Shown one piece after another: positions 1 to 64,000 of a stretch of DNA of 64,000 bases. This stretch comes from a virus. The translations under genes and the position numbers were made by a program. The number at the start of each line of letters is the position of its first letter. Positions within the stretch are counted from its first letter, which is position 1. A model generated the notes under the pieces. That model saw nothing but the letters and a program-made list of their open reading frames with translations. It did no database searches and was not told the origin of the DNA. The stretch covers positions 45,842-109,841 of IMG/VR virus record IMGVR_UViG_3300032092_000011; one strand, given 5' to 3'.

Positions 1-493
1 ATTTAGAACCATCTTCTCCCGCAGCGCCTTGTACTCCCGCAGCGCCTTGTGTTCCTATAGAACCCTGTGCTCCTATTTCACCCTGTGCTCCTGTTGCTCC
101 TTGTGCTCCATCTAATCCAGATCCACCTTCAAGAATTGTCCAAATACCGTTTCCTCCATATACTAAATTATATGCAGTGTATGGAACATCCATTGAAGAA
201 TATCCAATTGAATTGATATTAACACCATTTATAATTATATTAGCTGTTTCATCAGGATGCCTGATGATTTTAGGACCTCCATTGCTAATGACTCCATTAG
301 GATCGCTAATAGAGAATGTCATTCCTGGTAAGAGTTTAATTCTACCAGATTGAACAGTTCTAGGAAGTCTAATATAAAAATCAGGACCGCCTGTTCCAGG
401 CCCTAATATAAATTCTGAACTTGTTAATGGAAGGACATAATATGGTTGTCCACCTGTTGAAGTAATGGTACTAACATTAGTAAATGCTGACAT
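1..493 (-). CDS. collagen-repeat fibre protein (N-terminal part, runs off the window edge)
   Basis: Hand translation from ATG at 493: MSAFTNVSTITSTGG...[16 protein letters not shown]...GEDGSK. Gly-X-Y repeats like the neighbouring gene. Confidence 0.75.
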   Translation of the reverse strand, partial: MSAFTNVSTITSTGGQPYYVLPLTSSEFILGPGTGGPDFYIRLPRTVQSGRIKLLPGMTFSISDPNGVISNGGPKIIRHPDETANIIINGVNINSIGYSSMDVPYTAYNLVYGGNGIWTILEGGSGLDGAQGATGAQGEIGAQGSIGTQGAAGVQGAAGEDGSK

Positions 494-579
494 TTAAAGT
501 GACGTATTTTTGGTATCTTTACTATGTATCTATCCCTAAAAATAAGTTAAAAATTTAGAATTATCCTAAATTCTAAATT

Positions 580-611
580 GAGAATGCCTAAGACTAGTCT
601 TAGGCATTCTC
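580..611. terminator. perfect inverted repeat, probable terminator or processing hairpin
   Basis: GAGAATGCCTAAGACTAGTCTTAGGCATTCTC is fully palindromic and lies just after the 1646-aa gene. Confidence 0.55.
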
Positions 612-631
612 TTTATACTAATTTTGTATTA

Positions 632-3600
632 TTAGTATGGACTTATAGTCGGCATATTAAATACAATAATATTAGGAACTTGTGAATTTGGGGGTAATTG
701 AATCCAACCGCCTTGAGGATCAATACCACCAGAAATACAATTTGAACCAACATAATAGTTATCAACTGCATTTACATCATTCCATAATGATAAGTGTAAT
801 CCAGTTGGTGAGTGCATATAAACAGAATCTAATAAAATGCTTCTATCTTGAGTACCTACTTGCGGTGCAGTTAAGATAAATCCACCACCTGAAACAATAT
901 CCATTGATGTTTGATGCAATATAATTCTATGTTTTATTGAACCGTTTTGAGTTTCTCTAATAATCCATGAATTTAATGCTGCATAACCCGTACCTACGTC
1001 TGGTGTTGATTCTATATCATAGCCTTGATGATTAAGTTTTAGTGTTGATGATTTAGAACTAATAGTTCCACTAATCAATCTAATAACTGAAGACCAACCT
1101 TGTGCTGTTGAAAATAATTCTAAATGACAATTATCAACGAATAAATCGGCATTTACAACTTCAACAACAACGCCATCCATAAATCCAGAATCGCTGCAAT
1201 CAACTTTAACATAAATATCATTTAATGATATTATCATTTCCGATCCATCGTTACCTTGAATTAATCCTCTACCATTAACATATATTTTGCTTTGACTTCT
1301 TCCGCCTCCCTTTATTTTAAATTCAGCACCGTTGTTTATTTCGAATATACATGAAAGTTGACCACCTACTGCATTAATTCTTACATTTGGTGAAAGATTT
1401 AAAGCAACAGTACCGATAATATCGATTGGATTTGTAGCTGACATGCCGTAAATACCAGGATTTACGTAAACTTCATATCTTGTAATACTATTTGTTATAC
1501 AATATCCCATTGCTCCTTCAATAGTTGCCCATGGATTTGTAGGATCTCCTAATACAGCAGTACCATCGTTACCATTTGGATCAACATATAATATTTGATC
1601 GTATAATACTGAGAATCCAACTCCATTAGAACCTTGTGCTCCAGTTGGACCTTGGTTACCTTGTGCACCACTAGTTCCATTAATACCTTGGAAACCTAAA
1701 GGACCTTGATTTCCTTGAGGACCCGCAATACCCTGAGCTCCGGTTGGACCTTGACGACCTTGAGAACCTTGAGCTCCCGTAGAACCTTGTGCGCCAATTG
1801 TATTAAATGAGAAATCCCAATTTCCACCATTCCAAGTATAAAAATCACCAGTTAATACATCAATATATGTTTGACCTACAAATGATCCTATTACATTATT
1901 ACTATTAGGATCTCCATTTCCAGAAAGTGTGCCACTAGCACCATTATCACCCTGTGATCCAGTGTTTCCTTGAGGACCAGTTGGACCTTGTACACCTTGT
2001 AAACCTTGAGGACCGGTTGGACCTTGTCTACCCTGTGCTCCCGTCGAACCAGTATCTCCTTGAGCTCCAGTCGGACCTTGACGACCTTGAGAACCTTGAG
2101 CTCCTGCAGAACCTTGAGCTCCAGTAGAACCTTGAGCTCCAGAACTACCAACAGAACCTTTAATATTTCCTTGAGGAATCCAGTTTGCTCCGTCCCATTC
2201 ATAAACATCGCCATTGTCTAAATCTAACCAATGTTCTCCAATAATGAATATTCCTGGATTGTATGCTCCTGGAGGTACTCCATTTTCAGAATACCACTTA
2301 ATAACTTCACCAGTCGAACCTTGTGCTCCTGCAGAACCTTGTGCTCCAGTTGGACCTTGAATTCCTTGAATACCAGTTGAACCTTGCGGGCCATGATCTC
2401 CCTGGAATCCTTTTTCTCCTTGTGGACCCGTTAAACCCTGAGGACCTGTTGAACCTTGAATACCAGTAGGTCCTTGATTTCCTTGAGGACCTGAAATACC
2501 TTGATTTCCTTGAGGACCTAAAGGACCTTGATTTCCTTGAGGACCTGCAACACCTTGAGAACCAGTTGGACCTTGAACTCCAGCTGCACCAACAACCGAC
2601 ATATCAGTAATATAAGTCCATTGCGCACCATCCCAAAGATATAATTTACCATAATCTGGATCGCTTGGATCTAAACTTCCTGCAACTAAACCAAATTCTC
2701 CGGCCGGAGTTGAGGTATCTGATAATAAACTATTCAAATCATTATAGATTTGATTAATATGGAATCCTTGACCAACATCACCTTGGAATCCTTGAGCTCC
2801 AATTGAACCTTGCGCTCCAGTTGGACCTTGGTTACCTTGGTTACCTTGAGCTCCAGTTGGACCTTGGTTACCTTGAGCTCCAGTTGCTCCTTGAAGACCG
2901 GTTGGACCTTGGTTACCTTGAGCTCCAGTTGCTCCTTGAAGACCGGTTGGACCTTGGTTACCTTGTTGACCGGTTGGACCTTGGTTACCTTGAGCTCCAG
3001 TTGCTCCTTGAAGACCGGTTGGACCTTGGTTACCTTGAGAACCCTGTTGACCAGTTGGACCTTGGTTACCTTGAGCTCCAGTTGCTCCTTGAAGACCGGT
3101 TGGACCTTGGTTACCTTGAGAACCCTGTTGTCCAGTCGGACCTTGATTTCCTTGAGCTCCAGTCGGACCTTGATTTCCTTGAGCTCCAGTCGGACCTTGA
3201 TTTCCTTGAGAACCCTGAGGACCAGTAGGACCTTCAGTAGCACCTAACGTTGTAACAATATGTGAATAATCAGCAACACCCTCAGTATAAAACTTAATAG
3301 TTCTATTAGCATTATCATCATTTGTTGCAAATATTTCAACTAATACTTTATCAGTTGGGTCAACATATTTAGTTGTTATAAATAGATCTTGGTAAACATC
3401 AACAATTGTGGTTGCATTTGTGTCCCATCCAATTAAATGTGCATTCGTTGTTCCCCAAACTTGTAAAACATTACCATTTGGATCAGTTCTTGATACTTTT
3501 ACGTATACTTGAATATTATCATTTACCGATGCTTTTGTAAAGTGCATTTTAAATTGCTGAATTCCCGCCGGAACAAGCGCAACGCCTAATCCAACGGGTG

Positions 3601-5572
3601 TTAAGAATTTAGTTACTAATGCATCTGATTGTAGAGCAGTAAGATTCGTTGTAACAGTTTGTTGAGCTCCAGAAACTGGAATCGGAGATATTTCATTAAT
3701 ATCATTTGCTCCTCCTCCATTATTAACAAGAACAACCGACTCATTCATATAGAATGTTTGTCCGCTTGACGAACCTCTATCACCTTGGAATCCTTGAGGA
3801 CCTTGATTTCCTTGAGGACCAGTAACTCCCTGCAATCCTGTTGAACCTTGTAAACCAGTTGGACCTTGATTTCCTTGTGCTCCAGTTGCTCCCTGTGCTC
3901 CAGTATCTCCTTGTGCTCCAGTATCTCCTTGAGGACCAGTTGGACCTTGATCACCTTGAGGTCCTGGAGTACCGGTTACAAACGATATGCTCCAAATATT
4001 ATTTGAAAATACATCATAATATCCAGATCCTCCTGAAATAAACGTTAAAGCATAAAAAGCATATGTACCGTAAAAGCTAGAAGTTGTTATTTCGTAAGTT
4101 GCATAGCTATTAGCGTCTACAGTATTTGTTAGAATAACCTTAGTTCCGGCGGTAATTGAAGATAGAAAAGAAGTCTGATCACCGATTGGATTACCATTCA
4201 CATCAATAGCCTCATTACTTACCAATAATTGAGCAAATCCAGCTAATGTATTACTAGGACCACCATTAAAACGGTAATGTGTATTTGATGGATTTCCTCC
4301 TATGTAATAATGTAATGTTGTTGATGGAGAATCAATACCTGTATCTCCTTGAGGACCGGTTTCTCCTTGAGGACCAGTAGGTCCTTGATTTCCTTGATTT
4401 CCTTGTGCTCCAGTTGCTCCTTGAGATCCAATAGAACCTTGAGGACCTGTAGGACCTTGTACACCATCAGCACCTTGAACCGACATATCAGTAATATATT
4501 GCCATTGGGCACCATCCCATAAATAGAGTGCTCCATAATTTGGATCATTTTGCGGTAAATTACCAGCAACTAAACCAAATTTACCAGGTTGTACATTCTG
4601 GCTTGGATTATCAGCTAATAGCAATTGTAGGTCATCATAGATAAAATCAATTTCAAAACCATATCCAGTATCACCTTGACTACCTTGTGCTCCAACATTT
4701 CCTTGTGCTCCAACATTTCCTTGAGCTCCAGTCGAACCTTGAGGACCTGTTAGACCTTGAAGACCAGTTGGACCTTGGTTTCCTTGAAACCCAGTTGGAC
4801 CTTGGTTTCCTTGTGCTCCTAATCCACCTTGAGCACCTACAGAACCTTGAACTCCAGTTGCTCCCTGCGCTCCAGTATCTCCTTGAGGACCCATTATTGA
4901 ACCTTGAAGAATCCAGTTTCCATTCTGGAAAATATAAACATTTCCGCTATTAATTTCTAAATAGTGATCGTTTTCTTCATATGGCTGACCTGTATATACA
5001 TTAATAGGCTGAGGTTGTATAATATCACTATACCATTTGCTTCCATCAGCACCGCCAACACCTTGAGAACCTACAGCTCCTTGATTACCTATAGAACCTT
5101 GAGCTCCTGTATTACCTTGAGCTCCTGTTGCACCAGTTGAACCTTGAGCTCCTGTATTACCTTGAGCTCCTGCGGAACCTTGTGGTCCAGTTGGACCTTG
5201 TCTACCTTGATAGCCTTGAGTTCCTAAAGGTCCAGTTGCTCCTTGAGCACCAGTATTTCCTTGAGGACCAGTAGGACCGCCAGATGAAACTGATTCAACA
5301 TTCCAAAAGTAATTACCGTTAATATCTTGTCTAAATACTAGTGTTTTACCAATATCTGAATTAGACATTTCATATTGATCTTCGCCGGTTGCATTACCTC
5401 TAATGGCATAATTTTTAATCATTTCTCCAGCAAGAGCAAGATTATAGTCCATTTCTTCGTGTGTCAATGGACGATCAAAATCCGATGGAATTAATGGAAT
5501 ATAAAAACCATTAACGTCACGATGTTTACCGTGATCGAAACTGTATTCTGTGATTTTCTTTAATGTAGACAT
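632..5572 (-). CDS. large collagen-like (Gly-X-Y) tail or head fibre protein
   Basis: Extensive GPQG/GAQG triplet repeats separated by duplicated globular motifs ([25 protein letters not shown] twice); C-terminal beta-helix-like region. Confidence 0.8.
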
Positions 5573-5580
5573 TAAACTGA

Positions 5581-6102
5581 TTAGTATGTTTTGTATGTAT
5601 TATATAATTGAAGTATTTCTTCGATTGATGAATTAAACATCTGATGAATATATCCGCAGTCAATATATTCGCTTTGAGCTTTAATATATTCATCAAGATA
5701 TAATTCATCATAAATTTTACGAACTTTATTAAGTGTTCTAGTGTATTCAGATAATTGTGAAAATTGCATTGCATTAATCTTATCCACATCTTTGGAAATC
5801 CAACCAGTGCCTTCTCTATATTCGATAAAACGATTAGCTCTATCAACACTAAAATTAAAACTTCTTAATGAATATAAACATTGATCGATACAATTTCTTT
5901 CAACTGCTGTTCTAGTGGTAATTGGAGCTGTATTTTGTATATAGTCTCCAAGTTCATCCATATTCATTTTCACAAGAGTTTTGGTTGAGTTTCTAAACTT
6001 GTTTTCTTTCAAAATCATGATTTCATTAACTTCTCCGCCAAATGCTCTAAAATTATCTAGGTAAATGTACGCTAGAACTAATGTGATTCTATCAACTATC
6101 AT
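5581..6102 (-). CDS. hypothetical protein
   Basis: 173-aa ORF tightly packed in the operon. Confidence 0.6.
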
Positions 6103-6103
6103 A

Positions 6104-6505
6104 TTATTTCACTCCCATATATTTAGTAAAGTAATAAATGATAATAGTACCTATTCCAGAAAGAAGACCCCATAAAATTTTTGTCGCAGTTGACTTAAAT
6201 TTCATAAGTTCTTCATGTTCTCTTACCATTTTTTCATAATTATCCTCATCTTTTTCTTTTTCAATTCGAAAAGATGTGTTTTTATTCACAGCAACAACAA
6301 TTCCATCATTTGGATTAAGTAGTTGTTTTTTAAGCTCGCGAATTTCATTTTTCATTTCATTTTGATTTTCCATTAGGAGTCGAATTGCTGACTCTAATTG
6401 AATATACGATGGATCTTCCATCTTACGACGAAATGATTCAAAAGCCTTATATAAGCTCTCGATTAACTCTTTTGGTGACTGATTGTCTGGATTTTCTGGA
6501 AACAC
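6104..6505 (-). CDS. coiled-coil protein with C-terminal TM helix (holin/XhlA-like candidate)
   Basis: GTG start, heptad-rich body, C-terminal ILWGLLSGIGTIIIYYF. Confidence 0.5.
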   Translation of the reverse strand: MFPENPDNQSPKELIESLYKAFESFRRKMEDPSYIQLESAIRLLMENQNEMKNEIRELKKQLLNPNDGIVVAVNKNTSFRIEKEKDEDNYEKMVREHEELMKFKSTATKILWGLLSGIGTIIIYYFTKYMGVK

Positions 6506-6585
6506 GATAAGTCCTATTCTTTTTTTATCAGTTTATATATTCTTGACAAAAAAGAATAGGACCAGTTAAATGATATATACTTGGC

Positions 6586-7032
6586 TTAATTGTTAGAATC
6601 TGAACCGTCTAAATTGGCTCCTACAGCATAGTGTGCCATATATTCTTCACGGCTCATAGCATGTTGAGATGCTAAATGTGCAATTTGATCGCGATCAAAA
6701 TTAGGATCTGGAGTTGGAACTTGAACATTTGAAGTTCCAATGTTTTTAACAGACCAAAGTCCATAAGTTAAAACTTGTGGATTTCCAGCATTAGGATTAG
6801 TTACAATAACATCATCTTCAATGCCTTCTTGTAATTTATGAAAATTTTGGCTTGCTTGTGTAATATAGTTTTCAGCTTTTGCAATATGGTCTTGAATCCA
6901 ACCTGGAATATCAAATTCCATAGTACCAATTTTACCTTGCAACTCGGTGGCCGCATCAATAATAGCCTTTAAACTATTATGTGCCATTGAAACTTCATGG
7001 TCTCCAGCTTCTTTAATAAGTTTTTTACTCAT
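6586..7032 (-). CDS. hypothetical virion/head protein
   Basis: Starts MSKKLIKE|A (protease-site-like); preceded by an ATATATA late-type motif. Confidence 0.5.
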   Translation of the reverse strand: MSKKLIKEAGDHEVSMAHNSLKAIIDAATELQGKIGTMEFDIPGWIQDHIAKAENYITQASQNFHKLQEGIEDDVIVTNPNAGNPQVLTYGLWSVKNIGTSNVQVPTPDPNFDRDQIAHLASQHAMSREEYMAHYAVGANLDGSDSNN

Positions 7033-7065
7033 CGGAATTGTATAATTTTTCTATTCTATATATCT

Positions 7066-7635
7066 TTATTGGAAAAGTTCCTTCAGATCATAGTCATCGA
7101 TGGTCTTTTTAAGAGCTTGAATATAATGAGGTGCTTCAGCATAGCTAGCAGAAAGATATTGATAATATGCTTCTTCAGAATTTATACTACCTAAATAACG
7201 AGCTTGGTAAAATGCATAATCATAAACTGATTCTCTCCAAGTATTATAATATGCATGGTTATTTTGAGTACCAGATGATGTTGTAACTCTAGCTCGAGCC
7301 TCTTTCATGCCAAATAGATTATTGTTCTCACGAAAGATGTGGCTTTTCCAGTGACCAGTTTCAACCATCGATTGAGCTAATGGAATCCATGGATATTTGA
7401 TATTTAAATCTTTCATCATCATGACGAGTTTATCCTTGGTAAAAACATCATGTTGTTTGATTTCTATCACTCTCTCCATATCAGACATTCCCTCTAAAGC
7501 CTTCATTTTACCACGTTGATAGGAAATGTACATTGTTAAACAATATGCTGTCGTGATGATTGTAAATACACGTAAATAAGCCTTGAAACTTATTTTTTCG
7601 TGGATAATCTTTGATTTATTGTAACGATATAACAT
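7066..7635 (-). CDS. membrane-anchored glucosaminidase/muramidase (GH73-like)
   Basis: AQSMVETG, NNLFGMK, YAEAPHY motifs and an N-terminal TM helix. Start moved to ATG 7635 because the ORF-track extension overlaps a promoter repeat. Confidence 0.75.
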   Translation of the reverse strand: MLYRYNKSKIIHEKISFKAYLRVFTIITTAYCLTMYISYQRGKMKALEGMSDMERVIEIKQHDVFTKDKLVMMMKDLNIKYPWIPLAQSMVETGHWKSHIFRENNNLFGMKEARARVTTSSGTQNNHAYYNTWRESVYDYAFYQARYLGSINSEEAYYQYLSASYAEAPHYIQALKKTIDDYDLKELFQ

Positions 7636-7654
7636 AATCTTATTTTTGTTTACA

Positions 7655-7697
7655 ATGTAAATATAAACAAAATTTTTCAAACGGTAAAACTTTTTTT
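7655..7697 (-). promoter_or_regulatory. class A (early-type) promoter repeat
   Basis: TTTTACCGTTT...TTGTTTATATTTACAT; one of nine copies in the window. Confidence 0.65.
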
Positions 7698-7762
7698 GAA
7701 AAAAAGTGAAAAAAAGTGAAAAAAGTTTAGAGAGCAAAGTCAAGTGCTGACCCGGCGTACCT

Positions 7763-8125
7763 TCATTTGCTCTCTACTTGTTCGTCTTTACGACGCAAAT
7801 AAAAGTATAAGCCAAAAAATGATGCTGATCCTAGGTAAAATATTCCAGACGTCATCCAATAAGAATTTGTCCATTGCATTACAGTATAAAAAGCTGCGTC
7901 GAAACCCAGGGGGTTCAGAAAGGTCGCTATCACCAAGGCAGCAGTTGCTCGATTCTTTTTGATTATTTTTCTCACGTTGTATACTGTCTCCGTCCATATT
8001 ATTAGGTTGTGATTTGTTGACCATAGTCGACAATCTATATATCTTTTAAAAGAAAAAAGCACCTTGTTTCCAAAGTGCTTTAATTTTTTCATGCTGGACC
8101 TCCAACTCCGAAATAGACCCACCAA
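7763..8125 (-). CDS. small membrane protein (start uncertain)
   Basis: Hydrophobic segments ...IATFLNPLGFDAAF... and GIFYLGSASFFGLYFYL. Confidence 0.45.
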   Translation of the reverse strand: MVGLFRSWRSSMKKLKHFGNKVLFSFKRYIDCRLWSTNHNLIIWTETVYNVRKIIKKNRATAALVIATFLNPLGFDAAFYTVMQWTNSYWMTSGIFYLGSASFFGLYFYLRRKDEQVESK

Positions 8126-8289
8126 TCTGACTCATCGTTTTCATCGATGTGAAAATACGAAAGATAGTCAATATTCTCATGGAGACTATTTTCTAAACTT
8201 TCTAATTTCTCGCACACAGACTTTACCGGGTTTGTCTTACTGGGATCATTTTCAGAAGGACGTAACAGCTCTTCTGATAAATGTTCCAT
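8089..8289 (-). CDS. hypothetical protein
   Basis: 66-aa ORF downstream of an ATATATA motif. Confidence 0.4.
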   Translation of the reverse strand: MEHLSEELLRPSENDPSKTNPVKSVCEKLESLENSLHENIDYLSYFHIDENDESDWWVYFGVGGPA

Positions 8290-8386
8290 AGTGCTGAAAA
8301 ATGATGTTTTTGGTGTGAAGTAGAATTACTTCTCAATCTATATATTATAATAATACTAAAATGTTTACTCTTTAGAGTGAAATATT

Positions 8387-8809
8387 TTAATTTTGTTGTG
8401 TTATCTTACTGTTAACATAATCAGTCAAATCTTTAACACTTCCTCTAAATGCTCTAATATCTACTAATCTTTTATCTTCACCTGGATCTCCAACAAATGT
8501 ATCAGAATCTTTAGATTCATTAAGATTATTCATAATGATAATTTCAACATCTAATGGACTAAATGTGTTTGATAAAATACCAATGTCTTCTAAATTGGCT
8601 CTAACTTGTTTTGCTGCTTTTTCAGCATCTTTTCCAATAAGAGTTTTATGTTTCTTTAAAGCATCTTCAATTTCACGAAGTGCTTCTTTTGGAATATAAT
8701 TAACATGAAGTTGTGCAGTACTATCTAGCGCATCTAAAATATTCTTTGCAATCTTAGAAAGATTAGCAGCCTCATTTACATGTTGTTCGTATAACTTAAT
8801 ATGCTTCAT
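8387..8809 (-). CDS. putative internal head protein with capsid-targeting-like N-terminus
   Basis: MKHIKLYEQHVNE leader. Confidence 0.6.
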   Translation of the reverse strand: MKHIKLYEQHVNEAANLSKIAKNILDALDSTAQLHVNYIPKEALREIEDALKKHKTLIGKDAEKAAKQVRANLEDIGILSNTFSPLDVEIIIMNNLNESKDSDTFVGDPGEDKRLVDIRAFRGSVKDLTDYVNSKITQQN

Positions 8810-8813
8810 GTTA

Positions 8814-9314
8814 TTATTTTATTTGTTGAATAGTATATTCAATTAGTTCTAGCGCTGGTTTTTCTAAATCTTTATCCATTTTAAAGATAGCGCGTTTATT
8901 AAAGGGTTCAAAGTTCATATCAAAATACTTCTTAGCAGCAATAAAGATATCTGCAACTTTTTTTGCTATACCCTTTGGATCTGCTTTAAGTTCATCAATA
9001 GTGAGTGTTATGGTATCACCGATAGATTTACGATAGAGTTTCACACCTTTATCATCTTCAGAACCACACCCTACTTTAACATAAAGCTTATTATCACGGT
9101 TTGAATGCTCAATAACTATAAGAACATTACTAGGTAATCCGAGGTAATTCAAGTACTTACCCCCAAATACTTCACCTGAATAGTAAATGTAATTTGTGCC
9201 GTGATGATTATTTATAATTTCTGGGTTTCTTCCATTCCAAAGAGCAGCATTAATAGTCAATCTTTCTGCTTTTTCTTCGTTAATAAAATGTTCGAATAAC
9301 TTAATATGCTTCAT
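8814..9314 (-). CDS. putative internal head protein with capsid-targeting-like N-terminus
   Basis: MKHIKLFEHFINE leader. Confidence 0.6.
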   Translation of the reverse strand: MKHIKLFEHFINEEKAERLTINAALWNGRNPEIINNHHGTNYIYYSGEVFGGKYLNYLGLPSNVLIVIEHSNRDNKLYVKVGCGSEDDKGVKLYRKSIGDTITLTIDELKADPKGIAKKVADIFIAAKKYFDMNFEPFNKRAIFKMDKDLEKPALELIEYTIQQIK

Positions 9315-9318
9315 GTTA

Positions 9319-9918
9319 TTATTTTAATTTTTTATCATGACCGCCATCTCTAACTTCTTTGGCTAAATCCTTGTCAGCTTTACCCCAAGTTCCATCACCT
9401 TTAGTAAGGAATGAATTTACTCGAGCATAACCCCATTGCTGTTGATTAGCTCCAGGTCTGTGGCCTGTTTTCCAAGCTGCCATACCACGTCTCATTACTG
9501 CTCTAAGAATTCCAATTGGAACTCCGGTCTCTTCAGATTTATTCTTTAAACCAGTTTCAATAGCATCATCATCAATAGGACTTCTATCAGTTGATTGTTC
9601 TACTTCCTCGACGATTCTTGAAATTTCTACACTAGTATATTCAAAAGCCTCATCCTTCTTATCACCGTATAATTCATGATAAGTTTTAGTATGTTTAGAT
9701 GTTTTTACCTTTCCTTTTTCTCTAGCCTCTTCATCTCCAGGTAATTCTTTATAGGCTTTTGGATTATCATCATCCATTTCAGCCTGTTTCTTCATCTGTT
9801 CTTTCTTATCCTCTTCAGTTTCATCATCTAATCCAGTCATATAAGGGTCTGGACCGCGCTTTTTATCAGCTTCAATAACGTATTGTTCGTATAGTTTAAT
9901 GAATTTCATTATAAACAA
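9319..9918 (-). CDS. putative internal head protein, DUF5824-like C-terminal domain
   Basis: MKFIKLYEQYVIE leader (likely start at the second Met); RRGMAAWKTGHRPGANQQQWGYARVNSF resembles DUF5824 from memory. Confidence 0.55.
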   Translation of the reverse strand: MFIMKFIKLYEQYVIEADKKRGPDPYMTGLDDETEEDKKEQMKKQAEMDDDNPKAYKELPGDEEAREKGKVKTSKHTKTYHELYGDKKDEAFEYTSVEISRIVEEVEQSTDRSPIDDDAIETGLKNKSEETGVPIGILRAVMRRGMAAWKTGHRPGANQQQWGYARVNSFLTKGDGTWGKADKDLAKEVRDGGHDKKLK

Positions 9919-11475
9919 TTAGTTTTTTGGCCATAAAAATACTGTTCCTGGATCGCCAAATTGGCCATACCAACCGCATTTATCTAAGAATTTAGCAAGA
10001 TCTTTATGTATTCCTTGTGGATATTTAGATCCACCATGATAATAGTTAAACATATCATCTTTAGCATTTGGCATTAATTTACCTTCACTACCACCTAACC
10101 AAATACCGCCTTCTTCGCCATCAAATTCTTCAGAAGTTTTTACAAAACTAAGGCCATATTTATCACGCATTGTAGTCATCATTTCATCTCTTGTTAAGAT
10201 TTTAGCTTCATTAACTTTAGATTCAAAAGCTTTATCTTTTTTAGGAGCAGGAAGAATATCACCGGGTTGAGGTAATTTATCATATTGTTTTAACCAATTC
10301 TCCTCAAGCATCATACCAAACATTCCATGGAATCTTTTATCTGGAACCTTTGAAGTATCAGGAAAACTTGACATGATTACTTTATTAACATTAATAACGT
10401 AGATTTCATCGGCTTTAGTATCAATTGCATAAGTTACTAAAGTTTTTTCGTAATCTTTAGCCTTAAACATTGCTTCATTAACAAACATCTCTTCATTCCA
10501 AACTACCATTCCACCAGCATCTTCAATATGAATTTTTGCTCTAGGATATTCTCTACGTAATGCTTCAAATTCAGCAGGTAAAATTTCTTTAGTTTTAATA
10601 TCAATTCTTTGACCTACTACTTTTTTATTCTCAATAGCAACTAGTGACCAAGGACCAGAACCTCCAGCCTTAACACCTCTCATCATTTTTGCCCACGATG
10701 TAGTTGCTTCTTCAAATATACCATTAGATGCTAAATCAAAAAGAATTTCAGCAATCTTTTTAGCCTTTGAGCCTTTATGGCCATAACCGCTTACAGTTTC
10801 TTCTGCTTCATCTTTGGTCATATCACCAAGTTCCCATGGATCATATTCTCCTAATAAATCTTGAAGAATTGCTTTTGCTTCTTTTTCTTCAGCAGATTCA
10901 TTAACAAATGATTCTTCAATTTTCTTAGCAGCTAATTTAGAATCTTTCTTAGAAACATTATCTAAGTAAGAACCATCTCCCCACCAAGCAACAACTGCTT
11001 CAGTATCTGCTGTAGAATGAAAACCTGATCCAGCTTTATAGATTGCAATTTCTTTGCATTTACCTGATGCAATCTTCTCTTTAGTAAATAACATTGCGTC
11101 TTTCTCAGATTTAAACTTTTTAGCAGCACGAACTCCATCGGAATAATGTACTTCAAAAGCTTCGGTTATGAATGATTCTTCAATATAGCTCCAAACTTCT
11201 CCATCTAATTCACCAGCACTTAAACCTTCTCCATCAAATGAACCAGAATTTAATTCTTTATCATCTCCGTCATAAATGGTCCACCAAATGTCATCACCAT
11301 CATTGTCTATTTCAAGCCTTCTTTCTTCACCATCTTCATCATAATATTTAGAAGCTAGTTTGCCTTTTACATCCCAACCATCTCTTTTTAAATCAGATAA
11401 AACTGACGACCATGATGAACTACCAACTCTAGCGGCTTCACCAATAAAATGTTCAAATAATCTTACTTTTTTCAT
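9919..11475 (-). CDS. putative internal head polyprotein
   Basis: MKKVRLFEHFIGE leader plus internal FITE/FVNE/KVNE sites. Confidence 0.6.
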   Translation of the reverse strand: MKKVRLFEHFIGEAARVGSSSWSSVLSDLKRDGWDVKGKLASKYYDEDGEERRLEIDNDGDDIWWTIYDGDDKELNSGSFDGEGLSAGELDGEVWSYIEESFITEAFEVHYSDGVRAAKKFKSEKDAMLFTKEKIASGKCKEIAIYKAGSGFHSTADTEAVVAWWGDGSYLDNVSKKDSKLAAKKIEESFVNESAEEKEAKAILQDLLGEYDPWELGDMTKDEAEETVSGYGHKGSKAKKIAEILFDLASNGIFEEATTSWAKMMRGVKAGGSGPWSLVAIENKKVVGQRIDIKTKEILPAEFEALRREYPRAKIHIEDAGGMVVWNEEMFVNEAMFKAKDYEKTLVTYAIDTKADEIYVINVNKVIMSSFPDTSKVPDKRFHGMFGMMLEENWLKQYDKLPQPGDILPAPKKDKAFESKVNEAKILTRDEMMTTMRDKYGLSFVKTSEEFDGEEGGIWLGGSEGKLMPNAKDDMFNYYHGGSKYPQGIHKDLAKFLDKCGWYGQFGDPGTVFLWPKN

Positions 11476-11503
11476 TGTTTAACTATATTTTATAGTCTAT
11501 ATA

Positions 11504-11956
11504 TTACTTTGATAAAAGATAATCTAAAACTATGCTCCAATCTTTGAAATTAGGCTGTCCAAATTGAATCCATTCACCTTTAAATTCTGCGGCGCCATTA
11601 TTTGGTCGATCATCAATAAGATAATCACCAATGCAAAGGTCTTTACGATGAGAAAGGATTAAACGTTTATGTGCATATTTACCAAGATGTTGTTGAACCC
11701 ATCTGCGCTTTGCACTGAAAGCACTTACGTTGCTCCAAGGAGCAGTGCTTAAGAAATAAATGTCGTATTTGTCCCAAAGTGTCTTGATAGCTTCAATGGC
11801 TCCAGGCATTGGATCTGGATCATCAAATAGATGTTTATCAATCGAAGTTAATTTACCTAGTTTTGAAACAGCATCGGCGCCATGGCGCTTAATAGCATGA
11901 TTTTCTAGGTCGACCATGACTCCGTCAAGGTCAATATACAGGATTTTCTTATTCAT
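11504..11956 (-). CDS. 5'(3')-deoxyribonucleotidase (NT5C-type HAD)
   Basis: YIDLDGV, LSTAPW, GDYLIDD motifs. Confidence 0.85.
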   Translation of the reverse strand: MNKKILYIDLDGVMVDLENHAIKRHGADAVSKLGKLTSIDKHLFDDPDPMPGAIEAIKTLWDKYDIYFLSTAPWSNVSAFSAKRRWVQQHLGKYAHKRLILSHRKDLCIGDYLIDDRPNNGAAEFKGEWIQFGQPNFKDWSIVLDYLLSK

Positions 11957-11957
11957 A

Positions 11958-12173
11958 TTATCGTTCTAAAATTACAAATGTACCAAAATGTTTATCAAAA
12001 ACTTGAACTAAATGTTCATAATCACCAGCAATCATTTCTCCAATTATTTGATCTTTATTTAAACCGAGTTGGCTTGCTAATCTGGTCGCAGTTCCCATTA
12101 AGAAGAATGCGTTTCCTTGAGGACCAGTAAGATCGATAATAATTTCTGAAGATTGTTGTTTTTCTCTAATCAT
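11958..12173 (-). CDS. conserved phage hypothetical protein
   Basis: IDLTGPQGNAF motif; directly downstream of a class A promoter. Confidence 0.6.
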   Translation of the reverse strand: MIREKQQSSEIIIDLTGPQGNAFFLMGTATRLASQLGLNKDQIIGEMIAGDYEHLVQVFDKHFGTFVILER

Positions 12174-12191
12174 ATTCTTTTCTAATTAATG

Positions 12192-12263
12192 ATATGTAAA
12201 TATAAACAATTTTCTTTAAATGGTAAAACTTTTTTCACCATTTTCAAAAAAAGTTATTAACAT
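12192..12263 (-). promoter_or_regulatory. class A promoter repeat
   Basis: TGTTAATAACTTTTT...TTTTACCATTT...TTGTTTATATTTACATAT. Confidence 0.65.
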
Positions 12264-12270
12264 TTTTAAA

Positions 12271-12570
12271 TTAATCACCAGAATCAATATGATATGCATC
12301 ACCGCAGTGAATACATTCATGTCTGTGATAACAATTACTTATTGTTTTAGAAACATATTCATGAGTACATGGCGTTCCGTCTGGTCGTAGTTTAACTTCT
12401 CCAGTTGGTCGACCAAACATGTATTGGCTTCCACAGTTTCCACATCCCAAGGTATGAGTTTCTTTATCATACCCAGAATAAATGCGACAATATCTTTCTT
12501 GTTCTGGTTTTACTGGAACTCTTTTGGTTCCATTGCAAACGGGACAGGTTCCCTTTAGATTCGTATTCAT
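12271..12570 (-). CDS. Cys/His-rich zinc-finger protein
   Basis: CPVC, CGNC, CIHC motifs. Confidence 0.6.
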   Translation of the reverse strand: MNTNLKGTCPVCNGTKRVPVKPEQERYCRIYSGYDKETHTLGCGNCGSQYMFGRPTGEVKLRPDGTPCTHEYVSKTISNCYHRHECIHCGDAYHIDSGD

Positions 12571-12582
12571 ATTGATTAATTT

Positions 12583-12622
12583 ATGTAAATATAATCAATT
12601 TCCATGAAACGAAAAAACTTTT
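12583..12622 (-). promoter_or_regulatory. class A promoter repeat (variant)
   Basis: TTGATTATATTTACATA. Confidence 0.5.
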
Positions 12623-12633
12623 AGTGAATTATT

Positions 12634-13368
12634 TTAAGAAATTTTATTCTTGTCTGGAACTGACATTTCTTTGATCCATTTCTTACCGATCGGATTCTCA
12701 ACTGGTTTATGTGCTGATTTGCCAATAATGCGTTCCATTTCACTAACTGTACTATTATCGCTTCCTGAATTATCAACAATAAACATTTTATTCTTAAAGA
12801 AGTTTTGAAAACGACCTAGATTTTGTTGAACTTCTTTCCACATAGATTCAACCATTTCTGGAGCTAGTGTTCTCTGGCGCATCATATTTCTTTCCTGTGC
12901 CACTTCTAGAGAAGTATTTACAAAAATCATATGAACATCATACCCAAAATCTTTCAACATAGTAGCCCATCCTGTGATTTTATCATAGTCCTTACCAGTA
13001 CCATCAATAATCATGCCTAAACGACCATTAATATACGCATCCATTCGGTGCTTAGTAACATTCTTAGCCTTGTCTCTAAGTTTCATTACCTCATCCCAAG
13101 TTGTTGCATCATTTTTATAATCACCTAGTTTCGAGGCTTCATAACCCATTCTTTCAAGTTCATATTGAAATGCAAGATCTGAATTAATTAATTTTAGGCC
13201 AGTGCTCATTGAAAGAGTTGAGGTTGAGTCCTCTCTAAAGCCAAAAATTTGATTAACCACATAAGATTTACCTGAACCTGGTCCACCAGCCATAAAATAG
13301 GCTTTTAGGATCCCTGGATCGTGAACTCCTTCACTAATAAACTGTTCAAATAATTTTATATGTTTCAT
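12634..13368 (-). CDS. P-loop kinase (zeta-toxin/AAA_33-like) with capsid-targeting-like leader
   Basis: GGPGSGKS Walker A, IIDGT, ERNMMRQR; starts MKHIKLFEQFISE at 13368. Confidence 0.75.
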   Translation of the reverse strand: MKHIKLFEQFISEGVHDPGILKAYFMAGGPGSGKSYVVNQIFGFREDSTSTLSMSTGLKLINSDLAFQYELERMGYEASKLGDYKNDATTWDEVMKLRDKAKNVTKHRMDAYINGRLGMIIDGTGKDYDKITGWATMLKDFGYDVHMIFVNTSLEVAQERNMMRQRTLAPEMVESMWKEVQQNLGRFQNFFKNKMFIVDNSGSDNSTVSEMERIIGKSAHKPVENPIGKKWIKEMSVPDKNKIS

Positions 13369-13369
13369 A

Positions 13370-13927
13370 TTAATATTCAAATGGAGGTGTTCCGTAATCA
13401 GAGTGTTTTACAGCATACCACATGCTAGCAGGACCTTGAATATACCACCAACCACGATCAGAATCTACCAGTTGATATTCACCTTTTAATTTAACATCTT
13501 TAAAACCACCTCTAGAGAAGTTTTTTGTTACTGGAACTCCATCGTCCCAAGTTTTATTAGTTGATTGAGCTTTAAAAGTTGTACCATCAAATTTACCTAG
13601 AAAAACTTTAGCATCATATCCATCAGCTTGCTCATCTTTTGCAAATTGATTAACTGCACTTTCATTAGCTTCATTTACAGATTCTTTAACTGCAGCCTTG
13701 GCAAGTTTACCTAAATCTTGGTATTTGATGCCATATTTCATCAAACCATCTTCATCAGCATACATATCTAAGAATTCTTCCATGCCTTTAACATCACCAG
13801 CACTAATTAGTTCATAGTATTCATCCTGTAATTCAGGATCTTCAGGCATCCATTTATCAATGTTACCTAACGCATTTTGGATTTTGTCTTCATTAACGAA
13901 GCTTTCAAATAATTTTACCTTTTTCAT
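13370..13927 (-). CDS. putative internal head protein with capsid-targeting-like N-terminus
   Basis: MKKVKLFESFVNE leader and an internal SVNEANES site. Confidence 0.6.
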   Translation of the reverse strand: MKKVKLFESFVNEDKIQNALGNIDKWMPEDPELQDEYYELISAGDVKGMEEFLDMYADEDGLMKYGIKYQDLGKLAKAAVKESVNEANESAVNQFAKDEQADGYDAKVFLGKFDGTTFKAQSTNKTWDDGVPVTKNFSRGGFKDVKLKGEYQLVDSDRGWWYIQGPASMWYAVKHSDYGTPPFEY

Positions 13928-13934
13928 ATACTAT

Positions 13935-14261
13935 TTATTCTAATTCTAAGTTATCAATATCACCGCGCTTAATTGCATCTAGTTGTGTCTTAATTTCATG
14001 AACTCTCCATTCATAGTCAAAAACTTCATCAGCATTACAGCGACCGCCTTTATGTGCCTTTTTGATGACTGATAACTCCTTCTTGGCACGTTGTAATTCT
14101 TTTTCTAATGCCTCTTGAATAGCATGATTTTTATCAATGGTAACAAGTGAGGGCTGCTGAGGTTTCTTTTCTTCTTTCGTAACTTGGATTCCAAAGTCGC
14201 TAAAGATGTACTGGGCCATTTCAAAACGTGTCATAGTGGTAGAGTTTTTATTTTCCAACAA
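13935..14261 (-). CDS. hypothetical coiled-coil protein
   Basis: 108-aa ORF. Confidence 0.5.
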   Translation of the reverse strand: MLENKNSTTMTRFEMAQYIFSDFGIQVTKEEKKPQQPSLVTIDKNHAIQEALEKELQRAKKELSVIKKAHKGGRCNADEVFDYEWRVHEIKTQLDAIKRGDIDNLELE

Positions 14262-14265
14262 CTCT

Positions 14266-16239
14266 TTATTTATTCACTTCTAAGTCTTTAAAATATTCGT
14301 CTTTTAAAATATTATTAGAATCTACTAAGGTTACCATTGATCCAGCGTGGTGGGGTTGCCCTTCATCATGAACTAGGACTTTTTTGCCCGCACTAATTCC
14401 AAGCCACATGTGGTCCCCAGCTCCGCAAATTAAGTAATCTGCCCAATGCAGCGCATTCCAAACATGTCCCCAATTCCCATCAATACGAATGGCATCTTTC
14501 AGGGTCATTCCAACACTCAGGATGTCTCGACCCATGCGCTTATGTATATCAATAATCTCTTGCCAAGCATCTAAACTAAGTGAACTGCCTTGATTTGAGA
14601 CAACTACATATCGATTCTGTGTTGGTCTAGAAACAGCTCTCAGAGTTACAAATTGTAGCCTCTCTTCAACTTTAACGCCTAATTGTTTACCAACTTCCTC
14701 TAACCAATCACCATCGGTTAGGTTAATCTCCTGTGTCATATCAATTTCAGGTTTCCAAATGCTCCATTCAGTAGGCCACATAGGAGCAACTTTTGCCTTA
14801 CGAGTATACCAACCCCAGTTAATTATATCATGAAAGGCTGATCGGAGCCAAACCTTACCCAGACCCTTCTCAATGCTCCATTGTGCAATGGCTTCGACGG
14901 CTGCAAGTGTTGCGCCAAGGGTTTCGTTCTTGAGTTCTAATAGAACATGTGCACCTTTTAAATATGGTGCATGTCGCTCTTCTCGATCCTCCCATTTTAC
15001 CGTAATTGATGCGTCCTCTCGAAGTGGTAGTGCAATTCTAGTTTGGCGTTCATCTGAAAGTAAAATTGTTCCACCCTCTTCATTACCTAGACTCCATTTG
15101 ATCTCACACTCTCGATCCGAGAGGTTAGTAACAATTGGACCATTGTGCCATTCAATACTCAATTGATGTGGTGGCTGCTCTACTGCGTCTCTACTAGGTT
15201 TTTCTTGTAATAGGTCATGATATGTTAATGATAACTGTTGACGAAATCTAATGTTATCCTCACCATTTATTGGTTTAGGACTAGGGCATCCGCAGTTTAA
15301 ACGGTCATGTAGTGTAAATACATCGGCATCTAGGTTTCCGGTCATTGGAGTAAAAATGCCCTCATATTGGTCTCGGTATGACCGAAGCGGCAATGCAATC
15401 ATGCGAACTCCATAGGCCATGGCTTGTCGGCATTGGAAAGGGTCAATGTCTTGGATGGTGGTGTGCAGCATTATGTCGGCAACTCGAAGCCACTTCCAGA
15501 CATCTACTTGCTCTCCCCAGGCGATGACATTCGGTGGCAGGGCCAGTAGGTCGACCTGGTGGCCCATGGGTCCGACCATGTGAAACTGGTATTTATCACC
15601 TTGGGTTTCCCAGAATTTTTGGGCTATGCTTAGGAAATAGTCCTGGTTATTGGCCTCGGTGAAGGGGCCGATATTTACGATATGTTTTTTCTCACCTGAA
15701 ATTTTAAAATCTCCTAAAATCTCCTGAGTGCTCATAGACTCTGAAGAATCTTCAACATCAATAGGAAATTGGATTAGAAATAGGGGCGACCTCATCAGAG
15801 CAAATTGATTCTCGACTTGGTCTAATGAATGTAGATAGAAAGCATCTGGTTCCCACTGTTTTCTGCAAATTGCGTCAGCCGCCGAAGTGTGCGAAGTTTC
15901 TACTATTCTCCAATTCTTTTGAGGGTCATAAATCCAATCATATAAGTTTTTTGGCATAACTGGTTCTAGATTCTCTGGCATTTCCTCAAAGTGGATAATA
16001 TCAGGTTGAACATCTAGTAGGAACCCTGTTAATTCATTAGGAGTACCAAGAGTCAGGAAATGGTTATTATCAACCAATTCCATTACTTTATCCCTGTGTA
16101 AGCTCGGTGTTTTGGTCCACTCAACAATATACACATCATGTGAATCTTTTTTCATTTCAACTATTCTTCGCATCAGCATTGTAGTTGCTGGCGACATTTC
16201 TAATCTCGGAATGATATAAACTATTTTTAAACTATTCAT
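14266..16239 (-). CDS. divergent glycosyltransferase (GT-B, GT4-like N-part, GT9/heptosyltransferase-like C-part)
   Basis: QPDIIHFEE, KFQFHMVG-like segment, ADIML...QAMAYGV pattern, C-terminal ADYLICGAGDHMWLG. Confidence 0.55.
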   Translation of the reverse strand: MNSLKIVYIIPRLEMSPATTMLMRRIVEMKKDSHDVYIVEWTKTPSLHRDKVMELVDNNHFLTLGTPNELTGFLLDVQPDIIHFEEMPENLEPVMPKNLYDWIYDPQKNWRIVETSHTSAADAICRKQWEPDAFYLHSLDQVENQFALMRSPLFLIQFPIDVEDSSESMSTQEILGDFKISGEKKHIVNIGPFTEANNQDYFLSIAQKFWETQGDKYQFHMVGPMGHQVDLLALPPNVIAWGEQVDVWKWLRVADIMLHTTIQDIDPFQCRQAMAYGVRMIALPLRSYRDQYEGIFTPMTGNLDADVFTLHDRLNCGCPSPKPINGEDNIRFRQQLSLTYHDLLQEKPSRDAVEQPPHQLSIEWHNGPIVTNLSDRECEIKWSLGNEEGGTILLSDERQTRIALPLREDASITVKWEDREERHAPYLKGAHVLLELKNETLGATLAAVEAIAQWSIEKGLGKVWLRSAFHDIINWGWYTRKAKVAPMWPTEWSIWKPEIDMTQEINLTDGDWLEEVGKQLGVKVEERLQFVTLRAVSRPTQNRYVVVSNQGSSLSLDAWQEIIDIHKRMGRDILSVGMTLKDAIRIDGNWGHVWNALHWADYLICGAGDHMWLGISAGKKVLVHDEGQPHHAGSMVTLVDSNNILKDEYFKDLEVNK

Positions 16240-16660
16240 AGCTTTCTAATATTTGCTTAATTTCTTGTTTAGTTTCTTCAATAACCCGGTATACCGAATT
16301 AATTCTGGTTGTCTTAAACCTAAATTTATAAATGTAATTATTATATTGTCCTTTTACTGAAAGTTCACAAAAAACAGTATAACGTGGTTTCTTTTTTAAT
16401 AAAAATTCGGCCAAATCAGTTTTAATAATTTGAGATTTAGCCTTACCAGTTAGAGCGTAATCAACCGTCACATAAGCAGATAGGTCTAGATACTGGTTGT
16501 CATATTCCATAAAATCATATCTTCTTTTGACACCATTTGTTAAAAGAAACATCTCATAAGCAACAAAAGCACTTCCTTGTTGGACGTGCTTAAGAGTGTT
16601 GCTTTCTAATTCTTTTGAAATATATGGTCTTGGAATATTAATTAGATTTTCAAGAATCAT
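16232..16660 (-). CDS. hypothetical protein
   Basis: 142-aa ORF overlapping the next start. Confidence 0.55.
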   Translation of the reverse strand: MILENLINIPRPYISKELESNTLKHVQQGSAFVAYEMFLLTNGVKRRYDFMEYDNQYLDLSAYVTVDYALTGKAKSQIIKTDLAEFLLKKKPRYTVFCELSVKGQYNNYIYKFRFKTTRINSVYRVIEETKQEIKQILESYE

Positions 16661-16662
16661 AC

Positions 16663-17388
16663 TTATTTTCTTTTAAGATAAAAACCATTTTGATCCTGAT
16701 CTTTATCAAAATCAACAATTATAGATCTTTTTGTCTTATTAGAATTAACTAATCCCTCGCTAGATTCCTGATTTGACTGTTCAATAATATCAACTAAATC
16801 TGGTAAACTTTCAGAAGATTCAATGCTTTTTTCAACTGATTGAAAATCTTCTTCGGTTGGCTGAACATTTTTAATTTCTTCTTGTAAATCATCGTATGAA
16901 TTTACAACATTTCGCATGTCCTCAATCGATTCTTCCAGAGGATATTCAGGAGTTTTAGTATCAGGTTTAATATAATCTACTAATGATTTAATAAATCCTA
17001 GTGCTACAAGTGGTAAGATAGCACCAGAAACAAACGCAAGAATACGCTTTTGATACAATGGATCTTCTTCAATTAAATTAAAAAGTTGAGACCATGTTTC
17101 ATAATTCTGAATATTCTTAAATGCATAATACATGTTTCCTTGCATCTGCATTAATGTAATCGTAATGAATAATGCCCATACTAATGTTTTATTCATTTTA
17201 TCTAAAACAATTAATGATGCTAGTGATGCTGCTGCACCAAGCTCAAAGGCTATAGCCAATGTTACTGCTAACCAATACGGGTTTGATAATTCAAAAAAGT
17301 CAACTACGTGAATGGTAGAAATAACACTAACCATTAAATATAATGATACAAAAGTACCAATAATAAATTTACTCGTTAGGTTCTTCAT
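16663..17388 (-). CDS. multi-pass membrane protein
   Basis: Four hydrophobic helices in the N-terminal half, acidic tail. Confidence 0.65.
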   Translation of the reverse strand: MKNLTSKFIIGTFVSLYLMVSVISTIHVVDFFELSNPYWLAVTLAIAFELGAAASLASLIVLDKMNKTLVWALFITITLMQMQGNMYYAFKNIQNYETWSQLFNLIEEDPLYQKRILAFVSGAILPLVALGFIKSLVDYIKPDTKTPEYPLEESIEDMRNVVNSYDDLQEEIKNVQPTEEDFQSVEKSIESSESLPDLVDIIEQSNQESSEGLVNSNKTKRSIIVDFDKDQDQNGFYLKRK

Positions 17389-17572
17389 CTTTATTTTCCT
17401 TTTGGTTTTTATACGGAAGCCATTGATTAACTACTTCAGCTCGATCTTCGCAGCCGCAATCCTCGTATCCCGCTAATTTTGCTATAGAATCAGCAAGTTT
17501 GGCGATCCCTATTTTTTTATTAAAATTTAATAGGGTATCGCCAAATCCACGTTCTTCTTTTTCAATTGCCAT
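17369..17572 (-). CDS. small conserved phage protein
   Basis: GFGDT...DCGC motif. Confidence 0.55.
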   Translation of the reverse strand: MAIEKEERGFGDTLLNFNKKIGIAKLADSIAKLAGYEDCGCEDRAEVVNQWLPYKNQKENKDEEPNE

Positions 17573-17862
17573 TATTTAGATGACTCTAATTTTTGTAATT
17601 CTTTATCAATTTCAGTCTGACGTGTTACATCAAGCAACTTACGATCAGTTGATTGAATCATACGCTTTTCAGATTTTAAACCTTCGATTTTAAGATCTTT
17701 AGAACTTGGCAAAGAATCAATTACTGCTTTTTGAGCTTGAAACTCTTTTTTAACTTTAGTAATTTCAGAATCAATAGAGCATGCTTTTAACCATGTCATG
17801 ATAACTAATGCTAAAATTAGTTTAGTTCCGTGTTTTTCTAAAAATAAATTAAATTTTTCCAT
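17572..17862 (-). CDS. membrane-anchored coiled-coil protein
   Basis: LILALVIMTWLKAC followed by a coiled coil. Confidence 0.5.
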   Translation of the reverse strand: MEKFNLFLEKHGTKLILALVIMTWLKACSIDSEITKVKKEFQAQKAVIDSLPSSKDLKIEGLKSEKRMIQSTDRKLLDVTRQTEIDKELQKLESSK

Positions 17863-17885
17863 GATTTTACTTTTTATATTATATT

Positions 17886-18632
17886 CTATATATTTTGCAT
17901 AGATTGTTTAAACTCGGCAAGTCTCTTTTGAAACTCAGCGAAATAGTATTTTATGTCTTTTTCTGTCAATGTGAATATCTGCGGACATTCATCAATCTCA
18001 TTAGCAATCCAAATTTCAGCGCCCATTGGTCGAATTCCAGTTCTTTCCCAAAATGCAACGAAATAGGCTGCGGCCTGTAGATAATAATCTTGAATCCAAT
18101 CATCTTTCTTAGGCTTTCGGCTATTTTTATAGTCAATAATAAGTACTCTTTGATTTATCAATCTTGAAACATTATCGACTGTTCCAGCATATCCACCACC
18201 CTTAATAGACCATAAGAATTTTTCAGCGGCTAAAACCTCTTCAATCTTATCAAAAAACTGATCATGATTGTTCCAAAACTTCATAAAGAATTTTAAGCCT
18301 TCTTCAATGAATTCTACATCAAATTTCTTGATTTCTCGATCTTTATATAAAACCTTTCTTAATTCACCTAGTCTTTCCTCTTTAGAACCCTTTATTTGCT
18401 TGTATAATTCTATAAGACGGTGCATAACAGTTCCCCTGTTTGCTGAAAGTGTTGAGATTCTATTAGCCTCTTCTTCTCCAACTCTCTGTCTCCATGAATC
18501 TAAACCAGACTGATCACTGGTTCCACCAAGAACCGTGGTTACAGACGGAAAGAGGCCAAGAATTTCTTTGCCTCTTTTGACTTGGTAAAACCTTTTACCC
18601 TTTATTTCAACTCGTTTGATTGTTTCACTCAT
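17886..18632 (-). CDS. PD-(D/E)XK exonuclease (Cas4/MGME1-like)
   Basis: PSVTTVL, RGTVMH, AGTVD, IIDYK, QAAAY motifs. Confidence 0.85.
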   Translation of the reverse strand: MSETIKRVEIKGKRFYQVKRGKEILGLFPSVTTVLGGTSDQSGLDSWRQRVGEEEANRISTLSANRGTVMHRLIELYKQIKGSKEERLGELRKVLYKDREIKKFDVEFIEEGLKFFMKFWNNHDQFFDKIEEVLAAEKFLWSIKGGGYAGTVDNVSRLINQRVLIIDYKNSRKPKKDDWIQDYYLQAAAYFVAFWERTGIRPMGAEIWIANEIDECPQIFTLTEKDIKYYFAEFQKRLAEFKQSMQNI

Positions 18633-18633
18633 A

Positions 18634-19074
18634 CTATACTATTTTGTCCCATGGTACAAACTTAACGATTGCCCAACCTGCAACAGAATATGCACTGGTC
18701 ATAAATGATGCAGTTAAAAAGGATCCAAAATTAGCATAATCAGTTTCTGGATAGAGAATCACAAGATACGAACTTGTACCTTCAATTTTACGGATATCTG
18801 GATATAAAACATCAGATAATCCATATTTCATTAAAATATTACTAATTGGACTTAAGGCTTGAATCACTAGAGATTGTTGTAGTAATTCTGGTTGTTTTAA
18901 TTCTTCGTCATCTAAATTAATAACTGCATAAACTCTACCGATCCAATCTACTCTCAATCCTTGTTCGAATAGAGTAGGCTCAATTCCTTTAACAGCCTTA
19001 TAAGCTTTAAATAATAAAATAAGTTCTTTTACAAAGTACCACCAGTACCTTACTAAATTAATTGGATTCCACAT
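18634..19074 (-). CDS. hypothetical membrane protein
   Basis: Hydrophobic termini. Confidence 0.5.
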   Translation of the reverse strand: MWNPINLVRYWWYFVKELILLFKAYKAVKGIEPTLFEQGLRVDWIGRVYAVINLDDEELKQPELLQQSLVIQALSPISNILMKYGLSDVLYPDIRKIEGTSSYLVILYPETDYANFGSFLTASFMTSAYSVAGWAIVKFVPWDKIV

Positions 19075-19351
19075 ATTCTAATTTGGTTTTCAGATTTTGT
19101 AAACTCTGAACACCGTGTAAACGATCGATCGGCTCGCCATCTTTAAATATTATAATCGTAGGAATATTCCTAATATTGTATTTAGATGCCATATCAAATG
19201 CCACATCAATGTCCACGCGATGAACTTTTACTTTACTTATATACTCTTCTTCAAATTTGTTTAAAGATGGTTCTAAAGCTCTACATGGTTGGCACCACTC
19301 AGCTCCAAATTTAACAAAATGAATACCCTTGTCTTCAAATTCCTGCGTCAT
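19058..19351 (-). CDS. trxA: thioredoxin
   Basis: AEWCQPC active site, IPT cis-Pro motif. Confidence 0.9.
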   Translation of the reverse strand: MTQEFEDKGIHFVKFGAEWCQPCRALEPSLNKFEEEYISKVKVHRVDIDVAFDMASKYNIRNIPTIIIFKDGEPIDRLHGVQSLQNLKTKLEYVESN

Positions 19352-19677
19352 TTTATTTCTAATTTTATTTGTTTATTTGTATTGAACCATCCATTCTCTT
19401 GGTTAGCCTCATCAATTTCTCCAGATTCTAAAGATCCAGTATATTGAAGAGTAGAAGAATCATAATACACTTGATTCGGACCTTCAACCAAAAGATGAAC
19501 TGGATGTTCGTAATAAGAATCGTCATTAATAATTTCTTTAAAATTATTTGACAAATATTCTAAAAATGCCTTTTCTGTTTTTCCTTTAAATTCTGGAAAA
19601 TCAACTGAATCTAATTCTACTGGCAATGTTGTTACTTTAATAACGCGTTCTTGCGTTCTTCTTACTGTTAACTTCAT
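19348..19677 (-). CDS. hypothetical protein
   Basis: 109-aa ORF. Confidence 0.5.
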   Translation of the reverse strand: MKLTVRRTQERVIKVTTLPVELDSVDFPEFKGKTEKAFLEYLSNNFKEIINDDSYYEHPVHLLVEGPNQVYYDSSTLQYTGSLESGEIDEANQENGWFNTNKQIKLEIK

Positions 19678-19680
19678 AGA

Positions 19681-19848
19681 TTATTTATTTGGTGTAAAAA
19701 ACCATAGCAGAAGGTATGGTGCGCCTAATCCTGGAATAAAAACAAATGCAAATCTCCAAAAAATAGGATCAATACTAGTGTATTCACCTAAACCCTCACA
19801 TACTCCACCGATATAACCATCCTTTGAATTTCTATAAAATTTGCGCAT
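19681..19848 (-). CDS. PspC-domain membrane protein (absent from the ORF track)
   Basis: Hand translation MRKFYRNSKDGYIGGVCEGLGEYTSIDPIFWRFAFVFIPGLGAPYLLLWFFTPNK; PspC signature IGGVC.GL.EY. Confidence 0.8.
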   Translation of the reverse strand: MRKFYRNSKDGYIGGVCEGLGEYTSIDPIFWRFAFVFIPGLGAPYLLLWFFTPNK

Positions 19849-20092
19849 ATTTAACTATAACTAAAATTATTACTATTATCATAATTGCTATGAAAGAATA
19901 AGCTCCCATTTTTTCAAAAAACTCAACTTGATCCTTTCTTCGACCTTGGTAATCTCTAGAATATTGAAATCTTTCAATATCTTCTACTGCCTTTTTCTTA
20001 CATTTTGGATTTTCACAAAGATAGATTTCTCCAAGGTCTGGTTCAAAACCTATTTTCTTAACGGCTTTTTTATTACAATTAAAGCATTCCAT
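19832..20092 (-). CDS. small Zn-binding membrane protein
   Basis: CFNC...CENPKC plus C-terminal TM helix. Confidence 0.5.
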   Translation of the reverse strand: MECFNCNKKAVKKIGFEPDLGEIYLCENPKCKKKAVEDIERFQYSRDYQGRRKDQVEFFEKMGAYSFIAIMIIVIILVIVKYAQIL

Positions 20093-20102
20093 ATTATTAT
20101 TG

Positions 20103-20345
20103 TTAGTAAACTATAAAATCTTTAAATTCTTCTCCATACTTTTCAAGATAAAACTTTTTAAAAGCTTTTTCATAAAGAAAAGCTTTAGCTTGATGTGGTG
20201 GTAGCGGATTTTTAATTAATTCATTAGTAACATAACTTTGGACTTCTTGATGAATTCCATAGTTATATGCTTGGAATAGAATTGCTTCTATATGTTTTCC
20301 ATCATTAATTGGCATCGCGCATTTTTTGTTTTTGTTTAATAACAT
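20103..20345 (-). CDS. hypothetical protein
   Basis: Short ORF in a packed run. Confidence 0.45.
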   Translation of the reverse strand: MLLNKNKKCAMPINDGKHIEAILFQAYNYGIHQEVQSYVTNELIKNPLPPHQAKAFLYEKAFKKFYLEKYGEEFKDFIVY

Positions 20346-20496
20346 GCTCTTTCAATTTTCCAGTCCATTCATGGAATTTTTCAATTGCATTATTACTATT
20401 TACTTGAACACATTTAAAAGTTTCGCCATCCTTTCTAATGAGAATTAAATCATCAGATAGTTCAATTTGGTAGCCGAGTTCGAGATTGTTAACCAT
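20305..20496 (-). CDS. hypothetical protein
   Basis: Short ORF in a packed run. Confidence 0.45.
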   Translation of the reverse strand: MVNNLELGYQIELSDDLILIRKDGETFKCVQVNSNNAIEKFHEWTGKLKEHVIKQKQKMRDAN

Positions 20497-20535
20497 ACTT
20501 ATTTTATTTTAAATTTTGATTTTGTTTACTAAAAA

Positions 20536-20817
20536 TTAAATAGCTTCAGTCAAGCTAAGTGGAGCAGAAATAAGACTAATTTTACCATCTTCTCTTAAAT
20601 GTACTTTAGTGCGGTTGATTTTGACAACTTTAAAGGTTTTACCAGCAGCTTGCGGATGGTTTACTTTAACAGTCATACCAACTTCAAGAGAACGTTTAAC
20701 CATACGAGCATCTTGGCGGCGGCGCATTTTAATAATGTCAATAAGATCTGCATTTAACTGTGAAAGTTCGGCAGTAGAAAGGGTGTTGATTTGAGAAAGG
20801 ATTTGTGAGTAGTTCAT
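20536..20817 (-). CDS. hypothetical early protein (SH3-like C-terminus)
   Basis: LEVGMTVKV...VVKINRTKVHL; directly behind a class A promoter. Confidence 0.55.
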   Translation of the reverse strand: MNYSQILSQINTLSTAELSQLNADLIDIIKMRRRQDARMVKRSLEVGMTVKVNHPQAAGKTFKVVKINRTKVHLREDGKISLISAPLSLTEAI

Positions 20818-20839
20818 TTTGTTATTGTTTTAATTAATG

Positions 20840-20900
20840 ATATGTAAATATAACTATAATTTTTCAAACGGTAAAACTTTTTTCAAAAAAGTTATTAACA
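20840..20900 (-). promoter_or_regulatory. class A promoter repeat
   Basis: TGTTAATAACTTTTT..GTTTTACCGTTT...TTATATTTACATAT. Confidence 0.65.
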
Positions 20901-21332
20901 TTATGCAGCTTGTTTCTGCAAAGACTTTCTCCAATAAGGTAACAATTTATCATGAATGGACTTACCAGCAGAAGAATAGGTAGAAATACCTAATTTCCAA
21001 AGATAGAAATCAATATCCCAACCGCTATCAACAACACCAGCATCAGCCAACCAACGAAGAGCTGTACGTTCATTACCAGCTCCTAAAGCAATGGTCTTTT
21101 TAACAGACTCGTTAAAAGCTTCAACAGCTTTAGCTTCGGCTACAGCTTCAGCTTCAGCATTCTCTTTGCATACTTCAGCAAAACGAGCAAAATCAGCCTC
21201 AAGATCCTCTAAGGACATAGAATCATAATCGATACCACGGGGACGAAAACCATAAGCATCTTTATGGAAGTCAGAATAGATTTGAATCATTTCTTCACGT
21301 GGAGTAAGTTTTGTAAGTTCTGAAGTTGTCAT
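20901..21332 (-). CDS. conserved phage hypothetical early protein
   Basis: YSDFHKDAYGFRPR motif. Confidence 0.65.
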   Translation of the reverse strand: MTTSELTKLTPREEMIQIYSDFHKDAYGFRPRGIDYDSMSLEDLEADFARFAEVCKENAEAEAVAEAKAVEAFNESVKKTIALGAGNERTALRWLADAGVVDSGWDIDFYLWKLGISTYSSAGKSIHDKLLPYWRKSLQKQAA

Positions 21333-21352
21333 AATGTTATTGTTAATTTGTT

Positions 21353-21396
21353 ATATGTAAATATAAACAATTTTCTCCAAACGGTAAAACTTTTTC
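21353..21396 (-). promoter_or_regulatory. class A promoter repeat
   Basis: GTTTTACCGTTT...TTGTTTATATTTACATAT. Confidence 0.65.
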
Positions 21397-21405
21397 ACTT
21401 TATTT

Positions 21406-22008
21406 TTAAAAATTTTTTAAAAAATTTATAGGTTCTTGACGACCAATATTATAGGATGGAATATTAACCTCTTCTCGTTCAGGATGCCATTGAACCCCCA
21501 TGATAGTTTTATCAGGATTAATAAATCCTTCTACTGTGTAATCTAATGAATAATGTGATGGTATCAATTTTCGACCGATAATTGCACAGTGTTGATGGTG
21601 TCTAGAATTTACAATGAATGTCTCTCCATTCTTAATATTCTTTACCCAATGAAATTGAGATAATCTTTCATTATGGCATTCATCATCAGCAAATTGATCG
21701 ATTAGATGGTTTTCTAAAACTCGTTCATTTAAGTTTTCTACAGTTCCACCAAAATGTATGTTGATAAGTTGCATGCCTCGACAAATACCTAAAACTTTAT
21801 ATCCTCCTTCGATTGCTTGTTTTAGCCATTCAAACTCTAATTCGTCTCTAACTTTATTAATTCCAATATCTGGCCCACCAGACAAAATTAGGGTCCCATC
21901 AACTTTATCTCCAGCTGATAGGACCCTGTATTCAATTTTGTTTGCAGCCAACCATTCAATATAATTCTTAAGTTCAATAATTCCTTTAGGTGGTGCGATA
22001 TTTACCAT
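21406..22008 (-). CDS. class I glutamine amidotransferase (peptidase C26/PuuD-like)
   Basis: SGGPD, GICRGMQ, NSRHHQ, VQWHPE. Confidence 0.85.
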   Translation of the reverse strand: MVNIAPPKGIIELKNYIEWLAANKIEYRVLSAGDKVDGTLILSGGPDIGINKVRDELEFEWLKQAIEGGYKVLGICRGMQLINIHFGGTVENLNERVLENHLIDQFADDECHNERLSQFHWVKNIKNGETFIVNSRHHQHCAIIGRKLIPSHYSLDYTVEGFINPDKTIMGVQWHPEREEVNIPSYNIGRQEPINFLKNF

Positions 22009-22012
22009 GGTT

Positions 22013-22240
22013 CTACTTTTTCCAAGTTAATTTACCATCAACATGAATTTCTAAAATCTTAGATGCATCCTGTGAATTTAGAAGTGTGTTGACATATTTA
22101 CTAGGATATTTAATCTTATCATAATCAACCGCATGTGTTTCAAATATAACCCTGACGACTGAACCGCCTGGTTTGACTGAAAGATGATTAGTTCTCATCT
22201 CATCAGTTGGTTGATATAATTTTTTAAACTGTTCGTCCAT
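22013..22240 (-). CDS. hypothetical protein
   Basis: 75-aa ORF overlapping the ligase stop. Confidence 0.5.
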   Translation of the reverse strand: MDEQFKKLYQPTDEMRTNHLSVKPGGSVVRVIFETHAVDYDKIKYPSKYVNTLLNSQDASKILEIHVDGKLTWKK

Positions 22241-23552
22241 TTTCGTATACGTGTTTTATAACTGGGAATCGAAGTGAATAACCACCATTTTGGTTTTGGC
22301 TCTCTTCAAAATACTGAACTGTGATTGTTTTACCAATGATTTCTCCAGGACTTGTGTAATAATGTCTACGTTGTTCTTGACTAAATCCACTACCAACCTG
22401 AACTCGACAACCTTTATGTTCAATTACAACATTTCGCAACATGATTTCTTCAACCTCTTTACCATCAACAATTACTCGGTGAGGACCCATATCAACATCA
22501 ACAACAACGTATTCTTCATCAAAGAATTGTTTAACTTTCATAATATCGTTGCTACGTTTTCCTTGGTATGCTGCATCTTTACGGAGCATTAAGCCTTCCC
22601 ATTTGTTTTGAGTTGCAACTGCAAGGTGTTGTTGAAATTCTTCTTCAGTATCAACTTTAACTTGCTCAAGTGGAGTAACAAAATCTAGTTCTCCAGCATA
22701 ATTTTCAAACCAAGCTTTCATATTTGCTTGGCGTTCACTAAAAGTACGAACTGAAGATTGTGAACTAAATTCGCCAATCGTTAGCATATCAAATACAACA
22801 AATCTTGGTCGACGAATGGTATGATTTTTGCGTTTGATTTCCTTCATGATACCTTGGAAATCTTCATTTCCGTTCTCATCCATGATACAAATTTCACCAT
22901 CAAGAACCAAACTTTGTGGAATTCGACTTAATTCTTGTTGAATAACTCCAAGGGTTTCGAATTCATTTCCAGCGCGTGAGTAGAATTTTACTTCTCCGTT
23001 AGGCTGCATAATACAAATACAACGACAACCATCTAATTTACGACTTACGAACCACCTGTCTGACCACTTTACTTTCTTCTTTGTATCATTATTATAAGTC
23101 GCAGCTAGTGCAACCTCGAATGTCGGAATACATCCAGGAATCACTTTATTAATCATTGATGTAGTTGATCGAGTTTTAAGGTTTCGATCAAGAATCATCC
23201 AAATTATCTCTTCGAATTCAGCATTTTCGCTAACAAACGTATTAACAGCTTGAATGGCGGAGTGGCCAGTGATATTACGATCACAGAGATCATCCAAAAG
23301 ACTAAAAATATTAGTATAGTTGTTTTGTAGACCACGTAGGTCGTTGCGTTTTTGACAATTTTTTGAAGTGACATAATATTGTTTAAAAGGCGAGTAAGTA
23401 TACTCTAGAGCCTTAACAACTTCAGGATATTGAGAAAACTCTTTAATAACTGCAAGTTTGTCAGTGTTAGAGTTTGTCTGGTTTGATTTGTTTACAAAGT
23501 CCTGTAGTAGTTGTAACGTTTTTTCCATATTTATTTTATTTGATAATTTCAA
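22224..23552 (-). CDS. ATP-dependent DNA ligase
   Basis: KLDG adenylation motif, LDGE, EGLMLR, VGSGFS, SLRFP OB-fold. Confidence 0.95.
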   Translation of the reverse strand: MKLSNKINMEKTLQLLQDFVNKSNQTNSNTDKLAVIKEFSQYPEVVKALEYTYSPFKQYYVTSKNCQKRNDLRGLQNNYTNIFSLLDDLCDRNITGHSAIQAVNTFVSENAEFEEIIWMILDRNLKTRSTTSMINKVIPGCIPTFEVALAATYNNDTKKKVKWSDRWFVSRKLDGCRCICIMQPNGEVKFYSRAGNEFETLGVIQQELSRIPQSLVLDGEICIMDENGNEDFQGIMKEIKRKNHTIRRPRFVVFDMLTIGEFSSQSSVRTFSERQANMKAWFENYAGELDFVTPLEQVKVDTEEEFQQHLAVATQNKWEGLMLRKDAAYQGKRSNDIMKVKQFFDEEYVVVDVDMGPHRVIVDGKEVEEIMLRNVVIEHKGCRVQVGSGFSQEQRRHYYTSPGEIIGKTITVQYFEESQNQNGGYSLRFPVIKHVYENGRTV

Positions 23553-23565
23553 TTTGTTTAATTTG

Positions 23566-23636
23566 ATATGTAAATATAAACAAAAAACCCGACATAAAAA
23601 AATGTCGGGTGAAATATTTTCAAAAAGTTATTAACA
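23566..23636 (-). promoter_or_regulatory. class A promoter with embedded terminator hairpin
   Basis: ACCCGACAT...ATGTCGGGTTTTTT hairpin directly followed by GTTTATATTTACATAT. Confidence 0.65.
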
Positions 23637-23864
23637 TTATGCCTTTAAGTACTTCTCAGGTTCTCTAATAATATATTCTTCGGAGCTACCTTCAAATCGG
23701 CCAAAAATCTTGTTTCCTTCGATTTTAGTGATTTCTACCGGCTTTACAACTTTAATATTCTCTTTAGCCTTAGGATCCCATTCCATACCGTGCCAATTAT
23801 AAGTTTTACCAACCTTAAATTTACCTTCATTAATGAAGCTTTCAAATAGTCTAACCTTTTTCAT
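23637..23864 (-). CDS. putative internal head protein with capsid-targeting-like N-terminus
   Basis: MKKVRLFESFINE leader. Confidence 0.6.
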   Translation of the reverse strand: MKKVRLFESFINEGKFKVGKTYNWHGMEWDPKAKENIKVVKPVEITKIEGNKIFGRFEGSSEEYIIREPEKYLKA

Positions 23865-23865
23865 A

Positions 23866-24105
23866 TTAATCTTTTAATGATAAAATTTTCATGTCCAATT
23901 GTAACATTTGATTCTTTAAATGATTCTTTTGGATCTTTAATTGTGTGATTGCCATTTTAACTGGGTCTGGATCTTCATCCTTTCCCATATCTCTTAATGA
24001 TTGTTCTAAATCTTGAAGTTGACTTCTAACATCTGTTATCTTTTGAGATAATTCAGATCTATCATTCTCAAGTATAAATTCCTCAAATAATCTAACAGAT
24101 TTCAT
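23866..24105 (-). CDS. putative internal head protein (coiled coil) with capsid-targeting-like N-terminus
   Basis: MKSVRLFEEFILE leader. Confidence 0.6.
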   Translation of the reverse strand: MKSVRLFEEFILENDRSELSQKITDVRSQLQDLEQSLRDMGKDEDPDPVKMAITQLKIQKNHLKNQMLQLDMKILSLKD

Positions 24106-24665
24106 TAAATCTCTAATTTAATTTTTTCGCCATTTGGTTGACTATAAACTATATATTCTGGATTAACTTGAAATTCCGTACCCTTTAACATATCAACATA
24201 TTTCTGACCAAGACCCTTTTTAATATATGCGATTGTCATGTGTGGATGGTAATCAGGATATGAGTTAGTATGTGGTAATTTACAAAGTGCATCATTACAA
24301 GCATGCAAGAAGTTATTGCCTTCTTCCGTATAACCAACATCAAATTTTAAAACATCATATTGATTTTCAAAAAGAGATGCATTATGTAATTTTAATTTGT
24401 CATATTGAAATTGACTAACAATTTCTTTAATATCATCAACCGTTACTTCTTTGTGTAAACCGTATAAAAGTGTACAATGTGGCTCATCTTCTAAACCATA
24501 AGTTCTGTCTTCATCTTCGGTATAAAGATGATCTGGATTTATTGCGTCATGAATTTTATTAATTTGAGAAAAACCAAAATATAACATAACACAACCATAG
24601 TCATAAGAATCTCCTTTCTTTTCATCGATTGCGATGAATTCTTCAAATAATTTTATATGTTTCAT
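24105..24665 (-). CDS. 2H phosphoesterase (Acb1/T4 gp57B-like) with capsid-targeting-like leader
   Basis: Two HxT motifs: PHCTLLYGL and HPHMTIAY; MKHIKLFEEF leader. Confidence 0.75.
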   Translation of the reverse strand: MKHIKLFEEFIAIDEKKGDSYDYGCVMLYFGFSQINKIHDAINPDHLYTEDEDRTYGLEDEPHCTLLYGLHKEVTVDDIKEIVSQFQYDKLKLHNASLFENQYDVLKFDVGYTEEGNNFLHACNDALCKLPHTNSYPDYHPHMTIAYIKKGLGQKYVDMLKGTEFQVNPEYIVYSQPNGEKIKLEI

Positions 24666-25066
24666 ATCTTTACAAGATTTACTTTAATTTTAGTTTCACC
24701 AAGAGCCCATGCCGTCATTAATCGATGGTGACCATCATAGATTGATATTCCATCTGAAAATTGAACTACATTAATTATTGGTAATTTACCAGGCTCAGCA
24801 ATCATTCTTTTTACTTTATTGGCCTGAATATTTGGTTGAGTTATTTGAATATCTTTTACATTTACTGATTTAACTTTTGCATCTTTTTGGTTAGATTCAA
24901 ATGCCTCAATCACTTCACTCCAAGTATGCTTGCTTTTATCAAAAACACCATCAATTTTTTTGGCATCTTCAAAGGTTGCACCCTTTGGCAAATCATCAAT
25001 TTTTTGATTTGCTAATTCAACCTTTGATTCGTTAATAAATTGCTCAAATAACCTTACGAATTTCAT
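24662..25066 (-). CDS. ParB/Srx-like domain protein with capsid-targeting-like leader
   Basis: ITQP...PIINVV...IYDGHHRLMTA; MKFVRLFEQFINE leader. Confidence 0.7.
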   Translation of the reverse strand: MKFVRLFEQFINESKVELANQKIDDLPKGATFEDAKKIDGVFDKSKHTWSEVIEAFESNQKDAKVKSVNVKDIQITQPNIQANKVKRMIAEPGKLPIINVVQFSDGISIYDGHHRLMTAWALGETKIKVNLVKI

Positions 25067-25803
25067 TATTTCTTTGGTTCTTTTTTATCATAATATTCCC
25101 AAACCTCATCTAATTGTTTAGGATCTACTAACCAACTTTCCCACCAGCCACCTCCAACTTCTTCAACAAGAGATCCGTCTTTTAATTTACGATATTCTTT
25201 CTCGTGAACTGTAATTTTAAAAGTTTTAGGTATAAATGGTAATGATTTAATATATTGAAATGAACCGACCTTTTCATCACTGCCTTCGGTGATAGAAACG
25301 CCATTTCCAGTAAATCCATAATCTTTTCCTTCAGGTACAAATACGATTGCATTCAGATAGTAAGGTTTACCATCTTTACCCTGTTTAAATACAGAACTAA
25401 GTCTTTTATTTTGAAATGTTCCAGTTCCTTCTTCAGCATCTTCATAAACTGAGCAATCTGACCATTCATCATCAGTACATTCAATACCTTCACCAAGAGG
25501 CTCTTGTGCCAACATCTTTTTAATAGTATCAACAATTGCTCCAGCCGTAAAAGGCGCTGAAGCTCCAGATTGACCTGATTGTCCAAATTTATCAACAAGT
25601 GCTTCAATTTCTGGTACAAATTCGGCTATTAAAAGATTTTTACCTTCTTTTTCTGCTTTATCTAAAAGTCTCTTTAATTCAGGATATTTAGATTCATTAA
25701 GAGATTCAACTTGAATCATCTTAATTCCTTCATGCAGAACTTTAACCAATTCCATCCTAATAGAATCCGTTAAAAACTCTTCAAATAATTTTATCTTTTT
25801 CAT
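25066..25803 (-). CDS. hypothetical protein with capsid-targeting-like leader
   Basis: MKKIKLFEEFLTD...SLNES. Confidence 0.55.
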   Translation of the reverse strand: MKKIKLFEEFLTDSIRMELVKVLHEGIKMIQVESLNESKYPELKRLLDKAEKEGKNLLIAEFVPEIEALVDKFGQSGQSGASAPFTAGAIVDTIKKMLAQEPLGEGIECTDDEWSDCSVYEDAEEGTGTFQNKRLSSVFKQGKDGKPYYLNAIVFVPEGKDYGFTGNGVSITEGSDEKVGSFQYIKSLPFIPKTFKITVHEKEYRKLKDGSLVEEVGGGWWESWLVDPKQLDEVWEYYDKKEPKK

Positions 25804-25813
25804 ATACTATATA

Positions 25814-27532
25814 TTATTGTAACATTTTGATACGCCCCTTGACTGATGGTGGCATCTTACCAACTAGGCTTCGGAAACAAGCATCTAAAACATATGTTAC
25901 AGCCCAATCATCTTTACTTCTGACTGATCGACCAACACCTTGTAAAAAACTAACTGAAGTTTTCCAATCATACCAATCTGGAACTTGTGTCATTTTGGCT
26001 TTAATATGTGGAGATCCTAATGATGGATATGGTACTTTAAAAAAGACCTGGAATCGACTAATATCATCTTTTAAGTCTAGACCTTCTAAAATTGATGGTC
26101 CAATTAATATACCATTCTCTGAATTTTTAAACTTATCTAGGGCATCAGCCTTTGATTTAGAGTCAACATAACTAATTAATCGATGTTTCCATTTACTCGA
26201 CTCTAGAATCTTCTGAGTAAACTCGTATGAACCTGTGTGAATTACACCTCGATGTTCATTGTGTTTAGATAGAACTTTATCTAAAATTTCAAGTACGCTG
26301 CCAAAGTTCTTGTCCTTCTCGCGCATTGACATTTTAAATTTATTTACAAATACAATTGGTGATTTATCATAATTAAAATCGTTGTTCAATCGGATAAATC
26401 GGGCATTCTCAATTCCCATAATCCTCATGTAACTGGCCGGATCGCCGATTGTTGCACTCATGAAAACTTTAAAATCAGCCTTTTTATGTAAATGTTTCTT
26501 AATTAACCATTGTTCTTCAATACATGTAAATTCAGCCTCTTCCGCCATTTGATTTGCTACCATTTTGTCAACTCCAACTTGCTGCAAAATTTCAATATAA
26601 TCTTCAAATTTACAATGCATGTCCTTGATTCGATCAAATGAAGTAAAAGCAGATTGCCAGTCCTTTGGAACTGAAGAGTCACCAAATCTTTTCTTAGCAG
26701 TATTCTTAACATCTTTACCAATTGCCAAATAAATTTCAAAGAATTTCTTCAATTCTTCCATTGTCATTAGTAGTTCTGGTTTATTAGTTGATTTTAAGAG
26801 TGTATAGAATATTGACTCAAGTTTATTCTTTGTGATATGTGGTTTATTAAAAGCCCATCTAGCCAAGAATTGATTTAAAGTTTGAATTCTGGTTAAAATA
26901 GTTTTATCAATCTTTGGACTAAAATGATTCTGTACAATCTCATCAATTTTATGCGCCTCATCAAAGAATGCAAAATCTCGTTGTTCAAATGGAGATCCAC
27001 CTTCTTCGGCTCTTTTATCTTCAACATAGTTGCGTTGAATCAGCCAAAAACTATAATTTAATAGTGCAATTCGGCTATTAATTGCCTTATCTCTAGCATT
27101 TAAATATCCACAGTTTGAATAACACGATAACTCTTTGGCCTTTTCGTAACTCATGCCCTTTAATCGACAATCACCAAGGCTGAATGGTAATCCATTCACC
27201 GAACAATCATAATTGTCAACTCCTTTCACTGAACCCCAGGGTAACTTTAACCTATATAAGTCCGATTCGTATTGGTCCTGTAAGCTTAGATCACTAGTAA
27301 TTAAGTAACCTTTCTTACCTAACTCAATTAGAACCAAACTAGTAGCCATGGCAATGATTGATTTACCAGTTCCAGTCGGAGCATCAATTACAATAGTGCC
27401 TTCTGAATCTTCAAAATATGCTTGACAAATGGCTTCAACAGTTTCTCTTTGCCCAGTCCTAAATTGAAAATCGGGCCCAAGTAGGCCCTTCTCCAATATT
27501 TTATCTAATGTTTGTTTTATTTGCTCTTGCAC
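25814..27532 (-). CDS. DinG/XPD-family helicase
   Basis: APTGTGKS, DEAH, SAT, QGVGRSVR; Cys cluster for Fe-S. Confidence 0.9.
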   Translation of the reverse strand: MQEQIKQTLDKILEKGLLGPDFQFRTGQRETVEAICQAYFEDSEGTIVIDAPTGTGKSIIAMATSLVLIELGKKGYLITSDLSLQDQYESDLYRLKLPWGSVKGVDNYDCSVNGLPFSLGDCRLKGMSYEKAKELSCYSNCGYLNARDKAINSRIALLNYSFWLIQRNYVEDKRAEEGGSPFEQRDFAFFDEAHKIDEIVQNHFSPKIDKTILTRIQTLNQFLARWAFNKPHITKNKLESIFYTLLKSTNKPELLMTMEELKKFFEIYLAIGKDVKNTAKKRFGDSSVPKDWQSAFTSFDRIKDMHCKFEDYIEILQQVGVDKMVANQMAEEAEFTCIEEQWLIKKHLHKKADFKVFMSATIGDPASYMRIMGIENARFIRLNNDFNYDKSPIVFVNKFKMSMREKDKNFGSVLEILDKVLSKHNEHRGVIHTGSYEFTQKILESSKWKHRLISYVDSKSKADALDKFKNSENGILIGPSILEGLDLKDDISRFQVFFKVPYPSLGSPHIKAKMTQVPDWYDWKTSVSFLQGVGRSVRSKDDWAVTYVLDACFRSLVGKMPPSVKGRIKMLQ

Positions 27533-28395
27533 TTAATATCTTTTAAATGTTGAATCCAATCTTCTAATTTATGTGTGGGTTTCCAATCTAATAATTCTTC
27601 AGTATCAGATGGAAACTCTTGACTTGTAAATCTTTCGCCACGTCTAGTAGGTATTAATTTATATGGAGTTCCAAACAATTGTGCAACTTCTAGAATTGTT
27701 ATATTTTTACCAGATCTAAGATGCCATTCATGGCAAAGATCTTTATTAGCAACTTTAATTAAACCACTAACAACATCATTAACATGTGTAAAATCTCGGC
27801 TTTGACTTCCTGGTTCAACAACTGTCAATTCTTCATTGTTCATAAATTGACGTTCAAAAATGCCAATCACAGTCGAATAATCGCCTTGCATAATTTGGCC
27901 AGGACCATAAACATTAAAGAAGTAACATATTTCATATTTTAAACCAAACCAGTCACCGTAGTTTTTAATTAATTCAACCATTTTAGCCTTACACCATGAA
28001 TATGGAGAAAGGTTTTCATCTTTACCTCCATTTCCAAATTTAGATGAGGATGCTGAATAAATTAGTTTAGCTCTCCATTCTCGACATAAATTAATAATGA
28101 TTGGTGTTCCTGTTAAAATAGTACGTTGAACATAGTCAATATCATCAAATGATTTAACTATTCTAGAATATTCACCGAAATGATAGACAATATCAAAACT
28201 TTGGTTTCGAAAAATATGGTCAGCTTCCCATGTATGGCCTCGATAATATTCAACCCCAGATACATGATTCTCTTGTTTTCCAGTAAAATAATTATCTAAT
28301 ACAGTAATTTGAGAATCTGGATATTGAGCCCTTAAGGCTTTTATTAAGTTACTACCAATAAATCCAGCTCCGCCGGTAATAAGTATTTTATTCAT
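27517..28395 (-). CDS. NAD-dependent epimerase/dehydratase (extended SDR)
   Basis: TGGAGFIG, YSWCK, FNVYGP, RDFTHV. Confidence 0.9.
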   Translation of the reverse strand: MNKILITGGAGFIGSNLIKALRAQYPDSQITVLDNYFTGKQENHVSGVEYYRGHTWEADHIFRNQSFDIVYHFGEYSRIVKSFDDIDYVQRTILTGTPIIINLCREWRAKLIYSASSSKFGNGGKDENLSPYSWCKAKMVELIKNYGDWFGLKYEICYFFNVYGPGQIMQGDYSTVIGIFERQFMNNEELTVVEPGSQSRDFTHVNDVVSGLIKVANKDLCHEWHLRSGKNITILEVAQLFGTPYKLIPTRRGERFTSQEFPSDTEELLDWKPTHKLEDWIQHLKDIKCKSK

Positions 28396-28414
28396 ATAAA
28401 CATATTGGCATTTG

Positions 28415-28488
28415 TGATCCCGTCAGGATTCGAACCTGAGACCTACTGCTTAGAAGGCAGTTGCTCTATCCAGCTGAGCTACGAGACC
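28415..28488 (-). tRNA. tRNA-Arg(TCT)
   Basis: Cloverleaf; anticodon arm ACTGC-CTTCTAA-GCAGT. Confidence 0.9.
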
Positions 28489-28523
28489 ATTTTGTAAAAA
28501 TACATTATCGTTCTCTAACGAGT

Positions 28524-28811
28524 TTATTTTTTATTCTTTACAGGATCGCAACCGTTTTTGATTGTGTCCATTAATCTTGACTCTAATTTGTCTAATCTTG
28601 AATCTAATTGAGAATGTGTATTACTCTCTAATTCATCTACTCTGCGATTAATATCGTTTCGAAGGTCTTCAATTTCAAGATATAAATCTTGACTTGTGCG
28701 TTCTAATTCTTTTTCTGTTTTTCGTGCCTTAAAGAATCCAACAACAGCAACTACTGCTAATGCAATAACCACCACCGATGACATCCCTAAAACAAATGAT
28801 GTTGTTTCCAT
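28524..28811 (-). CDS. membrane-anchored coiled-coil protein between tRNAs
   Basis: N-terminal TM helix then coiled coil; flanked by a 13-bp inverted repeat. Confidence 0.6.
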   Translation of the reverse strand: METTSFVLGMSSVVVIALAVVAVVGFFKARKTEKELERTSQDLYLEIEDLRNDINRRVDELESNTHSQLDSRLDKLESRLMDTIKNGCDPVKNKK

Positions 28812-28849
28812 AATCTTTATGTTTTTTTATGTCAAAGAACGATAATGTG

Positions 28850-28922
28850 AGCTTCCGACAGGAATCGAACCTGCAACCTATTGATTACAAATCAATTGCT
28901 CTACCTATTGAGCTACAGAAGC
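28850..28922 (-). tRNA. tRNA-Thr(TGT)
   Basis: ATTGA-TTTGTAA-TCAAT. Confidence 0.9.
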
Positions 28923-28951
28923 ATAAATATATAATAACATATTATATATTC

Positions 28952-29401
28952 TTAATAATGAAGGTCGATGAAAAGAAGGTCTTGCTCGTCTTCGTAAAAG
29001 ACTGGTGACCAAGCTGGATGGTATTGTTCTAAAAGCTTAGAATCTTTTAGGTCTTGTATATATTGTTCTGGATCTTCGATTCCAGGATATTCAGGTTCTT
29101 CTCCATTTTTGCGTTTCTCAACTTCTTCCCTCATCTTGATATTTAATTCTTCAGCTTCATAGAATGCATATCCTTTTTTTGGATAAACTCCCCATCCTTC
29201 TGCTTTGGTTCCAGGTGGATAAGTTCCTCCATCTGAAGTTTGCATACCAGAAATATCAATGCCTTCAAAATACTTATCTTCTACACGTTGAATCATAATC
29301 TTAGCGGTCAATGGAATGTTACGTTCTTCAATAAATTCAAGTAAATCTTGAACTGTCATTCCTTGACTTTCAATTATTTCATTTTTACCAATTATCCTCA
29401 T
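28952..29401 (-). CDS. hypothetical protein
   Basis: 149-aa acidic ORF. Confidence 0.6.
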   Translation of the reverse strand: MRIIGKNEIIESQGMTVQDLLEFIEERNIPLTAKIMIQRVEDKYFEGIDISGMQTSDGGTYPPGTKAEGWGVYPKKGYAFYEAEELNIKMREEVEKRKNGEEPEYPGIEDPEQYIQDLKDSKLLEQYHPAWSPVFYEDEQDLLFIDLHY

Positions 29402-29417
29402 TAGAATTAAATATTTG

Positions 29418-29500
29418 TACCTCAGGAGAGACTCGAACTCTCAATGTCTTACGACGCTAGATCCTAAGTCTAGTGTGTCTACCAATTCCACCACCAAGGC
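29418..29500 (-). tRNA. tRNA-Leu(TAG)
   Basis: CTAGA-CTTAGGA-TCTAG, long variable arm. Confidence 0.9.
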
Positions 29501-29507
29501 AAGTTAC

Positions 29508-29562
29508 GGGATGCTGTTTTGCTTTTTCCAATAAAAGTTTGTAAATTTGCTGAAAGCATCCC
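29508..29562 (-). ncRNA. GGAT-stem/CAGCAAA ncRNA family, short member
   Basis: GGGATGCT-TTCAGCAAAT...CTTTT-ATTGGA-AAAAG...AC-AGCATCCC. Confidence 0.6.
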
Positions 29563-29578
29563 TGTATTGTGGCGCTAA

Positions 29579-29791
29579 TTACTTAGCGGAAGGTGCCAAT
29601 GTAGTTGGAGAAACACCAGGAGCAGCAGGATCAACTGTTACAGTTGAATCTGTTGATGTAGAATCAGTTACTACAGCAGTAGAATCAACAGCAGTTGAAT
29701 CTGAACCAGTTGTAGCAGTTCCGCTACCATTACCACAAGATGTCAATCCAATTACCATTGCGATTGCGAAAAGAAAAGTGTACTTTTTCAT
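29579..29791 (-). CDS. small Ser/Thr-rich lipoprotein
   Basis: Lipobox GLTSC; DSTAV repeats typical of Bacteroidota lipoproteins. Confidence 0.7.
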   Translation of the reverse strand: MKKYTFLFAIAMVIGLTSCGNGSGTATTGSDSTAVDSTAVVTDSTSTDSTVTVDPAAPGVSPTTLAPSAK

Positions 29792-29819
29792 GTTTTTGTT
29801 ATTTTTTGTTTATTTGATA

Positions 29820-29847
29820 ATTATATAGGGTACTTAATCTTTGTTTC
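29820..29847 (-). promoter_or_regulatory. class B promoter GAAACAA-N15-TATAAT
   Basis: Exact motif and spacing shared with 36002, 42917 and 58313. Confidence 0.65.
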
Positions 29848-29851
29848 AAGT

Positions 29852-30232
29852 TTATTTAGAAACTTTTTTGAACTCTAAGAATTCAGTTGCCATTACAGCA
29901 TCTCTATAAGTTTTCATTGCCGACTTAAAACTAACAGGCCGGCCTGATTTAGTTACAAGATGCGTAAATCCACCTAAATGATAATCTTCATTAGGAGACC
30001 AAATAAGATAATAATGCTTCTTAATTCTATTTTTAGAATTAAGTTCATATGCTGGAGCCAAAGATCCAGTTCTCCAATCTTCTTTAAGAACGTTAATACT
30101 TTCGGCAAGTGCAACATGCTTTGGTAGGCCAGGACCATAATTGGCCTCAGTCCTTTGATACTCTATTAGAATATCCATTTTACCAATTTTAATGTGTTCG
30201 ATTTTTCTACTCATAATTTTATTATTTACCAA
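29852..30232 (-). CDS. hypothetical protein
   Basis: 126-aa ORF; likely start at MSRKI. Confidence 0.5.
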   Translation of the reverse strand: MVNNKIMSRKIEHIKIGKMDILIEYQRTEANYGPGLPKHVALAESINVLKEDWRTGSLAPAYELNSKNRIKKHYYLIWSPNEDYHLGGFTHLVTKSGRPVSFKSAMKTYRDAVMATEFLEFKKVSK

Positions 30233-30429
30233 GAATCCTCATCTGTTAAATCTAACTCAAGTTTAGTTAAGTGATTGTATACTTTAATAGAAGATCCCAT
30301 ACCGTACGAAGTAACTGACCATGTCATTAGGCCATATTCTCCGAACAGATCTTTAATCTTTTTAGCCCATTCATCAAATTTGGACTATTGTTCGTCGGAT
30401 AATTCGATTTGTATTACTTTATTTGACAT
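30226..30429 (-). pseudogene. small phage protein interrupted by an in-frame TAG
   Basis: MSNKVIQIELSDEQ*SKFDEWAKKIKDLFGEYG...ELDLTDEDSW; TAG at 30385-30387. Confidence 0.55.
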
Positions 30430-31096
30430 AAGCTTTTCTAAATAACATTACAACATCCATAGCATCTTCAATTGCATTGTGTGTTACCACATCTCCTAAT
30501 CCGGCACGTTCTTTACAAAGGCTAAGTCCAGGAGCGCAATCATCATTTTGCCAATCAATAAATAGGACAGATGGATCTAGAGTTCGGCCACGAGCTTTTA
30601 AACATTGCTTCCATCTTGGTAACCTTTCTAAAAACTTGTTATCAAAGTTGGCAAAGTTCTTACCAGCTGCATTAAAGTAAAAAGGTTTCATTTTGGAAGT
30701 TAAAGCTGGATATGATTTACCATTAACGATTTCAAAATGACCGGTTGGATCGTATTTACCATCTAGTGCACCATTATCATATAGGAATTGAAAGATTCTC
30801 TTTGCTACATCTTCTTCATAAAGATATTCACGACCAGTTCGTTGCTCAATTTCTTTACGTTCTTCATCAGTTCTAGCCAATTTGTATTCTAAAATGTCGG
30901 CAATTAGTTGACGATTCATATTAATCGCAAAGATTTCACCTTCAATTCTTTCACGAATAATGGCAATTTCTAGTTTTGGTAATTCTTCAATTGGTTTAAT
31001 ATCAATAGTATCTTCTACTACTAATCCAATTGATAATGTCTGTGTTGATTCGTTATCGATTCCGGTGGTTTCGATATCAATGCTTACGTATTTCAT
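30419..31096 (-). CDS. DEDDh 3'-5' exonuclease (oligoribonuclease-like)
   Basis: DIETTG, NFANFD, HNAIED. Confidence 0.8.
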   Translation of the reverse strand: MKYVSIDIETTGIDNESTQTLSIGLVVEDTIDIKPIEELPKLEIAIIRERIEGEIFAINMNRQLIADILEYKLARTDEERKEIEQRTGREYLYEEDVAKRIFQFLYDNGALDGKYDPTGHFEIVNGKSYPALTSKMKPFYFNAAGKNFANFDNKFLERLPRWKQCLKARGRTLDPSVLFIDWQNDDCAPGLSLCKERAGLGDVVTHNAIEDAMDVVMLFRKAYVK

Positions 31097-31686
31097 ATTA
31101 AAAATTTTAAGATTTCTTCTTTAACACCGCTCTGTTTGATTCCTTCTCGATTACGAGGAGTATGAACAAAATTTGTTAATCCTGGCTTTTTATCACTACT
31201 ATCTTTAGAAGCAAATCGATCGCCTAAGAATTTAACACTCATATCTAAATCATCAATGGCAACCCAATGTGTAATTTCTGGGTGATTTTCAACCCAATGA
31301 TTGATTTCCATGCTACGTTCTAGTTCTAATTCAGCTCTAAAACGAAAACCAGACCATTCGCTTGGATACAGGTCTTTAAACATATCAGTCGTTGCAATTG
31401 GAGCCTTAATAATACCTTGATTTAAGTAGTATTCTCCTAATTCTTGTAAATTAGCATGCAATCTCCAATCAGAACTAACTACAATTTCAGCTCCAGTTTG
31501 TTCTAAAATTTCATTTAAGATTTTAATTGCTTTTTTATCAAAATTATCGAATCTGTATTCGACTGGCATTTCACGAGTAGTCATGGATAGTTTCCTACCA
31601 CCCCATTCCTTTTGCTTTTTGAAGCGACCGCCCCAATTATCAGCAAGGCAAATTACGCCATCGTTATCTAAAAATACAATTTTCAT
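31093..31686 (-). CDS. HAD phosphatase, Swiss-Army-knife RNA-repair type
   Basis: FLDNDGV, VVSSDWR, VAIDD. Confidence 0.8.
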   Translation of the reverse strand: MKIVFLDNDGVICLADNWGGRFKKQKEWGGRKLSMTTREMPVEYRFDNFDKKAIKILNEILEQTGAEIVVSSDWRLHANLQELGEYYLNQGIIKAPIATTDMFKDLYPSEWSGFRFRAELELERSMEINHWVENHPEITHWVAIDDLDMSVKFLGDRFASKDSSDKKPGLTNFVHTPRNREGIKQSGVKEEILKFLI

Positions 31687-31720
31687 AAGTATTATATGTT
31701 TGTTTCGGAAAAAGTTTATA

Positions 31721-31747
31721 AAAAAACCCTGACGAAGTCAGGGTTTT
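31721..31747 (-). terminator. intrinsic terminator
   Basis: AAAACCCTGAC-TTC-GTCAGGGTTTTTT after 31769..32803. Confidence 0.75.
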
Positions 31748-31768
31748 ATATGTAGATTTTAAATGTGA

Positions 31769-32803
31769 TTAATGATCTGCATTTTCGCCTTCTTCGCCTT
31801 TTGGCTTAATAAGTGCTTCGATTACGGCAATGATTGCCAGGTATTTTGCGGTTGCTGTAATAAAATGAACAACTGTACCGATTCCAGGAATTACGCTGAG
31901 AATTGCTCCTTCTGCTGCATGTTTTACTTGATATTCAGCAACAACACCGATGATTGATGCTAATACAGCAAATTCATAAGGTCCTGGTGCTCCAGCAAGC
32001 TGAGTTGCATAGAATGAGAATTTATTAAGTGCTCCACCTGCAACTTTTTCTGCTGCTTGTTTAACTTTATCTAAAAGGCTAAATGGAGGAATATGGTGCA
32101 TCTTATGAGCGATTGCAGAAACAAATGGAATTCCTCCACCCTCTTCAACAATATCAGTAAAATCAACTGTTCCATTAAGAATGGCTTCATTTAGTGAATG
32201 TACTATAGCTAATTCAAAACTTTCATTAGATTTATCATCTTCTTTAGCAGCTTCCATACCAGCTTTAGTTGCTTGTGAAACGAAACCAGACAGAGCCCAA
32301 GTTTTCATTGCTTTAGCAGAAGCACCTAATTGTTTTACCTCTTCAATTAAAGCATTTTTAGTTTTTTCTCCAGCACTATCGATTTTTTCTTTAATAACTT
32401 TACCTGCCTTTCCTGCTTCAGCTTTATAATAACTAGCTGCGCCATTCCATGCTGATTCAATTGCTTCTTTAATTTTGGTTGCAATTAATTTAACAACGCT
32501 TACAATATTTCCGCCTAATTTAATGATTTTTTCTTGAGCATCGGAAAGAGCATTTTTACCTTTAGTTTTAACAACATCTACCGCATTGTCAAATTTGGCT
32601 TTCATTTTAGCAACTAAACTTTCTTCATTAATAGTTTCAATAAAAGCTGTATCGAAAAGACCAGATTCAATAATAATTTGAGCTTCATTTAGAAAAGGCT
32701 TTACATCATTGAATTGAGAGATAATATTAAATAAAAGTTCTCTACGAGATTCTACCAAAGTGCTATGATTAACAAATTGGTTATAAGACATTAATTGGCT
32801 CAC
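31769..32803 (-). CDS. putative virion protein with hydrophobic C-terminal helices and CTS-like start
   Basis: MSQLMSYNQFVNH...LVE start, several L/I-x-E sites, late-type motif upstream. Confidence 0.55.
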   Translation of the reverse strand: MSQLMSYNQFVNHSTLVESRRELLFNIISQFNDVKPFLNEAQIIIESGLFDTAFIETINEESLVAKMKAKFDNAVDVVKTKGKNALSDAQEKIIKLGGNIVSVVKLIATKIKEAIESAWNGAASYYKAEAGKAGKVIKEKIDSAGEKTKNALIEEVKQLGASAKAMKTWALSGFVSQATKAGMEAAKEDDKSNESFELAIVHSLNEAILNGTVDFTDIVEEGGGIPFVSAIAHKMHHIPPFSLLDKVKQAAEKVAGGALNKFSFYATQLAGAPGPYEFAVLASIIGVVAEYQVKHAAEGAILSVIPGIGTVVHFITATAKYLAIIAVIEALIKPKGEEGENADH

Positions 32804-32852
32804 AGTAATTTACACAATTTTTATTTCTTTATATATTTCTAATATAAAATTG

Positions 32853-32925
32853 AGCGGAAGACGAGATTCGAACTCGCGACCCCAACCTTGGCAAGGTTGT
32901 GCTCTACCAGCTGAGCTACTTCCGC
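32853..32925 (-). tRNA. tRNA-Gly(GCC)
   Basis: CAACC-TTGCCAA-GGTTG. Confidence 0.92.
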
Positions 32926-32930
32926 ATTAT

Positions 32931-33018
32931 GGGTAGGATCAGACGTGTTCTGCATAGCAGGTCTGCCTACCGAGACCTCGTCGTTAACTTTCGTCAGAGC
33001 GTACCGAGACACTAGGTA
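32931..33018 (-). ncRNA. structured ncRNA candidate
   Basis: GC-rich spacer; AGGTCT/AGACCT hairpin whose loop GGTAGG can pair with downstream CCTACC; GTCTCGGTA occurs twice. Confidence 0.4.
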
Positions 33019-33026
33019 AAAATAAC

Positions 33027-33145
33027 AGGATGGGTTTTGTACGTGCTCTACCAACTGAGCTACTGGTCCCGAGAGATCAGGCCGGACTCGAACCGACGAC
33101 CACGAGGTTAACAGCCTAGATTTTATTATTTGCAGTAACCATCCT
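33027..33145 (-). ncRNA. circularly permuted tRNA-Asn(GTT)-like RNA within a GGAT stem (Y-RNA/YrlA-like)
   Basis: Order: closing stem, ACTGCAAAT, AGG-CTGTTAA-CCTCG, T-arm GTCGG-TTCGAGT-CCGGC, looped acceptor stem, D-arm TAGCTCAGTTGGTAGAGCA, closing stem. Confidence 0.75.
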
Positions 33146-33149
33146 TATT

Positions 33150-34115
33150 TTATATCTCATTATATGATTCTTCTAATATTAAATTAATTTCATCAAATAA
33201 TTCCTTATATTTTTCTTTAATCCCATTAAAATGATCTAAATCCGCTAATAATCTTAACAAAATAGAAATCCTAACATGCGGGTTATCATAAAGAAATTTC
33301 TTGCCCCAAATATGCTGTATCTCATCTTCTATTTTAAGACTCTCTTCGCTAGAACTAATGTTAGGAATCCATCTTTTATTCCAAATCATTTCTTCCATAT
33401 AGAGACATGCTCTATAAACATTTGGTTTAATAGTTCCATAGGATATTCCTAATTTTCTAGCTATAACAGGTAATAATCTTTGTTCAATAAAAAGAGAACT
33501 TCTTCTTTCAATTTTTTCATCATCTATTTCTTTATTGTATGATATTATCTTAATAGATTCGTCATACCAATTATCTATAAGTTCTCTTGTTCGATTTTTA
33601 AAATGAAGAATTGCAGCGTTTAATGGCCAATAATTCCAATTAAATCGATTAATATCTTCAAGATCTAGCCAATTAGAAGGATCATGGTACATGTTGTATT
33701 TTGAATCAGTATCAAAATTCTCTTTATGAAAGACATGGAAATCGTAACCCTTATCAATTAGATTTTTACCTTTAATCCATAAGTCAGTATCGAAGATACA
33801 AAACTCATTATACATTTTAGATAATTCTCTTGCTACAAATATTTTTGAAAAACTCCAATATCTAGATGCTTTATCTTTATGAGGCATTCTTGTTAATAAA
33901 TGTAAATCGATTCCATCATATTCTTCAAATATCTTGTATTTTAAAATAGAATCTAAATGCTCTTGATTTGCAATTAACCGCATTGGACCATAATTTTCTT
34001 TCCAATATAAAACAGAGACAAGTTGTATTAAAACGTTGATTGCATCGTATTTATTATCTTTAATCTCTCTAAATTTATTTTCAAATTTATAATAAACATG
34101 ATAGCCTCTAATCAT
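33150..34115 (-). CDS. glycosyltransferase-like protein (DxD; DUF6734-like)
   Basis: YWSFSKIF, IFDTDL, NAAIL, EQRLL, IQHIWG. Confidence 0.5.
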   Translation of the reverse strand: MIRGYHVYYKFENKFREIKDNKYDAINVLIQLVSVLYWKENYGPMRLIANQEHLDSILKYKIFEEYDGIDLHLLTRMPHKDKASRYWSFSKIFVARELSKMYNEFCIFDTDLWIKGKNLIDKGYDFHVFHKENFDTDSKYNMYHDPSNWLDLEDINRFNWNYWPLNAAILHFKNRTRELIDNWYDESIKIISYNKEIDDEKIERRSSLFIEQRLLPVIARKLGISYGTIKPNVYRACLYMEEMIWNKRWIPNISSSEESLKIEDEIQHIWGKKFLYDNPHVRISILLRLLADLDHFNGIKEKYKELFDEINLILEESYNEI

Positions 34116-34133
34116 TGTTCTATAATATATTTC

Positions 34134-34265
34134 GGATTCCTGTTATATGGACCAGCGCGTTTACCAATTTCGCCACCCTTCAGATTATTTATTCGATTGT
34201 TGAAGGGGTAGGACTCGAACCTACAGTATACCGGTTTCTTTCCTTAATTTTGCTGTAAGGAATCC
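34134..34265 (-). ncRNA. YrlA-like permuted tRNA-mimic RNA within a GGAT stem
   Basis: GGATTCCT-TACAGCAAA..., ACCGG, T-arm GTAGG-TTCGAGT-CCTAC, acceptor CCCTTCA-loop-TGAAGGG, D-arm TGGCGAAATTGGTAAACGC, CTGGT, ...AC-AGGAATCC; no anticodon loop. Confidence 0.75.
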
Positions 34266-34268
34266 ATT

Positions 34269-34345
34269 TGGCGGCTCGTACGGGACTCGAACCCGTGACC
34301 TTCGCCGTGACAGGGCGACATTGTAACCAACTCTACTAACGAGCC
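34269..34345 (-). tRNA. tRNA-Asp(GTC)
   Basis: TCGCC-CTGTCAC-GGCGA; encoded CCA. Confidence 0.92.
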
Positions 34346-34351
34346 AAATAG

Positions 34352-34425
34352 TAGACAATGATGGACTCGAACCATCGACCTCCTCGGTATCAGCGAGGCG
34401 CTCTAACCAACTGAGCTAAATGTCT
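34352..34425 (-). tRNA. tRNA-Ile(GAT)
   Basis: CCTCG-CTGATAC-CGAGG. Confidence 0.88.
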
Positions 34426-34429
34426 AAAT

Positions 34430-34543
34430 ATGAGAGGTCTCCGATGCCTCCTCTCGCGGTGGATATTTAATGACGTTTTGTATAATGCTGTATCAGCAAG
34501 TCGCAAGTTCCACTTATACGTCAAACTCGAATCGGTATTAAGG
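34430..34543 (-). ncRNA. pseudoknotted ncRNA candidate
   Basis: Helices TGACGT/ACGTCA, TGCTG/CAGCA, GAGAGG/CCTCTC, crossing GTGGA/TCCAC and CCGAT/ATCGG. Confidence 0.45.
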
Positions 34544-34545
34544 TG

Positions 34546-34617
34546 TAGCCCGTACGAGAATCGAACTCGTCTCTCATCCGTGAAAGGGATGCGTCCTAAC
34601 CGATAGACTAACGGGCC
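34546..34617 (-). tRNA. tRNA-Glu(TTC)
   Basis: CATCC-CTTTCAC-GGATG. Confidence 0.9.
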
Positions 34618-34624
34618 AAATTTG

Positions 34625-34696
34625 CTCCCCGGGTAGGATTTGAACCTACGACCACACGATTAACAGTCGCGTGCTCTACCACTGAGCTACCGAGGA
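34625..34696 (-). tRNA. tRNA-Asn(GTT)
   Basis: CGCGA-CTGTTAA-TCGTG. Confidence 0.92.
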
Positions 34697-34702
34697 ATAA
34701 AA

Positions 34703-34892
34703 TAAATCTTCCATGCGCATTAACATGGTCAAGAAGTAACCGATGGTTTGTTCCCCATCGCCTGATGCCGTGCACAGCAGAGCAGGGTCTCCTACATAGC
34801 AACTCGGGGCATGATTACTCTCAATAAAGGTTGCGATCCTGCGAGAGCCGAGTTCCCTTTCAACGGTGCTAATCCGTCCTATGTGAGATTTA
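34703..34892 (-). ncRNA. ~190-nt multi-helix ncRNA candidate
   Basis: Closing TAAATCT/AGATTTA; ACATAG/CTATGT, AACTCGG/CCGAGTT, CGATGG/CCATCG, CCATG/CATGG, crossing GCAGG/CCTGC; GC-rich. Confidence 0.5.
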
Positions 34893-34896
34893 TTCG

Positions 34897-34970
34897 TGGA
34901 GGATATCGGATTCGAACCGATGACCCCTTGCGTGCAAGGCAAGTGCTCTAGCCAACTGAGCTAATCCCCC
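34897..34970 (-). tRNA. tRNA-Ala(TGC)
   Basis: CTTGC-CTTGCAC-GCAAG; G3:U70 pair. Confidence 0.92.
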
Positions 34971-35033
34971 GAAAAGAGTTAGGATCTGAGTCTTACGATA
35001 CCTAGGATTCTTCTGCTCCATCCATACTCTCTT

Positions 35034-35109
<76 letters not shown>

Positions 35110-35117
35110 ATATATTG

Positions 35118-35188
35118 TTGTCCCCGAAGGATTCGAACCTCCACTAGATGGACCAAAACCATCTGTCCTGCCATTAGACGAGAGGACA
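35118..35188 (-). tRNA. tRNA-Gln(TTG)
   Basis: GATGG-TTTTGGT-CCATC. Confidence 0.9.
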
Positions 35189-35194
35189 AGATAC

Positions 35195-35252
35195 TGGATG
35201 CGCTTGTGTCAAAGTTAAAGTTTGATTTTGTAAAATTTGCTGCATGCATCCA
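35195..35252 (-). ncRNA. GGAT-stem/CAGCAAA ncRNA family, short member with anticodon-like hairpin
   Basis: TGGATGC-ATGCAGCAAAT...TCAAA-CTTTAAC-TTTGA...GCATCCA. Confidence 0.6.
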
Positions 35253-35258
35253 AAATTC

Positions 35259-35591
35259 TTATTGCTCTTCCGATATGTCAAAGATCGATTTGCCTTTTTT
35301 AGTCATAAAGATAATGTCTTCACCATTAGCATCTTCAACCCAATCAATTAGTCCATCTTCTTTCATTTGGTCTAATTCTTGATTAAATCTTGCTTTAAAA
35401 AAAGCATATTCAAATTGCTCTTCAGTCATTTGAAATTCTTCTCCTTTTGTAAAACATTCGAAGAATATTTCAGAAATAGATTCAACTAAATATTCAGGAG
35501 TTGGATCTTCTTCTTGCAATGTTGGTTTAAGTAATTCAACAACATTTTCAGCTTCAACTCTGACTTTCTGTGGCCAATTTGTTTTTTCCAT
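35259..35591 (-). CDS. hypothetical acidic protein
   Basis: 110-aa ORF. Confidence 0.55.
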   Translation of the reverse strand: MEKTNWPQKVRVEAENVVELLKPTLQEEDPTPEYLVESISEIFFECFTKGEEFQMTEEQFEYAFFKARFNQELDQMKEDGLIDWVEDANGEDIIFMTKKGKSIFDISEEQ

Positions 35592-35593
35592 TG

Positions 35594-35860
35594 TTATTTT
35601 ATAATGAATACTCGATAAGGTTTCATGAGTGTCAATTTAGAACCATCTGAATTGTAGTACCAAATAGAATCTTCATTCTGACCATAAATTGTATCAGTGT
35701 ACGCGATTGCTGGTCTAAGTTCTTCTGTAACATTAATCTCAGTCAAGCCAACTTGACGCTCGATTCTAGTTGGAACCATTCCTTCAATCTTGTACTTATA
35801 TTCTTTACCTTTACATGAAAAGAAAAGAATTGATAAACCTATTGCATAAATTACTTTCAT
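35594..35860 (-). CDS. small lipoprotein
   Basis: Start at MKVIYAIG (35860), lipobox LFFSC; the longer ORF-track start lies inside tRNA-Leu. Confidence 0.6.
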   Translation of the reverse strand: MKVIYAIGLSILFFSCKGKEYKYKIEGMVPTRIERQVGLTEINVTEELRPAIAYTDTIYGQNEDSIWYYNSDGSKLTLMKPYRVFIIK

Positions 35861-35872
35861 CTTATAAAATTT

Positions 35873-35961
35873 TGGTACTCGAGGCGGGAATCGAACCCGC
35901 ACGAACCTTACGGTCCATCAGATTTTAAGTCTGACGTGTCTACCTATTCCACCACCCGAGC
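35873..35961 (-). tRNA. tRNA-Leu(TAA)
   Basis: TCAGA-CTTAAAA-TCTGA, long variable arm, encoded CCA. Confidence 0.92.
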
Positions 35962-36001
35962 ATGTTTAAGTATCTTCAATAACTTTAAGAACGTTACATC
36001 T

Positions 36002-36029
36002 ATTATATCTGATGAAATCAGATTGTTTC
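36002..36029 (-). promoter_or_regulatory. class B promoter GAAACAA-N15-TATAAT
   Basis: Upstream of the second tRNA block. Confidence 0.65.
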
Positions 36030-36045
36030 ATAACATGTTATTGAA

Positions 36046-39000
36046 TTATCCGCAATAAAGATAACCGTAGATTCCAGTTGCCTTACCTTCACTATCAAAA
36101 GTACAATCTTCCATACATTTACCCAATGTAAATGAATTTATAGTTTGTCTTTCCTCGTATTGAGGTGTTCCATTGTCAAATCCAATAATGACATATTCAA
36201 CTGGTTGTTTCATTGCGTATCCTGGTACGTCAGAAGAACATAGTAAATCTCCTTTTAGAACTGGACCATTTTGGTTACATACTTTTATACCTTGTAATCC
36301 TGTTTTAGCATCGAATGAATCTCCTAATGAAGCAACTCTCCATATACTTTTTTGATTTCTGTCCGCCAATGGTATTTTATTTCCAAATGAATCTCTATAT
36401 TGATAATCTTTTTCTGAAGTATCTTTTCCATTTATTAAGAATCTATCTAATGGACTTTCCTGTATAGAAAAATCAACTTCTTGCCATAAAATACCAACAA
36501 TTGCCGGGTCTTTTGCAGAAGATGCTTTAACTAATTCATTGTTTCCATCTAATTTAACAAGATCTCCAACTTCTAATATAACATCATTTCTTTTAGTATA
36601 TTGGTGAGACAATGTTGTTGCTATTGCTTCTCCATATGGTTGCTCACGAGGATCTGTACCTCCTCTGTAATTTACATAGTCATCTGCGAGTAATTCAAAA
36701 TCTTGTTGATATTGAATAAAATTAGTTTTCGTTGATTCAAAATCAGTTTTAAAAGCACCAAATCTTGTAGTTCCAATGTACGCATCATTTCTCATTTTAA
36801 GCATTTGACGTGCACCTAATTCCGGATCTTCAACGATGTCAACTTCAAAGAAATCATTCATTGGACTTCCGCCTACCGTAGCACCTGAAGTAATATCAAT
36901 ATCTCCTTTAAATGCTGCGGTACCGTCTGGTGCAATATAGAAGTTTTTAGCATTGATTGCACCTAGATCTAAGTTAATACCCATACCAGCCGTAGAATAA
37001 GTATTCCATGCTGATGTGTGATTTGCTGGGAAGTTACCATTCTTAATTATACCAGTAGTTATCTTTCCACCATCAATAGTAGTGGATGTTGTTAAAAACT
37101 GAGAAGTATCTGGAGCTGGACCTTGTGGACCTGTGGCTCCCTGAATAGATTTTGCAAAACTTTGAGTTTTAGTAAAGCTAAAACTTGCACCATTTGCTCT
37201 TTTTCCAGAAATCGTGTATGTTATCGATGCTGTATTAGCTGTCATATTATTATGATCGCCAATCGTTGCATAATTACCGCTATCAGTAATACTTCCCGGA
37301 GTAATTGAACTACCTGTTCTTGTTAAAGTCCATCTACTAGCAGAGGTTCCTGATCCATCATAAATTAATTCAGTAGCTCCTTCATATAATCTTATGGTAG
37401 TTCCTGAACCAGTATAAGTAACAACACCAGCACTAGTTGTAGGTAAAGTATGCGCTTCATTACTAAGAATTACTGTCATACCATCAGTACCAGGTGCTCC
37501 ATCGATACCATTAACGCCATCAACTCCGTCTCTACCATTAACGCCATCAACTCCGTCTCTACCATTAGTACCATTAGTACCATTAGCACCATTAGTACCA
37601 TTAGTTCCTGGTTTAATTCCAGACATTGTGATTTGGTCACGTGCTAAAACTGTACCTGTTGTACCGCCTTCTCTAATCTGTACTTCTATTTTGTCAGGCA
37701 TACTGTCAAAACTAGATTGTGGAGTATATGTGTATGTTGTAGAAGTACCATTTTGAACAGATACATCATTTTTAAAGAATTGATAATATACAGTTCCGCT
37801 TGTATTTAAAGCAGCTGCAGTAATTGTAGTGCTTGTAGGAGATGGAGTTGTTCCAGAAGTATTATATACAAATACCTGATCTACACAAGTTAGGTTTACA
37901 GCTCTTGCATTTGCTCCAGCTGCACCGTCTGCTCCGTCTGCACCGTCAACACCATTAGCACCTTGAATAGATTTTGCAAAACTTTGAGTTTTAGTAAAGC
38001 TAAAGCTTGTACCATTTGCTCTTTTTCCAGTAATAGCATACACTATAGAAGCTACGTTAGCAGTCATGTTGCTGTGATCGCCAATCGTTGCATAATTACC
38101 GCTATCAGTAATACTTCCCGGAGTAATTGAACTCCCTGTTCTTGTTAAAGTCCATTTACCAGCGGTAGAACCAGATCCATCATAGACTAATTCAGTAGCG
38201 CCTTCATATAATCTTATAGTAGTTCCTGAACCAGCATATGTAACTGTTCCTGTGTTTGTTGTTGGCAGAGTATGTGCTTCATTACTAAGAATTACTGTCA
38301 TACCATCAGTACCAGGTGCTCCATCGATACCATTAACGCCATCAACTCCGTCTCTACCATCAGTACCATCAGTACCATTAGTTCCTGGTTTAATTCCAGA
38401 CATTGTGATTTGGTCACGTGCTAAAACTGTGCCTGTTGTACCGCCTTCTCTAATCTGTACTTCTATCTTGTCAGGCATGCTAGCAAAACTAGATTGTGGA
38501 GTATATGTGTATGTTGATGCTGTCCCATTTTGAACAGATACATCATTTTTAAAGAATTGATAATATACAGTTCCGCTTGTATTTAAAGCAGCGGCTGTTA
38601 TTACTGAACTAACTGGTGAAGGATTTGTTCCGGACGCATCATATACAAATACCTGATCTACGCAAGTTAGGTTTACGGCTCTTGCATTTGCTCCAGCTGA
38701 ACCGTCTGCTCCGTCTGCTCCGTCAACACCGTCAGCTCCTTTGACTAAAACCCAATTATAAAGTGATGAATCTGTTGAATCAGCTTCGGTAAAATCAGTA
38801 TAAGTTCCCATATACTCTCTACCAGTCGGATCGCTTACGCTAAAATCAATAATTTGATTGCTGCCATTTTTATTTGCATATGCAATATGTAAATATGAAG
38901 TTTGTCCATCAACACCATTAACACCAGGAAGACCATTCTCACCATTAGCTCCATCAGCACCTTTAACTAATTGCCATTTCCATAAAGTACTTCCAGATGG

Positions 39001-41013
39001 TGCATCAGCAGCGGTTGTATCAACATAAGTACCTATGTATAATTTTCCGGCTGCGTTTTGACTAAAGCCTCCTCCAGAAGCATTGTCAGCATATGCAATG
39101 TGAAAATACGTTGAAACACCATCAGCGCCAGGAGCACCAGGAAGACCATCTGCACCGTCTAAACCATTAGTACCTGGGGCACCTTGTGGGCCAGGAGCTC
39201 CATCTACACCATTAGTACCAGCAGGACCTTGTGGACCGGCAGAAAAACTAACAGCTCCATTAAATGCAACTTGTCCATCGATAATAGAGAATGGAGTTAA
39301 TAATTGTCCATTTGGACCTCCAGTAGATACTTTAAAAGAATCTGCTGTAAATGAAATTGAACTACCTGTTTCATCAGCTCCTAATCTCATTCCAGCAACA
39401 TTACCATCAGCATTTACTTCTAGAGTATATTGTGCATTTACTTTATTAGTAAGAGCATTAATATCAGCACTCATTGATTGAGTTACTCCAGCAGTTTGTT
39501 CTTCTAATTCTGCTATTAAATTAGTTGTTGAAGTTACAGTTGCTTGATTAGCAGTTGCAATTGCTGAATCAATAACTGTTTTAAGAGCAGAAGACTGGCT
39601 AAAACCAGTTATTGATCCATTATCTATTGTATATTGTGCTTCTAGTGTATTTAATCTAGTTACAGTTGCTCCATCACCATTACTTAAAGAAGCAATCTCT
39701 TCACTAATATTTGTTAATGCCTCTGCTCTAATAGCAGCTTCTCCAGCAATTGCTTCAGCAATATCAACTTCGAATTGCGTACCTAAATTAGTAACTGAAA
39801 GAGCAACGGCTTCATTAGCAGTTGTTAATGCGGATATTGAACTTTCAACTCCTGCAATTGCCTGTGTTCTTAAAAGATTTTGATTATCTTCTAGGTCTGT
39901 TAAATCACTTGCAAATGAAGCACTTAAATTAGTTACTGCTTGTGCAGTTGCTGAATTAGCATCATTTAACGTAGTCAATGTTTGATTTATACTGGAAATT
40001 GCTGATGTTCTTGCTTGAGTTTCAATTCCTAAAAGTCGTGCTCTTTCAGCAGCTTCTTCAGCAATAGCACTAACTCTTTCAGCAGCTTCTGCTTCTAAAT
40101 CTTCAATTGTTGCTAATCCAGTTAAATCAGCACCTGGAATTGAACTTACAGCACTTTGAATTGCTGATGTTCTAGCCAATACTTCAGCTGCTAGAGCATT
40201 TTGTCTTGCTAATGCTTCAGTTGAAATTGCTCCAGTAATTTCACTAGTAAAAGATGTGCTTAAATCCGTAACTGATTGCGCAGTTGCTTCATTAGCATTA
40301 GATAGTGAAGTTAAAGTTTGATTAATATCTGAAATTGCAGATATTCTTAATGCTGCTTCAGAACTAACAGCAGCTTCAATTTCAGCTTCAAAAGAAGTAT
40401 TTATATTATTTACTGTTTCGGCAAGAGCTTCATTAGCATTAGATAATGAAGTTATAGTTTGATTTATATTTGAAATTGCAGCTGTTCTTGCTAATGTTTC
40501 AGCGCCAACTGCTGTTTCAATTTCAGCTTCAAAAGAAGTATTTATATTATTTACAGTTTGTGCGAGTGCTGAATTTGAATTAGCTAATGTTGTTAATTGA
40601 CTAGTTACGCTTGTTAATGCTTGTGTTCTAGCTGTTGTTTCTAAACCAATAACTCGGGCTCTTTCAGCTGCTTCTTCTAATAATCTACTATTAGTAACTA
40701 ATTCATTACCATTAACTTGCATATTACCATTAGCCATGCTAATTGAATTTGATCCAAGATAGATTGTGCTGTTACTTAAGTAAATATCTCTAAATCTTAG
40801 AGTTGGCGTACCTAAATCATGAATTTCATTTTGATCAGGTATAATACTAAATGCAACTTGTCCATTAAAAGACGAACCAGTCCCGCCTTCAAAACCATCA
40901 AGTAGTTCAGAAATTTCAGTAAGTTGCTGATTAATTGCAGCAAAATTATCGTTAAGCGTTTTACGCGAATCTTTTATACCATCGGTTCCTAGTAGTGGTG
41001 TTATTGAAGCCAT
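36046..41013 (-). CDS. tail fibre/host-specificity protein (coiled coil, gpJ/DUF1983-like segment, collagen repeats, duplicated domain, C-terminal chaperone-like domain)
   Basis: AQYTLEVNADGNVAGMRLG...FTADSFKV gpJ-like motif, YFHIAYAD repeats, G-X-Y runs, GDLLCSSDVPGYAMK C-terminus. Confidence 0.8.
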   Translation of the reverse strand: MASITPLLGTDGIKDSRKTLNDNFAAINQQLTEISELLDGFEGGTGSSFNGQVAFSIIPDQNEIHDLGTPTLRFRDIYLSNSTIYLGSNSISMANGNMQVNGNELVTNSRLLEEAAERARVIGLETTARTQALTSVTSQLTTLANSNSALAQTVNNINTSFEAEIETAVGAETLARTAAISNINQTITSLSNANEALAETVNNINTSFEAEIEAAVSSEAALRISAISDINQTLTSLSNANEATAQSVTDLSTSFTSEITGAISTEALARQNALAAEVLARTSAIQSAVSSIPGADLTGLATIEDLEAEAAERVSAIAEEAAERARLLGIETQARTSAISSINQTLTTLNDANSATAQAVTNLSASFASDLTDLEDNQNLLRTQAIAGVESSISALTTANEAVALSVTNLGTQFEVDIAEAIAGEAAIRAEALTNISEEIASLSNGDGATVTRLNTLEAQYTIDNGSITGFSQSSALKTVIDSAIATANQATVTSTTNLIAELEEQTAGVTQSMSADINALTNKVNAQYTLEVNADGNVAGMRLGADETGSSISFTADSFKVSTGGPNGQLLTPFSIIDGQVAFNGAVSFSAGPQGPAGTNGVDGAPGPQGAPGTNGLDGADGLPGAPGADGVSTYFHIAYADNASGGGFSQNAAGKLYIGTYVDTTAADAPSGSTLWKWQLVKGADGANGENGLPGVNGVDGQTSYLHIAYANKNGSNQIIDFSVSDPTGREYMGTYTDFTEADSTDSSLYNWVLVKGADGVDGADGADGSAGANARAVNLTCVDQVFVYDASGTNPSPVSSVITAAALNTSGTVYYQFFKNDVSVQNGTASTYTYTPQSSFASMPDKIEVQIREGGTTGTVLARDQITMSGIKPGTNGTDGTDGRDGVDGVNGIDGAPGTDGMTVILSNEAHTLPTTNTGTVTYAGSGTTIRLYEGATELVYDGSGSTAGKWTLTRTGSSITPGSITDSGNYATIGDHSNMTANVASIVYAITGKRANGTSFSFTKTQSFAKSIQGANGVDGADGADGAAGANARAVNLTCVDQVFVYNTSGTTPSPTSTTITAAALNTSGTVYYQFFKNDVSVQNGTSTTYTYTPQSSFDSMPDKIEVQIREGGTTGTVLARDQITMSGIKPGTNGTNGANGTNGTNGRDGVDGVNGRDGVDGVNGIDGAPGTDGMTVILSNEAHTLPTTSAGVVTYTGSGTTIRLYEGATELIYDGSGTSASRWTLTRTGSSITPGSITDSGNYATIGDHNNMTANTASITYTISGKRANGASFSFTKTQSFAKSIQGATGPQGPAPDTSQFLTTSTTIDGGKITTGIIKNGNFPANHTSAWNTYSTAGMGINLDLGAINAKNFYIAPDGTAAFKGDIDITSGATVGGSPMNDFFEVDIVEDPELGARQMLKMRNDAYIGTTRFGAFKTDFESTKTNFIQYQQDFELLADDYVNYRGGTDPREQPYGEAIATTLSHQYTKRNDVILEVGDLVKLDGNNELVKASSAKDPAIVGILWQEVDFSIQESPLDRFLINGKDTSEKDYQYRDSFGNKIPLADRNQKSIWRVASLGDSFDAKTGLQGIKVCNQNGPVLKGDLLCSSDVPGYAMKQPVEYVIIGFDNGTPQYEERQTINSFTLGKCMEDCTFDSEGKATGIYGYLYCG
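37142..38694. repeat. near-identical tandem duplication of about 750 bp inside the tail fibre gene
   Basis: Copies at about 37142-37917 and 37964-38694 encoding GANARAVNLTCVDQVF...TQSFAKSIQ. Confidence 0.85.
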
Positions 41014-41064
41014 TTCTTAGTTATTTTATATTTTAAATATCGTATTATATATTTAGTTTTTTTG

Positions 41065-41149
41065 CGGAAGCTACAGGATTCGAACCTGTGGGACCGTGAA
41101 GTCCGCCACTTTAGCAAAGTGGCACGATAGACCGCTCTGACAAACTTCC
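41065..41149 (-). tRNA. tRNA-Ser(GCT)
   Basis: CCACT-TTGCTAA-AGTGG, long variable arm. Confidence 0.9.
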
Positions 41150-41151
41150 AA

Positions 41152-41228
41152 TGGGGTGACCAGTGGGGATCGAACCCACGACAACTAGAACCACAATCTA
41201 GTGCTCTACCAACTGAGCTATGGCCACC
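41152..41228 (-). tRNA. tRNA-His(GTG)
   Basis: CTAGA-TTGTGGT-TCTAG, G-1:C73, encoded CCA. Confidence 0.92.
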
Positions 41229-41233
41229 ATGTG

Positions 41234-41308
41234 TTGCGAGACCGGGACTCGAACCCGGAACTTCGGCTTATGAGACCGACGAGATAACCATTTTCTACGC
41301 ATCTCGCA
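41234..41308 (-). tRNA. tRNA-Met(CAT), atypical D-arm
   Basis: TCGGT-CTCATAA-GCCGA; canonical T-arm. Confidence 0.75.
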
Positions 41309-41316
41309 ATATAATA

Positions 41317-41443
41317 AAAAGAGGTTTCGGGTCTTTCAGGGTTACTGATTATTAATGTTAAGGAGATGGGTGCACTGTCTACTCTAAACCCTTTTTCGAC
41401 CTTTTTCCATCTAATTAATAATTACAGCTTCACTACCTCTTTT
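41317..41443 (-). ncRNA. pseudoknotted ncRNA candidate
   Basis: AGAGGT/ACCTCT, ATTATTAAT/ATTAATAAT, AGATGG/CCATCT, crossing AGGGTT/AACCCT and GGTC/GACC. Confidence 0.55.
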
Positions 41444-41446
41444 TTG

Positions 41447-41518
41447 TAGTCAATAAAGGATTCGAACCCTTATCTCTTGATCCGTAGTCAAGTGTTCTAT
41501 CCGTTGAACTAATCGACT
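41447..41518 (-). tRNA. tRNA-Arg(ACG)
   Basis: CTTGA-CTACGGA-TCAAG. Confidence 0.88.
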
Positions 41519-41526
41519 AAATTATG

Positions 41527-41600
41527 TGGACCAGCCTGGGCTCGAACCAGGGACCTACGCATTATGAGTGCGGTGCTCTAACCAACTGAGCTACAAGTCC
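41527..41600 (-). tRNA. tRNA with CAT anticodon, probably Ile2 (lysidine), possibly elongator Met
   Basis: CGCA-CTCATAA-TGCG; body resembles bacterial Ile2. Confidence 0.8.
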
Positions 41601-41606
41601 ATTTTG

Positions 41607-41677
41607 CACGGGTGGAGAGATTCGAACTCCCATCGACGGTTTTGGAGACCGGAATGCTACCATTGCACCACACCCGT
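41607..41677 (-). tRNA. tRNA-Trp(CCA)
   Basis: CGGT-CTCCAAA-ACCG; G73. Confidence 0.9.
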
Positions 41678-41681
41678 AAAT

Positions 41682-41818
41682 TAAGGAAAAGAGAAGATGG
41701 TTCAGTGGACATCTCTTTTTACAATCGGCTTTACTTTGGTTTATACCTGCAAACTCCGATAATAACGATCAGTATAAACTCTTGAATCATAGTTATTATC
41801 ATTCCCCGATTAACCTTA
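41682..41818 (-). ncRNA. H-type pseudoknot ncRNA candidate
   Basis: AATCGG/CCGATT enclosing crossed GATAATAAC/GTTATTATC and GTTTATAC/GTATAAAC, then an AAAAGAGA/TCTCTTTT hairpin. Confidence 0.55.
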
Positions 41819-41819
41819 G

Positions 41820-41901
41820 TGCCTGCAGAAGGACTCGAACCTCCGAACCCGTAAGGGAGCTGATTTACAGTCAGCTGCAATTGCCGCTATGCGATACAGG
41901 C
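41820..41901 (-). tRNA. tRNA-Tyr(GTA)
   Basis: GCTGA-CTGTAAA-TCAGC, long variable arm. Confidence 0.92.
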
Positions 41902-41973
41902 AAATTCCAATTTTGATGGGCTCATCTGATAATATGTTTCAATTACCCAGCACTTGAGATTGGGAACTCCTAG

Positions 41974-42048
41974 TACATCTTGAAGGATTCGAACCTCCGA
42001 CCCTCTCGGTGTAAACGAGATGCTCTAAACCAACTGAGCTAAAGATGC
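41974..42048 (-). tRNA. tRNA-Val(TAC)
   Basis: TCTCG-TTTACAC-CGAGA. Confidence 0.9.
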
Positions 42049-42053
42049 ATGGC

Positions 42054-42147
42054 GCTTCATATTATTCACAATTGATAATCATATTGGATTATCCACTCAA
42101 ACTTACGACAGCTTTTAACTGAGAGATCGTAAGATTGTGTATGAAGC
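42054..42147 (-). ncRNA. three-way-junction ncRNA candidate
   Basis: GCTTCATA/TATGAAGC, CACAAT/ATTGTG, CTTACGA/TCGTAAG, GATAATC/GATTATC. Confidence 0.5.
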
Positions 42148-42152
42148 ATGTG

Positions 42153-42226
42153 TGACCCCGACAAGATTCGAACTTGTGACTCCCTCATTAAAAGTGAGGT
42201 GCTCTAGCCAACTGAGCTACGAGGTC
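42153..42226 (-). tRNA. tRNA-Lys(TTT)
   Basis: CCTCA-CTTTTAA-TGAGG. Confidence 0.92.
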
Positions 42227-42320
42227 AAATTTCGTCTTTTCCTTACCGCTTACTATTCACATTGCCAGTCCGAAGTTACTGTCGGATGCTTACTTCTTTC
42301 GAAGAGTCAATAGTACATTG

Positions 42321-42392
42321 AGCAGGTAGAGAGAATCGAACTCTCATCTCCAGATTGGAAGTCTGGAGTAATAGCCGTTATACGATACCTGC
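42321..42392 (-). tRNA. tRNA-Gly(TCC)
   Basis: CCAGA-CTTCCAA-TCTGG. Confidence 0.9.
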
Positions 42393-42398
42393 TTGTTG

Positions 42399-42474
42399 TC
42401 GGATAGGCAAGATTCGAACTTGCGTGCTCTGCATCCCAAATGCAGCGAGATAAACCTAACTCCTCTACTATCCG
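42399..42474 (-). tRNA. tRNA-Pro(TGG)
   Basis: CTGCA-TTTGGGA-TGCAG. Confidence 0.88.
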
Positions 42475-42483
42475 TTTATTTTG

Positions 42484-42556
42484 TGGTGCGGGGCAGGATC
42501 GAACTGCCGACACCAGGATTTTCAGTCCTGTGCTCTACCTACTGAGCTACCGCACC
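42484..42556 (-). tRNA. tRNA-Phe(GAA)
   Basis: CAGGA-CTGAAAA-TCCTG. Confidence 0.92.
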
Positions 42557-42562
42557 AAGTTG

Positions 42563-42632
42563 AGTACAAGGTTGGAATCGAACCAACTCCGCAGATTTTG
42601 CAGACCTGCTGGCCTCCAAGACCAACTCGTAC
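42563..42632 (-). tRNA. tRNA-Cys(GCA)
   Basis: CAGGT-CTGCAAA-ATCTG; U73; short D-arm. Confidence 0.8.
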
Positions 42633-42645
42633 TTTTTTTGCCAAT

Positions 42646-42657
42646 ATGTCAAAGAAC
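42646..42657 (-). promoter_or_regulatory. boxA-like antitermination site
   Basis: GTTCTTTGACAT just before the first tRNA; identical copy at 28829-28840. Confidence 0.5.
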
Positions 42658-42673
42658 TCTTGTTCCTAAAACT

Positions 42674-42726
42674 TTATGCTAATATAAACAAAAAGTTTCA
42701 AATAAAAAAATATTTCAAAAACTTTT
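42674..42726 (-). promoter_or_regulatory. class A promoter variant upstream of the tRNA array
   Basis: TTGTTTATATTAGCATA. Confidence 0.5.
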
Positions 42727-42742
42727 TCACTTTCACCTAAAT

Positions 42743-42774
42743 AAAAAAAGCTCGACTTTTAACGGTCGAGCTTT
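42743..42774 (-). terminator. intrinsic terminator (putative attenuator)
   Basis: AAAGCTCGAC-CGTTAAAA-GTCGAGCTTTTTTT. Confidence 0.85.
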
Positions 42775-42803
42775 CTTGTTAGGATATATGAATATTCAAA
42801 CTG

Positions 42804-42896
42804 TTACAAGAGAGCCCGCCCACGATCACATGCGCCATACGGTTTAACGCTAAACCATAAATTCATGTTTTCGATATGTTGCCCTATTCGTTGCAT
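42804..42896 (-). CDS. putative attenuator leader peptide MQRIGQHIENMNLWFSVKPYGACDRGRALL
   Basis: 30 codons, 19 of 20 amino acids; its 3' end is complementary to the 5' arm of the downstream terminator. Confidence 0.7.
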   Translation of the reverse strand: MQRIGQHIENMNLWFSVKPYGACDRGRALL

Positions 42897-42916
42897 TAGT
42901 TTGTTATTTTTGTAGT

Positions 42917-42944
42917 ATTATAATCTATATATCGGTATTGTTTC
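42917..42944 (-). promoter_or_regulatory. class B promoter GAAACAA-N15-TATAAT driving the leader peptide
   Basis: Exact motif, with GATATATAG inside the spacer. Confidence 0.65.
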
Positions 42945-42949
42945 AAAAA

Positions 42950-43168
42950 TTATTGATTTTTATCAAATTTTTTACAATCAATTTTTCCTACTTCCTGATA
43001 AGCTTGAAATAAGAGTGTTAAAGCTTCATCGACTTTGGTCGAAACTTCTTTCTCTAGCTTACATACTGGATGCTGTAATATATGGTCATCTATTGTACTC
43101 ATAATTACATGAAGTCGATCCAGCATTTCATGATAATGAAATTTATCTAATTTATCTTTTACACTCAT
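42950..43168 (-). CDS. hypothetical protein
   Basis: 72-aa ORF. Confidence 0.55.
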   Translation of the reverse strand: MSVKDKLDKFHYHEMLDRLHVIMSTIDDHILQHPVCKLEKEVSTKVDEALTLLFQAYQEVGKIDCKKFDKNQ

Positions 43169-43863
43169 ATAAATGAATCTAGTGTTACTATTTTAAGACC
43201 GCATAATTTATCGCAAATTTCTCTAGAAAAATCTTGATCTGATTGATAGTGAATTCCGCCTTGTACTCTAGTGTGTGCAACTTTATCACAAAACTCTGCA
43301 ATTTTTTCTGCATGTTCTGGATATTTTTGACCAAGAATAGAAGCAATCATATATGAATCAAGAGCATGTCCACTTGGGTACGATGCAGTTGCAGCATTAG
43401 TCGGGCAAACTTGAAACATTCCAATTCCTAAAGGTCTTGCTAATTGCCATGGTCTTGCTCTATTATAATAATTCTTTAATTTATAAAGAAGAGGATCTGT
43501 AAAATCTGCGATTTTCTTTATTAAATCTTCATTGTCATCTAAACCTAACTCTTCTAGAAATTCGCCAATCACTTCATTAATATCTTTTTCAACATCTTCA
43601 ATTAACTCAATATCTTTATCAGTTAAATTATTTTGTTGTTTTAAAATGCTTTGTAATTCTTCAGCAGCTTCTGGACTTGAATTCTTTGGAAAAGGCTTGT
43701 TAAAGAATTCTTCTAAGATTCCTTTTTCACGACACATCTTCATAACAAGAGGTTCTTCTTCAACCATATATGTTTTACGATGTTTTAATGCTTCATTACC
43801 ATAACCAAGCATATCAATTTGGTTAAAGTCAGCAAACTCATTATATGATTTAATTTTTGCCAT
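43165..43863 (-). CDS. PAP2-family acid phosphatase with CTS-like start
   Basis: KNYYNRARP, SYPSGH, RVQGGIHYQSD; starts MAKIKSYNEF. Confidence 0.85.
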   Translation of the reverse strand: MAKIKSYNEFADFNQIDMLGYGNEALKHRKTYMVEEEPLVMKMCREKGILEEFFNKPFPKNSSPEAAEELQSILKQQNNLTDKDIELIEDVEKDINEVIGEFLEELGLDDNEDLIKKIADFTDPLLYKLKNYYNRARPWQLARPLGIGMFQVCPTNAATASYPSGHALDSYMIASILGQKYPEHAEKIAEFCDKVAHTRVQGGIHYQSDQDFSREICDKLCGLKIVTLDSFI

Positions 43864-44359
43864 TTTTAATCTTCTTTGTTATTTTTTTAAGACCTTCGTT
43901 CATAATACGATTCTGCTCTGTTAAAGTTTCATCAATTTGAATAATTGTTCGTTGCGATGATTCCATTTTAAGAACCCTTTCATCTCCTTCAGAACCTTCA
44001 TCTATTATATTAGTTTTTTGAAGATTTGTTTTATTTGGTACCTTACAATTTGCTGCAGTTCTTTGTAAATCTTCAATCATTTTTAAAATTTCTTGCTCTC
44101 TTTGAAATACTCTATCAGTGCATTCAATTTGTGTTTCTTGAACTCGTAGATTAAGGTCTGACACTTCTTTTCTAAGTTGATTAATCTCATTAGCCTTTTC
44201 GGTTAATTGAGTCTTTAGCTCAGTATCGTCATACGTTAGTGAAGAAACTATTTTGGGACCAACTGTAATAAAAGTTATTGACAATAATAAAATACACAAG
44301 GCCAGTATTCTCTGACCCTGTGTAAACTTACTTAATATTTGTGATATGTACTTAAACAT
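43850..44359 (-). CDS. membrane-anchored coiled-coil protein (spanin-like candidate)
   Basis: N-terminal TM helix, long coiled coil, next to a muralytic candidate. Confidence 0.45.
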   Translation of the reverse strand: MFKYISQILSKFTQGQRILALCILLLSITFITVGPKIVSSLTYDDTELKTQLTEKANEINQLRKEVSDLNLRVQETQIECTDRVFQREQEILKMIEDLQRTAANCKVPNKTNLQKTNIIDEGSEGDERVLKMESSQRTIIQIDETLTEQNRIMNEGLKKITKKIKNGKN

Positions 44360-44949
44360 TATTTAATATCACTTGATTCAATCAATGTATAAGTGAATGA
44401 CTTACCATGGATTGCAGCTGCTTTTCTACAAATTGCCATAAATGATTCAAAATCTGCAGCTTTTTTAAATACTTGACATCCTTCTGACCAGTTTTCAACA
44501 TAAGTCGAATCAGCGCCAGCTTTGTGAATATTAATACCGAAGATACCTTCTTGAATTTTAGACTCATCATAAGTCATATCTCTATTTGGATCACGATAAA
44601 CTTTTACGGGTTTTTGTTGCTTAAGAGCTTCATATTTACCTTGGTGTAAACCTAAAGTATGCGAACCTCTATATTGACCTTCAACTAATCTAGCAACACC
44701 AGCAGCATTATGATATTCTTTAACACCTTTAGTTCCTGGATCTGTTGTACAAGGCCAGAAATGGAATTTCCATGCGCCGCCTTCTTTATATGAAACAGTC
44801 ATAATGTCATCAAATACATTGGTAACTTTATTTCCCGTAGCTGAATTTCTAACTCCTACGATATTAACATCGAAATCTTTGGCACCTTCAAACCACGCAT
44901 ATCCTTTTGCTTTTACCGCGGCTTCGATTTGTTCTCTTGTGTAACTCAT
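44359..44949 (-). CDS. putative cell-wall peptidase (L,D-transpeptidase-like His/Cys motif)
   Basis: TTDPG, GINIHKAG...WSEGCQV. Confidence 0.55.
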   Translation of the reverse strand: MSYTREQIEAAVKAKGYAWFEGAKDFDVNIVGVRNSATGNKVTNVFDDIMTVSYKEGGAWKFHFWPCTTDPGTKGVKEYHNAAGVARLVEGQYRGSHTLGLHQGKYEALKQQKPVKVYRDPNRDMTYDESKIQEGIFGINIHKAGADSTYVENWSEGCQVFKKAADFESFMAICRKAAAIHGKSFTYTLIESSDIK

Positions 44950-44986
44950 AACTAATTATTATTTTTATTTTAGGATATTTATTCTT

Positions 44987-45394
44987 TTATATTGTTGAAT
45001 AATTAAGCATTGTATTAGACCCAGAATCTACAATTTTAAGTCCTTCATTTCGGTCAATAAATAACCATTCACAATCAGTTAAATCAAATTTATTTAGATG
45101 GTCAATAACTTCTGATACTTCAAAACACGAACATGAGTAAATATCAAATTGAAACATTGCTGGATCTTGTTTATCCCAAACATGTATTGCAGCATGTGAT
45201 GTTGCTAATGTTACTGTTCCGGTAATTCCTTCATTTCCAGGTTCATCTACATAAACAGAAGTTGGACCTGCAACTACTACCATTCTTACTTTTTTAACTA
45301 GTTCTCTAAACCAATTGTTTAAAACTTCTTCTGATTTTGGTGGGTTTTTCATGTGACCTTTTACTAAAAGGTGTAAATGATTTGGCGTAAACAT
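44987..45394 (-). CDS. speD: S-adenosylmethionine decarboxylase proenzyme
   Basis: GITGTVTLATSHAAIHVW, FDIYSC. Confidence 0.8.
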   Translation of the reverse strand: MFTPNHLHLLVKGHMKNPPKSEEVLNNWFRELVKKVRMVVVAGPTSVYVDEPGNEGITGTVTLATSHAAIHVWDKQDPAMFQFDIYSCSCFEVSEVIDHLNKFDLTDCEWLFIDRNEGLKIVDSGSNTMLNYSTI

Positions 45395-45443
45395 AAATGC
45401 TATACTAAGTTTTCTTTTATATATTTGTCGACGTAGTATGATA

Positions 45444-45896
45444 TTATTGATGTTTGATTATCTGATTTACTGCATTTAAGAATAACCAATCTTCGACATT
45501 TTCTAATTTACATAAAAAATTATATTCATACACGTATGCATCATGTTCTTCCTTTTTCTCTGTTAATTTAATCTTAGCTCTCCAAACATATAGGTGGTAT
45601 GATTCGTGAACCAGGATGGCCGCAATATTATTAATTGAATTCATATTCATATCTCTAACAGTGATTGCTATTGTACTCGGAAGTTTCGTCGTTGAATGGT
45701 CACCAATAATAAATTCAACCTCTTTACAATGGTCAATTAATAATTTATAAGCATTTGAATCTTTCTCTTTAATTAGAGAAATGGCTGAATCTACCTTAGA
45801 TTTCCAGCCATCTCCAACATCATCGATTTTGATTTGTCCAAAAAGAGTATTTGTGATTAATAAGAATACGAATATTAAGGCATTTTGGTAACGCAT
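45444..45896 (-). CDS. secreted HExxH metallopeptidase-like protein
   Basis: Signal peptide; ILVHESYH...EE. Confidence 0.55.
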   Translation of the reverse strand: MRYQNALIFVFLLITNTLFGQIKIDDVGDGWKSKVDSAISLIKEKDSNAYKLLIDHCKEVEFIIGDHSTTKLPSTIAITVRDMNMNSINNIAAILVHESYHLYVWRAKIKLTEKKEEHDAYVYEYNFLCKLENVEDWLFLNAVNQIIKHQ

Positions 45897-46327
45897 TGTT
45901 CAATAGCTCTTTTTAACGCGTTTGATACTGTCATTTTTGAGAATGGAACTTTACCATCAACGAGTTCAATCATTACTGCTCGAACTTCAGTTTCAGACTC
46001 TCCAAATCCTTCATATTTTTGGCCTTTATAATAGAATCTAACACCAACTTGAGTTACTTGATTAGTTTTTTCAACTCCTGCAATTCTAATAGTTGTTTTA
46101 GGAATTCCAAAATAAAATACTTCAATTTTAACTGGTTCCCCTTTTTCTGACAAACAATATTTTGCTGATAACATGTCTTCAGCAATTTGCTCAATACCAA
46201 ATTTAATATCTCTATTGCCAAGTTCTCTTAATTTTGCAGTTGAATAAACTGTGTCTATTTTAACACATTCTTGCGAGAATACAAAAACTGGCATTAAAAA
46301 TAATATAATTAATAATAAATTTTTCAT
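45875..46327 (-). CDS. secreted protein (short CsgG-like fold candidate)
   Basis: Signal peptide ending FSQ; TQVGVRF...GFGESET parallels the TRLGLQVRF...GLGEAKT segment of 49666..50433. Confidence 0.5.
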   Translation of the reverse strand: MKNLLLIILFLMPVFVFSQECVKIDTVYSTAKLRELGNRDIKFGIEQIAEDMLSAKYCLSEKGEPVKIEVFYFGIPKTTIRIAGVEKTNQVTQVGVRFYYKGQKYEGFGESETEVRAVMIELVDGKVPFSKMTVSNALKRAIEQCVTKMP

Positions 46328-48081
46328 TAGTTAGCGAATCCTGTTTTTATCAGATAGAACGTTGAAGAACCACCTGCTGTTGGGTTAGTTAAAGTTACAG
46401 TTTGAGTACCTGGATATGTTGCAGACAAATTAGATGTTGATGTGTTTATAATACTCCATTCGGTATTTGTAAATAATCTATATGACGGTACTGTAAACGC
46501 GTTTCCATTAATTCTTTTATAGATTAAATAAACATCAGATATTGTTAAATTAGAATTTCCATTGGTATTCATTCTATAATAATCTTTAGCATTAAATGTT
46601 TGTGATAATACCTTTTGATTAAATATTGCTGCGTCAGCTGTGCTAGGTGCTGAAAAAGTTAAACCATCAATAGTTACTTGAAAATCATAACTAGCAATAT
46701 CTAATGAAGTTGAAATTGTAAATACTCCAGAACTATTAGTATTATATGTTTGTAATAACGTATATGTTGATCCTGCTTTTGTTTTATAATATAACTTAAC
46801 AGTGATATTTTGAACACCAATTCCTTCAGAATTATAAATAGTTCCTGAATAAGTAAATGGGGTTGGATAATTTACAGTTGCAACAACTGGGGTTCTTGTT
46901 GAACTAACACATCCAGTTGATGAATTTCTAGCTTGTACGTAATAAGTTGTAGTTGCTGAAATACTGGGTGTTGTAAATGATAGCGTTCCAGATCCACCAG
47001 ATAAAACGTTACCTCCAGTTGCATTAGCATACCAATCTGCAGTAATTCCAGTTCCAGTGGTTGCTGATAATGATACTGTTCCAGCAAGAGTTCTACTTCC
47101 ATCAACTCCAGTCGGCGCAGATGGTGAAGTTGCAGGACTACATGCAATTTGATGAGTAACAAAACCTGTATAAAATTGAGTAAATGTTTGATTTGCTGGA
47201 TCTGTCCATGTACCAAACTCAACTACATATCCACCGACACTTGAAAAATTACCATCACGTAAATCATTCCAGTTGCTATTTCCGTTCCATTTAGTTACAG
47301 CATGGTCTTCTCCAATTGAACCATCTGAATTATTAGGTTCTCCACCAGCCCATGCTGAATATCGACCGGGTGCTGTTGTTCCAGTGGATCCGTATGACCA
47401 TGTTGTTGCATTAGTAACAGAAGTAGATGCAGTCCAAATAACAGTTCCAGTTTCTGGTCCAGCATCAATTCTCCAAGATCCTTCTTGAGTTGCATCAGAT
47501 AAAGCTATCCAAATATTACTTACAGGTACATTTGCAAAGATAAAATTCTGTTCATCAGCATCCATGATATTTGCTAAATATCCAGTTTGACCTTTAAATG
47601 TTTGGGCAGCAGCTGCACTTTTTGCAGAAGAATAAGATACTGCACCGGTGATTGGTCGATAAAAGTGACCATTTGATGGTAAGTAAAAATATCCAGTTGG
47701 ATTTTCGGTTGCAGTTACTGCAATATAAAGATTTCCTGGAACTGAACCAGTATTTACTCTTAATGAAGCTAATACAGTATTAATATTTGATTGGGTACCA
47801 GTAAAACTAATTCTAGTAAAATTAGATGTTATGTTATAACCAGTACTTGCTGATACACCAGAAGTAGTATTAAATCGCAAAGTTGTTCCAGCTGGAGGAT
47901 TTACTAATCCAACAGTAACTAATAAAGTTGTAGTTGAATTAAATCCAGAAACAGAAAAGCCAGAAGCGCTTTGATTTGAAGTACTTTGATTGTATGAAGT
48001 TGCTGACGGACTTGTAACACTTTGTGTAAATCCATCTAATGTTAATAAAACACATGTTAGAAATATTAATAATCTTTTCAT
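46327..48081 (-). CDS. secreted adhesin: C-type-lectin-like, Ig-like and dockerin-like domains
   Basis: WAGGEPNN...WNDL...GYVVEF lectin motif; TTTYYV...CVSSTRTPV Ig motif; NTNGNSNLTISD dockerin-like loop. Confidence 0.7.
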   Translation of the reverse strand: MKRLLIFLTCVLLTLDGFTQSVTSPSATSYNQSTSNQSASGFSVSGFNSTTTLLVTVGLVNPPAGTTLRFNTTSGVSASTGYNITSNFTRISFTGTQSNINTVLASLRVNTGSVPGNLYIAVTATENPTGYFYLPSNGHFYRPITGAVSYSSAKSAAAAQTFKGQTGYLANIMDADEQNFIFANVPVSNIWIALSDATQEGSWRIDAGPETGTVIWTASTSVTNATTWSYGSTGTTAPGRYSAWAGGEPNNSDGSIGEDHAVTKWNGNSNWNDLRDGNFSSVGGYVVEFGTWTDPANQTFTQFYTGFVTHQIACSPATSPSAPTGVDGSRTLAGTVSLSATTGTGITADWYANATGGNVLSGGSGTLSFTTPSISATTTYYVQARNSSTGCVSSTRTPVVATVNYPTPFTYSGTIYNSEGIGVQNITVKLYYKTKAGSTYTLLQTYNTNSSGVFTISTSLDIASYDFQVTIDGLTFSAPSTADAAIFNQKVLSQTFNAKDYYRMNTNGNSNLTISDVYLIYKRINGNAFTVPSYRLFTNTEWSIINTSTSNLSATYPGTQTVTLTNPTAGGSSTFYLIKTGFAN

Positions 48082-49664
48082 TACAATAACATTCTAGTTC
48101 CCATCATCACTGTATAATTTAGGGCAGCATCTTTAATAGCCCAAGCTCCACCAACATTAATATTTATTTTAAATCTTTTTGTGATACCGACATTAGTTCC
48201 AATGATAGGTAAAACTACATGAGGTGATTTTAATAATATATCGTTATAATAACTAACATATGGGGCGTAAACATAGAGTAACATTGTTTTAACTGCGATT
48301 CTCTTATTTACATTCCAATCATGCATTCCTCCGGCAATTACGGCAGTTCCAATAAAAGGTTCTCCATAAACTTGACCAGAAGAAGCTGTTAACATATAAA
48401 CAAGCTTCATATTTTTAGGCTTATTAAGCGTCCACATCTGTCCTAACGCTAATGTTCCATAAAGAGTTGGCTTAGCTTCAAATCCAATTGTTACTGAAGT
48501 TGAAATTAGGTCAATTCTTTTTGGTTTCATAAATGCATAGAATCCTGTAATATTTGGACCTCTAAGTGCAGAAGTGTAATCAGCATTTATACCCCAACTT
48601 CTTCTACCATCCCATCTCATTGATGTTAAACCACCTGTAACTTTACCACCGTAAGTAACATCAGAATTCTTAAAGTTGAACCCAACAAAATCACTACTTG
48701 CTAAAATTGAAGGTCTATTTCCATTTTTTGCGCCAGCTCCCGCTGCTTTATTATTTCCACCAGAACTTCCACTACCATCTCCAGAAGAAGATCCAATTGA
48801 ATTTACTGAGCTTCCAACTAAGTTTGTTTTCCCTTCGCTTTCTGATCCAGTTGTTCCTGTTTCTTGAGAATTTCCTTGGCCCGAACCATTGCCTGTTCCA
48901 GTTCCATTCCCGCCTGAACCAGTATTGCCGCTATTCTGACCTGATCCGTTGTTGGTTGTTGATCCTGTAGTTCCTGAGCCTTGCGAACCAGATCCGGTTG
49001 AACTCGAACCTTGCGAACTTGTGCCGGTTGAACTTGATCCTGTGGTTCCTGAACTTTGCGAACTTGTGCCGGTTGAACTTGATCCGCCCTGTGTGCCATT
49101 TTGGTTTCCCTGTCCATTATTAGATCCAGTGCTACTTGAGTTATTGCCAGTCCCGCTACCATTGCTAGAACCACTAGACACATTATTGTTACTATTGTTT
49201 CCATTTGATTGGTTATTTTTATTACCACCTTTAGATCCAGAACTAGAATTTCCACCGGTAGAAGTTTGCATACTACCAACACTTCCACCCAGCATATTAC
49301 TAGTTCCAGTTGCCATATCTGCTAATGATGATAATGAGTTAACAATACCTAAAAAATTAATAGCAGAACTTTGAGCAACTGTTACAGCAGCTGGCATACC
49401 AACAACGCTAGCACATGGATTATTATTACCAAACGATGAAAAAACACCTTGCGCCCAAGACTCGAACGTTCCACTGTAAAAGTCTCCTGGCGCAAATGTT
49501 CTAATTTGTCCGTAATATGTTACAGTAACTCCATTAGAAGGTACCGATATTGTTTTTATTGCTCCAGTACATGGATCAGTGTATGAATATGAAATTGTCT
49601 GTCCATAAGATACTCCTGAAAATAACAAGAAAAACAAGAAGATGATAAGATTTTTAACATACAT
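48081..49664 (-). CDS. secreted protein with Gly/Ser/Asn-rich linker and putative C-terminal beta-barrel
   Basis: Signal peptide, low-complexity middle, amphipathic beta strands at the C-terminus. Confidence 0.6.
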   Translation of the reverse strand: MYVKNLIIFLFFLLFSGVSYGQTISYSYTDPCTGAIKTISVPSNGVTVTYYGQIRTFAPGDFYSGTFESWAQGVFSSFGNNNPCASVVGMPAAVTVAQSSAINFLGIVNSLSSLADMATGTSNMLGGSVGSMQTSTGGNSSSGSKGGNKNNQSNGNNSNNNVSSGSSNGSGTGNNSSSTGSNNGQGNQNGTQGGSSSTGTSSQSSGTTGSSSTGTSSQGSSSTGSGSQGSGTTGSTTNNGSGQNSGNTGSGGNGTGTGNGSGQGNSQETGTTGSESEGKTNLVGSSVNSIGSSSGDGSGSSGGNNKAAGAGAKNGNRPSILASSDFVGFNFKNSDVTYGGKVTGGLTSMRWDGRRSWGINADYTSALRGPNITGFYAFMKPKRIDLISTSVTIGFEAKPTLYGTLALGQMWTLNKPKNMKLVYMLTASSGQVYGEPFIGTAVIAGGMHDWNVNKRIAVKTMLLYVYAPYVSYYNDILLKSPHVVLPIIGTNVGITKRFKININVGGAWAIKDAALNYTVMMGTRMLL

Positions 49665-49665
49665 T

Positions 49666-50433
49666 TTATGATTTAAAGATTCCTTTTTTAATCATACGAC
49701 TTACAATTCTTGCTGCGGCTGTTTCTAGTGACTTCTTAGTTGTAATACCAATATGAGATTGATTGAATTTAATTTCACTATCGTCAATTCCATCTAGAAT
49801 TGAAACAGTTTTAACCGTTTTAGCCTCTCCTAATCCAGATCCGACTAAAACTTCTCCAGTCTCAGCATCAACAAAGCGAACTTGAAGACCTAAACGCGTA
49901 ATTTGTGTTGTTTGAGATTGTCCATTAATTTTTACAACCTCATCATCAGATACTGAAAAGTCATATACCTCAATATAAACAAAGTATTTAGCAAGTTTAA
50001 TTTTACCCTTGCCATCCATTGTATTTTCAGTAAATCCTTTTGCTGATGCTTTAAATTGGTTAATCATTCTTTCTTTGATTTCCAATTTATCTTCAGTAAA
50101 TACGAATCGGTTTGTATATTCTAAATATTCTAATACAATATTAGTTACACCAAGACCAACTCTTTTGTCCTTTAATTCAGGGTACATTTCATATAGTTCT
50201 TCGCTGATTCCAATTTTTAAGATTTGAATTGGAATCTTAATAGTGTCTTTATATTCAGGTACCGAATCAATTGACATTTTCTTTTCAAAGTCAGCTTGGT
50301 ACTGCTCAGACTTGATAGTTCCGATCTGAGCAGTTGCCATAGCTACATTGAAAATTAAACAAATTAAAAGTGCTAATTTTTTCATTTTAAACATCTGTTG
50401 TATTTGATAGAGAAACTCCATCTTCTTCATCAA
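49666..50433 (-). CDS. CsgG/HfaB-like protein
   Basis: LEYTNRFVFTEDK, LQVRFVDAETGEVLVGSG pattern; likely start at MKKLALL. Confidence 0.6.
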   Translation of the reverse strand: MMKKMEFLYQIQQMFKMKKLALLICLIFNVAMATAQIGTIKSEQYQADFEKKMSIDSVPEYKDTIKIPIQILKIGISEELYEMYPELKDKRVGLGVTNIVLEYLEYTNRFVFTEDKLEIKERMINQFKASAKGFTENTMDGKGKIKLAKYFVYIEVYDFSVSDDEVVKINGQSQTTQITRLGLQVRFVDAETGEVLVGSGLGEAKTVKTVSILDGIDDSEIKFNQSHIGITTKKSLETAAARIVSRMIKKGIFKS

Positions 50434-50749
50434 CTTTTTGAATTAACATTTTGTCTCTGTCTTCTGAATTGAACCAATAATCTACAACTTTATTAAGATT
50501 ACCAACAAAGGCTCCTAATAAGATTAATAACATTTCTTTCCAATCTTCACCGACAGTTAATCCAAACATAATTCCTGCATTAATTCCTAATATGATAAAG
50601 AAAAATAAGAATAATACTATTCCTGTAATTTTCCAACGATTAGATTGCATTTGTTGTAACATAAAATAGAATCGATTTTTATCTTCTACTTTTATGTAAT
50701 CTTCTTTACCAAATCCTAACATTTTCTTAATTGACATAAAGATATTCAT
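50387..50749 (-). CDS. two-TM membrane protein
   Basis: ITGIVLFLFFFIILG and MLLILLGAFVG...VVDYWF. Confidence 0.6.
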   Translation of the reverse strand: MNIFMSIKKMLGFGKEDYIKVEDKNRFYFMLQQMQSNRWKITGIVLFLFFFIILGINAGIMFGLTVGEDWKEMLLILLGAFVGNLNKVVDYWFNSEDRDKMLIQKVDEEDGVSLSNTTDV

Positions 50750-50756
50750 TTATTTT

Positions 50757-51098
50757 TTACCAAGGAGCGTCTTCAGTTTCGCTCTTTTTCTCTTTTTTCT
50801 TCTCTTCTTTCTTTTCAGTTGCTGGTTTTTCAACAACTCTTTCACGAATGATCGTGTTAGTTCCACCACCATTTGATGAATTATTTTGAGATGAGTTATC
50901 AACATTTAAGTTAATAACAGGTTGCGCTGGAGCAGCTTGTTCAGTTTTGGTTTCTTCCTTATCGTCACCACCATTGAAAAGTGTAGTAGTAACCCAAGTA
51001 CCGCCAGCTAAAACTGCTGTTGAAAGAGTACCGATTAAGGTTTTCTTTAAACCTGACCAAGTACCATCATTAGTCTCTACGTTTTGTTCGTCTGACAT
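50757..51098 (-). CDS. membrane-anchored low-complexity protein
   Basis: TLIGTLSTAVLAGGTWV helix. Confidence 0.55.
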   Translation of the reverse strand: MSDEQNVETNDGTWSGLKKTLIGTLSTAVLAGGTWVTTTLFNGGDDKEETKTEQAAPAQPVINLNVDNSSQNNSSNGGGTNTIIRERVVEKPATEKKEEKKKEKKSETEDAPW

Positions 51099-51119
51099 AG
51101 TAATTAATATTTGTTTTGT

Positions 51120-53051
51120 TTAGTTTTTAATAATTCTAACCGATCCCTTTTGACCAGTTGCTTGTAAAGTTCCAAAATATAAGCCTTGCGCGACATGATT
51201 GATATTAAAATCATAATTATAAACTCCAGCAGGCATATCTTTATCAAAAATAACATGTATTGGTCGACCATTCATATCATATACTTCTAATCTAACTCGA
51301 CCTGTATTTTTAACTTCGAATTTAATATTTGCGTAACCAGTGGTTGGATTTGGATAAACCATCATTTTAGTTTCTTCTTCAGTTACACCAATTGTACTTG
51401 GCGCTGACATTTTAAATACAACTAAAATACCATTAGTTGGAGAAACTGATAAATCTTTAGAATTTACATCTCCTGAAAACTTTCTAGTAGTTGCAAGAGG
51501 TGACTGACCCCATTGATTTTGTGGTCTTTTTGCAATAAATCTTAGTTTAAAAACTTCATATCCGTCAGGAATCATATAATCTTTATTTACAGATGGGTCA
51601 TAACCTGCCCATTCAATCATATCGTCCATTGGATTAAGAGAAGACATCCAAAACATTGCTTTTGGCGAGTTTTTAATATCTTTAAATTCTAATAAACTAT
51701 CATTATAAATTAAACCTAATTGAAGTGAAGATACTTCTAAACCATTAGTATTAACAACTACTGGAAGTTCAACTAAGTTGCCTTCAGTAACTGTTAGGTG
51801 TGGTAGGTTCACTTCAATATTGTTAGTTGGAAAATCATATTCAACCTTCATGTCAATCACATTTTCAATAGCGGCTGGTGTGCCGGGTTGAGGATTTGTG
51901 GTAACTTCAATTGGCGTTAAACGCGCCATGTTATAACCAGTACCGTTCGCATCACCAGGAACTAGAACATAGAATTGAACTGAATCAGGTTGACCTGGTA
52001 AAATATTATAATAGAAATTAGTTACACCAGGAATAGATGAAGTATAGTTAGTTGCAGGTGTACCAGTGATAGTATTCTTTTCAGATACTGTAAAGAATTT
52101 AACATCTTTTACACCATTGGGCCAAGCTGAAAATCTTCCGGCAATTCTACCAAATACACCATAAGCATCGGTGATTGAGATATTATTAGATCCATTAACA
52201 TCGCCAGTGTAGAAATCCCACGCTGATGGAGTTGCAGATCCTAGTACCCATTGATTAATTAATTGAGCATCTGCTGTTGAAATTACGTTGCCAACAGTCA
52301 TTGTATCACCTTTAATTGCTAAACGAACATCATAGTATGTTGTATCAATTAATTCAGTAAATGCAAAATCGCCATTTAAATCAGTAGTGTAAGATGCATG
52401 TTGAGACCAAGTTGATCCAGTTTTAACTTTCTTTTCTAATGCCAATGTTAGGTTTTTAGCACCAGTTCCAGTTACGTTTGTAAATGTACCATGGAAATTA
52501 AGTTCTGGCTTTTCCCATACACCACCATAACTATGTAAAGTTAAAGTTGTGTCCATACCATCTTGAGTAGCTGCAACTTGAGAATACGTTGCAGAACCAG
52601 TCCATGTTAAATCAGAAATTGCAGAAAGAGCATAGAAAGAAGATGCAGTAACGTGTGTGAATGTCATTTCAAATCTTTCTCCATCTGGAATTTCATACGT
52701 AGATGACGAACCTGTATAAACAACGGTAGCGGTAAGATAACCGCCAGCATTATTGTCAACAAATTGTAAGTTTAAGTTTGATGTAGAACCTAATAGAGCA
52801 ATAGAAGCTGCTGAAAAGGCATTTTTATCATAAAAAATTCTAAACTGATAACCAGTTATTAGAGTTGAAGTGGTGTTTTGAACTGTTAATTTGGCTTTTG
52901 ATTGAGCCTGAATACTAGTACCGACTTGGTATGTTGTATCGATAATAACATAGATTCCATTACCTGGTGCCGGAGGTCCTGTTTGAGAGAAACCAACGAA
53001 TGGAGTAATGAAAGCTAATAGAATGAGTAGATTCTTTAAAAAGTTTTTCAT
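51120..53051 (-). CDS. secreted cohesin/dockerin-like protein with T9SS C-terminal sorting domain
   Basis: GYQFRIFYD and SLQLGLIYN cohesin-like strands, GDVNGSNNISITDA dockerin-like loop, VYPNPT...VYDMNGR...GLYF...IIK CTD. Confidence 0.75.
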   Translation of the reverse strand: MKNFLKNLLILLAFITPFVGFSQTGPPAPGNGIYVIIDTTYQVGTSIQAQSKAKLTVQNTTSTLITGYQFRIFYDKNAFSAASIALLGSTSNLNLQFVDNNAGGYLTATVVYTGSSSTYEIPDGERFEMTFTHVTASSFYALSAISDLTWTGSATYSQVAATQDGMDTTLTLHSYGGVWEKPELNFHGTFTNVTGTGAKNLTLALEKKVKTGSTWSQHASYTTDLNGDFAFTELIDTTYYDVRLAIKGDTMTVGNVISTADAQLINQWVLGSATPSAWDFYTGDVNGSNNISITDAYGVFGRIAGRFSAWPNGVKDVKFFTVSEKNTITGTPATNYTSSIPGVTNFYYNILPGQPDSVQFYVLVPGDANGTGYNMARLTPIEVTTNPQPGTPAAIENVIDMKVEYDFPTNNIEVNLPHLTVTEGNLVELPVVVNTNGLEVSSLQLGLIYNDSLLEFKDIKNSPKAMFWMSSLNPMDDMIEWAGYDPSVNKDYMIPDGYEVFKLRFIAKRPQNQWGQSPLATTRKFSGDVNSKDLSVSPTNGILVVFKMSAPSTIGVTEEETKMMVYPNPTTGYANIKFEVKNTGRVRLEVYDMNGRPIHVIFDKDMPAGVYNYDFNINHVAQGLYFGTLQATGQKGSVRIIKN

Positions 53052-53064
53052 TTTTTATTTTAGA

Positions 53065-53886
53065 TTATTTTAAAAGGTTGTAGTATTCTTTGAAATGCTT
53101 AATACGATCAGCAAGACCAATTGTACCACCGTTTACTCTTTTAGTTACTGCAGTAACTGTAGCATCATCAGCACCTCTATCACAAATAGACCATAATCCA
53201 TTTGAATTAAAGAAGAATGCAGCAGAAGCTAAAGGATATTTAGTTGCAACTAAATCAGGATTTGCAATAGTATCTTCACCAATAAATTTAGCAAAGTTTG
53301 TGTAGTTTGATTTACCAGTTAATTGGATATAACCTCTACCACGGAATTTAAATCCTTCTTTTGATGCCTCATCTCCATTACCCATTCTAGATGCGTAAAC
53401 CTTTGATGCAATTTTTTCAGGGTTTCTAGCATATCCAGCTGCTGTAGTTGCATTGAAATACTTTCCAAAGATTTTTACTAATCCATCAGCTGAATAATTA
53501 AGATTTTCTGAAACTGCCTTGAAGCCGCCACTTTCATGTCCACATTGTGCTAGAAAATGAGCAAGTCTTAATGTATTTGTAATTCCAAACTTAGCAGCAG
53601 TATCTGGAATTTGTGCAATAACGGCGTCAGGAATATGTCCTTTTAAAGCCTCTAACTTAAATTGAGAAGCTGGAATTGAAACTGGAGCTGCGGTCGATGC
53701 AGAAGATCCGAACATCTTTCCCCAAGTTCCATCACCAACAATACCATCTGGTGTTAAACCATTTTTTGATTGCCAAGCCTTTACAGCTTCAGTAGTTTTT
53801 GGTCCAAATGAACCATCGGCCGGAAGGCCTAATTTTTCTTGTAATTTTTTAACGTCTTCACCTGAAGACCCTACTTTTAGTAACAT
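53065..53886 (-). CDS. endolysin: peptidoglycan-binding domain plus GH19
   Basis: DGSFGPKT/DGIVG PG-binding; FLAQCGHES, FRGRGYIQLTG, VNGGTIGLADR. Confidence 0.92.
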   Translation of the reverse strand: MLLKVGSSGEDVKKLQEKLGLPADGSFGPKTTEAVKAWQSKNGLTPDGIVGDGTWGKMFGSSASTAAPVSIPASQFKLEALKGHIPDAVIAQIPDTAAKFGITNTLRLAHFLAQCGHESGGFKAVSENLNYSADGLVKIFGKYFNATTAAGYARNPEKIASKVYASRMGNGDEASKEGFKFRGRGYIQLTGKSNYTNFAKFIGEDTIANPDLVATKYPLASAAFFFNSNGLWSICDRGADDATVTAVTKRVNGGTIGLADRIKHFKEYYNLLK

Positions 53887-53906
53887 AGTATATTAAATTA
53901 TTTTTC

Positions 53907-54203
53907 TTATTCTGCTGTTTCTTCTGCTATTTCTTGAGAAGTTGCTTTCTTTACATCTTTTTTAGCAGCTGTAAATTTATCAATTGAAGATAAACCTAAG
54001 CAACCAAAAGCTAAAAGAGCAACTGCATCTACAAGGTAAGGAGCAGGAGCAACATCAACAGTTGAAAAACTATTGTGATACATTGTTACACAAAGCGCTA
54101 CAGCACACATAATGCCGACAAAACGTTTTGATGATGGGGTTCCAGACTCGTCTTTGAACAAGCCGCCAACCCATTTTACAGAGTTTTCGATTAATTTTTT
54201 CAT
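53907..54203 (-). CDS. holin-like two-TM protein
   Basis: SSKRF plus two TM helices, directly upstream of the endolysin. Confidence 0.55.
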   Translation of the reverse strand: MKKLIENSVKWVGGLFKDESGTPSSKRFVGIMCAVALCVTMYHNSFSTVDVAPAPYLVDAVALLAFGCLGLSSIDKFTAAKKDVKKATSQEIAEETAE

Positions 54204-54272
54204 GACCTAATTGCGATTTAATTTAAACTGAGTTGGGTTCAGTTTGCTTTATATATCATATTAATATAATAG

Positions 54273-54299
54273 AAAAAGGACTCAATATTGAGTCCTTTT
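54273..54299. terminator. intrinsic terminator
   Basis: AAAAGGACTCAATATTGAGTCCTTTT palindrome. Confidence 0.7.
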
Positions 54300-54321
54300 A
54301 AATATTTAAAGTTAATTAATT

Positions 54322-54939
54322 TTATCTGCAGTTACATTTAAATTTAGTGTAATCTGAGTTTAGTGGTTTAACATTTGGAAAGAAATAACAGTCAATATTA
54401 TTTCCGTACCTAACAGTTTTATAGAATCCGGTTGGAATTGCAGCACCAGATGACAATCTAGTTATTTTATTAAATTCAACTTTGATAGTTACATAGACAT
54501 CGTATCTTTTTGCAAGCTCTCGTTCAGAAATTTCTAGCATTTTCCATGGTCCACGATTTAGGCTTTGTTGTTGAAGTGCTGAATTAGCGTATGAGAAAGT
54601 TGTACGCAGCATTGTTGTGTTGCAGTTAAAAGATGCGGCTGGGGCCATGTGACCTTTATCCCATTCATTTGCAACATAATCAGCATTATCAGAAGTTTTA
54701 AGACCTGGCACCGTATAGAAATCCATACCCGATCTTGATGCAGTTCCAGTTGGACATAAAACTTTATATTCAACTGCTCTAGGCTGTTCTAATACTTCTG
54801 AATAGAGAATCTTAAAATACTCGTTTTGAACTACAACACTGTCTCGAAGAGTTTGTGACCACCCTGTGACAGCTGTCAAGGTGATTAATAGAAATAATAA
54901 TAATTTTTTCATTAGTCTGGTTTTATTTATTAGCTTCAA
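54322..54939 (-). CDS. secreted DNA/RNA non-specific endonuclease
   Basis: WDKGHMAP, TFSYAN, LNRGPW...E, IPTGFYK. Confidence 0.88.
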   Translation of the reverse strand: MKLINKTRLMKKLLLFLLITLTAVTGWSQTLRDSVVVQNEYFKILYSEVLEQPRAVEYKVLCPTGTASRSGMDFYTVPGLKTSDNADYVANEWDKGHMAPAASFNCNTTMLRTTFSYANSALQQQSLNRGPWKMLEISERELAKRYDVYVTIKVEFNKITRLSSGAAIPTGFYKTVRYGNNIDCYFFPNVKPLNSDYTKFKCNCR

Positions 54940-55165
54940 TCAATATAGTAATACCAGCTGCTCCAGCCGATATCATATATTTATTGTATCTATTATCATT
55001 TAACCAGCCATATTTTTTAAACTCAAATATGATAGTATCTTTATCCTCAAACCAGACATGTATCGCATTTGTTGCATAATCTATTGATGGATGTTTCATT
55101 AAACCCAATTTCCAACTTTCTCTATATTCTTCCTTTAATTCGTCGGGTGTTATATGAATAATCAT
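54923..55165 (-). CDS. hypothetical protein
   Basis: 80-aa ORF. Confidence 0.5.
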   Translation of the reverse strand: MIIHITPDELKEEYRESWKLGLMKHPSIDYATNAIHVWFEDKDTIIFEFKKYGWLNDNRYNKYMISAGAAGITILIEANK

Positions 55166-55552
55166 TTACTTTTGATATTTTTCCTTGACTCTTTGGGAAA
55201 TTGGAATTGCAGCTCCGTGGTCATCGATTCTAACAAATTTAATCTTAGTTGATAAAATTACAGTTTGTTCTCCAGAATAGACATTATGTGCTCTTGCCTC
55301 AAGATAGAGAGTTATTGAAGTGTTACCAATTTCAAATACTTCCCCATAAATTTTAAGTAGTTGACCTTCTCTTGCTGGTTTGGTAAAAACACATTCATCG
55401 ATTTTGATTGTAACCATTCTAGGAGTATCGCATACTTCCATTGCAAGAGCAGCTCCAGCCGCATCAATCCATGCCATTAATTTTCCGCCAAAAAGATTAG
55501 CATGAAAACCAAGATCGGCTTTTTTAATTGGGTGTGTTGATATTAATTGCAT
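55166..55552 (-). CDS. acyl-CoA thioesterase (hotdog fold)
   Basis: NLFGGKLMAWID, GNTSI. Confidence 0.85.
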   Translation of the reverse strand: MQLISTHPIKKADLGFHANLFGGKLMAWIDAAGAALAMEVCDTPRMVTIKIDECVFTKPAREGQLLKIYGEVFEIGNTSITLYLEARAHNVYSGEQTVILSTKIKFVRIDDHGAAIPISQRVKEKYQK

Positions 55553-55821
55553 TATTCAGTCTCGTCAGAAATTATATTACCATATTGTTCAGCTGCCTTT
55601 GGATTTCGCTCTAGAAAAATTTGATATGCAACTTCATATCTTCCTAACTCCACTTCAAGTGGAAATATTTCGTAATTTAATGAATCTAATTGATACTGTA
55701 GAGAATCGATCTTTTTCTTATCTGCAATTGATTGTTCTTTTAATTCAGATAGTGAAATACTTTGATATGATAGTATTCCAATGATAAAGACGACAAGAAC
55801 CGCAAGAAATCCATTTTTCAT
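55552..55821 (-). CDS. membrane-anchored coiled-coil protein
   Basis: N-terminal TM helix. Confidence 0.5.
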   Translation of the reverse strand: MKNGFLAVLVVFIIGILSYQSISLSELKEQSIADKKKIDSLQYQLDSLNYEIFPLEVELGRYEVAYQIFLERNPKAAEQYGNIISDETE

Positions 55822-55833
55822 ATAGTATTTATT

Positions 55834-56961
55834 TTAATTACTTAAAGGTGCCTTAATTTCAGGCTGTGATTTATAGTTTACTAATTTAATTGAGTTTCTA
55901 TCAATTTTTTCAAAAGCAGTTATGTACCCTTGAGTTTTTTCGTATTCAAAATCCAAATTAATAGTTGGTAGTTCTAAAGGTTCGCGACTGATTTGTTCTT
56001 TTGCCTGCTCAAGATGATTTAAATACAAATGAGTATCTCCAAGATTTCCAATCAATTCATCAGGAACCATGTTAACTCGCTTAGCCAACATTTCCAATAA
56101 TAGACCATAAGAAGCAATATTAAATGGTAAACCTAAGAATGTATCGACTGATCGTTGATTCCACATTAAAGAGATTGCTCGTTTTGGAACAGGGTATAGT
56201 TTATCAATTTCATCATGGTCAATTTTAGCAGGATGACCAAAATCAAATGGGTCAAATACGCTATATGTTTTTGCTGCTAAATCTAATCTTTCTGATACAT
56301 TTAGCTCTCTTGTATAAACTTGAAATCCATAATGACAGGGTGGAAGTGTCATTTTATCAAGATCTGCAACATTCCAAGCGTTAACCATCAGGCGTCTAGA
56401 ATCTGGATTCCTTTCAAGATCTGCAATAAGTCGAAGTATTTGGTCATACCAAAGAGAACCATGTCCAGTTGAACCATCATTATTTTTATATTGCATCCAA
56501 CCTTGCCATTGTCTCCATTGTTTACCATAAACTGGGCCAAGTTCTCCCCAAACTTTTGAGAATTCTGGCCAATTCTTAATTGCATCAACAAATTCAGCTT
56601 CGGTCATAATACGAATCTTAGACTCTTCAAGATCCTCAACATGAACACTCATATCTGGCTCTTCTAAGTTAGAGGCATACTGTTTATATTTCTTGTAGGC
56701 ATCTCCATTCCAAATATTACAACCATTATCAACAAGATATTTGATATTAGTGTCGCCCTGTAAAAACCAGAGCAGTTCAGTTACCATTGACTTAAATGCC
56801 ATTTTCTTAGTTGTCAAAAGAGGATAACCTTCAGACATTTTATGGCGGATCTGGCGACCAAAAACAGAAATCGTACCAGTTCCAGTACGATCTTTTTTAA
56901 CTATGCCATTTTCAAGAATATCTTTTAATAAATCTTGGTATTGTTTATCAATATTATTCAT
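55834..56961 (-). CDS. thyA: thymidylate synthase
   Basis: DRTGTGT, ELLWF, GPVYGKQWR, LPPCH, QRSVD...GLPFNIASY. Confidence 0.97.
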   Translation of the reverse strand: MNNIDKQYQDLLKDILENGIVKKDRTGTGTISVFGRQIRHKMSEGYPLLTTKKMAFKSMVTELLWFLQGDTNIKYLVDNGCNIWNGDAYKKYKQYASNLEEPDMSVHVEDLEESKIRIMTEAEFVDAIKNWPEFSKVWGELGPVYGKQWRQWQGWMQYKNNDGSTGHGSLWYDQILRLIADLERNPDSRRLMVNAWNVADLDKMTLPPCHYGFQVYTRELNVSERLDLAAKTYSVFDPFDFGHPAKIDHDEIDKLYPVPKRAISLMWNQRSVDTFLGLPFNIASYGLLLEMLAKRVNMVPDELIGNLGDTHLYLNHLEQAKEQISREPLELPTINLDFEYEKTQGYITAFEKIDRNSIKLVNYKSQPEIKAPLSN

Positions 56962-57054
56962 ATATGTTCAATGTTTCTAATAAAATAAAAATAGTAATAA
57001 ATGGAGTCATAATAACTCCAAATAAAAATGCGGTAATTCCGGTTAATGCTCGCC

Positions 57055-57426
57055 TCATATCGATTGAATATATGTAATTAATGTTAGTGACAATTTATAA
57101 CCAGTAAAGGCTCCAATTGCAGATGGAAGTGGGAAAACAATAAGTTTTCCCAAGTCCGTTACATATTTAGGTCGGTTAACAATCCTTCCCATATATGAAT
57201 AATAAACTAAATATCCAAGTAAAACTGCTATATCTGTTCTTGTTGAAATAAAAACTACTAGAATTGCACCTAAAAATCCAAAAATAAAATTATCACGGAC
57301 TCCTTCCCAAATCTCTTTAGTCGTGGCTTCATTCCACTCTTTAACAATTTTATGATATTTAGTCTTTTTAGACATATTTGTTAAATATTTCTTTTGCTTT
57401 TGCAATTTCTTCTGGTTTATCTTCAC
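57055..57426 (-). CDS. membrane protein
   Basis: Three hydrophobic segments; likely start at MSKKTK. Confidence 0.55.
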   Translation of the reverse strand: MKINQKKLQKQKKYLTNMSKKTKYHKIVKEWNEATTKEIWEGVRDNFIFGFLGAILVVFISTRTDIAVLLGYLVYYSYMGRIVNRPKYVTDLGKLIVFPLPSAIGAFTGYKLSLTLITYIQSI

Positions 57427-57562
57427 TCTCCAAAAGAGTCATAATAATAGTTGTAGCCTCTTCTTCACTACATTTTGTTTCGATAATTTCAATATACTTG
57501 TCAACATCTACTTCTAATGTGTCAGCAATCACCTGATCCATTATATCGAAAAATCCTTGCAT
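57368..57562 (-). CDS. hypothetical protein
   Basis: 64-aa acidic ORF. Confidence 0.5.
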   Translation of the reverse strand: MQGFFDIMDQVIADTLEVDVDKYIEIIETKCSEEEATTIIMTLLESEDKPEEIAKAKEIFNKYV

Positions 57563-57564
57563 TG

Positions 57565-57783
57565 TTAATCTTTTTTAGATGTGCTACTTGTTGATTTAAA
57601 TAACAAGTGAAATAGAATATTAATTCCTAGAGCTTGCCAAAACCCAATTTCATGAACTCCATCTACTGCAGGAACTAAACATCCATTCCATAGAAGTTGA
57701 GTTGGCCAAGCCATTACTACAGCTGCAATAACCACTGTTACTAATGCCATTCCGATTGTTGCAAATACTTTACTTTGATCCAT
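57565..57783 (-). CDS. small membrane protein
   Basis: LLWN...IGFWQALG motif. Confidence 0.6.
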   Translation of the reverse strand: MDQSKVFATIGMALVTVVIAAVVMAWPTQLLWNGCLVPAVDGVHEIGFWQALGINILFHLLFKSTSSTSKKD

Positions 57784-57799
57784 TTTTTTATATTTTATA

Positions 57800-58288
57800 T
57801 TAACAAAATTGTACTAAACCGCTATCTCGAGAAACTTCAAATGCTTTTGCAAAATTATCATATGTTCCCATAACCCAATCATAGCTTTCATCATCCGAAA
57901 TAAAGTTATCAAGACAATACTTAATTAATGTTTTACGATGAGTTATAAAATCATTGTAAAGTTTTTCGCTAACTTCAGGACCAAAACAACCATCACAGTC
58001 TGAAAATTCAATAATTTCGAAGAAAGGTCGACCTTCATAAGAATCATTATGTGCCCAAATTGTTGCAGCTGGAACTCCATAAATAGCTCGTGCTAGAATA
58101 TTGCGAAAACCATTATAAGTGCCATAGCTTCCGGCCCTAAAATGATGTTCAACAGATTCATTTGTTCGATCATAATTACCTGGCTCGAGACCACCAATTC
58201 GGTTAAAGCTGTCGACCCAAACACTAAGCTCTGATTCTTCTTCATTTACTTTTTTAATTCGGCTAATTGCAAAAACATCTAATCCCAT
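57800..58288 (-). CDS. conserved phage protein
   Basis: MGLD start, FSDCDG motif. Confidence 0.6.
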   Translation of the reverse strand: MGLDVFAISRIKKVNEEESELSVWVDSFNRIGGLEPGNYDRTNESVEHHFRAGSYGTYNGFRNILARAIYGVPAATIWAHNDSYEGRPFFEIIEFSDCDGCFGPEVSEKLYNDFITHRKTLIKYCLDNFISDDESYDWVMGTYDNFAKAFEVSRDSGLVQFC

Positions 58289-58312
58289 ATCTAATTTAAT
58301 TTTAACTCTATT

Positions 58313-58340
58313 ATTATAGAGAGAATCTTAAAATTGTTTC
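58313..58340 (-). promoter_or_regulatory. class B promoter GAAACAA-N15-TATAAT
   Basis: Exact motif and spacing. Confidence 0.65.
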
Positions 58341-58919
58341 CTAATAATACAGATCGACCAAATTTTTATTTAGGATTGAAATAGCCAAATTAGCAAGTTC
58401 ATCGGTTAGGCCATGGTTATGTGATGTTCGAATAAAATGTTCTCTTTGACCATATAACATATCAGAATCATCATCTAAAATGATATAATTCTTAACCTTA
58501 GCCTTATTAATATATTCTAATTGTTTCTCTTCACTCCAGTTGATTCTTTGAAAATCACCATAATTATCTAACCACCAATCAATTTCACAACCTCTTGGAA
58601 CTCTGTAACCATCCATATCTGGGTATGGTTTTTGACACCAAAGATGTGGAGTTAAGCCAATAACTTCACCTTTAACTCCAACTGAATCTAAAAGTTTTTG
58701 TAAAGACTCAACAGTTTCACCAGATCTCCAACTTGAACTAACTACAATTTTAGCTTCAGTTTTCTCAATGATTCTATTTAATCTTTCTACAGCTCTTGGG
58801 TCAAATTCATAGAAAGGATATTGTGCGTTGACACTGTCCATTGCGACATTATCCCTTCTATAAATATACCAATCTTGTGAGTTTAAAACTCCATCAATAT
58901 CTAAAAAGATAACTTTCAT
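58341..58919 (-). CDS. HAD phosphatase, Swiss-Army-knife RNA-repair type
   Basis: FLDIDGVLN, VVSSSWR, RGCEI, ILDDDSDM. Confidence 0.85.
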   Translation of the reverse strand: MKVIFLDIDGVLNSQDWYIYRRDNVAMDSVNAQYPFYEFDPRAVERLNRIIEKTEAKIVVSSSWRSGETVESLQKLLDSVGVKGEVIGLTPHLWCQKPYPDMDGYRVPRGCEIDWWLDNYGDFQRINWSEEKQLEYINKAKVKNYIILDDDSDMLYGQREHFIRTSHNHGLTDELANLAISILNKNLVDLYY

Positions 58920-59932
58920 TATTTTTCATTTAGTAAGAAGGTATTAGAGATTGCCTTAAAACTAATAGTTCGATCCATTGTTCTAAATACTACTCCCTCT
59001 CTATCAAATTTATCATTTAAGACTGATTTTCCATCGGCAAAAGCTAGAGCCTCATCAATTGTTTTTGGCAACTTCATGGTCAAATTAGTTAAAACTGGAA
59101 CAGTGTCTAATTTAAACTCATGTTTCATAATCGATAAAAACATTGGTAAACCATAGTAAGTTTGAGAATCAATATCAAATACATTAAAGAATTTCACAGT
59201 TTGTCCTTTGATTCCGTATGGATTTCCCTGTATGCCTTCTCCAATTAATTCTCCTTGAATTGCCAAATTCCTAGCAGAAGCTCGTAATTTCTCTTCAATC
59301 TTCAATTCTCTAGCAACTTTCCAAAAAGTATTCTCTTCAGTTTCGGCTAAATCTAAATTTCTAGAACAAACACCAAATTCTCCATTATTAATATAGAATG
59401 TTGCAGAACTACCATCTAGCTTTTCAGTTACATAAAAATCTAGTTCTTGTTCAATCCAATTATCATAGAATTTAGTCAAGTTTTGTACTCTCTCCTCATC
59501 AGTTTTATGTAAGAAAGATGGAAAGTTACCACGAACTTTTCCTGCCAATTCTGCTGGAATTGGTGGTTCATATTTAACAATGCCCAGCATTTCAGTAACG
59601 TCCATACCTTCACTTACAACTTCGCCTAATGGAAGTACATGAATTGGTAATAATAAGCCTTGGCTTAATTGACCTCTTAGTCTAATTGTTTTAAGACGGA
59701 AACCTTCCTGCCCAGCCATTTTCTTATATGAACTCTTACGTAAAAATTCAAACTCTTCTTTAATAGGCAAGAATGAGTCAATCTCGCAATAAATACAAAA
59801 GTCTCCAACTTTGTATTCTCCTTTTTTAACAACAACATCCCAGTTATTGATTCTTGCAACTTCAATAGCATCAGCACCTTCAATCGGTCTGATTTCAGCT
59901 ACTAGTTGAATACTTGCTAATTTTCTTTCCAT
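58919..59932 (-). CDS. RNA ligase, DRB0094 (Rnl5) family
   Basis: RKLASI...IEGADAIE, KTDEERVQN, TEKLDGSS, QGELIG, REGVV, SFKAISN. Confidence 0.9.
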   Translation of the reverse strand: MERKLASIQLVAEIRPIEGADAIEVARINNWDVVVKKGEYKVGDFCIYCEIDSFLPIKEEFEFLRKSSYKKMAGQEGFRLKTIRLRGQLSQGLLLPIHVLPLGEVVSEGMDVTEMLGIVKYEPPIPAELAGKVRGNFPSFLHKTDEERVQNLTKFYDNWIEQELDFYVTEKLDGSSATFYINNGEFGVCSRNLDLAETEENTFWKVARELKIEEKLRASARNLAIQGELIGEGIQGNPYGIKGQTVKFFNVFDIDSQTYYGLPMFLSIMKHEFKLDTVPVLTNLTMKLPKTIDEALAFADGKSVLNDKFDREGVVFRTMDRTISFKAISNTFLLNEK

Positions 59933-60092
59933 TTTATTAAAAAATTATTGTTCTCCAAAATTAAATGAGATACCATGTTTTAACCAAATTAGTTGGATCT
60001 CATAACAACCATTTAGCATTTTACTGTGTGTGATTTTTAGGGTTGGAATCAAATAGATTTGATATGCAACGCCAAATACTTCTACTTTCATA

Positions 60093-61193
60093 TTATTCAT
60101 TAAAAGGTTTTTCATACTTAGGTTTAACCAATTTCCAAATTATTTCTGAGTAATCTTTTTCATCTAACATTTTAAACAAGATTCCAGGATGCATAAAGTT
60201 TTTAGAAAATTGAGCAAATAACTTTCTAGTTCCTAATCTTTTAATTGAATCAAAATGATCTAAATATTCATTTTCTAATTTAGAGTATTCTAATCGAATA
60301 TTTTTTTCAGTTCTTTTAACCCAGTTATAAAACTCATCAGGTACATCTTTTAACATTTCTTCTGGTAATTTACCAAACTTCATTAAGTTTTCCCAAATAT
60401 CATAAGAAGATACATTTGTCAAGATACGGTGCAAAGCAACATAATCTTCAAATTTAATTTTAACTCGAGTATTTGATGGAAAGAAACGCAAAACATAACC
60501 TTCTTCGTTCTGTTTATTTAAAGCCTTTAACTTTTTATACAAATCATGGCCTAAATGCTCTTTAAAGATTTGTTCAGTTTTTACAATATCTTTGGCTTTA
60601 ATACCAGACATTTTAAAGTAGGCTTTTGCAGTAGTCCAATGTAACTCATCTTGGTCTGACTCTTTCCAACCGTTAAAAGTCCAGTTAATTACAGCACCCA
60701 GGAAGACAAGATTTTCTTGTTTATAATTAACTACAATTCGATTCTCTGGGTAGATAATTTCACAAATATAGGCCACTGAAGGTTCAAATACATCTAAGAT
60801 ATATTTTGACTTTAAGATTTCCATGCCACGAATGGCTTGATCCGAAGTAAAAGAACCTCGAGTTGCCATAATCCATTCGCCATTATAATTAAATAAGATA
60901 CCTAATGAACCGTCCATTTTATCTTGGACATATACATATTCTGAACTCAACCACGGTACATCATTCGGTATCTCTTCGTAGTTAAAAAACTTTGAAAATG
61001 GTTTAACTATCACCTTACCGGTCACATCATCAGTAATCACGCCTCGACACGACAGAGTAACCTCGTCCCAATGAGATTCATATTGAGTTGATTGTGAATA
61101 GTTGTATATAGACAATGGCAAAGACGGATGGGTCTGTTTAATTAACCATCCATCTTCAACATATTTGTCTAATATCTTTTTGTCTAATTTCAT
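60093..61193 (-). CDS. RNA ligase, T4 Rnl1-like
   Basis: CRGVI, KFFNYEE, KMDGSLG, ATRGSF, EGYV, RVKIK. Confidence 0.9.
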   Translation of the reverse strand: MKLDKKILDKYVEDGWLIKQTHPSLPLSIYNYSQSTQYESHWDEVTLSCRGVITDDVTGKVIVKPFSKFFNYEEIPNDVPWLSSEYVYVQDKMDGSLGILFNYNGEWIMATRGSFTSDQAIRGMEILKSKYILDVFEPSVAYICEIIYPENRIVVNYKQENLVFLGAVINWTFNGWKESDQDELHWTTAKAYFKMSGIKAKDIVKTEQIFKEHLGHDLYKKLKALNKQNEEGYVLRFFPSNTRVKIKFEDYVALHRILTNVSSYDIWENLMKFGKLPEEMLKDVPDEFYNWVKRTEKNIRLEYSKLENEYLDHFDSIKRLGTRKLFAQFSKNFMHPGILFKMLDEKDYSEIIWKLVKPKYEKPFNE

Positions 61194-61230
61194 ATGTAAA
61201 TATAAACAAAAAACTTGACGCGGTAAAATT
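61192..61230 (-). promoter_or_regulatory. class A promoter abutting the RNA ligase start
   Basis: TTTTACCGC...TTGTTTATATTTACATATG; the ATG lies in the motif tail, so the mRNA may be near-leaderless. Confidence 0.55.
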
Positions 61231-61432
61231 ATTTTTGAATTTCTTTCAACTTTTTTCTTTGCTCTAATTCGGTGATAATTTCATTGCGCCGAGTTTTTAA
61301 CTTTTCTAATTTAACCTGTTTAAACCATTTACCAAGCCATGAACAAGGAACATGGTTTTCAAAGTATTCTATTTCTACATTAATTAACTTTAATTCCTTC
61401 TTCAGGGCCATGGTATTATAGTTTAACTTCAA
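61229..61432 (-). CDS. hypothetical protein
   Basis: Short basic ORF. Confidence 0.4.
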   Translation of the reverse strand: MKLNYNTMALKKELKLINVEIEYFENHVPCSWLGKWFKQVKLEKLKTRRNEIITELEQRKKLKEIQK

Positions 61433-61829
61433 AACGATTTTTCATACGATCTAATGCCTCTTCAGGAACACCATGTATATTTTTGCCACCATGTCGATTT
61501 TCAACAATTAACGAAGTAACTTGATAACCCCATTCCTTTGCAAGTTTATAATAAGCATCCATTTCCCATTCTTGTGTAAATGTATTAGATACAATAATTT
61601 TGCTATTGTGCCCAGTTGTATGATTTAACAACATTGCATGTTCTACCGAATTTTGACACCATTGATGCGCATCTTTTAATTTAGTAGCATCAAACTTATA
61701 TTCACCATCAACCATAAAATACATATCCGCCTCAAAGTGTGCAACACCTGCACCTCCTGCTCCTAAAAGCGTTGCTGTAGTACTTTTACCGCTTCCTGGC
61801 AATCCTCTTAATAATATTAAATTTTTCAT
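61416..61829 (-). CDS. P-loop polynucleotide-kinase-like protein (AAA_33)
   Basis: LRGLPGSGKST, VSNTF, HGVP. Confidence 0.85.
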   Translation of the reverse strand: MKNLILLRGLPGSGKSTTATLLGAGGAGVAHFEADMYFMVDGEYKFDATKLKDAHQWCQNSVEHAMLLNHTTGHNSKIIVSNTFTQEWEMDAYYKLAKEWGYQVTSLIVENRHGGKNIHGVPEEALDRMKNRFEVKL

Positions 61830-61835
61830 AATTGA

Positions 61836-62480
61836 TTAAATTTCGTGGTGGTCTAAATTATACATTGATTTTATCGGTTGTTTCTTCATGATGGCAAGAA
61901 CTTCGCTTAAATCAATTGGAAACAAATCATTACCATCAACTCCAACATCCATCATTTTGCCAGGTCCAACTCGACGTCCTTTTGGTAAGTGAACATGTCC
62001 ATGTAAGTGCATTACGCCTTGACCCATATCTTGCCAACTTGCAATTGGAAAGTGACTTAAAATAAAACGATGCTTCATTGCTGGTTCGCCTTTAGATTTA
62101 GCCTGCTCTACAATTGTCAAATAACAGTATTGATGAACACTTGAGAAAATATCTTGAATGTCCTCCTTGTTATTTGCAATATGGTGGTCATGGTTTCCTA
62201 GAACCAAATGTACATTTTTACAAACAATTTGGTTTCGAAAAGCTGCAATTGATTCAAATCCACCAAAACTCCAGTCTCCTAAGTGAATCAATATATCGTT
62301 TTCACCAACAACCTCGTTAATGCTGTCTACCAAAACTGCATTCATGTGACTCAATGTTTTAAAATCTCGAGTTCCACGAGATCCATCCCATTGAGAAACA
62401 CCACGACAAATATTAGTGTGGTTGTAATGAGTATCGCTGGTAAAAAATACTCTCTGTCCTTTTTGTACTACAATTTTCAT
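61836..62480 (-). CDS. calcineurin-like metallophosphoesterase
   Basis: SDTH, HLGD, GNHD, SHFP, HGHVH. Confidence 0.9.
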   Translation of the reverse strand: MKIVVQKGQRVFFTSDTHYNHTNICRGVSQWDGSRGTRDFKTLSHMNAVLVDSINEVVGENDILIHLGDWSFGGFESIAAFRNQIVCKNVHLVLGNHDHHIANNKEDIQDIFSSVHQYCYLTIVEQAKSKGEPAMKHRFILSHFPIASWQDMGQGVMHLHGHVHLPKGRRVGPGKMMDVGVDGNDLFPIDLSEVLAIMKKQPIKSMYNLDHHEI

Positions 62481-62481
62481 T

Positions 62482-62697
62482 TTAAACTATTTTTACGCCA
62501 TCTACGTGTGTTAAACTTACTCCTTTCCAAGTCCATTTTTTTGTAAGTTGAAATAACTTATCCCAGGCTGATTTTTCATCAATTGCTTCGATTTCGCAAT
62601 CATCCCAATCAAAATCATCGTAACCTGGTACCCATCTAATTCCTTGAAAATAATACTTTTTAGTTTCTACTACTGGATTTATAACTTGATTTTCCAT
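62482..62697 (-). CDS. hypothetical early protein
   Basis: 71-aa ORF behind a class A promoter. Confidence 0.5.
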   Translation of the reverse strand: MENQVINPVVETKKYYFQGIRWVPGYDDFDWDDCEIEAIDEKSAWDKLFQLTKKWTWKGVSLTHVDGVKIV

Positions 62698-62716
62698 ATT
62701 GTTTTATTTTAATGTT

Positions 62717-62790
62717 ATATGTAAATATAAACAAAAAACCCGACATGGTAAAATGTCGGGTGAAATATTTTCAAAAAAGTTATTAACATT
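62717..62790 (-). promoter_or_regulatory. class A promoter with embedded terminator hairpin
   Basis: Near-identical to 23566-23636. Confidence 0.65.
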
Positions 62791-62792
62791 TT

Positions 62793-63614
62793 TTAGATAA
62801 ATGCCTGGAGTTTGGCTCTTAACTTTGTTATTTCTTTTTCTAATGACGCTCGACGTTTAGTAGGCCACTCAATATTTTGGGTTCTCCAAAATTCAATTCC
62901 ATTTCTCATAGTTTTTTCAACAGATGCCAAATATTCTGCTTCGCTATTATTAAAGTTTTTAGCAGCTCCATTTTTAATAATTTGAGCCCAATCTGGTTGG
63001 TTATATGAATAGTGACCTTCATCTTTTAAGATTTTTGCAATCTTTTCATCAGTGATAGTTCCCATTTCAGCAAATTTAGCATCAATTTTCTCAATATCAC
63101 GTTCAAGATACTTAATCTCATTATTTAACTTTTCGGCCTTAGTCATTTTCTTTAACTTCTCAGCATATTCATTAGCTAAAGTACCCTTAATTTTTGCATT
63201 TGGTAACTTAGTTTTAGTCAAATAACGGAAATGAAATGATTGGATATTATAACCGCCTGCTCCAATTGCCTCAGTAAAATAATCATATTCCTGACCTTCT
63301 CTCTCAATCTTTGCATAAATCTCAATACCCTTTGAACCACTTCTAGGTTGAATACTAATTAACTTATCAGAAGGTTCTGTATACTTTTCAAAAGATTTTA
63401 GCATATCTACGATTAGGCTAATTCTGATAGATTCAGCCTCCCATTCATTGATTTCATACTTAATATCTTTCTTTGCGTACATCTCAATAATTTGAGCTTT
63501 AATACGATCAACCATTTCTAAAATAGTTGGCTCAAGGGCAGATAAAACAGCATGAGAGAATTGAGATTCTACTGATTCATTTACAAATTGTTCAAATAGT
63601 TTAATTGGTTTCAT
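62793..63614 (-). CDS. putative internal head protein with capsid-targeting-like N-terminus
   Basis: MKPIKLFEQFVNE leader; IGAGGYNIQSFHFRYL motif. Confidence 0.6.
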   Translation of the reverse strand: MKPIKLFEQFVNESVESQFSHAVLSALEPTILEMVDRIKAQIIEMYAKKDIKYEINEWEAESIRISLIVDMLKSFEKYTEPSDKLISIQPRSGSKGIEIYAKIEREGQEYDYFTEAIGAGGYNIQSFHFRYLTKTKLPNAKIKGTLANEYAEKLKKMTKAEKLNNEIKYLERDIEKIDAKFAEMGTITDEKIAKILKDEGHYSYNQPDWAQIIKNGAAKNFNNSEAEYLASVEKTMRNGIEFWRTQNIEWPTKRRASLEKEITKLRAKLQAFI

Positions 63615-63724
63615 AATTAAAATTTACCCCATTGTGATTTATGTCGATTCTCTTCAGCTATTTTAAAACCTAGCAGAATGTCTTTGAAGAATTGTTTTAT
63701 CTTTTTCATAATAATCTATTTATC

Positions 63725-64000
63725 TTAATCTAAGCTTGATGGTAAGTAGAGAAGGGTTGGATTCTTTTTCTGAATATCAATGTCTGGATATTTTGCAGAG
63801 AATTGCATAACATCAAATCTTCCAGTAATTAGGTGATAACCATTCTTAGTTGGGATCCTTGCTTCAATTTTAGGACCATTAGGTCGACATTCATACTGTA
63901 TAAAGAATTCAATTTCACTTAAGAAATATGGGTCTTTAGTATCAACATCAACAATCCAACGTTTCTCTTGGGTCTTTATTTGACCAACTACAGAATCAAA
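63725..64000 (-). CDS. C-terminal part of a conserved phage protein (primase-polymerase-like motifs)
   Basis: Hand translation ...KRWIVDVD...IPTKNGYHLIT...NPTLLY; start is outside the window. Confidence 0.55.
   Translation of the reverse strand, partial: FDSVVGQIKTQEKRWIVDVDTKDPYFLSEIEFFIQYECRPNGPKIEARIPTKNGYHLITGRFDVMQFSAKYPDIDIQKKNPTLLYLPSSLD

What the first reader, a model, noticed from the sequence alone, without database searches (positions are those of the whole stretch)
33027..33145. Complete circularly permuted tRNA-Asn held in a non-tRNA closing stem
Seen: reading 5'-3' on the minus strand there is AGGATGG, TTACTGCAAAT.., AGG-CTGTTAA-CCTCG, TGGTC, a T-arm, the acceptor 3' strand, a CTCG loop, the acceptor 5' strand, a D-arm, A-CG, ..CCATCCT. 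Joining the final CG to the initial AGG rebuilds the anticodon stem CGAGG/CCTCG, so the tRNA is permuted between positions 28 and 29, keeps a GTT anticodon loop and has a closed acceptor end. A normal tRNA-Asn(GTT) is also present at 34625-34696. Known: permuted tRNA genes occur in some algae and archaea, and bacterial YrlA Y RNAs have a permuted tRNA domain without an anticodon loop. Inference: either an unchargeable decoy for anticodon nucleases, a Y-RNA-like adaptor, or a precursor circularised by the phage RNA ligases.
Basis: partly seen in the sequence, partly recalled or inferred. Interest (0 to 1): 0.85.

Follow-up and report, generated by a model that had tools for sequence, protein, structure and literature searches.

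The report
Phage Y-RNA-like complete tRNA mimic
This 119-base phage RNA gene holds every part of a tRNA in rotated order on a conserved "handle", and that handle is found across hundreds of phages together with a Ro60-shaped protein, so it is most likely a partner RNA of that protein and not a working tRNA.

Summary
On the minus strand, 33145-33027 contains a 7-bp closing stem, UUAC-CUGCAAA, an anticodon-like hairpin (GUU), a T arm, a loop-closed acceptor stem and a D arm. Rejoined at 28/29, ARAGORN calls it tRNA-Asn.

It is not a chance arrangement or a remnant. Six relatives keep it while the acceptor stem changes by paired substitutions. At least 87 distinct viral elements share the architecture.

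In 57 of those 87, a 5-bp "anticodon stem" is built from two strands (2.8 expected by shuffling). It carries a 7-nt loop with U33, A37 and A38.

It scores below Rfam's YrlA cut-off (43.5 vs 69 bits), lacks the Ro60-binding motif, and no TROVE gene is present.

Its handle family co-occurs with a DUF2828-DUF7788 protein: 42/47 records against 2/49 controls. That protein's model folds like Ro60.

This 42%-complete record lacks the gene. Three relatives have it, each followed by handle RNAs.

The window holds four handle cassettes with different cargo.

Best reading: a Y-RNA-like adaptor for a divergent Ro60. Neither expression nor binding has been tested.

This scan has noted the same system before on other DNA (85 notes). 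I found no paper or Rfam family describing it.

The parts
33139..33145 (-). Closing stem, 5' strand AGGAUGG
   Evidence: Pairs 7/7 with 33027-33033. Invariant in 6 relatives. Family-wide this stem differs in sequence but stays paired: 80 distinct 5' strands, median 8 bp.
33129..33138 (-). Handle motif UUAC-CUGCAAA, a C(A/U)GCAA motif 3 nt after the stem
   Evidence: The same motif sits in the same place in three other cassettes of the window and in 95 viral elements. It fits the five near-invariant positions of the Dictyostelium Class I 11-nt motif (PMC7919456, PMC5054030).
33118..33128 (-). A/U-rich 5' linker
   Evidence: Variable in sequence among relatives.
33105..33117 (-). Anticodon-like hairpin AGG-CUGUUAA-CCU (positions 29-41, triplet GUU)
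   Evidence: Across 30 class-(3,2) elements, all 3 pairs change on both sides (rows were chosen for pairing). Loop statistics: U33 46/49, A37 41/49, A38 47/49.
33103..33104 (-). CG (positions 42-43), pairing with 33042-33043 to complete a 5-bp composite anticodon stem
   Evidence: Composite stem found in 57/87 elements against 2.8 in shuffles.
33098..33102 (-). Variable loop UGGUC
   Evidence: NGGUC is nearly invariant in the family.
33081..33097 (-). T arm GUCGG-UUCGAGU-CCGGC
   Evidence: Compensatory changes seen in relative L247.
33063..33080 (-). Acceptor stem closed by a 4-nt loop: CUGAUCU-CUCG-GGACCAG
   Evidence: 6 of 7 pairs change on both sides among 7 relatives, and 7 of 7 among 30 family members.
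33044..33062 (-). UA, D arm GCUC-AGUUGGUA-GAGC, then A26
33042..33043 (-). CG (positions 27-28), partner of 33103-33104
   Evidence: Both pairs change on both sides across the family.
33034..33041 (-). A-rich 3' linker UACAAAAC
   Evidence: A-rich before the 3' strand across the family.
33026..33033 (-). Closing stem, 3' strand CCAUCCU, plus the following G (…CCUG)
   Evidence: A G follows the stem in most family members. Class I RNAs end in stem-CUG(U) (PMC7919456, PMC5054030).
29508..29562 (-). Sister cassette 1: GGGAUGC-UUU-CAGCAAA, about 30 nt of cargo with no tRNA part, then GCAUCCC
   Evidence: fold z -3.15. Best Rfam Class I hit in the record, 18.2 bits, below cut-off.
34133..34266 (-). 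Sister cassette 3: GGAUUCC-UUA-CAGCAAA carrying a tRNA body. It has a 5-bp stem ACCGG/CUGGU made between the two strands, a T arm, a 7-bp acceptor with an 18-nt loop and a D arm. It has no anticodon loop.
35194..35253 (-). Sister cassette 4: GGAUGC-AUG-CAGCAAA carrying only a 5-bp/7-nt anticodon-like hairpin UCAAA-CUUUAAC-UUUGA

Best explanation
The element is a small non-coding RNA gene of the Y-RNA kind. It lies among the phage's tRNA genes, and no promoter or terminator of its own was detected. It has two modules. The first is a handle: a closing stem joining the 5' and 3' ends, then UUAC-C(A/U)GCAA, A-rich linkers, and a G after the 3' strand. The second is a cargo, here a complete tRNA look-alike. 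The cargo has a D arm, a T arm, a variable loop, an acceptor stem sealed by a tetraloop, and a 5-bp anticodon stem assembled from two strands (3 bp of hairpin plus 2 bp) under a 7-nt GUU loop. By analogy with Ro60 and its Y RNAs, the handle would be bound by a phage-encoded Ro60-shaped protein of the DUF2828-DUF7788 family. The tRNA-shaped cargo would then dock a tRNA-recognising factor onto that protein; candidates are a nuclease, a repair or modification enzyme, or a host anticodon nuclease. It cannot be charged, because it has no free CCA end. The window's four cassettes would give one protein four different specificities: no tRNA part, whole tRNA, tRNA body alone, anticodon arm alone. Shown here by computation: the anatomy, its conservation and covariation, the family, the co-occurrence with the protein gene, and the protein's Ro60-like predicted fold. 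Inferred and untested: transcription and processing, handle-protein binding, what the cargo recruits, and that this particular phage carries the protein gene.
For: Anatomy. YrlA topology: full-length Rfam match at 43.5 bits, E 1e-8. Conservation: six relatives keep the handle, hairpin, T arm and D arm almost unchanged, while 6 of 7 acceptor pairs and 2 of 5 T-stem pairs change on both sides. Family: 95 closed-acceptor elements with the motif, 87 distinct. Closing stem of 7 bp or more in 88%, against 29% with swapped partners. Composite 5-bp stem in 57/87 against 2.8 +/- 1.6 in shuffles. Protein link: a roughly 470-aa DUF2828+DUF7788 gene (phrog_850) lies on the same strand, mostly within 1 kb, in 36/92 loci. 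DUF7788 is present in 42/47 family records and in 27/28 of those at least 90% complete. The comparison is 2/29 tRNA-cluster controls and 0/20 TROVE-type and other closed-acceptor records over the cut-off. The AlphaFold model (pLDDT 82) has as its 13 best PDB matches full-length Ro60/TROVE structures, E 1e-9 to 1e-4, TM up to 0.6. Relatives of this phage (G011, G012, G013) each encode the protein. In G012 and G013 its stop codon is followed by two handle cassettes and a terminator. Handle cassettes also flank the gene in Escherichia phage EC6, Listeria phage LP-125 and Mycobacterium phage Jobypre. Four cassettes share the handle in this window. RNA-repair genes are present in the record: Rnl1-type and Rnl2-type (Pfam RNA_ligase) ligases and HAD_SAK_2. 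Published support: abundant transcripts lie upstream of the Rsr-like gene of a P100-like Listeria phage and were guessed to be Y RNAs (PMC12282133).
Against: No DUF2828, DUF7788 or TROVE gene is present in this 110-kb record. At the locus where relative G013 has the gene (downstream of Rnl1), this phage has an Rnl2-like gene instead. Its presence here therefore rests on the record being 42% complete, and on G012 having the gene 2-4 kb beyond the homologue of this record's last, truncated ORF. The C(A/U)GCAA motif was part of my search patterns, so its invariance in that set is circular; the motif was first seen in the motif-free scan. The minimum-free-energy fold is not better than shuffles. 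Co-occurrence is not binding.
Confidence: 0.68

Rival explanations
1. It is a stand-alone tRNA decoy or sponge. The closed, unchargeable tRNA-Asn-like body with an exposed anticodon loop would compete with host or phage tRNAs for an anticodon nuclease or another tRNA-binding enzyme, without needing a Ro60-like protein. The handle would only stabilise the RNA.
For: The anticodon-loop signature is conserved (U33, U36, A37, A38) with varied triplets: UGU, UUU, GUU, GCU. The phage carries 25 tRNAs and RNA ligases of the kind used against tRNA cleavage. No partner protein gene is present on this record.
Against: The handle is conserved far beyond what stability needs. It is shared by cassettes with no tRNA part and tracks the DUF7788 gene. 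Close relatives carry AUU, which is not a natural anticodon. A decoy role could also be the cargo's job within the RNP, so this reading overlaps the best explanation.
Confidence: 0.12
2. It is a canonical YrlA that binds a TROVE-type Ro60 (Rsr), encoded in the missing part of the phage genome or by the host.
For: It has YrlA topology and a full-length Rfam match. It has a UUAC where YrlA has its conserved YUAY (PMC4201824). TROVE-type elements with the same tRNA-like core occur in other viral contigs, and 5 of 5 of those records have TROVE.
Against: Its score of 43.5 bits is below the 69-bit cut-off. It has no GNCGAAN0-1G motif. TROVE is absent from this record and from 10 of 10 handle-family records, including a complete one, whereas DUF7788 is present in 42/47.
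Confidence: 0.07
3. It is a true permuted tRNA gene. The transcript would be opened at the acceptor loop (RNase P and 3' trimming plus CCA addition), or circularised and re-cut using the phage RNA ligases, to yield a working tRNA-Asn.
For: All tRNA parts are present and the rejoined sequence scores as tRNA-Asn. Rnl1-type and Rnl2-type (Pfam RNA_ligase) ligases are encoded. M. smegmatis YrlA is an RNase P substrate (10.1101/312249). In 8 of 92 family members NCCA follows a 7-bp acceptor strand.
Against: Here the acceptor is sealed by CUCG, and by UUCG in relatives, with no discriminator or CCA. Acceptor length varies from 7 to 8 bp or more. Two relatives have the triplet AUU. A normal tRNA-Asn already exists. 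The junction carries a conserved handle that is shared with cassettes lacking any tRNA body.
Confidence: 0.04
4. It is a decayed junction of two tandem tRNA genes (the 3' half of one and the 5' half of the next) with no function.
For: Plain tandem tRNAs give weak YrlA matches (24.7-26.2 bits elsewhere in this record). Many hits of my first pattern scan were such junctions.
Against: The two acceptor strands pair with each other and covary among relatives. The closing stem and composite anticodon stem are conserved and covary in 87 distinct elements. The score is about 17 bits above the tandem-tRNA hits.
Confidence: 0.02

Closest known systems
Bacterial and mycobacteriophage YrlA Y RNAs with Ro60/Rsr (Rfam RF02553; Chen et al. 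2014, PMC4201824; Wang et al. 2018, 10.1101/312249)
   Same: A terminal stem joins the two ends. The tRNA domain is permuted in the order T arm, loop-closed acceptor, D arm. A YUAY-like UUAC follows the stem. There is an extra stem-loop upstream of the T arm, which Chen et al. call 'V'. The RNA is linked to a ring-plus-vWA protein and to RNA-repair genes.
   Different: It scores below the Rfam cut-off. It has no GNCGAAN0-1G Ro60 site; a C(A/U)GCAA handle takes its place. The partner family is DUF2828-DUF7788, not Pfam TROVE. The extra stem-loop has exact anticodon-arm geometry: a 5-bp composite stem and a 7-nt loop with U33, A37 and A38.
Thermus phage phiLo Ro60 with Yrl1/Yrl2 (PMC12135203; PDB 9KOP, 9L5Y)
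   Same: A phage-encoded Ro60-fold protein with phage-encoded partner RNAs next to its gene. It is among the best structural matches of the DUF2828-DUF7788 model. It suggests a mechanism, since it recruits host PNPase.
   Different: phiLo Ro60 is a TROVE protein whose RNAs carry a CGAA motif and no tRNA-like cargo. Nothing equivalent has been tested for the DUF2828 branch.
Class I RNAs of dictyostelid social amoebae (Rfam RF01414; PMC7919456; PMC5054030)
   Same: A short stem joins the 5' and 3' ends, with CCUUACAGCAA directly after the 5' strand, a variable interior, and a 3' strand followed by UG. Cassette 3 of this window has CCUUACAGCAA exactly. The element under study has GGUUACUGCAA, matching all five near-invariant positions, and ends …CCUG.
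   Different: Class I RNAs are eukaryotic, 42-65 nt long, and carry no tRNA-like cargo. The Rfam model scores the window's cassettes at only 18.2 and 15.9 bits against a 41.5-bit cut-off, and it does not hit this element. Whether the likeness reflects common descent was not tested here.
Permuted tRNA genes of Cyanidioschyzon merolae and some archaea (from established knowledge; not re-read here)
   Same: The 3' half of the tRNA is encoded upstream of the 5' half.
   Different: Those genes mature through a circular intermediate into ordinary chargeable tRNAs. Here the acceptor end is sealed by a tetraloop and the junction carries a conserved handle.

Membership tests
YrlA (Rfam RF02553) | Reaches the Rfam gathering score of 69 bits | tested here: not met
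   43.5 bits, E 1.2e-8, full model 1-114. Not listed at the gathering threshold.
YrlA (Rfam RF02553) | tRNA-like domain in the order T arm, closed acceptor-like stem-loop, D arm, enclosed by a terminal stem | tested here: met
   Covariation.
YrlA (Rfam RF02553) | GNCGAAN0-1G motif near the 5' end, the proposed Ro60 contact (PMC4201824) | tested here: not met
   The 5' part reads AGGAUGGUUACUGCAAAUAAUAAAAUCU, with no such motif.
YrlA (Rfam RF02553) | Encoded within about 4 kb of a TROVE Ro60 gene on the same strand (PMC4201824) | tested here: not met
   No TROVE match in the 110-kb record. 0 of 10 handle-family records have one. The record is only 42% complete.
   7-bp stem, UUA, then CUGCAAA, …CAAAAC before the 3' strand, and G at 33026. 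Family statistics.
   Absent from this fragment. Present in 3 of 3 large relatives and 42/47 family records. In G012 it lies 2-4 kb beyond the point where this record ends.
   No RNA-protein tool was available. Needs gel shift, RIP or CLIP.
Permuted tRNA genes (C. merolae type) | Matures to a linear, CCA-ended, chargeable tRNA; the sequence between the acceptor 3' and 5' strands is removable leader/trailer | tested here: inconclusive
   Only a 4-nt loop (CUCG) with no discriminator or CCA, and UUCG in relatives, argue against this. Processing itself is not testable here.
Dictyostelium Class I RNA (Rfam RF01414) | Reaches the Rfam gathering score of 41.5 bits | tested here: not met
   The element is not hit. 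Cassettes 1 and 3 are the two best hits in the record, at 18.2 and 15.9 bits.
Dictyostelium Class I RNA (Rfam RF01414) | Stem joining the ends, plus an 11-nt motif with T3, C6, C9, A10, A11 next to the 5' strand; the 3' strand is followed by UG (PMC7919456, PMC5054030) | tested here: met
   GGUUACUGCAA (33140-33130) fits all five positions, and the 3' end reads CCAUCC-UG. This is a resemblance in form only.

The most novel reading that the evidence does not exclude
The phage encodes a set of handle RNAs that present a whole tRNA, a tRNA body, or an anticodon arm on a Ro60-like ring. Together they would form a counter-defence particle that captures host tRNA-targeting nucleases or hands damaged tRNAs to the phage ligases. 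The same handle-protein pair may also explain the long-unexplained Class I RNAs of social amoebae.
Probability: 0.2. Interest if true: 0.9.

Novelty: new variant of a known kind. Interest (0 to 1): 0.72.

Why it matters
Ro60 and its Y RNAs are a conserved RNA-surveillance particle, but what the tRNA-like part of bacterial Y RNAs recruits is still unknown. This element belongs to a second, apparently undescribed branch with a different handle and a different Ro60-fold protein (DUF2828-DUF7788). That protein is present in 710 sequenced phages, including Felix O1-like, P100-like and mycobacteriophages that can be grown in the laboratory. The cargo is modular: nothing, tRNA body, anticodon arm, or, as here, a complete tRNA with a rebuilt 5-bp anticodon stem. 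That modularity gives direct handles for experiments on what each part binds. It would give a large domain-of-unknown-function family a likely RNA partner. It also suggests a testable link to the Class I RNAs of Dictyostelium and to phage defence against tRNA-cleaving immunity.

Tried and rejected
- The megablast of 32000-34500 against named phages found only tRNA-Gly matches.
- The neighbouring 321-aa ORF gave no relatives in viral contigs and no Pfam or PHROG family. It is nevertheless syntenic in relative L242.
- Folding the single sequence: the minimum-free-energy structure does not reproduce the cloverleaf and is no better than shuffles (z -0.38). Thermodynamics alone is uninformative here.
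- Rfam at gathering thresholds lists nothing at the site.
- TROVE, DUF2828, DUF7788 and RtcB searches of the record were negative.
- A sequence-profile search of the PDB with the DUF2828-DUF7788 alignment gave only weak vWA-domain matches. The Ro60 relationship needed the fold search.
- The promoter and terminator scan found no more sites than in shuffles and nothing next to the element.
- A simple stem-plus-motif scanner gives many chance hits in this AT-rich genome (29 against about 11 in shuffles). Only the four GC-containing, intergenic cassettes in the tRNA region were accepted.
- The literature searches for DUF2828 and for the motif returned nothing relevant except the Dictyostelium pattern.
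- Derivation from the phage's own tRNA-Asn was considered and rejected: the body is equally close to several tRNAs.

Full report
**What is there.**
On the minus strand, 33145-33027 reads as follows.
- Closing stem 5' strand AGGAUGG, then UUAC-CUGCAAA and an A/U-rich linker.
- AGG-CUGUUAA-CCU, then CG, then the variable loop UGGUC.
- T arm GUCGG-UUCGAGU-CCGGC.
- Acceptor CUGAUCU-CUCG-GGACCAG, then UA.
- D arm GCUC-AGUUGGUA-GAGC, then A, CG and UACAAAAC.
- Closing stem 3' strand CCAUCCU, followed by G.

The two CG dinucleotides pair. Together with AGG/CCU they make a 5-bp anticodon stem that is broken between tRNA positions 28 and 29. The acceptor stem has one G-U and one A.C and is closed by four bases.

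ARAGORN and the Rfam tRNA model do not call the element in its native order. After rejoining at 28/29, the 72 nt are called tRNA-Asn(gtt). The ordinary tRNA-Asn is at 34624/5-34696.

**Is it more than chance?**
A permissive Rfam scan gives a full-length YrlA match at 43.5 bits, E 1e-8, below the 69-bit cut-off. Plain tandem tRNAs in the same record reach only 24.7-26.2 bits.

Pattern scans of viral contigs recovered six close relatives: L060, L241, L242, L244, L247 and L248. In them the handle, hairpin, T arm and D arm are nearly invariant. The acceptor hairpin is rewritten with pairing kept: 6 of 7 pairs change on both sides. In L247 the T stem also changes on both sides at 2 of 5 pairs.

In L060 the element follows a tRNA and not an ORF, so it is an independent unit. 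L242 is syntenic with this window across 32135-34106.

**A large family.**
After filtering for closed acceptors I had 95 elements, 87 of them distinct.
- Closing stem: nearly all have one directly before the motif, with a median of 8 bp. It is 7 bp or more in 88%, against 29% when 3' regions are swapped between elements. There are 80 distinct 5' strands.
- Composite stem: the five bases before the variable loop (positions 39-43) are paired partly by the strand just 5' of a 7-nt loop and partly by the strand after the D arm. The two parts add up to at least 5 bp in 57 of 87, against 2.8 +/- 1.6 (maximum 9) in 2000 shuffles. This involves 36 different 3' strands.
- Break point: it moves between classes. 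3+2 (20 elements, including ours), 2+3 (18) and 0+5 (7) are the commonest classes; full 5-bp (2) and 4+1 (1) hairpins also occur. This is what one expects if a 5-bp anticodon stem is the selected shape.
- Loop: among 49 elements with a hairpin it has U33 in 46, a purine at 37 in 48 (A in 41), A38 in 47 and U36 in 35. The triplets are UGU 12, UUU 8, GUU 4, GCU 4 and AUU 3.
- Tool count: on 30 class-3+2 cargos, 99.5% of cells are paired and 15 of 21 pairs change on both sides. These rows were chosen for pairing in the two anticodon-stem helices, so the shuffle test above is the unbiased figure.

A caveat on circularity: the CAGCAA motif was part of the patterns. However, it first appeared in the motif-free scan.

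**Relation to YrlA.**
Chen et al. 2014 define YrlA by four features (PMC4201824):
- a terminal stem;
- a GNCGAAN0-1G motif;
- a tRNA-like domain;
- a position within 4 kb of a Ro60 (TROVE) gene.

They also note a fourth, less conserved 'V' stem-loop upstream of the T arm. The Salmonella structure paper states that YrlA lacks the anticodon loop (10.1101/312249).

In my first scan, a second set of closed elements carries GGUUAC followed by a mostly complete 5-bp/7-nt hairpin. Five of five of their records encode TROVE. The anticodon-arm shape is therefore not unique to this element. It is probably what was called 'V'.

What sets this element apart is the handle and its protein partner. It has no GNCGAA motif. 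No TROVE gene is found in this record or in 10 of 10 handle-family records, one of them complete.

**The partner protein.**
Clustering ORFs around 92 loci gave one dominant neighbour. It occurs in 36 loci, always on the same strand, mostly within 1 kb, and is about 470 aa. It carries Pfam DUF2828 and DUF7788, a DxSxS MIDAS motif, and belongs to phrog_850 'RNA-binding protein'.
- Fold: its AlphaFold model (pLDDT 82) has as its 13 best PDB matches full-length Ro60/TROVE structures: Xenopus and human Ro60, Deinococcus Rsr and Thermus phage phiLo Ro60. E-values run from 1e-9 to 1e-4 and TM reaches about 0.6.
- Co-occurrence: DUF7788 is present in 42 of 47 handle-family records, and in 27 of 28 that are at least 90% complete. 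The comparison is 2 of 29 tRNA-cluster records without a detected element, and 0 of 20 TROVE-type or other closed-acceptor records over the cut-off.
- Spread: the protein is found in 710 named phages. Mycobacteriophage annotators call it 'Ro-like RNA binding protein'.
- Cassettes beside the gene: Escherichia phage EC6 has four, Listeria phage LP-125 has three (80-340 nt upstream), and Mycobacterium phage Jobypre has three. Jobypre's three carry no tRNA part, a tRNA body and an anticodon arm respectively.
- Expression elsewhere: a transcriptome study of a P100-like Listeria phage reports three highly transcribed regions upstream of its Rsr-like gene and guesses they are Y RNAs (PMC12282133). 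I did not map those regions onto the cassettes.

**This phage.**
The window holds four cassettes with the same handle, all on the minus strand inside the tRNA region:

| Cassette | Coordinates | Cargo |
|---|---|---|
| 1 | 29508-29562 | no tRNA part |
| 2 | 33027-33145 | whole tRNA mimic (this finding) |
| 3 | 34133-34266 | tRNA body, no anticodon loop |
| 4 | 35194-35253 | anticodon arm only, triplet UUA |

The record is a 110-kb fragment judged 42% complete. It has no DUF2828 or DUF7788 gene. The three large relatives each have one.
- In G012 and G013 the gene is followed directly by two handle cassettes and a terminator.
- In G012 it lies 2-4 kb beyond the homologue of this record's last, truncated ORF.
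- In G013 it sits downstream of Rnl1, where this phage has an Rnl2-like gene.

Whether this phage has the gene is therefore open. The record does encode an Rnl1-type and an Rnl2-type (Pfam RNA_ligase) RNA ligase and a HAD domain of 'Swiss Army Knife' RNA-repair proteins.

**How it most likely works.**
The reasoning is by analogy with Ro60 and Y RNAs, including phage phiLo, where Ro60-Yrl complexes bind host PNPase (PMC12135203). The handle would bind the Ro60-like ring. The tRNA-shaped cargo would bring a tRNA-recognising factor to it. Four cargos would give four specificities. This is inference: neither transcription nor binding was tested.

The decoy idea could be the cargo's role within such a particle.

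A working permuted tRNA is unlikely, for four reasons:
- the acceptor is sealed (CUCG or UUCG);
- its length varies;
- two relatives carry AUU;
- the handle is shared with cassettes that have no tRNA body.

The tRNA-Asn label rests on the triplet alone.

**Resemblance to Class I RNAs.**
These RNAs have a short stem joining the ends, an 11-nt motif next to the 5' strand with T3, C6, C9, A10 and A11 nearly invariant, and a 3' CUGU (PMC7919456). The published search pattern is GTTGRCCTTACAGCAA … GTCAACTG (PMC5054030).

Cassette 3 contains CCUUACAGCAA exactly. This element has GGUUACUGCAA and ends CCAUCC-UG. The Rfam Class I model ranks cassettes 1 and 3 first in the record, but at only 18.2 and 15.9 bits. 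This is a likeness of form, not membership.

**Verdict.**
This is a real, conserved RNA gene. It is a Y-RNA-like complete tRNA mimic on a C(A/U)GCAA handle. It is best read as a partner RNA of a divergent Ro60-like protein.

It is a new variant of a known kind. The same system has been noted many times by this scan on other DNA. I found no paper or Rfam family describing it.

Noticed in passing
window 32926-33026 (-), especially 32962-33013: The 100-nt spacer between the element and tRNA-Gly holds two copies of GUCUCGGUA(C/G)GC. A 52-nt stretch of it is 98% identical to relative L242, while the flanks are about 70% identical. L247 keeps the start of it too. It may be another small RNA or a processing signal. 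Its single-sequence fold is not significant.
   Followed up: partly
window 29508-29562, 34133-34266, 35194-35253 (all -): Three further cassettes share the same GGAU… stem and CAGCAAA handle. Their cargos are, respectively, no tRNA part, a tRNA body without an anticodon loop, and a lone 5-bp/7-nt anticodon-like hairpin with triplet UUA.
   Followed up: partly
window 58919-59932, 60093-61193, 31093-31686, 30419-31096 (all -): An RNA-repair gene set is present: an Rnl2-type ligase (Pfam RNA_ligase), a T4 Rnl1-type ligase, a HAD_SAK_2 domain protein and an exonuclease-like ORF. There is no RtcB. A third, weaker RNA_ligase match lies at about 22530-23057.
   Followed up: partly
viral loci L152, L155, L162, L169, L172, L198, L212, L219: In 8 of 92 family members the acceptor loop begins with NCCA right after a 7-bp strand. 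That is about six times the background rate of CCA in these stretches. It hints that cargos are captured from tRNA genes, or that some members can be opened to a CCA end.
   Followed up: no
viral loci L030, L042, L044, L048, L083, L100, L105, L113: TROVE-linked YrlA-type elements in viral contigs carry a full 5-bp stem with a 7-nt U33…A37A38 loop after GGUUAC. The 'V' stem-loop of phage YrlA RNAs therefore looks like an anticodon arm.
   Followed up: partly
L027 10043-10127 and L032 2217-2301 (412-kb viral contigs): A CAGCAAAU… stretch is followed by GG-CUGUUAA-CC, a T arm and an acceptor 3' strand, which then runs straight into an ordinary tRNA. This may be a handle fused to a tRNA 3' half.
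   Followed up: no
L258 5849-7060 (Listeria phage LP-125): An RtcB-like tRNA-splicing ligase lies 1.3 kb downstream of the DUF2828 gene and its three handle cassettes. This echoes the rsr-yrlBA-rtcBA arrangement of Salmonella.
   Followed up: no
window 36046-41013 (-): A 1655-aa ORF splits the 25-tRNA region into two blocks. It was not annotated here.
   Followed up: no

Follow-up and report, generated by a model that had tools for sequence, protein, structure and literature searches.

A candidate leader-peptide attenuator in front of tRNA gene arrays in an uncultured phage and its relatives

We judge it reasonably likely that a short leader in front of the tRNA genes of an uncultured giant phage is a ribosome-mediated attenuator of the trp type, which would gate transcription from the leader's own promoter into the tRNA array. 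The window, meaning the whole 64-kb stretch of DNA that was analysed, is the final part of a 109.8-kb IMG/VR record with an estimated completeness of 42%. Its minus strand carries all of its long ORFs, and its 25 tRNA genes together serve all 20 amino acids. The reason why phages carry tRNAs is debated, with codon usage, the loss of host tRNAs and the evasion of anticodon nucleases under discussion, and to our knowledge the regulation of phage tRNA genes is largely unknown. The elements of the leader (Table 1), their conservation, their alternative pairings and the statistics on its composition were obtained by computation.

Table 1. Coordinates of the leader elements and of the neighbouring features in the 64-kb window
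Feature	Position	Strand	Remarks
Leader promoter, -35 box TTGAAA	42941..42946	-	Sigma-70-like; together with the -10 box 11/12 matches at 18-nt spacing
Leader promoter, -10 box TATAAT	42917..42922	-	From the sigma-70-like scan
Leader ORF	42804..42896	-	30 codons plus TAA; 19 different amino acids
Region 1 (codons 2-5)	42881..42891	-	Candidate anti-antiterminator strand, pairing with region 2 in MFE folds
Inner hairpin within the ORF	42838..42859	-	Trp-Phe-Ser-Val-Lys-Pro-Tyr codons; from folds and the RNAalifold consensus
Region 2, antiterminator 5' strand	42806..42818	-	Last codons and first base of the stop codon
Region 3, pairing with region 2	42767..42779	-	Overlaps the 5' arm of the terminator
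Intrinsic terminator, regions 3:4	42743..42774	-	Hairpin of about -15 kcal/mol and a seven-T run
Extra spacer, window phage only	42660..42742	-	Degenerate duplicate of the pre-tRNA element and weak second TTGAAAC-type promoter near 42700; from alignments
Conserved 17-nt element	42641..42657	-	Immediately 5' of tRNA-Cys; invariant in lineages A-C
First tRNA block	41064..42632	-	13 tRNAs, Cys to Ser; presumed regulated genes

The leader ORF begins 20 nt past the -10 box. It has the content that a sequence-only reading of this DNA had ascribed to it, namely 27 distinct codons (ATG, CAA and GGG each occur twice) and, at residues 6-25, 19 different amino acids, with Asn present twice and Thr absent. 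The same reading had remarked on GC-rich codons that are unusual for this genome, and several leader codons are indeed rare among the phage's own genes (CGG 1%, GGG 2%, CTC 3%, CCG 7%, AGC 9% and GGC 10%). Under the amino-acid composition of the phage, the chance of at least 19 distinct residues in a 20-residue window is 2e-7, and the leader holds the sole 19/20 window among the 44,021 stop-free six-frame windows of the 64 kb, in which real proteins reach at most 17. When the nucleotides of the leader ORF are shuffled, a 19/20 window arises at about 5e-5 per ORF. The ORF lacks a Shine-Dalgarno sequence and its start region is A-rich, which is normal for this phage because only 5 of the 62 genes in the window have a Shine-Dalgarno-like motif.

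The RNA elements downstream were likewise found where the sequence-only reading had placed them. The terminator has a GC-rich 10-bp stem (42774-42765 with 42756-42747) closed by an 8-nt loop; the seven T that follow end at 42743, 110 nt before tRNA-Cys starts at 42632. Its absence from the output of the consensus scan is due only to stem extension, which consumed the T run. In a consensus fold of the alignment, the stem shows compensatory changes at two positions among relatives. The pairing of the last codons with the 5' arm of the terminator also proved to be as described, covering 12 of 13 positions (42818-42806 with 42779-42767) by 11 Watson-Crick pairs and one G-U, with one C.A mismatch. 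This duplex between regions 2 and 3 (2:3) reaches -17.0 kcal/mol in the window (p=0.0025 against shuffles). The stop codon overlaps the end of region 2, and an AT-rich spacer of 24 nt lies between the stop and region 3. Among the 10 gene-strand terminator-like hairpins of the window, only that of the leader beats all shuffles for upstream complementarity (0/400), and the other nine have no such complementarity (p >= 0.085).

Folding of the alternative structures, proposed earlier as a check, gave the same three states in five lineages. The minimum free energy (MFE) folds of transcripts cut at the stop codon have region 1 paired with region 2 (1:2) around the inner hairpin in five of five lineages, those cut after region 3 adopt the 2:3 antiterminator, and full-length transcripts combine 1:2 with the terminator. 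Codons 2-5 and the last codons could possibly form an anti-antiterminator in this way, an element absent from the earlier reading. The 1:2 duplex has shuffle p values from 0.0095 to 0.64 and is weak in two of the five lineages, and only 3 of its pairs are common to the consensus fold. The positions of the inner hairpin are paired in 6-7 of 7 sequences in the RNAalifold consensus, and this hairpin is possibly a pause or coupling element.

Relatives were sought via the upstream 232-aa and 72-aa proteins, degenerate DNA patterns of the leader and the tRNA-Cys sequence. The closer ones fall into lineage A (window, L004, L058), lineage B (L006-L009, L061, L065) and lineage C (L067-L073, among them one contig of 256 kb). 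In every relative of these lineages, the promoter, ORF and terminator adjoin a tRNA array. The leader is tied to the tRNA array and not to the upstream gene, because the array is still present in lineage C where the upstream gene is different, 43 loci with the 72-aa gene but no nearby array have no leader, and a leader profile run against 89 loci matches only array-adjacent sites. Searches of the GenBank phage collection with the leader region, its peptide and the 72-aa protein encoded upstream returned no match in DNA or protein, and the leader pattern gave 15 chance matches in cellular genomes, none of them with the downstream features.

Among the closer leaders, 2:3 complementarity was compared with 2000 shuffles (p = 0.0025, 0, 0, 0.016, 0.015 and 0.003; -12 to -19 kcal/mol). 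The shared 2:3 core is paired in 80.6% of alignment cells, compared with 14-39% when the partner strand is slid. Formal covariation is thin in this homologous set, where the core never varies and a single pair has a double change; the covariation count is weak, since extensions specific to a lineage are aligned in separate columns and the core itself does not change. Moreover, the GGGCTC core of region 2 is read in one frame in lineages A and B and in another in lineage C, which indicates that region 2 is conserved as RNA and not as peptide.

The covariation that is thin among close relatives is supplied by distant ones. The records G002, G003, G005 and G006, the last a complete genome of 364 kb, were reached via homologues of the 72-aa protein (46-63% identity over the best aligned segment), and their arrays are located elsewhere in the genome. 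Five arrays in these records have the same upstream arrangement with unrelated terminator sequences, and in each of the five leaders a segment close to the 3' end of the ORF is complementary to the leader's own terminator arm (p = 0.005, 0.0003, 0.006, 0.002 and 0.003). In these leaders region 2 ends -1 to 20 nt before the stop, and 22-29 nt separate the stop from the terminator arm. Overall, all ten leaders, which carry six different terminator arms, exceed shuffles in 2:3 complementarity. The two signs that had been proposed for relatives, an ORF-terminator arrangement upstream of their arrays and covarying antiterminator/terminator pairs, were therefore both seen: the arrangement is kept, always directly before the array, in every relative reached, and each of the six arms has its match close to the 3' end of its own leader ORF.

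All ten leaders have an open reading frame. Between lineages, the spacing of the ATG and the Cys-Asp codons differs by -3, 0 or +6 nt, so that the indels are in frame, and third codon positions account for 9 of 13 substitutions within lineages (P=0.009). The window and L004 agree in all of the first 25 residues despite three synonymous changes, and L058 differs from the window in one of them (Ile-to-Thr, codon 8). Several conserved residues of the leader coincide with the conserved inner RNA hairpin. Taken together, the sequence comparisons provide moderate evidence, short of proof, that the leader ORF is translated.

This evidence bears on the reading of the leader as a non-coding element with an incidental frame, that is, a structured small RNA or an attenuator set by a protein, tRNA or ligand in the manner of a riboswitch or T-box. 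The 173-nt transcript does fold far better than shuffles (z = -4.1) and its block-wise conservation coincides with helices. However, such an element would not account for the open frames, the in-frame indels and the third-position substitutions, nor for a stop codon whose position with respect to regions 2 and 3 is constant. No Rfam model scores close to threshold either; among the leader families (Trp_leader, His_leader, Leu_leader, Thr_leader and Phe_leader) the best is Thr_leader with 17.8 bits against a gathering threshold of 55 (E=3.8), and the T-box model has no match in 40900-43300 at E <= 10. We regard a non-coding element as very improbable.

The same conserved peptide sequence and synonymous changes could instead mark an independent small gene, a self-contained unit encoding a functional peptide of 30-37 residues, whose terminator insulates an array with a promoter of its own. 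The strength of the terminator and the possible downstream promoters in the window and L004 would fit such a unit. Left unexplained by it are the six terminator arms each complementary to their own ORF, the occurrence of the unit only in front of tRNA arrays, the conservation of region 2 as RNA in another frame in lineage C, and a leader composition that follows the array in G006. The leader peptides moreover match no Pfam or PHROG family, and an independent small gene seems distinctly improbable. Among the readings set aside are a T-box or riboswitch, a stand-alone small RNA and a stand-alone small protein gene.

The residue diversity of the leader is shared by its relatives only in part. Lineage A leaders have 19-20 residue types, and that of L058 holds all 20 amino acids within 22 residues. 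The leader of G005 (L091:789-926) likewise holds all 20 within 24 residues, in a different order from the window leader, with which it has only the N-terminus in common. The probabilities of such all-20 stretches in L058 and L091 are about 1e-6 and 1e-5 under the proteome composition, and 2e-5 and 2.5e-4 under a uniform composition. Leaders of lineages B and C are less extreme, at 15-17 different residues in 20 (p from 0.22 to 0.0035). Diversity was reduced in lineage B by derived changes of Lys to Asn and Arg to Leu, and the sub-lineage with these two losses has an array truncated to 12 tRNAs. G001 has a truncated 12-tRNA set and a leader that still has 17 residue types, and near-complete arrays stand behind low-diversity leaders in G002 (14 residue types) and G003 (10). 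The leaders of G003 and G006b are significantly less diverse than shuffles. The earlier expectation that relatives would conserve diversity with a variable order therefore held for L058 and L091, but not for lineages B and C, G002 and G003.

This uneven pattern is where a different kind of attenuator has to be weighed, one that senses general ribosome availability or translation initiation, a sequence-specific nascent-peptide arrest or a few rare codons (GGG, ATA, CGA, CCG), with diversity as a partial by-product of GC-rich stems in an AT-rich ORF. The decay of diversity in lineage B and the leaders of G002 and G003 that are not diverse would agree with it, as would the rare codons at stem positions and a residue core (Phe-Ser-x-Lys/Asn-Pro ... 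Cys-Asp) kept in lineages A-C. In addition, the stall-sensing bmrB (PMC4191407) and whiB7 uORF (PMC10274678) leaders are reported to respond to general translation stress. Such a sensor is nevertheless unlikely, although it deserves some weight: composition-preserving shuffles of the ORF reach 19/20 only at the low rate given above, two lineages hold all 20 residues in different orders, and the leaders of G006 follow the content of their own arrays. The conserved residues, for their part, overlap the conserved RNA hairpin and need not mean a function of the peptide.

The relation between leader codons and array content could be most usefully read from G006. The window leader contains no run of one codon and fits the phage tRNA set only as closely as background, with 24 of 29 codons readable compared with 0.74-0.80. 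A special match of this leader to its 22 proximal tRNAs was considered and rejected, as the match, although real, does not exceed that expected from background codon usage. The test of leader-array matching has no power where arrays are near complete (window, G002, G003, G005). The G006b array, by comparison, has 20 tRNAs for only eight amino acids, and 32-35 of the 40 codons of its leader are readable by the tRNAs of that array, against a background of 0.43-0.47 (P 1e-6 to 1e-7). In G006a, where the array consists of Tyr and Lys tRNAs only, Tyr and Lys codons are clustered in the leader (P=0.036). As such, G006 is the informative case, showing classical regulatory-codon enrichment applied to tRNA genes. 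The stronger idea that leader content always tracks the array was discarded, as it fails for G001, G002 and G003.

A broader interpretation, plausible though held only tentatively, is that the arrays of giant phages of this group are governed by a family of programmable leader-peptide attenuators whose codon content would evolve to mirror the tRNAs behind them, with pan-amino-acid leaders before full sets and restricted leaders before partial sets, so that the phage would read decoding capacity and autoregulate its tRNA supply. If this were true, decoding capacity would be read directly, for example after the cleavage of host tRNAs, tRNA degradation or starvation. The narrower reading of the leader as a trp-type attenuator is supported, at the level of sequence, by the conserved arrangement, the matched arms, the all-20 leaders of changed order and the mirroring of the array in G006b.

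In the proposed mechanism, in which ORF translation, the direction of switching and the cause of ribosome stalling are all inferred, RNA polymerase would start about 14 nt before the ATG and a ribosome would translate the 30-codon leader. A fast ribosome arriving at the stop would sit on or just past region 2 and leave the terminator arm, at least 24 nt downstream, free to form, and transcription would end. A ribosome delayed in roughly the first 20 codons would leave region 2 free, and 2:3 would then form in place of the terminator and allow read-through into the tRNAs. Without any ribosome, region 1 may pair with region 2, which would again allow termination. The sensing stretch, with about one codon each for some 16 amino acids, would report overall decoding capacity and not one amino acid, and the outcome would be phage feedback on its own tRNA supply.

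The argument that the switch reads the supply of many charged tRNAs follows from the presence of about one codon per amino acid and the lack of a run of any single kind. The earlier claim that loss of almost any tRNA would be sensed would hold for about 16 amino acids. It does not extend to the Ala, Cys and Asp codons (22-24), where a stalled ribosome would cover the nearby region 2, and the usable sensing set is reduced accordingly. Single codons are a poor sensor of mild starvation (PMC1183508), but would respond well if one tRNA were lost almost completely or if ribosomes slowed in general. That anticodon nucleases act as the trigger is speculation.

The leader promoter, TTGAAA-N18-TATAAT on the minus strand (42946..42917; 11/12), is the same site as the GAAACAA-N15-TATAAT motif reported earlier. 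In the alignment, its -10 region hardly varies within lineages A and B; L006 has a single C-for-T change in the -10 box. It belongs to a promoter class, TGAAAC-N17-TATAAT, that recurs on the minus strand of the window at 42945, 36030 and 29848 and also occurs ahead of leaders in relatives. Two caveats that had been raised about promoters are justified, since a weak second TTGAAAC-type promoter is present near 42700, downstream of the terminator, and the copy at 36030 precedes the second tRNA block, where there is no leader ORF or terminator. The site near 42700 was not flagged by the sigma-70 scan. L004 has a promoter-like site (10/12) downstream of its terminator, and no promoter-like site was found between the terminator and the first tRNA in L006 and L067. 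Because such sites follow the terminator in the window and L004, the leader switch is suggested to modulate tRNA expression rather than to act as an on/off gate.

Attenuators of amino-acid operons (trpL, hisL, leuL and pheL, and the multivalent thrL and ilvL) have in common with the phage leader a promoter, a short leader, mutually exclusive 2:3 and 3:4 hairpins with an intrinsic terminator, and a possible 1:2 pairing. An early ribosome stall favours read-through in those operons and a ribosome that has reached the ORF's end favours termination, and the same is predicted for the phage. The leaders of trp and his operons are enriched in one or a few amino acids, whereas in the phage leader 19 amino acids have about one codon each. 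The phage leader further differs in controlling tRNA genes instead of biosynthetic enzymes, in an ORF that runs through region 2 instead of ending before it, and in having no sequence or Rfam match to the amino-acid operon leaders. T-box riboswitches are also transcription attenuators tied to tRNA charging, as the phage leader would be. They differ from it in binding uncharged tRNA directly, with no need for translation, and in having synthetase and amino-acid genes as targets; their Stem I and T-box sequence are conserved.

Other parallels come from cellular systems that respond to impaired translation. Mycobacterial whiB7 is reported to be activated by the loss of many amino acids, tRNAs or synthetases, with the coding sequence of its uORF setting what is sensed (PMC10274678), and a report on Bacillus subtilis bmrB-bmrCD has a section heading on an effect of rare codons on the attenuation decision (PMC4191407). 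In these accounts, a stall in a short upstream ORF relieves a terminator in the whiB7 uORF and bmrB, as would be the case in the phage leader; the outputs are a transcription factor (whiB7), a drug pump (bmrB-bmrCD) and tRNA genes (phage), and the whiB7 uORF is enriched in alanine while the phage leader is spread evenly across residues. Both whiB7 and bmrB are cellular, the phage leader is viral, and there is no homology. The trn operon of Anabaena sp. PCC 7120 (PMC8421152) follows the same biological logic, as it is a long accessory tRNA array induced when translation is impaired. Unlike the phage leader attenuator, it is controlled by a repressor at the promoter, through promoter direct repeats and the ribbon-helix-helix protein TrcR (PMC10272220), and the words attenuator, leader and terminator are absent from the 2021 Anabaena paper (PMC8421152). 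Full-text searches of the published literature returned no account of a leader-peptide attenuator acting on tRNA genes or on phage tRNA arrays.

The leader switch probably lets the phage transcribe more tRNA when ribosomes decode slowly. If so, the phage would measure decoding capacity and supply tRNA on demand, and a translated test gene that gates the array would make the debate on the purpose of phage tRNAs directly testable. Attenuation would also come to cover the translation apparatus as well as amino-acid metabolism, with nearly all amino acids sensed in place of one. With a compact length of about 170 nt, the leaders could be used as natural reporter sensors of tRNA or amino-acid limitation.

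Several observations concern the arrays and their surroundings. The 17-nt element ahead of tRNA-Cys contains TTGACA, is invariant in L004, L006, L058, L067 and the window, and is too near the tRNA for a standard promoter. A degenerate copy lies near 42700-42716 in the window, and variants (L089, L093) are found ahead of the first tRNA in G002 and G006. In G002 (L089:795-810), a -10-like box ends only 3-4 nt before a double ATG, and translation of this leader may start on an mRNA that is leaderless or nearly so. The leader of L069 (G001) differs by only 1-2 nt from those of L061 and L065, and the arrays behind them are very different (12 tRNAs in L069; arrays starting Cys-Phe-Pro-Gly in L061 and L065), which implies that tRNA genes turn over much faster than the leader. 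In the window, tRNA blocks 1 and 2 are separated by an ORF of 1655 aa (36046-41013) with collagen-like Gly-X-Y runs and two long internal repeats; the blocks are contiguous in the relative L066, so the 1655-aa gene looks like an insertion into the array. The eight-amino-acid array of 20 tRNAs at L098 (G006:C1:137300-144600) includes four Arg, three Ser and three Gly tRNAs and has the unusual anticodons Ile-TAT, Gly-ACC, Arg-CCT and Arg-TCG. ARAGORN called no tmRNA-like gene in the window, and found one in L066 (1969-2256) and L069 (6427-6712), with a tag ending in Ala-Leu-Ala-Ala, overlapping tRNA-Ile in the distal block. Finally, the 72-aa gene of the relative L005 is followed directly by a tRNA with a CTA anticodon (2748-2820), of amber-suppressor type and given the label Pyl by ARAGORN, which could hint at stop-codon reassignment or suppression in that phage.
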